A DNA stretch of 63,594 nt, the filler included, from Klebsormidium nitens (taxonomy: Eukaryota > Plantae > Klebsormidiophyceae), in NCBI GenBank assembly GCA_000708835.1. It is 6 parts of 6 records of this genome, joined end to end, with 100 filler letters (N's around TTAATTAATTAA, not from the genome) between each part and the next. Parts side by side here need not be neighbours in the genome. Positions count along the whole stretch, not along the records: positions 1 to 16,085 come from DF237101.1; 5 more parts are not named here. One strand, written 5' to 3'. Positions 1-63,594 of this stretch are shown piece after piece (position 1 is the first letter of the stretch; each line of letters starts with the position of its first letter). Made by a program: the position numbers and the translations under genes. Below the pieces are notes generated by a model that saw only the letters and a program-made list of their open reading frames with translations, did no database searches and had not been told where the DNA came from.

Positions 1-669
1 AAATGGTAGGAAAAAATCCGGGAAAATGCCGCCACTATACCACACTACGGTATAGTATATACGGTTCTAGTACGATAGCCGGAAGAAGTCTCAAAGTTCA
101 CATGCACTACGTGTCCATCAACTAACCATCTGTTGAACGGCATAAAATCTGCCAGCCACAAATCCCCCCTTTTCGGTGAGGCTCGCTGCCGCGCCGCACC
201 AAAGGTCGCCCCGAGAGCCACCGTACAGGTACGGTCAATAGCTAGCTCCAGACCTGCATGATCGCAGTCATGAGGCTTTGCCGTCCGAACAAGAATTGCC
301 GTCCGATCGCGAGCAGCGCGCGCAGATTCACTGAGTCGTCAATCAGTCCCCGAGCCTGTTTGCCTCGTGTCACTGGAATGGACACCTCACCGTCCGATTA
401 GCTTCAGGCGGTTGCAAGATATGAAAAAGGCGGGCCCTGACTCGGCTGTCTACCTTCTACTGACTACACTGACTAGCTCGGCAGGGATGGTGCAAGTTCT
501 TGGGAGCTTCCGTCTGAGTCGGCACTTTAGAGGCTTATAGCAGATTCTAGAAGAGAAAAGAAATCCACGTAAACAGTTTCAGAGCAAAGAGAGGTTCTTG
601 CACAAGACGTTCAACTGGTCTGGCTGCTCGCCGAACGTGGAATAATAACCAGATCACTCTCTTCCTTCA

Positions 670-2240
670 TTTATTCCAGACTTGAGCTCCTCAAGCTCAG
701 AGCTTCAGAAACCTCTCAGTTTTTGGCAAACATGGCTTGATCAGCGCCTTCAAGCCCGTGTACATGTCGCCCATGCCTGCCTGGCGCGCTGGCAGCAATT
801 TCAGGCTGTAAATACTGTCTTGTTGAGAGCCGCAGACCTTGTGCTTACAAGAGCTGATGTTGAGGTCAGCCATTGGCTGCTAGCACAAGCACTTTGCAGC
901 AACTTCCAGGAGAGCTTCCGTGACCTCTGACCTGCACCTCGTTTGAAAGAGGTGAGTGCGCTTCTTTGCACGAGTTCCGATCATGGTCAAGGTCTTTGAA
1001 CCACACGCGCCAAACGGGGTCCAAGCTATTCTGGATTCTATCAACCCTAGCTGGCTGGGTCAACCTTGACTGGCCGCACACATGTTGAGCTAGCCAGCAG
1101 GTATAGGTCTGAGCTTGGGAGATGCCCGGGAGATGTTTGGAGCTGGTGTGGATCACTGGTTCTCTGCGTTGCCAGTGGTCTGTATCTAGATTTGCCCAAT
1201 GCTGCAAGGGATGATGCATGTGAGTGTTGGGTTCGAAAATGGCAACAGAACATGCACTGCACATCATTGCTGATCTGACGTGCTTCTCAGCGCACACTTT
1301 TTCTTAAACGTCTGTGATGACGATTTTCAAAAGACCTAGAGGCCCTGCTAGTTTCTCAGTGCGCCTGCCATTTCCGGTTGCTCACCTCTGATGAAGTGAA
1401 CACTATAGGTGTCTAAGCTGGCCTGCCAGCATGCAAGCATCGACGATGCATGTCCTTCTATCTCGCTCATGCTTGGTGTTAACATGTATCTTCCTTATTC
1501 AACTCTTATTGGTTGGCAGACCCTTCTGAACTCACCTTGCAGTGTGCTTCTTGCAAGTTCATGTGCTGGACCTCATTGAATGCTCAGAGGCTTTCGAACT
1601 TTTTGTGCAAATTTCGCCGGCATACAAGGCCAAAGCCGTCATTGGTGGACTCAACAACGAGAACGGTTCTTGTGAGTAGCTAAAGCACTCTTCCTGGTAG
1701 CCTAGAGTTTCAGGTAGGGTCTGAACAAGTCATAGTACATGCAGCTCATCTGTCCACGTTGTCTTCATTGTCAAGATCTGGCCTCTAAGTAATCTGATAA
1801 GTGACCAGATGAGTGACCAGTTATCCACTCAAAGCACATAACTTAGAATAGAAGAGGCTTCTCATCAGATTGACAAAGTGCTTGAGCTGGCTGCTGATCA
1901 GCACTCCGAGCAAAGTCCAATCGTCCAGGCTGTCCAAGGCGTCCGAGCTGTGGGCTAACTCTTCTTGATTGTCTGGAATACTGACGTCAGCAATTGCTAG
2001 CTAGCTCAGTTCGAGTTTGGCTTGAAAAGATTCTGGACATACCAAGTGCTGACGTCATAATTCAATCCACCAAGCCCGCAAGCCCGCGACTCATGCGCAG
2101 CTGGGCGCTCAACCCTCACAAAGCAATTGTGGCACGTCGAATAAGCAATCATTGCCTATTAATTCCACTCTGCAGCAAACTCGTTTGTCCACCTCGAGCA
2201 AACTGAGTCGAGCTTTTTCGAGGAACCGAACATGACAGGG
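670..2240 (-). pseudogene. Heavily degenerated protein-coding remnant, unknown function
   Basis: Minus-strand frames give protein-like text broken by isolated stops (e.g. FLEKARLSLLEVDKRV..., IPDNQEELAHSSDALDSLDDWTLLGVLISSQLKHFVNLMRSLF, VTEALLEVAAKCLC*QPMADLN). No family recognised; boundaries approximate. Confidence 0.3.
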
Positions 2241-3857
2241 CGCCTCACGTAAGCGTCACTGTTTAATGTATGCAGCAATACTCTTGACAATCAGTGGTAG
2301 CGTCAAGCGGCCACCCGGGGTCCGCTTCATTGATCGGAGTGGACAGCGCAAGTCCAGCCTCAGCCTCGGCCCCACCTTCGGCTGCAAATGCCCTCGAGTG
2401 ATAGAACGACTATGGACAGCGGAGAAGGAGACTTGAGAACGGAGGTGAGCCAATACTCTAATCTGCGAGGCTGCGTGCAAGCTGTTTCGAATTGGCGATG
2501 CGAGTGGCAACTCAGAATCTCTGAACTGACATTGTTAGTAGCTGTTGGAAGTTGCTTACAAGCTGTGTGCGCGCAAGGTGCAGGATTCATGTGGGCAAGA
2601 TATAAGGCACCTGAATACACCAACAGTAGAGAGCTTAGGCAGGGTTTCAAACCCCGGCGGAACAGGCTGCAGCAAGGGCACTAGCTGGCTGCCGTTTGGC
2701 ATCCGATCAGATTGTTGATTGTGAGCAGATTTTTCCAAGTCTTTAAGACAGTCTGATCAGATCTGACGTTGGTTGCGTGCAACTCTGACTTACGAATCAA
2801 CATTTTGGCCGCTAAGCTGGTTGTGATCAATATTCGAAAGGCAATTGGGCGCGCATCAGATTCTCGATGAATGTCCCACTGGTTGAAGGCTTTTTCAATC
2901 CACCTGGACAGGGAGATTTTGCAGTCTGGAGCATACTGTATTGCAACCCTCTGGACTCCGTTTTTCCGAGAGGATTTTATAGTTGGCTTGCGAAAAGTAC
3001 AATCCAAAGCGTATCAACGCGTAGCAGACTGTTTTCAGACGAGACAGAGCTTCTAAAACCCCGGACTGGAAGTAGGGCCGAAGTGCATTGCCACGGTGGT
3101 CCGCGAAAGAGACTTCTAATCTTTCAGAAGAAACTTTTATGCACACTCAGGCGTTCATCTTGATCGATTGTGTCTTCTCTCTTTTCTATCAGGAGAATGG
3201 CAATACGAGCATTGAAGCAGACTCCGACGGAGAGGACATAGAGGACGTGGAGTTCAATCGCGAGGAAGAGTCTTCCGACGAGGAGACCTCGCAAGACCGC
3301 CGGTTTCTGGATGATTCATCGCAACCTCCCATTGCCCCGGTCTCAGAATACGCTCGGACGGACGCGGAGCTTGGGCAATCGGACACGGAGTCGCAGGTTC
3401 GATTCCAGGGGGGGCGCAAGCGCACCAAACGCGTAGATGACAGCGATGAGAGCGCAGAGCCCCCGCCCTTCAGGACAGGCCGTCGTAGAGTCACGATGCC
3501 GTCCGACTCGTCATCCTCGTCTGACGAGGGCGTGCAAGCGGCAGGTGAAGCCACTGAGTCGAGCCCTGAGGTCAGAGACCAGTCTGCCACGTCGAGCGAG
3601 TGGGGCGACCGTCCTGATTACGACGATCCTACGTGGGACTGGGACGATGAGGGTGATTCTGAGGAGCTGCGCGAGTTCTTTGGGGTCTGCCGCATCGATC
3701 TCGGGTTCGAGCGCGATTGGACGGAGTTGGAACAGGTACGCCCGCTCTCTGCAATTGAAAGTTTTGCTTGCTATATCTGAAAGTTGTTCAAGCTGTACCT
3801 TTTAGCGCTCCCTTTCAAGAGTGTAGACCCGGAATCATCAACCGACCGCAAACAGGT

Positions 3858-4271
3858 TGTCTAAGTGTCCAAGGTTTTGCCAAAGTTTTCTGGGGGGACT
3901 TTTTGCTGACGTCATCGCACCAGTTTCTCGACGACACGTCAACAAAGTCTGAACAATGAGACAATTCAGATACCCGCCTCAGTTTCTGATGCTCCCGTCA
4001 CTTTCTTCAGAAGACAACCTAGGCTCGATACACTGTCCACATGTCCAAGGTTTTACCAAAGTTTTTGGGGGAATTTTCTGCTGACGTCATCGCCCCAGTT
4101 CCTAGACGACTCTTCTACAGAGTCCGGCCAACCGGACGGTCCATAATCTGCTGAAAGCTTTGGCGTTCCTGTGCTTTCGACACTTCCCTTGAGAGACAAG
4201 GCTCGATACAAGTGTGTCCACGTGTCCAAGCTTTTGCCAAACTTTTCTGGTGGGAACGTCTGCTGACGTCA
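3858..4271 (+). repeat. Three degenerate copies of the ~81-bp TGTCCAAGTGTCCAAGG...TGACGTCA repeat in intron 2 of the primase-helicase
   Basis: TGTC(C/T)A..TGTCCAAG heads at 3858, 4034 and 4215; TGACGTCA at 3907, 4082 and 4264. Confidence 0.85.
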
Positions 4272-6456
4272 CCTTGTCTTCCGATGAGGCACATGCTTGA
4301 GTGCAAGAACTCGGCTTGATAAGGGTAGGCTGATCTAAAATCCTTATGTTTCCTTTGCAGGGACCGAGCCCGGCTGTTGAGGCCCCTATATCGACGATCG
4401 ACCCCGTCCTGGCCGCCGCTCATCATTTCCACAGCCTCGGCGTTGTGACCGTCACCCACGACCTCTTCGTGAAGAAGTTTTCAAACGGTCAAGTCCGGAA
4501 GCAGCCATGCAATTGGGCCTCTGACAAGTCTTGGAAGGAGGCAAACCTCGGCAACTGCCTCCAAGAGTTCGCCAAGCCTGGGCGCAACTCCATCGCCATC
4601 GTCATGGAGCAGTCTGACATCTATGCGCTCGACGTGGACGTCAAGGACGGGGGCTTTGAGGCGCTGGAACGAATGGTCACGGAGAACGACGTTTTTCCGG
4701 ACGACACGCCCCACGTAATCACCGGCAACGGGGGGCTGCACCTTCTCTTTTTCTTGTCTAAATTTGAGGAGGCTGGCCTGCTGAACTCCAGCAACGGGGC
4801 CAGAATTCCGTACTCGGGCGAAGCGGTGGGCATCGACGTACGTGGTAGGGGCGGAATGCTGTACACCGCTCCCAGCAGCTACAAGGGCCTTGATGGCACG
4901 CGTCGGAGCTACGAGTGGAAGGAGGAGATTCTGCCCGACCGCTCTAATCTTCGGGCCGTTCCAGACTGGCTCATCCGCATCTTGAACGGCAGCGGCGAAG
5001 CGCCAAGCGGACGTGGGCGGATGGCTCGGGATGGGGATGGGGCCCGGTACGTGTGACTTGATGCTTTTTTCATTCTGCGTCAGACGGATGTTTGATACGA
5101 GAAATTGATTGATTCGGCATGTGGTTTTAGTTGGTAGAGCTGACTGAGCATGTCCTAGTTGTCCATGCTTCAGCGCACCTTTTTGGTGTCTTGAAGAAGT
5201 GACGTCACCAAATTAGGCGATTGAAAAGCATCATTTATCTCACCTCTCCACGCTTCTATAGATTTGGGAGGGTTAGCAAGACCGTTGAAATGTTGTTCGA
5301 GCCGCTGGAAATATCTCATTGATTGTTGCAGTCCTCTGCACCCGCCTCCACTTGCAGGGTATCAATCGATGATGGCCACTAGACCTTGTGAACTGGCTAC
5401 CAGTGGCGCACATGCCACGCTCCTCTGATTGGAAATTCGGGTCCGTATGATGGGTTTCAAGCGCACTGCCCGATCTGGCTTCTGCCAAAGACTCGATGTC
5501 TCTCGCTCTTTGTTCACAAAGTCTACTTCTGATCCGTTCTTTTAAGGTGCTAGCAACTACAATCGAGTTTTCCGGGATTCTGACAACAAAGCGCCTTGCT
5601 TTTATGCAGTGAGCCGCAGGGTGTACCGTTTGGACCTCCTCGTCCGATCGAAGACCCTCAGCTGGCTCCCCCAGCAGCAGTCCTGGAGCGCGTCAAAGCC
5701 TGTGTGGCTTCCACTGGCGACACCGCCTCCCGGTTCGATCGCCTCAAGATGGGCGACAGCGGGCCAATCTACGTCTTTCGAGTGGCTGGGCCCCGACGCT
5801 GCCCGTACGGCAATCACCACGACGGTTCCAACAACTTCTCCGTGCTCGTGCGCAAGAGAGACGTGCTCTATTGCTGCAACAGCTCGGAGTGCCAGGGGGT
5901 ACGACCCTTGCTCAAGATCGGAGAGCTCACGCGCTCGGAGGCGGTGGGTGGAGGCGAGATTCGGGCTTTTAGTGCTGCCGACGCCAGCGCGATCAACGGC
6001 CTGCACAAGAGATTCGTGGACGCCTGGGCCTTCAAGGGAGACGTAGGCGGCAGCAAGATCGTCGCTGAGATGTACGCAAGCTGCAGCAGGTGAGAATTCT
6101 ACGAGATCTTGCATGAAAAGTCACTTTGGATCTTTCTGATCGTCGACGGCTCTTTCTGGACACTTGGACAGTATGCGGCAGCCTTGGATCGATACTCTGG
6201 TACTGCTCTGTTAGCGGTGAAGTGTGTTCTTGGCTGCTTGAAGCATTCACACTTAGCCAAGGGGCTTGGGGAGCCTCTGCAATAATGTCTAGGGTTGCGA
6301 GAATTGTTCAGCAGAGGGTGCGAGCAGCTGACATTATCATGATTCATCATCCCGTCTTGGCGTCTTTGTCTAGGTGTCCAAAGTTAGATTCTAGCAATCC
6401 TCAGATCTGCTTGGACACATAGGCTGCCATTCGAGAAGCTTCCATCTTAGCCGGTG

Positions 6457-6600
6457 TGTCCAAGTGTCCAAGGTCTACCACGAACTTTTTCGCGACCATC
6501 GATTGCCGACGTCATCAGATTGGAGCCAGTCTCGGTGTGTCTAGCTGTCCAGAGTCTGTGACAAACTTTCCGTGGCCGCCGAGTGCAGGTCTACGTCATC
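6457..6600 (+). repeat. Two tandem degenerate ~81-bp units of the same family in intron 4
   Basis: TGTCCAAGTGTCCAAGGT at 6457 followed by cGACGTCATC; second decayed unit from ~6538. Confidence 0.75.
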
Positions 6601-8584
6601 ATTGTGCTTTGCTCTGCTGGAAACACTTATGGCCAATCTGAACCGTTTGGACACTGGAGAACGCGAAAGAAATAGACCTTTTACGAACCCTGGTCGAGGC
6701 TCGTGTGAATCAAGATCTCGCTTATGTCAGCACTTAGATCGTTCATTTGCCCTTCTGCAGGCTGCGTTTTGATGGAGAAAGCTGGTGGTATTGAAATGGG
6801 AGGCGCTTCGTACGCTACAAGAAGAGCGTCTTCTATGTGAAGAGCGTGCTTATCAATCAGCTCAGGACTGTCTATGCGCGAGTGAGGGACGAGTGGAAGG
6901 TATCTATCGAGAGAACCACTGTCGAGAAGGAGCAAGAGGCGTTAATGGAGCAGCTTAAGCGCCTGCGCACCTACACAACAGCCGAGAGATCAGCAGTACG
7001 CTGGACCTCCTCCGCGGGGAGTTGGTCGATTTCGACTTTGCTCAGCAGCTGGATGCAGATCCAGACATCTTGAACGTGAAGAATGGAGTGCTCCTTCTGA
7101 GGACCGGCGAGCTCGATGTGCACCGGCCCCAGTACATGTGCTCCAAGATTGCGGAGACGGACTTCATGGTAAGCTTCCTATGCTGATTCAAGGAAAACTG
7201 AGCAACTTGCTTCATTGACTAGCTGACACGTTACGAGAGCTGGCGGACTGTTCATGGAAGTTGCACCAGTATGAATCTATTCAGTTCTAGGTTCACTTGA
7301 TCTCAACATCGAGAACTGTGCTTTTTCACTGTCGGAGACGTCGGATCTGACAGTGTAGCAAAGGACTGAATCTATCGGTGGCCCTGCATATCGCCCCCCT
7401 GCCGATTGACACATTGGTCGCATCCTTGCCAGAGGGTTCTACAAGTCAGTTTCGAGCTTTAAGCCACAAGGAAAACTTCTGCTCCTCTTCGGTGGGACCG
7501 CTTCAACACTCACCCATTGCTAATACCTCAACCTGATCTTGTTCCTTGATCATTCTGCAGGAAATGGAAAGGGTGCCCTGAAGGAGATGCCGCAGGCCGT
7601 GATCGGTGATTACTACGGCACTATGTCTAAGGACGCGGTCGTCACGGCTCCTGGCCAAAAGGCCTCCTCTAAGAACGCGCCTACAAACCACATCTACGAG
7701 CCGATGGGCGTGCCGCTTGCCGTCACTGACGAGACGGCGGAGAAGGAGCAGGTGGACCTGGATCTCGTCCTGGCGATGACAGGGGGCGGCACAATAGAAG
7801 CGCGGTGCCTCTACTCCAACAACGTCGAGTTCGCCATCACGCACACACCGTTCGTGCAGACAAACTACCCTCCTGCAGTCTCTGCAACAGCGATCAAGGG
7901 CAACGTCGTGCGCCGAGTGCGAGCGATCCCGTTTTCCAGCACATACGTCGGTGCAAACGCTTTCGACCCCACAAACGCAACCCACCGCCTGAGAGACGAC
8001 CACTTGAAGGAACGCATGAAGGAAGAGGAGTCGCGTCGGCAGATTCTTTCTTGGTTAGCTCGCGGCTCGGAGGAGTGGTACGCGAGTGCAGACGGCCTTG
8101 GTTCCCCACCATAGGCCGTACAGGATGCAACGGACGAGTACCTGCGGGAGGCGGACAAACTCCAGTTGTTCATCGACCAACATTGCGAGGTCGGAGAAGG
8201 ATTGTCGACACTGCAGGCTGCGTTCGCAGCCTGCTATGGGCAGTTCTCCTCCGAGAGGATCTCCTATGAAGAGTTGAAGAAAAGGATGGATACGAAGGGA
8301 TTCAAGAGGGCCAAGAACAATGATTCGCCACGGCAGTTTTACTATCCGGGAATAAGGTGCTCTTACACTACTTGATACGGTTCGTTGCTTGCATAGCATA
8401 ACAAACATGGTAATGACAAAGTGACTGCAATTCATACGTCCGACGAGCTCCACATCATTTTGATTAAATTGAAACGGATCTGGTGCATGCTCGTCGGATC
8501 TATAATCTGCTCTTGTCGAATTTAGTGTGTGTGTTGACAGTACTTGTATTTTCAAGGCTTAACAACCACGATTGCATTTAACGA

Positions 8585-8702
8585 TTTCCATGTGATGATG
8601 TTATCAACAAATGTGTTGGTCGAAAGTTTTGCTTGGATCGATGGATGACGTCAGCAATGAGCGACCGCAAAAAGTTGGTGCCAGACCTTGGACACTTGGA
8701 CA
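8585..8702 (-). repeat. Repeat-family unit plus flank; direct repeat of 13688-13794
   Basis: TTTCCAT.TGATGATGTTATCAACAAATGTGTT...TGACGTCAGCAA..GCGACCGCAAAAAGTTGGTGCCAGACCTTGGACACTTGGACA is present at both sites. Confidence 0.85.
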
Positions 8703-8782
8703 CGGCGGCGAGACATGCATGGCGGCGAGATACGCCCGCGCCGTTGCTGTTGCTCATTGAGGTCGTCTCTTGACTTTTGCAG

Positions 8783-8952
8783 TTAGTGCGCGGAAGGAGG
8801 CGGAGTTACAGAAAGCGCTGCAAGAAGCAGGGCTGAACTTGATAACAGGAACGTCGCCGCTAGCACGCTACAATCCTCCGTTCATCCCAGACTTCCTCAG
8901 GACGAACGAAGTTTTCCTCCCTGTCGAGTACGGGCTTCTTGTCCAGCCGTGA
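8783..8952 (+). pseudogene. Orphan terminal-exon-like ORF
   Basis: TTTTGCAG acceptor followed by VSARKEAELQKALQEAGLNLITG...PVEYGLLVQP*; no upstream exon identified. Confidence 0.3.
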
Positions 8953-9239
8953 TTAGCATTAGCATTTCTATCAGGGAGCGAACGAGGTAAAGGATGCGCT
9001 TCATAGATCGGCGTACGTGATTTGAGTGGCTGGCCGCATCTTCAAGGGAGTTGATCGGGCAGAACTGCCGCCTGTTGCCTCCTTCAACAGCATCGGCTAT
9101 GTTGGAAGCTTTTGCGATCGACCTGTGCTCACGTTTACTTACAGGGTGCAAGTGCAGATTGTGTAAATAGCTTCTGGCCACGAGTCTAGATTTTGTCGAT
9201 ACATTGGCTGGCCGAGTAAACAGATTGCTCTTCCTGCAG

Positions 9240-10158
9240 AGATGGTGTACGACTCTTCTGATGTTGACTGACAGGGTCCACTCGCTCATTCGCGTTCGAT
9301 CTTATCAGCTGTGCACACGATCTGTCGGTATACGTTGTATGAACTTGAAGTGGTCGACTCCTTTGCAAGACAACCCTTTTGTCTGGCTCATGCGATACAT
9401 TGATCCTTTGAAGGATCCGGATCATCGTACGTCAGCCAGTGCACAAGCAACTGGCATGCATGAATATGGTCTACTTGTCTCGCGAGCTAGGGCAATATAT
9501 GTTCTTTCCAGTGGCATCATGCGTACGTCTTCCAGGTTGGAAACTCAGACGGCGGCTGATTGCATGCATGAAGAGTGGCGACGATTGTTCGAAAGCCGAG
9601 GAAACTCGCTCGTGCGCCAGCTAAATGCAATATACATGAGCGCTCGCACATGTTTTGCAATGTTGTATACACCAACTTGTGTCGAGATTTGTACGCTCCA
9701 CTTGGGCCCAAGCTTTCCTCCATCAAGTTCCACCTCTTTAAGGCCAACAAAGTGCTCGAGCAGCCATTGATGCTCCCATGTAAAGTTGATCCAGACTGGT
9801 CCTATCAATATGCGGATGTAAATGTCCAGAAGCAGCATCCGTGGCAGTCTCAAGCTGATCTCTTAGCAATGTCCAGTAGGACTGACTTTTGCTCCATTGG
9901 ATCGGAGCAACTGGCTCGAGCTCTGACATGTCTATCATCGTATACTTTGCAGATCTATGTCCCTTGCATCACTCAGGTTTCAAACTGTTGCCCGTGTTTC
10001 CGGATGCCGAACTCGAGTTCTCAGCGGCCTGCACAGCAGACGGATGTTTAAGAAAACCGCTGCTTGGGAGGATGAGTGCAGATCGCAAAAAAGGACGCAT
10101 GTTGGCCATATTGTTCATAAAAGGGACTCGATTACCAAAGCGAATCCCAGACTTTTAG
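9240..10158 (+). pseudogene. Degenerate gene of unknown function, convergent with the 308-aa ORF
   Basis: Protein-like overlapping frames (e.g. CNIHERSHMFCNVVYTNLCRDLYAPLG; DLCPLHHSGFKLLPVFPDAELEFSAACTADGC...RIPDF*) with acceptor-like sites; stop at 10158. Confidence 0.3.
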
Positions 10159-10160
10159 TC

Positions 10161-11087
10161 CTACGACCAAGATAGATAAGTGTAAATGAAAAAAATTGAC
10201 TGGACTGGGGACGTACTTGCGGACACCATGATCCGTCTTAGATAGTCCACAAAGGACCGCCAGGCGTTGGTTCTTGAAGGATCTATGAAGAGCTTTTGGA
10301 CAGTGGCCCAGGGGCGCCTGGTCAGCAACCTGGCCTGGTTAGTCGTGCTGTGAAAAATTGCATTTCGGAGTGCCCTAAGGTAGATCCGGATCAAGATCTC
10401 TTGATCCCCATCGGACAGCGGTTGGTTGTTCTGCAACATCCTCGTCAAGGTCTGGAGAGCCAACTTGGCCACGGGAGTTCCATTGCGGGAATAGCGGTTG
10501 GCAGGGTGCAGAAAAGCTGCCGCGAGCTTCTTGGCCAGGAGCTCTTCATTAGTGTCAGACGCATTATATAAGAGACTCACAGCCTTATTCGCCATGCTCG
10601 CTTGCATGATCTGCTCTACAATCTGAAGTCCTTGCAGATAAGATACAGGCGCTGCCCCAGCAGCTTCCTCCCAAAACGCTGACATGCGCAGATCTCTAGA
10701 AAGGGTCCACTTGAAGCGTGAGTCGACCACCATCTCTTCATAGGTTCCCCCCAGTGCGTACATATCGAACAGATCGATGAGCAGACTAGCATCTTCCTTC
10801 CACTTATTAGTCATTCCCTGCATTTCAAATCTTGCATAAGCACTAAATGCTCTTCCTTTGGGTGAAGCTTTCATGATTACAGCCACACTGGGTTGATCAA
10901 CCAGACAATCCATCACCAAGAAAAGAAAGGACTGAAGAACGTCATATTGCGAGTCAAGCACACGCACCTTTGGGTCAAAGTCCCCCAAGAAATGGAAGAG
11001 GGATCCAAGGAAGGAGAGCGGGGAAGGGTCAGCCTGCAGCGAGACAAGACTGTCAGTGAATTCGACGGATCTTCTCTCTTCATACAA
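10161..11087 (-). CDS. 308-aa open, helical-looking ORF; probable 3' part of a larger decayed gene extending to ~12750
   Basis: Long open frame in otherwise stop-rich DNA; upstream minus-strand protein-like fragments with stops at 11640-12733. No family recognised. Confidence 0.55.
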   Translation of the reverse strand: MYEERRSVEFTDSLVSLQADPSPLSFLGSLFHFLGDFDPKVRVLDSQYDVLQSFLFLVMDCLVDQPSVAVIMKASPKGRAFSAYARFEMQGMTNKWKEDASLLIDLFDMYALGGTYEEMVVDSRFKWTLSRDLRMSAFWEEAAGAAPVSYLQGLQIVEQIMQASMANKAVSLLYNASDTNEELLAKKLAAAFLHPANRYSRNGTPVAKLALQTLTRMLQNNQPLSDGDQEILIRIYLRALRNAIFHSTTNQARLLTRRPWATVQKLFIDPSRTNAWRSFVDYLRRIMVSASTSPVQSIFFIYTYLSWS

Positions 11088-13539
11088 GTAATCAATGATC
11101 GATCATCATTCAAGACTTCAAAGAGACAGCAACAGACGGCAGAAGCTCACCTCTGGAAGTTTCAGCATGGGCGTGGCGACGATTGCCAAGAGGATTGCGA
11201 GCCCGAAGATGGCTCTCTTGGACAAGAAGCTCCTCTGCATAACATAGATCCAGATCAGATTGAGAAAGAGAATATAGGCCTTAGAGCAAGCAAGGCAGCA
11301 TATTACTGTCAATCTGCATGCAAAGAGATGCAGACATTCTCTAAGAGCAAGCAAGGCAGCATATTACTATCAACCTGCATGCAAAGAGATGTAAAGAAAC
11401 ATACGGTCAATCTTTCCCTCCAGACTGTAGGAGCAGTTTCTCACGGAGTGTCCTCCCTAGAGAAGAAATCCCGTTCGTGCTTAGAGAGGAGGATGTGAAG
11501 GTCACAGACTACAACAAGCGTGGTGTTCTCTGGGATAAGCAGTGCTGCTAGGTAATCATGAATCCCATCGGTGTCGCACGTGTCTGCCCCTCGGGTCACA
11601 TAGTCGCGGTGCGCCTATGAAGGAGACAATTGCAGAGCTTAGATCTACACAACTCAGCAGCGCAGATGGCAGCGTTGAAGCGACTTTCAGATGTTCATCC
11701 TGCTCATTGAACTACAAATTCCTGGAAAGTTCATCCATCTTGCTTACATCTGAGCTGCTGCAGACATGCCTACCTTCATGCAAGACGAAGCGAGTGCTTC
11801 TGGGGGTACTCCAAGGAAGGCGGCAGCATCATGAAGAAGCCCCGCCACTTCTGAGTTGCGCAAAGAATCAACGACCTGGGGGTTTGGATCAATGTGTCAA
11901 CCACCACATAGCAGATGGGTGACATAGTTCTCAAACAAGTGGATACATACCAATGTTTTCAGCCCTTGCAGCATGATGGTGTCCAATCTACACCTCCCAT
12001 TCTGATTCTTACCTGCAGCTTCTGTTCCTGAATCTTTGTCAGCTCCTCATCCCAGAAGGACTCTGCCTGAGGGGAAAAGCACAAACATGAAGGTGTCAGT
12101 TATCTCAAGCTGATCCGCCACTTGCAACATGAGGCTTGCATAGCTTGCCAGTGTCAGTATCCCTAGATAGATCAACTCTGAATCCTAAACGCTACACTTC
12201 TGAGGTCGACCATCCTCGCAGGATTTAGCTGACCACTTTGTCACGAGGTGCAATGAACTCACTTGAGAGCTGGGTCCCGATGTGCTGCAGCAGGTCACAG
12301 GTCTCTTCTGCGCTTCGCTCGTACTCCTCTCTTAAGAGTAACTGCACACGGGATTGTTGCAACCTGATCAAACCTCACCAGCGCTTTCTTCAGCAATACC
12401 TTGACAAGCATCAACGGGCACTCAACTCAGGAAAACGCAAGGCATCGAGACTCGTCTGTCAACCACCTCCCCAACAAAAAGGCGCCTTGTAAGTTGGAAA
12501 AAGGCTCCTGAATGGATACTCTTCGAGCAGAGGAAAAGAAACTGCTTCTCCAATTTGCCAGCATTAGCGGGGTTCCATACGTCTGAGTAGCGATGTGAGG
12601 TTTGGCCGTTCCGCCGCCTGTCACCGATGTCCTGGGGAAGAGTGGAGGACTCTGAGACATTCCTGCTCTTGACTTCAAAGAACCTCTCCTGCAAAAGGCT
12701 GCTCCAGAATTTGTGCTCTTGCCAAAGAGGCATGACCTAGAAGCCATCTTCTCGAGTGTCCAGCGCTGATCTACAGGTTGGTGTGTTCTACCGTCTGTTC
12801 CTCTCTACCAGCAGACTACAATTCTGCGGGAGGAAAGGATGTGAGTTTGGGGTCTGCTATTGCCATTTCAGCTTGTGCCTTCCCGTCTGGCATGCACAGG
12901 CGGCCATTGAGGAACGGAGGCCTAAGCTGGACGATGCTACAAATCAGATACTAATACTACTCTCAATTCTAAGCATCTGTCTGTCTTGCGACCTAGAGAG
13001 ACCTGGTTGATGATAAGGAATGCTTCTCCCAAGACAGAAGGTCTGAGGAATGCTGGACAATCTCCTCTGCAGCAATAACTCAAAGGAGGCCTCCCCTTTC
13101 CTCAAGTGTCATCACGTTCAGCAGGGTAGAAGCAAGCAGCTAGAGCAGAGGCAAAGGCTACATCAAACTTCAAAGCGCACACCGTCGTCGGTCAGCAAGC
13201 CAAGGGGAGTTCGGCACAAACTTCTGGCCGATTACGGGGGGACATGTCAGCCCCCCCACTGGCCCAAATGGTTGCATTTAGACCGATCGGTCGAAAGGCG
13301 GTCGACACGCCGGGGCTCTAGCCAATGACGGGTCTGTCATCTCCCGACCTCAGGAGATCCGACCTATGCCATCCCGGTGAATAGCAGATGCCATTTCTCC
13401 CCTACACGTTCCTGCGATGCCATATAATATCCTAGGTAGTCTGCCGGGAGTCTGCCTGATATAGAGGTTTGAGACCTCGCGGTGAGATTGCCAATTTTCA
13501 CCTGACCAGTTGGACCAACACCAATTTACGTCGATATTG

Positions 13540-13794
13540 GGCGGCGAGACAGGCCCGCGCTCTGATGACGTCAGCAATGAGCGACCGCAGAAAGTTGGTG
13601 CCAGACCTTGGACACTTGGACATGGCGGCGAGACAGGCCCGCGCCCTGATGACGTCACCAATGAGCGACCGCAAATATCTTCTGGAGTTTCCATTTGATG
13701 ATGTTATCAACAAATGTGTTAGATCGAAAGTTTTGCTTGACGTCAGCAAATAGCGACCGCAAAAAGTTGGTGCCAGACCTTGGACACTTGGACA
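13540..13794 (-). repeat. Tandem ~84-bp units of the TGACGTCA/TGTCCAA family, reverse orientation
   Basis: TGACGTCA at 13566, 13650 and 13738; CCTTGGACACTTGGACA motifs. Confidence 0.9.
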
Positions 13795-13935
13795 ATTTCT
13801 GCACTCAACCAGGCACCGGCACATGCGACGAGAAAGATCGCTTGCAAGCATGCGTTGATGCACGGTCGATACACGGTCGATATCAATGCATGTAGCCACG
13901 GTCACAAGGCTATGTTCGCAGTGGCTCGAGCGTCT

Positions 13936-15210
13936 CTAGTTTGTATCTTGCGATACGTATCGCATGTGCGCCTTGGAGTTCTTAAACCTGCGCTCAAGAT
14001 GCTCCTCAATCCATCTCGTTCGGGATTCTTCTAGCTCTCGATTTGCGCGCTCTAGTCCCGCTTTGTATCCTTCAAACCCCTGAAGATATTTGCGGTACTC
14101 ATTGATGAATGCGCATTCTTCATTCATCCATGCCCTCCACGGCATGCCGCCAGACTTTTTGGCGATGAGGCCGGGTTTAAACCGCCTGTCGTTCAAAGGG
14201 CCAAAGAGCTCCGTAGCGTAGTGAGCCATTGTCTCATCTCGGTTTAAGCCGCCAACCGTGGAGCACGGAAAATGCTCGACGAATCGTTGGAGGGTCTTTG
14301 CTCTCGCCTCCTAGTGCAGAAAAGAAAATGATGATGCTGCAGTCGGGATGCGAGATACGTGCATCCTTGACTTGGCAACCAAAAAGATTGCCAGATGTAT
14401 GCATATTAATGAAAGTGTGCACGCCGTTGGTGAATGGAACGTCGCTGCTTATCTGCTCGGCCCCTTGCTGTGCACAATTGATGCTGCAGTCAATGAGAAT
14501 GGATGTACACGGATCGTTTTCCAATTTTCCAAAAAATTGAGTGATGCACAATAATTACTAGAAATGTACACGAATCTCTGTCCAATCTGTCCAAAATATT
14601 GAGTGGTGTACATCAATTACTAGAGAAGTATACGAATCTCTGTCCAATCTGTCCAAAATACTGAATGATGTACATCAATCAACAAACATGTACACGAATT
14701 TCTGTCCAAAGAGGAACATTGTTATGCCTATACAAAAATCGGTTGACTTGATGCTAGTATCACCCTCCGTTGCTAGGTATGACTTGCCCGTACCTCGACC
14801 TTGTCAGGGTGGAAGTGCAGCGACCGAGTCTTGTGGTGTAATACAATCTCGCCGCGATCGAACATCTCTCAAGCTTTGCTCGGAAGAAGCTCGGCATCCG
14901 CGATGAGCCACGACAGGGGCGATCGCACGTACTCTGGTGCCTTTGGCGTGGGTGGAGCGGAGAGGGCGTTGCGAGCCATGATGCGGTACCTCGCCATATG
15001 CCATGACCTAAAGACAGCGCGTTCTCCATCAAGAGTGCGTCGATACTTCGAAACCGCAGCGGTGTTACTCCGGCGCTTCAGCTGACGAGAAGCTTTCGGC
15101 TCCAAGCCGCGATATTTCGAGGGCGCACGATCGCTCGGAAACTTATAAGGCTCGCACCCCGGCTCGCACCCCATCCTCTTTGGATGACCTTCCAAGGCTT
15201 GCTTCGACAT
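13936..15210 (-). CDS. Predicted two-exon ~218-aa protein with a bZIP-like basic region and C-terminal coiled coil
   Basis: Exon 15210-14929 (ATG; donor GTGCGA, phase 0) joins exon 14310-13936 (acceptor TTTTCTTTTCTGCACTAG) in frame. Contains KRRSNTAAVSKYRR (N-x7-R). No internal stops. Confidence 0.6.
14563..14710 (+). repeat. ~62-bp tandem repeat (about 2.5 units) inside the predicted intron
   Basis: (A)TGTACACGAATCTCTGTCCAATCTGTCCAAAATA... repeated. Confidence 0.8.
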
Positions 15211-15899
15211 GAAGTTCTTGCCGCAAATCTCAGATCCATCTTCACAGTGCCGTTCAAGGCAAATGAAGCGTCCTCCGTCCCGCTTCCAAAGCTGTTACGA
15301 AGCCGTGATTGTTGATGCTGCGGCAACATGCGGTGGACTAACGGCATACATGATGAACGTTCAAATCGAGAATGATCGTAAAGAGGGTGCTCGACGAGCT
15401 CCAAACCGACTCAGCAGCAGTGACGTTCCTACATTAAACAACAAGGGCGCCTTTAAATAGATGACGTTCATGGAATGCAATTGTAAGTCTAGATCAAGAG
15501 AACAATAGGGTGATGCATGATTGCAGACTCCTCCATTGCTTTATAAAGCTCCACGGCCACGACGGCCTCTGCCTTGGGTTGATGAAATGAAACATTGTTT
15601 GGCAACTCCACATGCTTGCGATGGGATCGAGAACTCTGCTAGTCAATGGCATCTTGTCCACGAAAGGGACCGTCCGGATGGCGTGCCGCCATCTGCGATC
15701 TGCGATTGAAAATGCATACTATGATGCATATCATATGCGCATGAAAGTAAAGCGGCCAACAGCCCTGCCAGATCGGTCCAGATAAAAAGCGGACGCATTA
15801 CGACATGGTACATGATATGCTTTGGTTTGACTTTAAGAAGGAGACGAGACGATATGTCGATCTGTTCCTCGATTTCCCAAGCCGTCACGATTCACCCTG

Positions 15900-16085
15900 C
15901 GTCCAGATGTCCAAGGTTTGTGATCAACTTTTCGTGGTCGTCCATCGCTGACGTCATCAATGCCTGAGCCTCTCTCGGCGTGTCCAAGTGTCCAAGGTAC
16001 GTGATCAACTTTTTGTGGTCGTCCATCGCTGACGTCATCGATGCGTGGGCCGCTCTCGGCGTGTCCAAGTGTCCAAGGTCCGTGA
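15900..16085 (+). repeat. Well-conserved 81-bp tandem units of the TGACGTCA family running into the contig end
   Basis: TGACGTCA at 15949 and 16030 (period 81); third unit cut by the gap. Confidence 0.9.
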
Positions 16086-16185
16086 NNNNNNNNNNNNNNN
16101 NNNNNNNNNNNNNNNNNNNNNNNNNNNNNTTAATTAATTAANNNNNNNNNNNNNNNNNNNNNNNNNNNNNNNNNNNNNNNNNNNN
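16086..16185. other. Artificial contig linker (N...TTAATTAATTAA...N); same at 29246-29345, 34894-34993, 52442-52541, 61522-61621
   Basis: Identical 100-nt layout five times; TTAATTAATTAA gives stops in all six frames. 41828-41847 is instead a plain 20-N gap. Confidence 0.97.
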
Positions 16186-16194
16186 TGGGCTGTT

Positions 16195-16414
16195 GTGCGA
16201 AGTCCTGAAAAGTTGCGAGTTCTATATCTTGCTTCTGTTGCTGACAAAGTGTCTGCTGAAGCAGGTTTGCTGACAAGCAAGATTCTCGCAGCTTCACGAA
16301 AGGGCTCAGCTAAGTTGCCACGTATGATGTTTTCCGGAAAGGCAGCTGCTCAGAAGGCCAACATCTTGTTTGATTCTGGAGCGTCAGTGAACTTCGTTTC
16401 TGCCAAATGTTGCT
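16195..16414 (+). mobile_element. pol: Host Ty3/Gypsy aspartic protease, 5' half
   Basis: ANILFDSGASVNFVSAK retropepsin D-S-G motif; continues after 29044. Confidence 0.85.
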
Positions 16415-16536
16415 TCAAATCCTCTAACTTTCTTTTCTTTGGCGACCAATTCATCAGCTCTTCGTTCAAGGGCAACTTCAACTTTCTGAGAGGTCATTGA
16501 TACTTCGTCCAAATTCTGGTCATTGGGGCCCATCAT
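16411..16536 (-). pseudogene. gag: Displaced gag N-terminus
   Basis: MMGPNDQNLDEVSMTSQKVEVALERRADELVAKEKKVRGFEA joins in frame to RMEVLLVKEKELEMLKDG at 29043. Confidence 0.65.
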
Positions 16537-16643
16537 ATTGGCAGACTGGCAGCGACCAACCACACTCCCAACAAAAAGGGTATTGTATAGGGGCACAAAA
16601 TGGGGCTAAAGGGGCGCAAAAAACTGATATTTGGTATGCCACT

Positions 16644-18585
16644 TGTCTCACTACTAGAGCCCTTACGCACTTCGACACCTGGACGATTTACCCAAAGTTA
16701 GACCCTAAGCAAAAAACCACCATTGAAAGCGAAAACACCCAGAATCAAGGAAAACGTGTCTGCTTGCGTCACTGCCTGGTCAAGTTGAACTTGGCAACCC
16801 TATTCCAGCAACCAATCAAGCTGAACTGTGCAGCGCTATTTCGGTTCAATGTTTACATCACACAAGCAGCCTTTCCCTCATGCAACTTCAGCTAGGTTTT
16901 ACTTTCAGAAACGGTCACTCTGAGGTCAACACACCTGGCGGTCTCAATTGACCCGATGCCCCTGGATGAACTCGGCCGCAGCGTAGTCGAAGGCAAGGGG
17001 AGGTCCCTAAACACTTTCCACAGTTGAAGATCGGAACGCCTGGAACGCCTGCAACGCCCTTCAAAACGCCTGGAACGCCCTTGGAACGCCGGGAACGCCT
17101 GGAACGCCTTGCTGAGCTGTGCAGTCTGCTTGAAAGCGGCTCTCACCCGCTGATCGATGAGGTGGACTTGTGTGAGGACAAGGCCAGGCAAGGTGTTCTG
17201 TCCGGGCGACGGAACCAAAACGAAGCCCCCCACAAAAAGAGGCTTCGGAGCTAGAGTAGCGCTATGATGCGGAATGAAGGCAGACAAGAAAACGGCTCAT
17301 GTGCAGAGAATGAAGGAGAAGCGACGGCTTGCAGAAAAGTAAGACCCGATCCTTGAATGAATCGAGAATCAGACTCAATTGCAAGCGCTCGTGTTCGAGT
17401 GACTGTACAATGGAAACTTGAGAATGAGGGTCAAGTCTTCGTGTTCACTGCTTCTACTGTATTCTGCTAAGCGTTCTTTACAGTCTGCTAAGTTCCTCTA
17501 AGTCTAGCGTTACTGTCTTCCCTATTTCAATCCTGTATTGCTAAGGTCTTCGCTTCGAAAGCGCGTGATGAAACTTCGGTGAGTCCCGGTCTCGCAACCT
17601 GGCGCTCCTTCAGCTCGTCTCCCGTTGTCCGCCTTGGTTCGAGTCTTCGTGACGTCTCCAAGTGTCACCTTATTGTCAACCTGTACATACTTTCAAAGGA
17701 CACACAAGTGCTCTTCGAGCACTTCGTAAGAAACAAAACGACGGGCTGTACTTCAAAGTATAGCCGAAACGAAGTCTAATCTGCATGATACAAATGACGA
17801 AGTCACAACAAACCAGAAACAAGCGGCCGTCATGCATTCAAGAGCAAAATAACGTCACTAAACCCAAACCGGAAGCATTCAATCTGTACAAAGATACAAG
17901 ATATACACGGTAAGTGACGAACGTCGTAAAGCCTTCAAAAACGGACGAACTTTCTGCCATGACGAAGCAAGACCCGCTCATGCATGTCGAAAACACAAGT
18001 CTTCAATCAGACCCTTGCTCGACTCTTCGTTAAAACCCTTAAAACCTGAATCCTTCGCAAATCTCCTCGACTTTCCGTTCACGGCTTTTTCACAATTCCG
18101 ATCTAGTTTCCAGGTAGTGAATCTTTTCCGGGTAGCTACTTTTCTAAGCCACAACTGTCGATTCCTCCCCTGAGCAAAAGAAGATCGCGGCCTCGCGATC
18201 ACTTGCGCAGCGCATTTCAAGGTCGAAAAGAAAGGCAAACCGATCTTTAACCCAGATCACGGTCAGAACTTGAAGCGATGAAGCCAGCTGAAATCTTTCA
18301 AGGTCTCTGAACAAAGACGAAACCGACTTCGAAATTCTCAAGAACGCAGTCCAAGAGGCCACACTTTCGACCCGCAAACCCCGACATTCAGTACTTTCCG
18401 ACCGCAGCCAGTCTTCCGACCATCCACTTTTTCTTTCAACAAGCCCGAACGCCCCGTTCTAGGAAGTTAAGATTCCTTCACCAACTTGCGCTTGTCCCTG
18501 ATCACAAATAATCTCAACAAGCAGCTTTTGATAGTGCTGACTGGTCCCAAACCCTTATTTTGGTTACCAGAAACGGGGGCTTACA
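16644..18585 (-). repeat. Putative single LTR (~1.9 kb)
   Basis: On the minus strand it begins TGTAAGCC after a purine-rich stretch and ends GAGACA, followed after 2 nt by TGGCATACC (PBS-like) and then the gag start. No second copy, so boundaries are unconfirmed. Confidence 0.4.
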
Positions 18586-19147
18586 CCTTTTCGAGCCTTG
18601 TAAAGTTCATTTGCCCTTGATCTTTCACCTTGACTGCGGCCGTTTTCCTGGTCCTTTTTCCTTGAACGGTCCCTAGTGCCCCTCTCAGACGTACATTCAA
18701 GAAAGAATCAAGTCAAAGACGCCTCAGCCAGTTTCCAATCACAAAGCAGCTCAGTTTCACTTCTTATCTGACATACGGGAAGATCCGCTCACCAAACCTC
18801 CAAGTTGACTGTGCTTCACAAGTTTGCTTAGAGAGAACGACTTCCATTAGCTTGAGAAAAGAACTCCATCAAAGATCAAAACCGCTTGTCACATCGGGAC
18901 TGTATGTACAAACTATTTACAAGTTTTGATTTGTTTTTCACCCTTTTTACACGGACAGTCGAGTGTGCCGCCGAGCTTCAAACATCATTCCCTGGTACCG
19001 ATTCTGAGGCACGTAGTCGACTGAGACACCAAGCGCACCAGTGGGATTCTTGTTGTCCAGCCGAAGAACCAAAGTCTGACTGTGGGAAGCATCAATCAGG
19101 TGAAGCTCGTGAGACCATTCCGCCTTCTTCTCTTCTTCTCGGCCAGA

Positions 19148-20398
19148 TCAAACGGTGGAATGAAGCGGGCAAAGTTGCCACCGATAGGACTGCTGCAGTT
19201 TGCCGATCGACACGTACTCACTGCTGGTGTAACTGAGATTGTTCATCGTCGTCTGAGCAGAAAAATAATCACCCAAGAAACTTGAAGCCGAAGGTCGCGG
19301 AATGGGATTCATCTGAGGTATGACCGGACTGACCTGAGAGACCCGAGAAGGTGGCTGAAAGCAGGCGTTCACAAATCCAGGCTGAACCGGAGTCGTAAGT
19401 CTAGTCCCAGTGTTAACAAAGCTCGTGTAAGCAGGTCGGACAGTCACGGGGTTGACGCTCACCTGGTCGTGCATTAGCACATCGGTAGACATGGTCGGCA
19501 TGGGTTGTACCAGCTGGTTCGTCTGATTGTGTGGCATAAAGTCTCCGTCCAGGTCCATCGGCGAAGGGGCCGGTCCGCTCCGGACAGGTGTCAGCAGGGG
19601 AATGACCGCCGGCGGGGACCTGCACGAAATGAGAGGGGACCCCCGGGCGACCGGTGCAGAGACCTGCATCTGACGCGGCGTTGCATTGCACTCCACAAAA
19701 GGCTGAATCATTGATTGACTGACCGGCTGCCTACTAAGAATCTCAGCATACAGGGCAAACGGGATGAACCGAACTGGCAAAGCAATCTGACGCCGGAACA
19801 CTCCCTCCATCCGAGACCACCAGTATGTTAGGCAATTTCTGTAGACACCCTTCGGAAAGTCCGGCTCAATGGTGTACAACCAGTTCTCGAAAGACCCAAG
19901 CTCGTGGACGTATCCTGTGACTATTGTCTCAAGGGAGTGCCTTCTCATATCAACTGTGGCATCCAAAGCGAGACTCTCCAAAGAAGTCAAAATTCTGCCC
20001 AACCGTGCATCTCCCTTCTTCATCTCCTGGTAGAAATGACACCCGAAGAGCTGCAAAAACCAAGTGTGCACGACTTCCCGAATCTTGATTCTGGCAGTGG
20101 TGAGCTGAGGGTTATCGCGCTGATCCAGAGCCGTGATGAGAAGAGCAGCCGCATACTGAGGGCGAAGGTATCCAATGTGAATGATCCGAATGTACTCCAA
20201 CCCTCTAACAGCGTACAAAGGGTCTTCCTCATACGTAAGGAACTGAGTATCTGGAACAGTGGGTGCAAAGGACTTGCCTGCCAAAAGCTTGCCAAGGGGC
20301 GGTTGGGCTGACGGCGCTCTTCCATGAGGAGTTCTAAAGTTGCCGTTGATGGTCCCTGTAGATTGGATGGTGATGCAAAAATCTGATTGATGCAGCAT
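19148..20398 (-). CDS. Intact 416-aa orphan ORF in the env position of the Gypsy element
   Basis: ATG at 20398; helical N-terminal half, Pro/Ser/Gln-rich tail; same strand as pol; no family recognised. Confidence 0.7.
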   Translation of the reverse strand: MLHQSDFCITIQSTGTINGNFRTPHGRAPSAQPPLGKLLAGKSFAPTVPDTQFLTYEEDPLYAVRGLEYIRIIHIGYLRPQYAAALLITALDQRDNPQLTTARIKIREVVHTWFLQLFGCHFYQEMKKGDARLGRILTSLESLALDATVDMRRHSLETIVTGYVHELGSFENWLYTIEPDFPKGVYRNCLTYWWSRMEGVFRRQIALPVRFIPFALYAEILSRQPVSQSMIQPFVECNATPRQMQVSAPVARGSPLISCRSPPAVIPLLTPVRSGPAPSPMDLDGDFMPHNQTNQLVQPMPTMSTDVLMHDQVSVNPVTVRPAYTSFVNTGTRLTTPVQPGFVNACFQPPSRVSQVSPVIPQMNPIPRPSASSFLGDYFSAQTTMNNLSYTSSEYVSIGKLQQSYRWQLCPLHSTV

Positions 20399-20444
20399 CA
20401 GGTCGCTGAAATGGCAGATTGTATTGAAAGGGATGGTAATTATC

Positions 20445-21521
20445 TCAAAGAAAAAACCAACTGTCAGTTACCCAATATCCGTCGTTTCCTATTTTACAGA
20501 ATACTAACATAAGCGGGGGCCGCCCACTATCGTACCTATAGAGACAAAGATTGTGCCTTCTACGGATCTCAGCAAGAGTTTGCTTCGTTTCTTCATGTAG
20601 TTGACCGTTTTCGCTGCTTTCTAGAATCTCGTTTACAGCCCGACGAAAATATCTGTTGGTCTTTCGAAGGGCATCTAAGCTTGGGTATGAACCGACTCTG
20701 ATCATATAATCCTCGCAGGGCCGTTCCCAGCGTCCTAGCTCTGGTGACCATTGGGCATCTGAGTTTTTTGGTACGAGATCTAAAACGACCTTGGGCTGTT
20801 CAATAGTATGGTTGGCCTTCAAGAAGATGTCCTTCAATATCTCGGGGGGCAAATCTTGCAGGTTGGTCTGGGAGAGTAATGGTGAAGAAGTCAATCCTGA
20901 AGGAAAGCAAGAGTAAAACTGAGATTCGTGGCCCACGATGAAAAGCTATGTATCTGAATCCGGATTATTCCAATTCAACCAATTTTCCTCGATCCACTTT
21001 TCGAAATAGCTCAATTTGTTTACGTCAAGACATCCTATGTATCTTCGTACGTCTCTCTGATCAGTACTTTGGAAATTGAACGGCTGAGATAACCTGAACT
21101 TTAAGCAAGCAAAATCGTCTTTCTTTCGATCTTTCATGATTTGCCGGACCTTTTGGTAAGAGAGACCGCCAAGCCACTCATTGTTGATATCTGAAACGAT
21201 CTCATAGAACTGCTTACAACAACTTCCAATTGCTTCAAATACGGGGTGAGGCCAAATCGAAGCGTCTTCTTCCTCCCAGCACGGAACATATTTGATCGGG
21301 TCGCCATTTTCACTTTTGAGCCCACACTTATGCTTCCACCATCTTCTACTTCGCTTTCTAGTCACAATCTGAAATTTTGACCTCAAAACAGGGCTCGGCA
21401 AGTCTTCTAACTTGGTTTCTCTAGCGTTTACTTCCTGGGCTGATGACAAAACGTCTCCGGGTCCTGTGAAATCAAACGGAAAACGACTCAGAAACGGAAT
21501 AAAAGGAAGGAAAATTTTCAC
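20445..21521 (-). pseudogene. Tandem F-box-like ORF downstream of integrase, one in-frame TAG
   Basis: ORFs 20946-21521 and 20445-20936 share one frame separated only by TAG 20946-20948. Each has an F-box-like start and end: LEDLPSPVLRSKF...FEAIGSCCKQFYEIV and LQDLPPEILKDIFLKA...LDALRKTNRYFRRAV. Confidence 0.6.
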
Positions 21522-34348: not shown

Positions 34349-34525
34349 ATAAACTTTAATAGTAATAAGGAACTTAAGGTAAACGAGTACGGGTGGGGTT
34401 AGTTTGGTGGTTAGGGTGGGTTCGGGTGCGGAGCAGGTGAGTTTGTTCTTAGGGTTTTAGTGTTGGTTAAGCCAAGAAATTGAATACTTTCAGTACCTAA
34501 GATCCTTATTACTATTAAAGTTTAT
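34349..34525. repeat. 22-bp perfect inverted repeat (MITE-like) in the subtelomere
   Basis: ATAAACTTTAATAGTAATAAGG (34349-34370) and its reverse complement (34504-34525); the interior has GGGTT-rich, telomere-like degenerate motifs. Confidence 0.7.
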
Positions 34526-34788
34526 GGTTATCAGGCCTGTTTCGCATGAATCTTGGTAAACCGTGTAAGCGTTTCGCCTGGTACAGTACCCGGAAAGCAT
34601 AAGATTGCCCGGTCTAATCAATGTGCCCGGTGAAAACTGACCGGTATTTTGGATTTAGGATTTTAAGAATTCCCGAAATTTTCGATTATCACGTCATCTC
34701 TAAGCTGCTTTCAGGTCAAATAAGAGGAGGTTTTGAGGTCTGTGTGATAGGTTGGGTTCACATTTTCTGTGAACTTTCAGGATCTGAC

Positions 34789-34893
34789 TTTTTAGGGTTT
34801 TAGGGTTTTAGGGTTTTAGGGTTTTAGGGTTTTTAGGGTTTTGGGGTTTTAGGGTTTCAAGGTTTTTGGTTTTAGGGTTTTAGGGTTTTAGGG
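34789..34893 (+). repeat. Telomeric repeat (TTTTAGGG)n at the contig end
   Basis: About a dozen TTTTAGGG units, some degenerate; G-rich strand oriented toward the contig end. Confidence 0.93.
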
Positions 34894-35425
34894 NNNNNNN
34901 NNNNNNNNNNNNNNNNNNNNNNNNNNNNNNNNNNNNNTTAATTAATTAANNNNNNNNNNNNNNNNNNNNNNNNNNNNNNNNNNNNNNNNNNNNCTCGGAA
35001 GTATCGCACTTGTCCGGTTAGCTTTGCATGGACCCCACGCTATATTCCGCTGCCTGCTAATCGATAGTTAAGTTGTCTGTAGCTCCACGCTCAGTTACGC
35101 TGACAGTCAGCTGTGGGTTAGTATAACTCTGAGCCATACGGGAGTGGGAACTAGGAGTGGTGTTTATTGTAAACTGCTAGTGGTCCCAGCGTTCCGGTGG
35201 TCTTCCTAGTGCAGTACAGAACCGGGAATGTTTTTTTGCAACTTCCGGCCACCGGCGAGCTAGGTATTCCACGAGCGGCCGGAAATTGGTGATATATTGA
35301 ACTTCCAGGCAAATTCCGGCCTAATCAGAGCCACATCTTTTTTTTATTTTGCTGACTTCCACCACCGCTCGTGGAACGAGTCGGAACGACACCCTAACTT
35401 CTAGCTTGCTAGCTTCAACTCAGGG

Positions 35426-35853
35426 TGTAAACGGGTGCTCTCTCAATGTATATAAGAGGCACGGTCTGCTACAGTGGACGTGGAAGGAAGCTAGTTGAGA
35501 GTTGATAAAAGTCTTGAAGCTAAAGTTGTCCTCAAATCCGGAGTCAAGAAGTGAGGCCCACAAGTGGAGAAATCCACTTTATAGCTTTGACCCAAGCTTA
35601 GGGAGCTCAACGCGAGCTCAGTCTGTAAGAGCAATCTAATATAATGAAGTGCTCCAGCTCATGGCAGCTCGGGAGGATGAGCTTAGGTAATCTAAGCTCA
35701 TCCTGTAAGAACCAATGAGAATCGAGTATTTTATTAAGAAGATCAAGTTACCGTTAGAGGGGGAAACCCTTAGCTCATCGTATAATCAGGTTGAGTTTAT
35801 CCGCATATCTACGGCTATAAATGCCTACGAAAGATCCACGTGTGCACGTTACA
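35426..35853 (-). repeat. 3' LTR (428 bp)
   Basis: TGTAAAC...CGTTACA ends; PPT adjacent; TSD adjacent. Confidence 0.85.
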
Positions 35854-36441
35854 GCAGTCCCCCCCTTAAGTACCAGCAACGTCCTCGTTGCTGGGGTCTA
35901 AATTGCACACCCGGTCCTTGGCAAAGTTGGTGGTGTCGAGAGTTCGCGATCGGACCGTCGGATGAGCAATCCGACGGCCGAATATTTGCGTTGGCGGAGT
36001 GACACTGTGGTCGCGAAAAGCTCCCAATGCCAAAACCAACTTTTCGAGCAGCCCAATAAAGCTCTTTTAAGATAGTGGAGGCCGCAAACTCAAAGCGGTC
36101 ACTACCGTAGGCCGATTGCAAACCCGTTCACCAAAAGTTGCGCAAATTAGTGCCAACATAAGAACACATATGAAGGATGTTACATAGCAATTTACGGCTT
36201 CTAAAACGATGAAGAGACCTGCAAATAAGGATAGGCTGCGTACAATGCTAAGCGACCACTAGCTCTTGGTTGCAAACATTCAAGACTGCCGCCGTCGGTG
36301 CTTGAAAACCCGCGGTACGTCGTTGCAAAATCGCTCTACAAATTTGAGTCGGGCCAAGACTCCGGCGGTGACGTCATCGATTCCCGCCATATGACTCGAA
36401 TTTTGTACGGCTTTGTGCCGGCGACACAACTCGACTCGATG

Positions 36442-39400
36442 TTACTGATAATCGCTACATAATTCGCCGGATCGAACTTGACACAATGCGCAACTGGCCG
36501 GCCAAGTTCGGCCTAGATGTCTACCCCTACAGTGAGGCCGGAAGGGTCGTGTGACTAGGTGGGCGTCGACCCATTGGGCCTCGTGGAATGGTTGGTCGCG
36601 GTATGTTACTAAGTACTGTGTGCGTTGCCGGGTACCGCGGCCGACGGTACGCTGCTCGACGACACTGTTTATAGGGTGCTGGGGTTGGTCAGCGGTGAGT
36701 ACCGGTGGCGGTGGAGGGGGGTCTCGGTCGATAAAGCGGGTAGAGTCGTTCAATTGGGTGGTATGGCTTGAGTTTGGAGACGTGGAAGACTGGGTGTATG
36801 GTCATGTGGGGGGGGAGGTCTAAGCGGTACGCTACGTCGGAGATGGTTTGTATGACTGTGAATGGGCCGGTGAATTTTGGGGCGAGTTTGCGAACTTGGG
36901 ATGGGTGGGGAGCGACAGGTTAGTGGTGGCCAAGTAGACTTGGTCGCCGGGTTGGAATGTCTAGCGGCGGCGGCGTTGGCCGGCGTATTGTTTTTGGCGG
37001 TTTTGGGCGAGGATTAGGAGGGTTTTGGCGTCGTTGAGGGATGTGGCGATGTTGTTAAGGAATTGGTCTGCGGCGGGGGTATCGGAGGAAGGTGGTTTAA
37101 GGAGGGCGGATGGTGTGAGTGGATGTCTATCGGTGTTCAGGTAGAATGGGGAGTGGCCGGTGGATGCCTGTACCGAGTTATTGTAGGCGAATTCGATAGG
37201 GGTAAGGTATAGGTCCCAGTCAGTGTGCCGGGCGTTGACGTAGGGTCGGAGAGCCTCCTCGATGACCCGGTTCACGCGCTCGGTTTGACCGTCGGTTTGG
37301 GGGTGGAATGCGGTGGAGTACGATAGTTTGGTACCAAGTAACCTGAACAGGGACTGCCAAAAGTTAGATGTGAACCGCGGGTTCCTGTCAGAGAGGATGA
37401 CTCGGGACAAGCCCTTATGTCTAAAAACATGATCGAAATATACCTGTGCGATGGAAGGGGCAGTGGTGTCATCGGAGATGGGTGCAATTTTGATTTCCTA
37501 AGATAGGCGGTCGACAAAGACATCAATGCCGGAATTTCCGCGCGTAGTTTTAGGTAAGCCCACAATCAAGTCCATGGAAATTTGCTCCCACCGCTCCTGG
37601 GGGATAGGGAGCGGCTGTAATAGTCCCCCAGGGCGGCGGTTGCGGGGCTTGTTGCGTTGGCAAGCGTCGCAGGTGCGGATGTAACGCCGGACGTCCGCTT
37701 GGAGGTCCGGCCAGTAGAAAGTGCGGGCGACCAGTTCTTCGGTCTTGTCCATACCTAGGTGGGCGGAAGCGTTACAGTCGGGGTTAGTTCGGAGTACGCG
37801 GGTGCGGAGTACTGGCACGGGGGGAATGTACAATCGATCGGAGTTATAGAGCAAACCGTCGTGAAGCGAAAAAGACTCAAATGCAGTGTCAGCCAGAACC
37901 ATGCGGGAAACGACCATTTGGGCGTAAAGGTCCGCCGTAGTGGCTAGGCGGACATCTGTTAGAAAAGCCCGGTCGGGAATGAGACACTGCAGCAAGAACA
38001 TGTTGGTTAGCGGGAGGTTCAGGCTTGTGGTCCGGGCGCCTTGAGAGGGCGTCCGGTACAATGTGGAGGCGCCCTTCCCTGTACGTGAGATTGAGGTCAA
38101 ACTGGGTGAGTTGCTCCTCCCACCGGTGGTGGCGAGAGCGCATGAACTCCACCTTAAGCGGTTATAGGAGTGGCCGGTGATTGGTGCGAACCGCCACCGG
38201 GCGACCAAGAAGGTAGTGGCGCCACTTGTGCATGGCATGTACTAGGGCTAGCTGCTCCCGGTCGCGTGCGGAGTAATTCCGCTCAGCGCGATTGAGTCGT
38301 TTGGACTCAAACGCGACCGGGTGAAGATCGGTACCAGCGGTACCCTGCAAAAGTACACCTCCGACCGCAAAGTCAGAGGCATCGATGTCGAGTGTACACG
38401 AGAGATCATGGTTAAAGGGGCGCAAGATTGGTGCATGGGTTAGCGAAAATTTGAGTGAGTGGAATGCGTGATTATGCGTATTCGTCCACTCGAATTTTGC
38501 ACCCTTCACCAGCAAATCAGTCAGAGAAGCGGCAATCCGAGAAAAATCACGAACAAACCGACGATAAGAGCCAGCTAAACCAAGAAATGAGCGGATATCG
38601 CCAGGGTCCTGGGGTTGAGGCCATGCGGTTATGGCCGCAACCTTGCATGCCTCCATTGACACCCCTTCAACGTTGATGACGTGGCCGAGGAAGGTGACCT
38701 CGGTACGCCACAGTTCACACTTGGACTCCTTGGCGTAGAGGGCGTGGGTGCGCAGACGTGTGAATACCTCCCGGAGGAGCCGCTCGTGTTCCTCTGCAGA
38801 ATCGGAGTATATTAGTATATCGTCGAGGAAGATGACGACGCCCTGGTCGAGCAAATCTGGAAAGACCGTGTGCATGAGGTCCACAAAGGCGGCCGGGGCG
38901 TTAGTCAAGCCAAAGGGTAGAACCAGCCACTCGAAGTGGCCGTACCGGGTGCGGAAGGCTGTTTTAGTAACGTCATCGGGGTGGATAGGAATCTGCCAAT
39001 AACCGGAGCGCATGTCGATTTTAGAGAAGAATTTAGCACCGTGGAGTTGGTCAATGAGGTCATCGGCCCGGGGGAGTGGATAGGCATTTTTAACAGTTTG
39101 TTTATTAAGTCTCCGGTAGTCAATGCAAAAGCGCAAGCCCCGGTCCTTCTTGGGGGCGAAGAGGACGGGGGCCCCCCAGGGAGAGTTGCTCGGGCGGATG
39201 AACCCCTTCGCCAAGAGGTCGTCCAGAGTCCGCCGCAACTCCTCCAACTCCGAGGGGGACAACCGGTAGATGGGGCGGTTGACCGGGGAAGCGCCCGGTA
39301 GAGTCTCGATGTGGAACAGCATACCCCGGTCAGGAGGGAGTGTGCCCGGTAGGTCCTGAGGAAAAAAGGTCCGGATATTCAGTCCTAAGTCGTTCGCAAC

Positions 39401-40315
39401 GCTCGTATTCCGGTGCATGCGTGGAAGCAGTGTCAGGTGTAACGTTGGGAACAACTTGAAAGACCGGTTTTTTTTTTTTTTTTTTTTTAAGTTTGTTAAT
39501 CTCCACAGAGTTAAGCAGGCGGTCACCAAATTCCTTGCGCAATGCGCGCTTGCAGGGTTTACCGGCCTCCAGCGTTACAACCCTCCTTGCATGCACGAAG
39601 GAAATGGTACGCCGTAACCAATCGACAGTTTTGTTACCCGACTCTAGCCACGGTAGGCCCAAATGATGTCATATGTTACGTCTGTAACGGTGAAATGTAG
39701 GTCCTTGGAATCCTCAGAACCGACCGAAAATGGCATGGCTTGAGTAGTCCATTTGACCGGTTGCTGTGAACCGTTGGCTAGAGTTACGGGCTCCAAACTA
39801 TCGTCAGACCGTAAACCGATGATCAAACCACGCGCAAATTCAGACGCCATCACAATATCAGAGTCGGCCCCGGAACATGGAATACTTGACCCCCAGTATT
39901 CTGTATTCCAAGGTTTCAAAAAGGCAGTATTCCGTATTCCAGGGTGCTCAAGTATTCTGTATTCCGTTTCGCAAATGTGACTTTTAACAGTTTGGAAGGT
40001 ACGTTAAAGAAGTGCGCCCGTCGTGTGAGTTCTTTTACAATTTCCTTCGGTTCGAAGCATGCTTTTGGAAGTCTTTTTACTTCGAAGTCAGGTATTTTGC
40101 CGTTGTTTGCCGCATGTTGTGTAGTATGCTCGGAAACGCCCTGTATTCTGCATTCTAGTATTCCAAGGCCCAAATTTGGGTATTCCGGATTCTTCCGCTT
40201 CCAAAAATGGGTATTCCGTGTTCCGATAGTCCATGTTCCGGGGCCTATCAGAGCAACCGGAATCAATCAAAACCCTGCATGCACGACTTAGGACTTGACC
40301 ACGCAGGAAGATCAA
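36442..40315 (-). pseudogene. pol: Chromovirus pol (PR-RT-RH-IN-chromodomain), frameshifted
   Basis: LIDSGC; [24 protein letters not shown]; [11 protein letters not shown]; ISMDLIVGLP, HPQTDGQTER; chromodomain HPINSVVEQR...QYLVTY...AQWV. Confidence 0.95.
39866..40245. mobile_element. 380-bp MITE with 16-bp perfect TIR inserted just after the protease DSG
   Basis: GGCCCCGGAACATGGA / TCCATGTTCCGGGGCC; TATCAGAG duplicated at 39856-39863 and 40246-40253 (2 extra nt on the left); subterminal GGAATAC/GTATTCC motifs. Confidence 0.88.
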
Positions 40316-40397
40316 ACGAGAAGATTTGCGTCCGGTAGGACCCGGTGTGGGTGGGGCAGCCTTGCGGTTCCTGGGAAGGGACTTGTCCCGGGACCGT

Positions 40398-40739
40398 CTA
40401 CAGGGGCGTGAAGTTTTCCGAGCCGCGGGGCTCGGAGCCTAGGTCGATGAGGTCGGGGTGATCGGTGGGGGACGCCTGGTGCTCAACGTTGTTGACACTA
40501 GGACGTCCTGCAGAGGTACCAAGTGGGCACTTAGTTGCAATGTGCCCAATTTGCCTGCATCTGAAGCAACCACCAATCTTCCGTAATCGATCCCTTTCGG
40601 AGTCGGTTAACGGGGGTAGCCTACGCCTCAATGCATCAATCTCCATAGGAACAGGGTCGGAAGCAGGGTTAGCAGGCCGGAAGGGAATAGGGATCGGGTT
40701 AGCCGCTGAGGCGAACCGCCCTTTTGGCTGCCGGTCCAA
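40398..40739 (-). pseudogene. gag: gag C-terminal remnant fused directly to a truncated 5' LTR
   Basis: PMEID...GCFRCRQIGHIATKC zinc knuckle; the rest of gag, the PBS and 167 bp of LTR are missing. Confidence 0.9.
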
Positions 40740-40740
40740 A

Positions 40741-41496
40741 CAAGCTTAGGGAGCTCAACGCGAGCTCAGTCTGTAAGAGCAATCTAATATAATGAAGTGC
40801 TGCAGCTCATGGCGTGCTCATAGCAGCTCGGGAGGATGAGCTTAGGTAAGCTAAGCTCATCTTGTAAGAACCAATGAGAATCGAGTATTTAAGGAAATTG
40901 TATCTGCGGTCTACGCCCCCTTTTAAGCTCCGAGATTCGTCGGCGAAGTCGGAACTTAGAACTTACGGTCGGCGAAATTTGTCGAGAGTATTTTGTGTGG
41001 TCGACATTCGCCGGCCGTCAGATTTCACTGACGGGCCATAGCGTCATCCCGCCGGCGATATGCGCGCTAGCATTGCCGTTCGACTGCTTCATATAGCGAA
41101 CATAAAAGTACGCGAGCAGTAGCGATGTGCGGTGAGCGCGGTGCGTAGCGATCGAGCGGTCCATCTTGAGTCGCCATCGTTTTGGAAAACGCCAGGCGTG
41201 AAGGTAAGTACTGGAATGCAATATATCCTCTTTAATTCAATATTATTGTCGCTGAATATTCAGCTACCTTATATAGTTCAGTCGCGGAGGGCATTGGCCG
41301 CCAGGCCAATGTCCCACGCCTCTCGCAAAGGTCATCGGCTTATGGCATCCTGGGCGTTCCAATTTCCGCCACTCTTAATTATTTAAGAAATTCAAGTTAC
41401 CGTTACAGGGGGAAACCCTTAGCTCATCGTATAATCAGGTTGAGTTTATCCGCATATCTACGGCTATAAATGCCTAAGAAAGATCCACGTGTTACA
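40741..41496 (-). repeat. Truncated 5' LTR with a ~486-bp insertion (40894-41379)
   Basis: Matches the 3' LTR on both sides of the insert; TATTTAAG duplicated at 40886-40893 and 41380-41387; no clear TIR. Confidence 0.8.
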
Positions 41497-41806
41497 CAGG
41501 GTAAGAGCCTGCCGCGAGTTGTGCGCGCCAAAACCGCGATCGGGGGGGTTTATGATAACCAAGGGGGGTCCCCAGGGATTTCCATAGCCCGCGGGCTTTA
41601 GTGGCGATCTCCAGCCGGTTGGAGAGGCAGACCGGCCGGTGCCGAAGCCGCGAGCTCAGTCTGTAAGAGCAATCTAATATAATGAAGTGCTGCAGCTCAT
41701 GGGTATGATGCTGTATACCGTATGTATCTAAACCTGGGTATAACGTTGTCATATTCCCCCTGTCGATATCCCAAATAGCCCAAAAAGGCTTCATCAGTAC
41801 CCATAA

Positions 41807-41990
41807 GGGTAAGGTCATCTTGTAGTGNNNNNNNNNNNNNNNNNNNNGCCCCTGAAATCGGCATTTTTAGACCAATATTACGAGACATTCCGAGCCCCCC
41901 CCCCCTCCCCGCTGCCCTTAGGTTTCCAAACCCCCAACCCCCCACCCTCTGGACTGAACATAGGGGGTCAGCTTCAAAATGACCTTACCC
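41807..41990. mobile_element. PIF/Harbinger Tourist-like MITE spanning a 20-N gap
   Basis: TIR GGGTAAGGTCAT / ATGACCTTACCC flanked by TAA on both sides. Confidence 0.75.
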
Positions 41991-42825
41991 TAATCGGCAC
42001 GGAGTGCCAAAAACTACTCAGAACTCCTTCAAAGGCGCTTGTTTGGTACCGGGCCGCCACAAATGGAACGATGCCGGCCGCCGGCTTGAAGGCCGTGAGG
42101 AACTTCTGGCCGGTAGGAATCACCAAGTGCCGGCTCCATTACTGGGGGTCCCATGGGGACGCGTCGAAGGTCCATGTTCTCCATCGACATCGGTTCTGAC
42201 ACTGACAGAACCCGTGGAAGGAGAACGTGGACCAAATTCGGACTTTTTGAGACCCCCACCGTTTTGTACCCAGGACTGCGCAGTGCGCCGCACGGCGCAC
42301 AGTTTTTAGCTCCTCCCGGCCGCATTGGGGACCAGCACTCGATCCCCGGTACCTCCCACAGCTAGACCACAGCTACCGTATTTGCGGTTCAGGTAAAAGG
42401 TACCGGGTACGAATCTTAGCACGCTCAGGACCTCGGACTCACGGTCACTCACCGACCCAGGGCCCCGCCGCGCGGTCGAAAGGATATTAAAGCTTGGCAG
42501 GGTCCAAAAAGTGCGAATTTGGTCCACGTTCTCCTTCCACGCATTCTGACAGCTAGCTACATGGGCTGAGTGGTCACATGCGCACTTGACGTTCCGCGCC
42601 CTAGCCCCCCTGACGATCGACCTTGCATGACTCTGAGAGATGGGGTCCAGCGCGTCATCAAGCGCGTCTCGAAACTGGTTCCTCATCTTACTCCTTCTGA
42701 CAGTCACTTTCTGCCAAGTGCTGCTCCTCTGGTCTCCGGGTGGTCAAATATGGTTCCGAGATATCCTAGATTCCTCGTCTCGCTGGGGCCGCTGTCGGTC
42801 CCTCAACTCGACCAGCGCTGTGAGG

Positions 42826-43386
42826 TCAGCGGTTGTAAGGTGAGCTCTTCGCCTGGCAAGCATGAACATTATGACGAAATGGATGATGATAAAGTTGACG
42901 AAAAACCACCGCAACTGAACTGTAATCTGCGAGATACTCCATGCCACTGACTCTCTCCGCAGCGAACAAGATCCAATCCTGTTCAAGTAGACCGTCATAA
43001 TAGGAAGAGTGGATGTTGAACCACAAGCAAGCCGAGGACCTTGAAGAAAACATAAGATCGTTTTTGAACATCCATCACACTGAAGAAAGGTGGAACATGT
43101 CCTTCGACCGGGAGCTTGCATGTGTTCGTAAACAAGAGGCCATTTGTTGAAGGAATTTCTCAAGGTCGTAACTTTCTGGTAGTTTACGACTCGCTAAACG
43201 GAGCAGCAGGTCATTACCTTCAAAATCAGAATCTGCGTGCCTCCGTTGTCTTCTCCATAGTATTTTGTCGCTCTGACGCCAGCTCGTACGCCCCCCTCCA
43301 TTGCCCCTTTCAAATACTATGCAGTGGAAATGCGTGCAACCGACGCAATAATGCTCTCTTCCCAGCGGGACGTTTTTTTGCCTCAC
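42826..43386 (-). pseudogene. Protein-like remnant with one in-frame stop, unknown family
   Basis: ORFs 43075-43386 and 42826-43071 are in one frame (HLSSV*WMFKNDL...). Confidence 0.3.
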
Positions 43387-43542
43387 CTTACTGGCTGGCA
43401 GGTCTTCTTGGAATGGCCCTGCTCAGGCTCTTGGACTTGCTCTGGCCGTCCAGCTCTTCAAACTTGGGGTTCAGTACATGTGACCTGGTTAATGCAATAT
43501 TCTGAGTAGAAATGAGCATCAAAGCCCCTTCAGTCCGTAGCA

Positions 43543-45488
43543 GTGCCAGCACACGTTTTTCAGGGGGAAAACAGACGCCGCTTCACACTGCAACAGCACC
43601 CTGCTTTTGAGCAAGTATGCTCTCTTTTGATGCCCATCCCTTTCCTTCCTTGCAGTTACTCCCCGATTGCCACTCGGCCTCCGCTGGGCCTGATCGACGG
43701 ACACTCAGACCAGCTGCTAATGCCCCTCGATCGCGTGAAGCGCGCATTTGAAAACGAGGCGGCGACCCTGTTTGTGTTGCGCATCATGAAAACAGGGAGC
43801 ACGGGCCTGGATGCGTTATTCAACACAAGGAATCCTGGGGAGTGCTCTCCCCACCTCAATAAGGACCTGATTAACACGTCAGGTCCGGAACTGGGGTGCA
43901 ATCGGCTGGCCATCTTGGTGCTCCGTGCGCAGTTGGACCTCAGCTGTCAAGACTTGCGGGGATGGGATGAGTGAGCCTCGTGTGCCTTTGCGACCAGAGA
44001 CTTTGTCGTGTTTGATCAGAACGGAGAGGAAGAGCACGGACTAGTTGCCAATCTTTGTGAGCCCCCTTGGCCATAACCCCAAGTTAAGGATGGTCGACTC
44101 GGACGAAAAGACAACTCTAGACCGTTGATCCAAAGGGCTATAGCTGGGGGGGTTTGGTCTCGAATCTCTGACTGGGAGTCCTCGTTCTTCTTCGATCCGT
44201 TCTGTCCGGAGGCATCTCAGGTGGCTACGATGCTCTAAACTAATGTATAAAGGGTTGGTTAGTCATTCAAATCAGCCCGTTAATGACACAATGGTCTAGG
44301 GTTGGAAGCTCGTATGCAAGTCTCTCCTCAAGCCGGAAGAGGAGCGAACCTATCTGTGTGCCTGTCTTTGCCTTGTCCCTGTAACATTGAGCAACCTGTG
44401 GCTGTGGCAAGAGGCGCAGGGTACAATTGTGGGGTGGCACAGGGTTTGTGGTGAACAATGCAATTGGAAGCAGGGTTTCACGGATGTCATCAGGTTGATA
44501 ATATCAAGACTGACCTTCAACACAACCAGTCTCCAGGCGGGATGCCGGTTGCGTTAGGTGCCGGACGCCCGTTTAGCGTGTATGAATCCCTAAGACGTAG
44601 GCCTGTTTAAGCCATTCAGAGCTGCCCCTTTTGGACGCTAGACAACTGCTGACGACACTTATGAAACACTCCCTCGAGTCTGCCATGGCGTCTCTCCATT
44701 TTCTCCTTTGCAGCCCAGCGTATGTCACTCTTGACTGCCTCCCTTTCACGGCATCCTATGAGTACGAGCAAAACTTCTACCGGTTGCCATTCCCGGAGCA
44801 GGACCGACTGCGCACCTTGTACCGAGGTGCTCGACTTGTGAGTGGACACTTTCCACACGGCGTCCATCGCATCGGGCATCGGGGCCTCTTTACCTACGTC
44901 ACTCAAGTGCGTGATCCGGTCGCCAGAGCGCTGAGCCACGTCAACCACCACATACTAGATCATCCAGGCATTTTCGATGGTTTCTCGAAGGAAGAGTTTG
45001 TCTTGAGCACCCGGTTTGGATACATGAAAAGCAATCATCAGGTGCGAGTCCTCTGCAATGAGGCGTCAATAGGTCGTTACGACATGTACGCCGAGCAGGT
45101 GTATTGCAACAAGCATGAATGCCGGGAACCAGGGACCCCGCTTGAGGGGCTTACGGAGGTGACGGAGATGCACTATCAGTGTGCATTATCGCACTTACGG
45201 CATGACTTTTCTCTCGTGTTTGTATCTGAACTTGTAGACGAGGTGTTGAAATTGGGGCCAACTATCTCTCGTCTATTCAAGATGAAGGTGCTGGCCAACC
45301 CAAAGATAGTACCATACAATCCCACCACTTTCAATAACCGCACACTGAGATTGTCGGAAGCTCCAGCAAACATATTGAATTGGTTGAATCAGCTCAATTA
45401 CTGGGACCAACGATTATACGAAGAGGCTAAGAAGTTGCACAGGATCTCGGTACAACGGTTGAAAGCTTTGCAAGAAAACCTATCTTAG
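43543..45488 (+). CDS. Golgi-type (carbohydrate) sulfotransferase-like protein; 5' end uncertain
   Basis: Exon ending 43970 (GTGAG donor, phase 2) joins 44714-45488 (TTTTCTCCTTTGCAG). 5'-PSB LFVLRIMKTGSTGL, SGHFPHG, 3'-PB VTQVRDPVARALSH, C-terminal LNYWDQRLYEEAK. Confidence 0.8.
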
Positions 45489-46899
45489 CTTCCTCATCAA
45501 CAGGCTTGCAAGGTAACGGGGAAGTTCCCAAAAACTGGCGCCACTGCCGCAAATTCTACTAAATGTCGAGCATTGCTTCACCTCACTGTTGAGCTGACTT
45601 GAGCTTGAAAACACACAGCGACAGGACGGAAGTAGTGTGCAGAAGCTACATTTTCTGATTGTTCGTGGCCAAATCAATCTCACGGGTTCGATCGCTGCCA
45701 CAATGTGATCGACATTTGAAAGCCAGAGCTTGGAAGTAGGACCGCTCTGTCTCATGCAGTGTTGGACCAGACGTCGTATATCTGTATGTGTGCACACGTT
45801 CACATCTAAATTCTCTTGAGTTGGCATCCTTGCAATCTGCTATACTGGATTAAAACGTAATAATATGGTCCGGGGCCTATAATCTTGACCGTCTTCCCAA
45901 CTTGGATGCTCATTATAGGGACTTGATGAGTGAGAGGTTCACAGAGACTCAGTGCATAGGAGTATTTCGCTTTTGATCGTAGTACTTTGAAAGATTTGAT
46001 ACCCCCGCTTATCTAGTTAGGATGCGCGTCGACCGACACAGGCCACTTATATGAGGTGGCGGCCGTTTCGACGATTAGAGGATGGCTCGGGCCAATTGTC
46101 TAGACCGTGACCGGAGGATTGACAGAAAGCTTACAATCAAACCTGATGCTACTCGATGCCAGAACAAGGTGCCATCAAATGCTGAATTCGGAGTCCTTGG
46201 GCGTGACTTAGTTACCGTTTGCTCTCTTCGCTGGTAGTTCGGTGTCCGCTTCCGGTACGGTCTGCTGGTTCCGCCTGCTTGCGCGCTTGCTCTTGCGCAC
46301 GCTCGGGCTTTGTCCGCCGTTGGGGGCTCCTGGCGATCGTCCGTTGCTGGAGTCCAAAGCCGGTCCGTCCCTGGATCCTTGTCATCGCTCGGGTTCGGAT
46401 CCTGTCGATCCCGCGTTCGTGGCATTGCGGCGGCCATTGCTGCTTACGTGACCGTTCCTGTGCAACAAGGAAATGAATTCCTAATTCCTGCCAGCTGTCC
46501 TGTCCAATACGCAGGCACACTAGTAGTGGGCTGCTTCCAAAGAGCCAACCGTTCAATCCTGAACTTCACCACGACGCCTTTCAATATGCAGAATCTGTAA
46601 AGAAGCAAACACGTTGCAATCAACTCGATCGTTCCCCCCTTGAGCTCCGAGACGCATGCAAGAATCCCTCATGCAGGAAAAAGGGGCGGGAAAGCACACA
46701 CATCTCGTCTTCCCATATCACATTAATGCGCATGCCCTTATGACAAGAGTTCCAAACAAACACACAGAGCGACATTCTTCTAGGCGCCCACCTGTGACCA
46801 CCCGCGGCCGAGGAGGTGGGCTGACACCACCGGGCCAGAAGTCGTCGATGCAAATGTTGTTGCCAAAGCACCGCTGCAGCACGTCGAACAGCTTCTGCC

Positions 46900-47468
46900 C
46901 TCGGGGTGGCAACTCTCAATTTTAAAACATGGTATCTGCGGATTAAAACAAGGGGTTTGGCCGTTTTGGAACTTTAAAACGGCTTTTTAAAACGTTTTAA
47001 AACAGTTGTAAAACGGCATGAAAAGTCCAATTTGTATACTTTCCTTGTTTTTATGGCGGTTATTGGCTTGTCAGGGGCTCGTATGCAGCATTCATGCATC
47101 TTTACGTATAGTACGGCAACAAAACAGGTCATAAGGGCCTCGGGGTTTCAACTTTCCTTGTTTTAACACACTTTATGGGCGTTTTAAAACGTTTTGCTGT
47201 TCTGTTTGTTTTATAAAACGGGCTATTTTGAGATCCGTCTAACCCGCAGATACATGTATTAAGTTTTTGGCGTTTTTAAATGTTTTAAAACCGTTTTACT
47301 TTATGTGGGGGGGGCCAAATTTCAAAACCAGTAGTGTTTTGGACACTATAGACGAAGGGTTATACGATGGCATGAAACAAAACATCGGATGCATTTGATT
47401 TTTTGTCGTTTTAGGTGAAGGCAAAATAAAAACGCCATCTGTTTTAAAACCGGAGTTGCCACCCCGAG
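46900..47468. mobile_element. 569-bp hAT-like MITE (16-bp perfect TIR, 8-bp TSD)
   Basis: CTCGGGGTGGCAACTC / GAGTTGCCACCCCGAG; CTTCTGCC at 46892-46899 and 47469-47476. Removal restores VEDRQKLFDVLQRC. Confidence 0.92.
46932..47253. mobile_element. Possible nested MITE
   Basis: GTATCTGCGG / CCGCAGATAC with ATG on both flanks; many GTTTTAAAAC palindromes. Confidence 0.5.
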
Positions 47469-50400
47469 CTTCTGCCGGTCCTCAACGGACCCCGGAATGT
47501 TCTTGCACAATACTGGGCCCCGCTCCTGCATTTGCTTGCTTGGCGGCGCGCCCGGACAGTCTGCATGGTCAAGTGGATCCGTCAATATTATGCGAGCGCA
47601 GAATATGGACCGGTTTCCGAACCATCTGTTTGTTTCCATTAGGGGCAGGGCGTGCACGAAGGTGGCTTCAACAACAGAACAGAAAGGTCTTTCGTCAGGA
47701 CGGACTTATCAAATTAGATGAGAGAGAGGAAATGGTGCTAGACAATGCACCACGCCCCCAATCTGGTTGTCAACTCAAAGGGTACAATCACTTTACAATC
47801 CACACTCAGAATACTCACGCGGCACGACAACGTGATCCTCGACGACGAGCCCGAAGATGAAGATGAGATGCCCTCTTCCAGCATGACAACGTAGTCGACC
47901 ACACGCCGCGTGTACTCGACAGGGGTCAGGTCGCGGCCCACGTCAGCGCCAAGGTTCTTTCGCGCCTAGAGCTCCTCGCCGGACCCAAACGGCGCCGCCT
48001 GGTTGATCGTCGTGACCGGCAGCTTGTCGGCGGCGGCAAATTTCTTGAGCATTTTGACGGCAGAGTTTGCCAGGGGTGGCTGCAATGGAACCAGAAAACC
48101 CGACATGAGAGGGGCCATCGAATTGCAATGAAGTTCCATACTGTTCCTTTCTTCCTGTGGAGGACAACGTTGCGCCCCTGCGCACTTCTTCAAAACCTGC
48201 CGAACTCTAGTTAGGAACTTCTTACTTGTCCTCTCACCGACACACGTGCGTGTCCTATCACACCGAGTAGCAGATCACACATCCTCGAACCGACGTGGCA
48301 CGTTTGACTGACAACTAGAAGGGCTAGCCGCGCGCCTCTGAAATGCTTCTGACGTCCAGGCCCCTCGATAAATTCGTACACCTCCTTTTAGGCCGGCTCT
48401 TCATAACAAAGATTGACCCACCCAATCCGCTGATAGTCAAACTCACCAGCAGCTGCGGCCATGCATGGTGCTCCCCGTGCTGATCAGGCTCCCCGGCACC
48501 GCCATAATCGTCCAGCGTGCGGCCCTCGTAAACAGCGAGCAGCTTCTGTTCTCCCAGGAAGGTAATCTTCTGCGGGTCGAACATCTCCATGACCAGCAGC
48601 GCCTTCTCGACGCTCGTCCTCTTGATCACTGGGTGGATGCCGCGCCAGGTTCAAGCCCGAGAGCAAGCGCCGCCTCATACTCGTCGAGCACGTGGATAAG
48701 CGCCGACATCATCATGAGCTTCCCGACACCTTTTCCCAGTAGACCTGCAAGAGGCTCGGGGCGCACTTATGATGATGTTCCTGGTCACTATCCTGTTGAC
48801 ACATTTGCAGCTGATTTCACTGTTTTGGAAGATGGATCTGGGCAAGCTCCGGCCACACAAAGTCGGGTGAGAATTGCATAGTTTGGAAAGCTCGAACAAA
48901 TTGTATCATGGATCTTACACAGGACAATCAGTGTGTCTAAGATGTCTTAACAATCCCATTGTAGTTCTAAGAATTATGCTCACTGCTTCAAAAGCCACCC
49001 AGCGGCTTAGCGGACGCCTGCCATTTTCACAAAATGCAGAACCTGCACCGCCCCGCAACCAGCGACAAGCAGCACCTCCCCAACAATCAGACCCACCGAC
49101 ATTAATTCCAAATGCTCTCGACCACTCAATCAAAGACTTCAGTGGAAGCTCACTCAAGCTCTTCCTCAGGCCCATCCGCTCGCAGACTGTCGAGGCCTTG
49201 TTGAAGCGTCGAAACTGCTCGCCCAACAGCTTGAACGCTTCGTCGCTCAACGTGTAGTATGCCGTGATTGCCTGGCCCAGCATGTTGGACTCGGTGTCGG
49301 TGATATCCGTCCGGTGGTGGCAGCGAAAAACGTTGAAGAGCACCTGCAAAACAAAGGTAAAGCTCAGACGGGATTTTGTTGTTGCCGTTTGAGATGGGCG
49401 GATGGGTCTACTTGAGAAGGTAGTATGGCCCTCAAAACTTGTCTGCGCATGACAAACTCGTGTCAGTGAACAATTGCATCAATGCTAGAACGGGTTTCGC
49501 ACCAGTTCGAAAGCAGGCTGCAACTGACAATGCTCTGAGCCACCTGGTTTATACAAAATCTGCACTTTATCTTGATAAGGGACCACAATTTTCGATTTTC
49601 CAAACAAGCGGATGATTGTTGTTTTCTGGTTTTCTACAAACCTGAACGCCTTCTCGGATCAGGCTTAGTCGGCTCCTTCCAGCGTACGTAAACAAGCCCT
49701 CTACAAAATAGATATGACGCGCTTAAAAGTCGGTCCCTACAAGATTTCCTAAGAAACCGCAAAGATGAACCATGATGCGTCCGCACAAAAATGCAAGCTG
49801 CAAACTGCCAATGAAAGTCAGCCATGAGAGGAGTTGCACATAACAAAACAAGCTAAAACCCTAGATTTTCACCACGACGACGGCCTCACATCAATCAGGT
49901 ACTCCTTGGCGGCAAAACGCACATGCTCTTCTTCCTCGCCGTCATCGCCACCCACTGGTTGCGAGTCGCTTTCAGGGAGCCCTTGCCGCGCTTGCAGCCA
50001 CTTTGACTTCTCCTTCTCTGACCACTGTCCCGGGGCCCTCTCGAAGCTGGGATCCGAGTCAGCTGATGACGACGCCCCCGCTGCATCATGTGCAGCCCGC
50101 ATGCCGTGCAATTGTGTGCCCGAGAAGACAAGCTGCTCATCATTGAGGGGTCTAGCAGGGACCTCAGGATGGCGCGCATCTGCGTTGCGGGAGGGGTTCA
50201 CAACTTTCCGTCATGGCAGCGTCTCTGTTCGCAGCTCTAGGAGACTCTCGACTTGCACCCTACGTGGCGCCGTCATCTCAAACCGTCCGGACAGTCTCAT
50301 CGAGAGGTTCGTCTCGTTCGTGAGGAAGCTGAAGGCAATGTCTGGCTAATGCCGCCGCAGATCGCCACTCAGTGCTGTGCGCTTCAGTACATGCTGCGGC

Positions 50401-50687
50401 TCAGCTTCATTGTTGCCTCTAGCACCATTAGGCCACCCCCCACCGTCCTTCATGTCCAGCATCAGTGTATGCTCCTGCTTGGACCCATGCTTGCATACTG
50501 TGCCGGTGGCGGCCTGAACACCCATTTTTGGGGCTTCATTTGGATTCCTTCAGGCAGAGCCAATGCGCGCCTGAAATCCATCGCGCGCTATCTGGACAAG
50601 ACCATAAACGCTCGACTGCAAGACTTGGCGCGTTTCGCGCAACCTTCGAATCTTCTTTGAAGATTCATCAATTTCATATTCCAGTTA

Positions 50688-50822
50688 GTACGGGCCCCGT
50701 ACGGTACCACGGTGCCTCTGTACCACTCAGAGGTACCGTAGGTACGGTATTCGAATCATGCTACGGTACGGTACTGTTACAGGTACGACGGTATGTCCTT
50801 TGGTACGTACCGGACCTGTACG
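50688..50822. repeat. GTAC-dense palindromic cluster
   Basis: 12 GTAC in ~135 bp; followed by a self-complementary GAACC/GGTTC-rich block at ~50946-51073. Confidence 0.7.
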
Positions 50823-51313
50823 CAAAGTTTGAAGATTTTCAATCATTCATTCAGACTTCATTCAGGCTCCTCCTGAATCCTGAATTTCTGGAATATAAGC
50901 CTATGATCTGTGGTTAAACTTCAGTGTTAGCTTTTTGGTCCAAGTGAACCCGGGGGGCAGCCCACCGGGGGCTTCCAGAAATGAACCCTGAATGAACGTC
51001 AAGTGACTATTCATTCGGGGTTCATTCAGGGTTCTTCTGAACCCTGAACTTCTGAACCGGGCCCCCGGGGCTCGAACGGCCGTGGGTCTTCAATGTACAC
51101 TTTAATTTTATATAGGTGAATTTTGACTGAGACCCTTGTGCGCGACGGCAGGTACTGAGTGCATCATGCAGAATCGCAAGATTTTCGGAAACTTTCCGGT
51201 ACTTTCGCGCCTCGGCCGGTCGAGTTTTAGGTACCTACCCGGGCTCCGTGTACTAGGCAGACCTACTGGTACATTTCTTTCCCTATTGGTACCACCGTAA
51301 CGTACGGTTGCTA

Positions 51314-51449
51314 CCTAAAAACTGCGGAATGCAATTGCATCCAATCAAAAACGTAATGTCTGATTCTATAACGCCAGCGCACCCTCCGATATAGGTGTTT
51401 GGAGGGGCGCCAACGGCCAAGATCTCCTGTTTAGGGCCCGAGTTCGCCG
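51314..51449 (+). repeat. 136-bp direct repeat, second copy at 52304-52439
   Basis: Near-identical copies 990 bp apart; the second reaches the contig end. Confidence 0.9.
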
Positions 51450-54400
51450 GGATGCGGCTACGGGGCACGGAGATAACGTCGTATGCGGCCGAAGGCTGCG
51501 CTGTTGGCCCGGGGACTGTGGGTCAACGCGGTCTGAGGGTACGCCGGCGGGCGGGTCCAGCCAGGTTGCGCGCATTTAATGCGCGCGATGACTGCAACGA
51601 CTTGGTGGTCAGTGGAGTATTGCGGAGCAGTACTGGCTGCATTATGGCACTGCAGTAGAGTGGTCAGTGGCAGTGTCACTGGACTCACTGACTACTGTAC
51701 TGACTACTGCAGTACTGGCCGTTTCAGGCAAGGAGCGTCATAGCGACCTGGGAGAGGAGGGTGGGGCGAATTGAAGCATGTAGATTGGTGCTATTAAGAA
51801 TGGCGTTGCGGGGCGCTGGAGGTTCCTGGGAAAGAGGGTGCAAGCGTTGCAAGCCTTGCTATTGTAGGCGGGGCTGGAACCGGAAGTGTGGCGTTGGAAC
51901 TAGTGAAGGCCGAAAACAGGTAAGAACGTTGGTTCTTTTTATAGGTGTGGGTGGGTGGGTCGAAAATTACATTTTCTCGTCCCTAGAGGGCGCCTCGCCA
52001 GGCGCCTCCTCTTGCTTTTGAACAAACACGACCACTCAATTGAGGGTCTAACGCCACGAAATTATGTAACGTCTTCTAAACTAGCTGACGCCTCAGCGCC
52101 AGGGTTTTAGAGGTTTAACAGCCGTCGGCCGCTCGGCCGACGGGTTGCGCACGCGCGCGCTTAGTTTTCCCCCGGTCGGTTGAGTACGGCGGTTAGCACA
52201 GCTTATGCTACACCGAGAGCATTCCCGGTCCTAAAACACTGTAGGACTTGGGATCGTCCCGACCGTCGCAGATCTTATCGTGGGGGAAGCAAGCATTCCC
52301 CTGCCTAAAAACTGCGGAATGCAATTGCATCCAATCAAAAACGTAATGTCTGATTCTATAACGCCAGCGCACCCTCCGATATAGGTGTTTGGAGGGGCGC
52401 CAACGGCCAAGATCTCCTGTTATGGGCCCGAGTTCGCCGCTNNNNNNNNNNNNNNNNNNNNNNNNNNNNNNNNNNNNNNNNNNNNTTAATTAATTAANNN
52501 NNNNNNNNNNNNNNNNNNNNNNNNNNNNNNNNNNNNNNNNNACTTCTAACATGGCCCGAGTGGCAGTGCGCAAATACTTCTAACAATCAACAGAGCAGCA
52601 AGTGGAGGTGGGAGTATCGGACGCGCATGCCGTCGTGCCTCAAGAAGACTACACAGAGGTATGGACCCCATTCCCTGGAACATCTTACCCCTGGGCACTG
52701 AGGTACGACCGTCTTTTGTGAGAGTGGCGAGCGACCCGGACAAGAGGAAACTGCAATATGACAGTTGCATCAACATCTGTTGCAAATGAAGGCATCTTCT
52801 TCAAAGTTCGATGAATGGACAACTTTGGAAGTCGACTTTGACTTGGTGTTCTCCAGAATCATGGTTTTTTTTTTACAGCATTGTCATCTCTCCCTTGCCT
52901 CGTGGTATAAACATCATTATATGGATCTTGTTCTGAGGTTGATAGTTTAAAGCTTGTATAAAACCGGCCATCGTGGATCAAGGTTTTCAGCTCTAACCCG
53001 TCGAGAACGCATTCGAGAATATGCACTCTGCAAATCTTATGTCTCTGATGAGCTGGCCGCTTCAACTTCTGCCGCAATCAGGGTTGTTCGAAACACATTC
53101 GCAAGTTTTGTTCCACTTTCTTTGTGACTTGACTCTTCTTCAAAATCTGCTTACTGTCAGAAGGCACTGGACGTTTCCCTGGAGCCTTCCCTGCCACCCA
53201 AGAGCCACTGTAGCCCTGCGGTGGCACTATGGGAGCAAGTGGCAGCAACAGAGATGGAGGCCTCCCAGGCGATCCTCAAAGCAAAGCATCTGCGAGCGGA
53301 GGCCCAGAGGGCAGAATGCGGAAAGGTCAGCATATCTTCTGGCAAACAATGTCTGCGGAGCCTGTCAGGGAGTGATTGCCAGCATTCCTTTCTGCCTCTC
53401 TAGATGGCGCAAAGTTTTAGCATTGGCGTCAGTCCATATTGTTGAGACAGCTGGCGGAGCACCACAACTAACAGAGACACTGTCAAAGGGCGTTTTCAAT
53501 CGATTGTGGGTGACAAAGACCTTGCATTGTCTTCACAGCAACTTCATATGCATCAATGATAGAAGTAGCTTGTTTAGAACCTGGCGTGCTGTTGTCCGCA
53601 ACGGCACACTGGCAACTGCTGCTATAACCCCTCATTACAACATCACTGCACGTCGTCACTGAAAGGAAGCCTGACATGCATAATTTCCAGGACGTTCTCA
53701 TTTCGAGATCAAGATAGTAGACACCTGATCTGTGGTCTTCGTTGGCAGGCCAAGCCCTTCAGGACACTCTCGTACTTGGTATTTGTCGGCACTGGTCTTT
53801 TCCTCAAAATCATTTCTCCATCGCTGTGCAGGCTGACCTCCAAGCCCAGGTAGCAGTACTTCCAAGCAGCACGGGGACAGCAGGGCCTCTGGTGGACATG
53901 GTGTCGACACCTATCCAGGCCACACCGCATCCTTCGGGAGTGGAGGCGCATTTGAACGGTGGCCTTATGACAAAACTGTTGAAACAGCAGAGGCTAAACG
54001 CTGCGCAGATATGCATCTCTCAAAAGCGCCTGGCTTTGAGTTTTCTCGATGCTCAGCTTTGCAACTTCACTCGTAGACTGCCATTCTCTGGTTTACATTG
54101 CACGCCGCGCTCTTTTTCCTCAGCGTATCGCGCTCCACCATGCGCGCGAAGACCGGGCTGTCAGCATTCCAGACGGACGGAGCTCGTGCACAGGTGCCGT
54201 TAGTAAAGGCGCTCGGGGCCCTTGCCACATCGTAGTCGCCTTATCTCGTCTTTTTTGCATACAGTTTCATCCTTTACTCGTCCTGTTTCTGTATCACTTT
54301 CTAAGTGCATGTCTCTGTCCACCATTGCAAGACATTTTCAGATGGCTACTCAAGCCTAAATACCCTGAAACATTCTCACGAGGTTCAAGGGAACCCTCGA

Positions 54401-54490
54401 ACGAAACGGACTTGTCCTCCATCCTATCCTTTCAAATACCAACGCACATTCCTCTGACCCCGTTGAATCAGTTCTCTCCCTGTCTGTGCA

Positions 54491-54797
54491 GAAAGCAGGT
54501 CCGTCCGTGGTAGTAGCACCCCCCGTCTTCCAGTCCTGCGATCTAACAGGCAGCACGGCCCATGGAAAGCCCCAGCACATTGCATGCCTGGGCCTGGAAG
54601 CCCCTCCAAACCCTCTTTGTCCCGACCCCGAGGCAGACCCGGAGGAAGACGGCAGCCTGACGTCGGCGTATGGCGGTGCGTTGGGAGCGTCTGCAGACTT
54701 CACTGCCCCAAGTGACGGCCGCCGGCAGTACGGTCTGCGCAGCAGAGAGACTGATCGCAAGGGGAAAGCGAAGGTGCGGATGCGTTCTCGTTTCTAG
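54491..54797 (+). pseudogene. Terminal-exon-like ORF, unknown
   Basis: Acceptor-like TGTGCAG then ...DPEADPEEDG...DRKGKAKVRMRSRF*; upstream exons not resolved. Confidence 0.3.
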
Positions 54798-54799
54798 GA

Positions 54800-55700
54800 C
54801 TGTGCAGAACTGCAAGCTTGCTGAGTTCTGTTAGGTATCGACCAGTATTGTGAGGCCGCATTTGGAAGGTGGTCGGAAGCGGTTGCTTCTGCATTTTCAG
54901 AGTTGGAGGATGTTGTTGTAGTATCTGTTCTGAATTGTTGAATTGTGTGAGTAGGGCAGGGCTTGAGCAGGTACTTACTATGAACGGCTGAAGGACTTGG
55001 CAGAGAAGTACCATCCACAAAAATCACCTGGATCTTCACGACCTTGCGCCAAGGTTTCTCTTTCGTCTAGACATTGGCATCGAAAGCCGTGGGCTGACAA
55101 CAAATGTTACTAGTAGACCAAGAGTAGTTCAGACACAAGAAGAGCTGGGCATTGGTAGAGGCCTGTCTCTTTCTATTAGGAAAAGTTGATGCTCGGATAA
55201 GCCTTTTCATCTGCATATCTTGAATCGCCACAAGTCACCGGAGCCGGAACGTTGACAAGATACGGTCCCAAATTCCTACATAATTGATTTAAGAGACGTT
55301 CAGCGATGAGCTATGCTAGCATCAAATGTAGACCTTCCAAGTTCTACTTGAAGAGCTCAAGTACGAGTCTGACAATTATTTCGCCGTGGTCGTTCGCAGG
55401 TCCCTCGGGACGCCCCTTCCTCTTCACAAAATGTCACCGTCAATGAGGCGGGCCCCTCCGCAGTACCAACAAACACCCCTGGTGAGCATAAAAACGGCCT
55501 TAAGCTATTTGCGAAATATTTAACGAACGTGGATCACGTTGTAAGATTGTTATGAGCTGTTGATGAGATTGATGTTGCTTGGTTGAAGGGCAATCCAGCA
55601 ATCTTGACGGAGGATAATTCGCCAGACCGTAGTATTGGATAGACCTAAGTCCTTGAGTTGGCCAGGTGAATAGAGTTTGCCATCGTACAGAAATTTGCAG
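54800..55700 (-). pseudogene. Degenerate ORF divergent from the recombinase-like gene
   Basis: Protein-like frame with TAG/TAA interruptions (HGEIIVRLVLELFK*NLEGLHLMLA*LIAERLLNQLCRNLGPY). Confidence 0.3.
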
Positions 55701-55930
55701 GCAGAATCAGACTTCGGTGCAAAGGACCTTCTCCTCCAAAAAGCGTTGGCTCAAAGGCCCTGCAGGTAGCGCTGCGCACAGCTCTCAGCCTCATAACCCG
55801 CATTGGCCACCATGTGTATCACCTCAAGCTTCGCCCGCGTCAACAGAAAAGTGCTCCATCGTCAAATAGCAGAGTCCTTCCATTCTGCTCACAGACAACC
55901 CCGACCTAGAGCTTTTTGCTAATCTCCCAG

Positions 55931-57260
55931 GGACCACGCTCAAGTACGATGACGTCATGAGCCGGGTCATGCCGGCCCACGCCCGCTTCAAGCACGATCC
56001 CAGCCGCCTGGTCCGCATGACGAGGCGGCGGAAGCCCGCCTTCTCGTATGCGGCGAAGGTGCTGCATCTTTCCCCCAAAACGCAGGCGGATCTCGCCCGC
56101 TTCCACGCGTGGCTTCGGAAGCCCCCACCTACGTGGCAAGGGGGGCCAAACTGCAAGGACTCGGCGGTCAAGATCGTGGATCGCATCCGGGGGATGCTGG
56201 GCTGGCTGAGTTACATTGCGAAGCTCACCAACGTGGCTAACGTCAGGCTGCGGGACTTGGTGCCGTCGGCTGACGTGGGCGGCGCAACGCTGGCTCACGA
56301 GCACGTCAGGTGGTTGGCGGACGAGCGGGCGGCCGTCGAGTCGACGCTGCAGTGCGTCTACCGGAGCCTGCTGCACCTCGCCATGTATCTGTACCACACG
56401 GAATCCAATGTGAGTCATGACAACAGGAAGCATAAATGTGCTGCATGGCTTGCGGGGGCAGGTTTAGGTTCTCAGTTCGTCATTGTATTCTTTTCAAGTG
56501 GCAGGTTATTGTACGAGGTTCAAGTGTTGTGGAAGGAGTGGGTTTGCTGTTCTTGACTGCCTATCCTTGCAGCTGGGATTCATCTGGCAAGGGTCCGAGC
56601 TTCTGTAACGAATTTCTTGGCACTGCTAACACCTCGCTCGGTCAAAGCAGGTGCGCCTGGCTATTGAGGTTCCTTTACTTTAACACTGGTCTGCTTCGAG
56701 TCCTTATGAGAGGTCCTGTCAACCTCGGGATAGGCCTCTTCTGCTCGTCTCTCTTACGCCATCGACTCGGTGTCTTTCTTGCGACAATAATCAAGCGGAA
56801 GCTCTTGAATCAGTCGACAACGTCCGACTTGGGATGTTGCGTCAGACATGCCTTGTCTGAACATCGTGCAAAATCGAATTTTAAGTTCAAGACCGACTTC
56901 GAAGGAACAATTCGCTACCGAGCTTCGAATGGCTGTGTCCATCTGAACATGCGTTTTTCTTGATCGTCTGTGTCAGCTACACCCGCTCGGCGGGCAGCCC
57001 CCGTACGGCGACGTTGCGGTGATTGCCGTGCTCCGCAGCCACTCGGGCTTGCTGCAGCGCAAGGCCAAAAAGGCGCCCAAGGTGGCGGACCAGAAGACCA
57101 AGCTCGTGGCGTGGCCCGTCATCGTGGGGGTGCTGCTCAAGGTACGGGTTCCGACCTCTTTGAGTCGAGGATGATCAGGCGCAGGGGTTTGGGGAGTGGA
57201 ATGGGGCCCAACATGCGCTGTACTCTACAGGATGCTTGTCGGGCGTGGTGTGCGTAGGGC
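55931..57260 (+). pseudogene. Spliced, truncated tyrosine recombinase/integrase-like gene (N-terminal core-binding part only)
   Basis: Exons 55931-56409 and 56977-57141 join in phase 0 (YLYHTESN|LHPLGGQPPYGDVAVIAVLRS...KAPKVADQKTKLVAW); a third exon from 57231 has a TAG. Resembles, from memory, a cyanobacterial integrase family. No catalytic R-H-R-Y region seen. Confidence 0.6.
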
Positions 57261-60200
57261 ACAAAAACGGGGCATCCTTGCCGCGGGCCGCCAGGATTTT
57301 GTGGATCCCAAGGAACTTAAATCAGATGGCTGTCATTCTTGAAGCTCTGGAATTGGATGGACACATGTGGTCCTGAGGTCTGCCCGACCTCCTAAATAAA
57401 GCGGAGTCGTGTGGGTTTTTGGTCGGACCCTGCTCTTTTGATGTTACGTTGCTTTCCACTGTTGATCATTCTAAGTCGCTTGTTTACGAGCCCCACGGTA
57501 TGCTCACACTCTCACCTTGCTCTAGCAGGAATTGCGGGCATAATGTGCAGGACTGTACAAGAAGGGCTCCCCCAGAAAGGCGGCCTCTAACAAATCTTTT
57601 AAAGGCAAAGGTTGAGTTTCTATTTAAAGCGCTGTAGGAATCCAATTAACCGAACTGAGTACGCCTTGACGCATGCTCCGGATTCAGCTTTGTATAACAA
57701 AATGCAATGTATAAGGTCGTCAGTGACGCTTCGTTAAAAGAGCTAGGCGTAGTTTTCCTTCAGATGAGCGAGCGTTAGGAAGCTTTCTTCTGCCGAGCGA
57801 AATCACACGAAAAGTAACTTTAGATATTGTTGGAAATAATGTGCATGCTTTGCCCACTTGATGGAGTTCGTTCCTTGTGTTACGGATCACTGTCATAATA
57901 CTTTTTTGAAGACACAAGAGGACCTTTTAAGGCATCAAGCTCGTCGATTTGAGCGCTTTCATTGGTTCAATCTCGTGTTAGTTTTCGTTGAAGATACAAA
58001 TGTTGCCAATCCGTTGAGGCCGAAACCCTAATGTCGATTGGGGTTACCTAGCTAGAATAGGGCGGAGGCGAGGGCGTTCAACTTAAGTCGGTCGGCCAAC
58101 CTTCATAGAGTCGAACTTCTAGCAAGCTCTTGGAGGCTCATAGCTTTTATAGTGTGTTTAGTTGCCTAAGCTTCTTAAAGATGCAATCATTACAGCTTGG
58201 CCAAAAGTGATTGGCATTGCATATAAACAGCGGAAAGTCCAATAAACCGCATATCGGTGCGGAAGGTACCAACAAACGAAGTCTGAAGCGCTTGATTTTA
58301 AAGAAGGCGCAACCGCACGATGCGTGGTTCCATGGACGTCGTGGTTTCGAAATGACCCTACACACGGTTAGCGCCACTTCTGGTGGGTCTCTTGGAATTC
58401 GGTGATTATACTCAGCCGAATTACTATGGGATTAGGGTTCAACCCGTGTAGGGTTTGACTCGTGAGCGCAAACGTGCGTGTACGGTGGTTAGGCGGTTAA
58501 ACCGTTAGGCGGTTTGGAGGTTAGGCGGTTGAGAGCGGCCGTCAGTGTAAGCCGTAGATGGGAATTGAGTGTGACTGTGAGCTAGGTTAGTGAGCTTAGT
58601 AGAGTGTGACTAAAGCTAGTGAGCCTAGTGGAACGTAAGAGACCCGTAAGACTTATGGTGGTGGATACCACTAATGTGATACATCATTCTAAGAGAAGTT
58701 TGTAGAAAGCATGTGAGGCGCTTCGTGTGTTCTTCTTAGGATGCATGGCTGCCACCAATGACTGATAAGCATGGGTGTCGGGCGACACGATATTAGACAT
58801 AATGACGAGTATCTCGATCCCCCACCATGAGTTTCAACAGGGTCGAAGTACAAACTGGCGTGCAAAGTAATTAAACAGTGCGTGTCGAAGATATAAGTAC
58901 ATTGTGTGATTAAGATTGATGAACGGTCGGATCCATAAGACTAAGAGCAATGACATTTGGGACTCATGAGATCAACATCAAAGAGATTGAGGTTCTTATG
59001 GATTTAAGGAAAAGAAGTTGAGTGCATTGCAAACTAAGAGGAAAGAGATTGAGAGGTTGGCAGATTAATAGGAAAGAGCTGAGAGCTTGAGATAGGGAGC
59101 TTCTGAGAATTGAGCCGGGTAGCGAGAGCTTGAGACTGAGTTGCGGATTCACAGGAAATACACCAAGTAGTTGGTGAATAAAGACTAGACGGGTTTACAA
59201 GGACCTAAGAGGTTAAGATGGGATTTGGACCGTTCGATGGTAGTTGTTGAAAGTGATTGAAGCCAGGCCGTCGATTCGTATCTTAAGATGATAAAAAATC
59301 TAAGCTACGTTGAAGTAGCTACGAGACCTAGCTACGGGATTGGACTTGATTTGAAAATTGTCATCTGATGCAAAATCTTACTGAGAGTTGCTTGGTGAGA
59401 GTTAGAGCGCTCCCTTTCGTGAAAGCGCTAGTGTTTGAGGGTGGTTGAATCTCTCGTAGATTTCAGATCATGGTGTTATTTCAACAGATTATTGGCCCAC
59501 AACAACGCGTTCTAAATCAAGGGAATGCTGAGGTGGTTGTGAATTGAGAAGGAAGAGTGTTAAGATTCGGGCATTCAATGTGCGTTCAATCTCTTGGGCA
59601 ACGTCGACATAAATTTCTACAATGATCGGTAGTTAACGGTTGGCAATTCATTGCGCGCCGGGAACAACGTTCACCCAAATGACTTGTTGAGTAACCCCCG
59701 TACTGAGTAAGTTCGACAATCGTATGAAAACCCCTCCGCAAAACCTTTGGACTTAATTATCGGCTGTCAACTGAGCCTACTAGGCAATCAGTATAGACCT
59801 AGATTAAGATGTGACTCTACTGGACCGAGTCTAGCATAGCACACGGACTACATAGCTTTAGCACCGTTAGAGTCCGAACATTCGAGTTGTATTGTGTGAA
59901 TCTGATTATTCGATTATTCATCTCAAACAACGACGTGTTATAGGCCCACAGCGCACGACGGCGCACCACGGCGCCTACCACTGGACGGCTCAAGCATTCA
60001 ATAGTAGGCCTGCAGGAGGGTAAAAATTGAATATGTTGCGCCAAGATCAGCCAATGGTTCTCTCTTGTCAATGAAGGCATTGGTGGGTCTGCTTTATCGT
60101 GGATGCTCTTTAAGGTAAACGCCATCACCGGACACCTACAAAGCAATGTAGGTCGGAACAGCTTTGAGCCGTCCGGTGGGATATTTCGCCGAGATTCCGT

Positions 60201-63594: not shown

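Follow-up and report, generated by a model that had tools for sequence, protein, structure and literature searches.

We were interested whether a small gene in Klebsormidium nitens belongs to a self-replicating element, as a sequence-only reading of its surroundings had proposed. The gene lies in a stretch of DNA of 63,594 nucleotides, filler included (the window), on the part taken from DF237101.1 (positions 1 to 16,085). According to that proposal, a bZIP-like origin-binding protein reads TGACGTCA iterons and forms a replicon together with a Prim-Pol/D5 helicase. The analysis led us to prefer a different reading, to which we give a probability of roughly 0.55: the gene in the window is a decayed copy and a fixed part of an undescribed multi-copy mobile element, its protein is element-specific and probably DNA-binding, and the arrays beside it are constrained two-box cis-modules.

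Searches were run exon by exon for the window copy, and natural spliced database proteins were used otherwise. Among 5.8 billion proteins the exon-2 piece found a single relative, Klebsormidium nitens KFL_008050050 (82% identical), whereas an exhaustive search with the exon-1 ORF led to 12 proteins from K. nitens, two JGI samples and ENA or Logan assemblies. A further search added KFL_001520100 (P0015), an annotated full-length member of 307 aa. The gene belongs to a small family whose members come from Klebsormidium nitens and a few environmental assemblies only; the related loci carry L numbers below. Two exons, spaced about 150-700 nt apart, were found in all eleven loci, and the donor of the shared intron, common to every relative, stands directly after the HPDKV(E/Q) codons. 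Unspliced gene calls all stop a few codons past HPDKV(E/Q), the next Val codon being the GT of the intron, and in the annotated K. nitens proteins this point is spliced to the second exon. Under the family-shared two-exon model the gene occupies the following span of the window:

13936 to 15351, minus strand: zinc-finger/basic-helix/HPD-motif gene, decayed copy, with the family-shared phase-0 intron inside

Exon 1 corresponds to 14794-15351(-) and exon 2 to 13936-14310(-). The family reading frame opens 47 codons upstream of the ATG chosen in the sequence-only reading, an ATG that aligns with an internal residue. The spliced ORF proposed there, with a 14929/14310 junction, does have GT and AG dinucleotides at its ends, yet all relatives use a donor further 3'. 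The donor at 14929 is common to no relative, bypasses one stop and drops 45 conserved codons, and it was rejected. At the other end of the intron, the acceptor dinucleotide of the paralogue is lost in the window, and the acceptor proposed earlier, three bases on, preserves the frame. The gene had furthermore been described as looking intact. Under the shared model exon 1 contains two in-frame stops, besides one 12-nt in-frame insertion and zero frameshifts, so that the window copy is not intact; exon 2 is open. Compared to the intact K. nitens paralogue in L001, the two exons are 90.8% and 90.2% identical at the nucleotide level and the intron 82%, with dN/dS of 0.39 and 0.43 for the two exons, indicating that the family represents a real gene. 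A dN/dS of about 0.4 suggests purifying selection on it.

In the encoded protein a C2H2-like zinc finger is combined with a strongly conserved basic segment of two helices, with an HPD motif, within a segment that is split by the conserved intron, and with a helical C-terminal half. All invariant columns of alignments A2 and A3 (five in A3) fall within the basic segment of about 45 residues, which also reaches the highest pLDDT of the modelled protein. The peptide on which the bZIP proposal had been built was recovered in the ORF 14869-15210(-), at about the place given here:

15037 to 15087, minus strand: peptide RQLKRRSNTAAVSKYRR, opening helix of the basic two-helix segment, the most conserved one in the family, pLDDT 83-95

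Ahead of this segment, five Cys/His columns are kept (C 11/11, H 11/11, C 12/12, H 12/13 and C 11/12). AlphaFold modelling of P0015 with A2 (mean pLDDT 69.5, pTM 0.46) predicted a hairpin-plus-helix finger, helices 81-100 and 103-125 at a pLDDT of about 90 and a long helical C-terminal half; the ligand columns of a C2H2 finger and its order of strands, then helix, are present, with strands and helix at pLDDT 75-89. Matches to zf-C2H2_6 were weak: eight of the 16 members gave one, the best at E 0.0019, and every score stayed under 25 bits and under the Pfam cut-off. A single C2H2 zinc finger plus a basic region is the make-up of DNA binders of the GAGA-factor type. The algal protein resembles these in its C2H2-like finger, the kept Cys/His columns and the adjoining conserved basic helices, but differs in that its finger matches stay below cut-offs and its basic part follows the finger; it is a candidate DNA binder.

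Like bZIP proteins of the ATF/CREB class and EBV Zta, the algal protein has a conserved basic helix with an Arg eight residues after an Asn, and CRE palindromes nearby. The expectation that homologues conserve N-x7-R was borne out, as the Asn is invariant (17/17) and the residue at +8 is basic in 17/17 sequences (Arg in 16), and the spacing is thus conserved. Unlike bZIP proteins, however, the algal protein has no profile match, lacks leucine heptads and carries a zinc finger in front, and its motif is followed by a break in the helix and a Pro-rich linker. The profiles bZIP_1, bZIP_2 and bZIP_Maf gave zero matches at E<=10 with the window pieces, the L001 exons and 16 members, no bZIP was found in the PDB profile search, and neither EBV Zta nor any bZIP was ever returned by sequence or fold searches. 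A Gly occupies N+13 in 94% of the sequences, a Pro-rich stretch starts at N+35, and Leu reaches >=50% in two columns only, which are out of heptad register. In the AlphaFold models of P0015 and of an exon-1 product the helix breaks two residues past the Arg, and Foldseek searches with both models against PDB and BFVD gave no significant match. The second model, of the exon-1 product, showed the same helix break as the first, the confidence of the two being middling (pTM 0.46 and 0.31). A leucine zipper continuous with the basic helix was absent from the alignment and from the two models, and neither P0009 nor the A2 profile retrieved any PDB sequence below E 0.6. bZIP membership was ruled out on profile, zipper and fold.

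The HPD tripeptide is conserved as well (H 13/14, P 14/14, D 14/14), and one member is named 'J domain-containing protein' in UniRef. A J domain was considered for the HPDK motif and this name, and was rejected without a DnaJ profile match (zero in 16 members) and without a J fold, the HPD region of P0015 being modelled at pLDDT <50 and helix II not being predicted. J-domain helpers are part of SF3-helicase replicons such as those of polyomavirus, in the large T antigen, and of papillomavirus, where host Hsp40 acts with E1/E2. The algal HPD tripeptide protein is likewise always encoded beside SF3-type primase-helicases, but it is a separate protein and not a helicase fusion, has no DnaJ profile and shows a low-confidence fold. 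Judged from sequence and models, the protein is an orphan with nucleic-acid-binder features, neither a bZIP nor a demonstrable J protein.

A Prim-Pol/D5 gene near the window gene, as proposed, could be confirmed, with Prim-Pol at 4346-5056(+) (E 2e-15) and D5/helicase homology to about 8366:

2394 to 8366, plus strand: D5-A primase-helicase region, Prim-Pol at 4346-5056, coding blocks in all three frames

D5-A is interrupted by non-coding stretches; in the window it has at least two in-frame stops inside matched blocks, and relatives have introns there. When the window D5-A was compared by tblastn with the intact paralogue D5-B, D5-B residues 64-227, 306-437, 556-599 and 649-902 were covered; the window copy lies in pieces. 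The neighbour gene has the make-up of a Prim-Pol plus D5_N/SF3 helicase. D5-B itself forms one ORF of 925 aa in L007 and carries Prim-Pol, D5_N and DUF5906. Pfam searches with further window ORFs in the D5-A region gave no match, and Rfam and tRNA scans of the window piece found nothing. The linkage of homologues to D5 genes held throughout: the gene adjoins Prim-Pol/D5 genes in 10 of the 10 loci long enough to judge (window, L001, L002, L004, L005/6, L007, L008, L009, L012 and L013).

The twelve exact TGACGTCA sites (CREs) were all found at exactly the positions reported before, against an expectation of 0.34 and never more than 3 in any of 200 shuffles. The repeat family of about 81 nt was found too, and 8 of 11 scorable CREs, together with the CRE at the edge, fall within its composite unit. 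This unit consists of a direct dyad, GTCCAAGTGTCCAAGG at 15982-15997, followed by TGACGTCA 48 nt on. In the window the repeats are distributed as follows:

15895 to 16085, plus strand: bipartite repeat array upstream of the gene, dyad with CRE 48 nt on, running off the end of the piece
13542 to 13810, minus strand: same bipartite repeat on the 3' side of the gene, in opposite orientation, collinear with L001 10132-10369
8644 to 8718, minus strand: single unit of the same array, adjoining the D5-A 3' end and separated from the rest by extra DNA
3853 to 4271, plus strand: three bipartite repeat units with a period of about 176-181 nt, between D5-A coding blocks, equivalent to L001 15610-16027
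6154 to 6619, no strand: dyad-bearing units with degenerate CRE halves, between D5-A coding blocks
1965 to 2060, no strand: two TGACGTCA 68 nt apart, without a dyad at the usual distance

In six loci, namely the window, L001, L002, L004, L007 and L010, the distance from the start of a GTCCAAG-type dyad to the CRE is 48-51 nt, with array periods of 81 to 112 nt there (113 nt in L012), and the unit columns outside dyad and CRE are no better than random. With a fixed dyad-to-CRE spacing and a drifting remainder, the units resemble protein-binding cis-elements under constraint. Neutral minisatellites, functionless products of slippage and gene conversion, could likewise show the within-array identity of 90-97% and the periods that differ across loci. 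However, boxes and spacing are kept between loci whose proteins share only about 45-70% identity, with everything else in the unit drifting, and the positions of the arrays relative to the genes are conserved, which makes this explanation highly improbable.

CRE arrays lie just upstream of the gene in seven loci. In L001, L004, L007, L012 and L013 they end some 150-660 nt before the start codon, their orientation relative to the gene is identical in every locus with an array, and further arrays occupy matching positions between the coding blocks of D5-A. Arrays of repeated sites thus adjoin a candidate initiator gene, which is the layout of an iteron origin. A very long array was seen in L010 (122-4051), 3.5 kb upstream of the member there; it comprises some 30 units, each of 103-104 nt, contains 25 exact CREs and switches orientation once. 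The expected linkage of homologues to the repeat held for the seven loci with upstream arrays, but not for L005/6, L008 and L009. These more distant copies retain gene, motif and D5 genes and have neither CRE nor dyad; in L005 unrelated tandem repeats are found at the array's place. The protein can therefore not depend on the boxes throughout the family. As these are three independent loci with the motif kept, zero TGACGTCA and zero dyad, they also weaken the idea that the N-x7-R motif reads the CRE. A comparison by eye of basic-helix residues with CRE presence covers few independent lineages, and in L002 the motif varies with the arrays still there.

The arrays might instead be promoter or enhancer modules for host factors only, such as plant-type bZIPs at the CRE, with a non-binding protein that acts through its HPD motif as an adaptor, a co-chaperone-like helicase partner. 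Their distance of 150-660 nt from the start codon and their fixed orientation relative to the gene fit such modules, and the HPD in 13/14 sequences, the UniRef name and the box-free copies that keep the protein fit such an adaptor. The missing DnaJ profile match and the poorly modelled HPD region do not, a zinc finger with invariant basic helices is typical of nucleic-acid binders, and the dyad half has no known host reader; we consider this explanation unlikely.

That opposed arrays flank the gene was confirmed (13542-13627 versus 15976-16061, 78% complementary). Window and L001 run collinear, with an identity of 82-85%, except for two extra segments:

8703 to 13544, no strand: extra DNA of about 4.8 kb inside the array, absent from L001, holding a 308-aa ORF
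15499 to 15855, no strand: 357 nt absent from L001, between the upstream array and the gene

The 308-aa ORF, 10161-11087(-), had no Pfam match, and the longer segment, which contains a 61-nt tandem duplication at 11280-11391, had no copy in the other loci. L001 for its part carries a 626-nt tandem duplication of 98% identity at 5145-6446, in the region homologous to a 374-aa gene. Relative to L002, L007 and L012, only the zinc-finger/basic gene is flipped in the window and L001; the array part by D5-A is still oriented as in the ancestor, and the part in front of the gene turned together with it. An inversion of the gene, one of whose breakpoints lay within the array, best explains the opposed arrays in the window and L001. 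As a single inversion accounts for them, a palindromic origin or terminal repeat is not needed, and the foldback or TIR reading of the inverted arrays was dropped.

The conserved intron contains a repeat of its own:

14503 to 14709, no strand: 62-nt tandem repeat, 3.4 copies, in the intron, where five TGTACA and GTCCAA-type half sites are clustered

At every locus examined, including those free of CRE arrays, the intron holds 2-7 TGTACA, compared to about 0.04 expected per 170-nt intron, and these mostly read GTGTACAT on the sense strand. The clusters in the introns of the other loci are located at:

L001, 9241-9417
L002, 10346-10419
L003, 12579-12730
L004, 10578-10611
L005, 10604-10662
L007, 10630-10670
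L008, 10575-10628
L010, 7993-8396
L012, 10609-10683

Similar TGTACA clusters were seen between D5-A coding blocks (L002 3129-3196, L007 4974-5051 and L012 3395-3496) and between two ORFs matching CxC4 and KDZ (L007 18744-18916).

In L002, L007 and L012, and in part elsewhere, the genes follow a conserved order: D5-A, array, zinc-finger/basic gene, the 374-aa gene, D5-B and a weakly KDZ-transposase-like gene. The last of these, which lies outside the window, is convergent and stands past D5-B; its adjacent ORFs match CxC4 and then KDZ, in this order, in both L007 and L002 (CxC4 E 0.0021 and 0.0044, KDZ E 0.0041 and 0.02, respectively; all below Pfam cut-offs). Precomputed tables held no Pfam family for the KDZ-like gene models. 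The gene was located at L007 17189-20599(-), L002 18645-20713(-) and L001 1-582, at the same place and convergent with D5-B. No locus extended to the ends of the element, and that all these genes would belong to one element is read from their conserved order. In L003 (699-12526) the annotation fuses the member to a DUF8368 part, only one CRE occurs in the locus, and the place of D5-A upstream is taken by a gene of 1693 aa with a Herpes_ori_bp-type helicase domain. In L005/L006, fragments of an LTR retrotransposon with RVT_1, Integrase_H2C2, rve and PHD matches were seen at 896-3770, some 6 kb ahead of the gene.

A transposase-like gene, a second element protein and arrays of short repeats, direct and inverted, are also combined in En/Spm (CACTA) elements, with TnpA and its repeated binding motifs, and in KDZ (Kyakuja-Dileera-Zisupton) elements, whereas the algal KDZ/CxC4 matches are weak (E 0.002-0.02) and the algal arrays are internal, not shown as subterminal. 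The weakly KDZ-transposase-like gene in the unit points at least as much to a transposon as to a replicon. For the replicon of the sequence-only reading, with its bZIP-like protein, speak the conserved N-x7-R, the enriched CRE arrays adjoining the gene in seven loci, the constant primase-helicase linkage and the one locus with a Herpes_ori_bp-type neighbour helicase. These have to be set against 16 members with no bZIP profile, the lack of a zipper and of a fold match, the helix break past the Arg, the Gly and the Pro-rich linker past the motif, a motif kept without CREs, the broken copy in the window and now the transposase-like gene, and we regard that replicon as very unlikely.

The primase-helicases raise the question of a viral origin, namely whether the unit is a piece of a polinton-like or giant-virus-like endogenous virus and not a transposon. 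The algal genes share with the D5/P4-type primase-helicases of giant viruses, polinton-like viruses and plasmids the Prim-Pol, D5_N and DUF5906 domains in the intact D5-B, and Prim-Pol in the window. Genes of this kind are hallmarks of such integrated viruses (PMC10120064), and phycodnavirus-like core genes have been reported in K. flaccidum/nitens (PMC5294986). Unlike these systems, however, the algal unit has two diverged paralogues, with arrays in the D5-A introns, and it lacks capsid genes: no capsid, packaging ATPase or protease family was found among the neighbours of the gene in about 20 kb of nine loci. Spliceosomal introns stand at conserved places, IMG/VR scans with D5-B and P0015 gave zero relatives, and the nearest D5-B relatives all come from Klebsormidium or the same samples, so that close relatives are confined to Klebsormidium-type DNA. 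A viral fragment is therefore distinctly unlikely.

Returning to the mobile element that we prefer, its arrays would be regulatory or recruitment sites. The CRE half would most simply be read by host bZIP factors and the dyad half by the element protein, for which the zinc-finger/basic protein is the best candidate; this protein may in addition couple the array sites to the neighbouring helicases. The analysis showed the family, its gene model, the decay, the linkage, the module architecture and the orientations; that the protein binds DNA, at which box, and whether it takes part in replication or transposition is what we infer here. Going further, the KDZ-like transposase, the two primase-helicases and the zinc-finger/basic protein with its J-like HPD, reading the arrays as origin-like or transposition sites, could make up a new self-synthesising transposon or episome, which we put forward as a speculative and unlikely extension. 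In the literature searched, no paper links Klebsormidium with such elements, nor KDZ names with primase.

The bZIP/CRE story thus does not hold, and the fixed spacing from dyad to CRE offers a clean case of a cis-module that is kept while the remainder of the repeat drifts. Eukaryotic mobile elements with their own replication proteins are few, comprising polintons, helitrons and some virus-transposon fusions. If the proposed element is real, it would add a new combination of two primase-helicases, a transposase-like gene, an orphan and probably DNA-binding protein and two-box arrays, in a streptophyte alga, a host lineage close to the origin of land plants.
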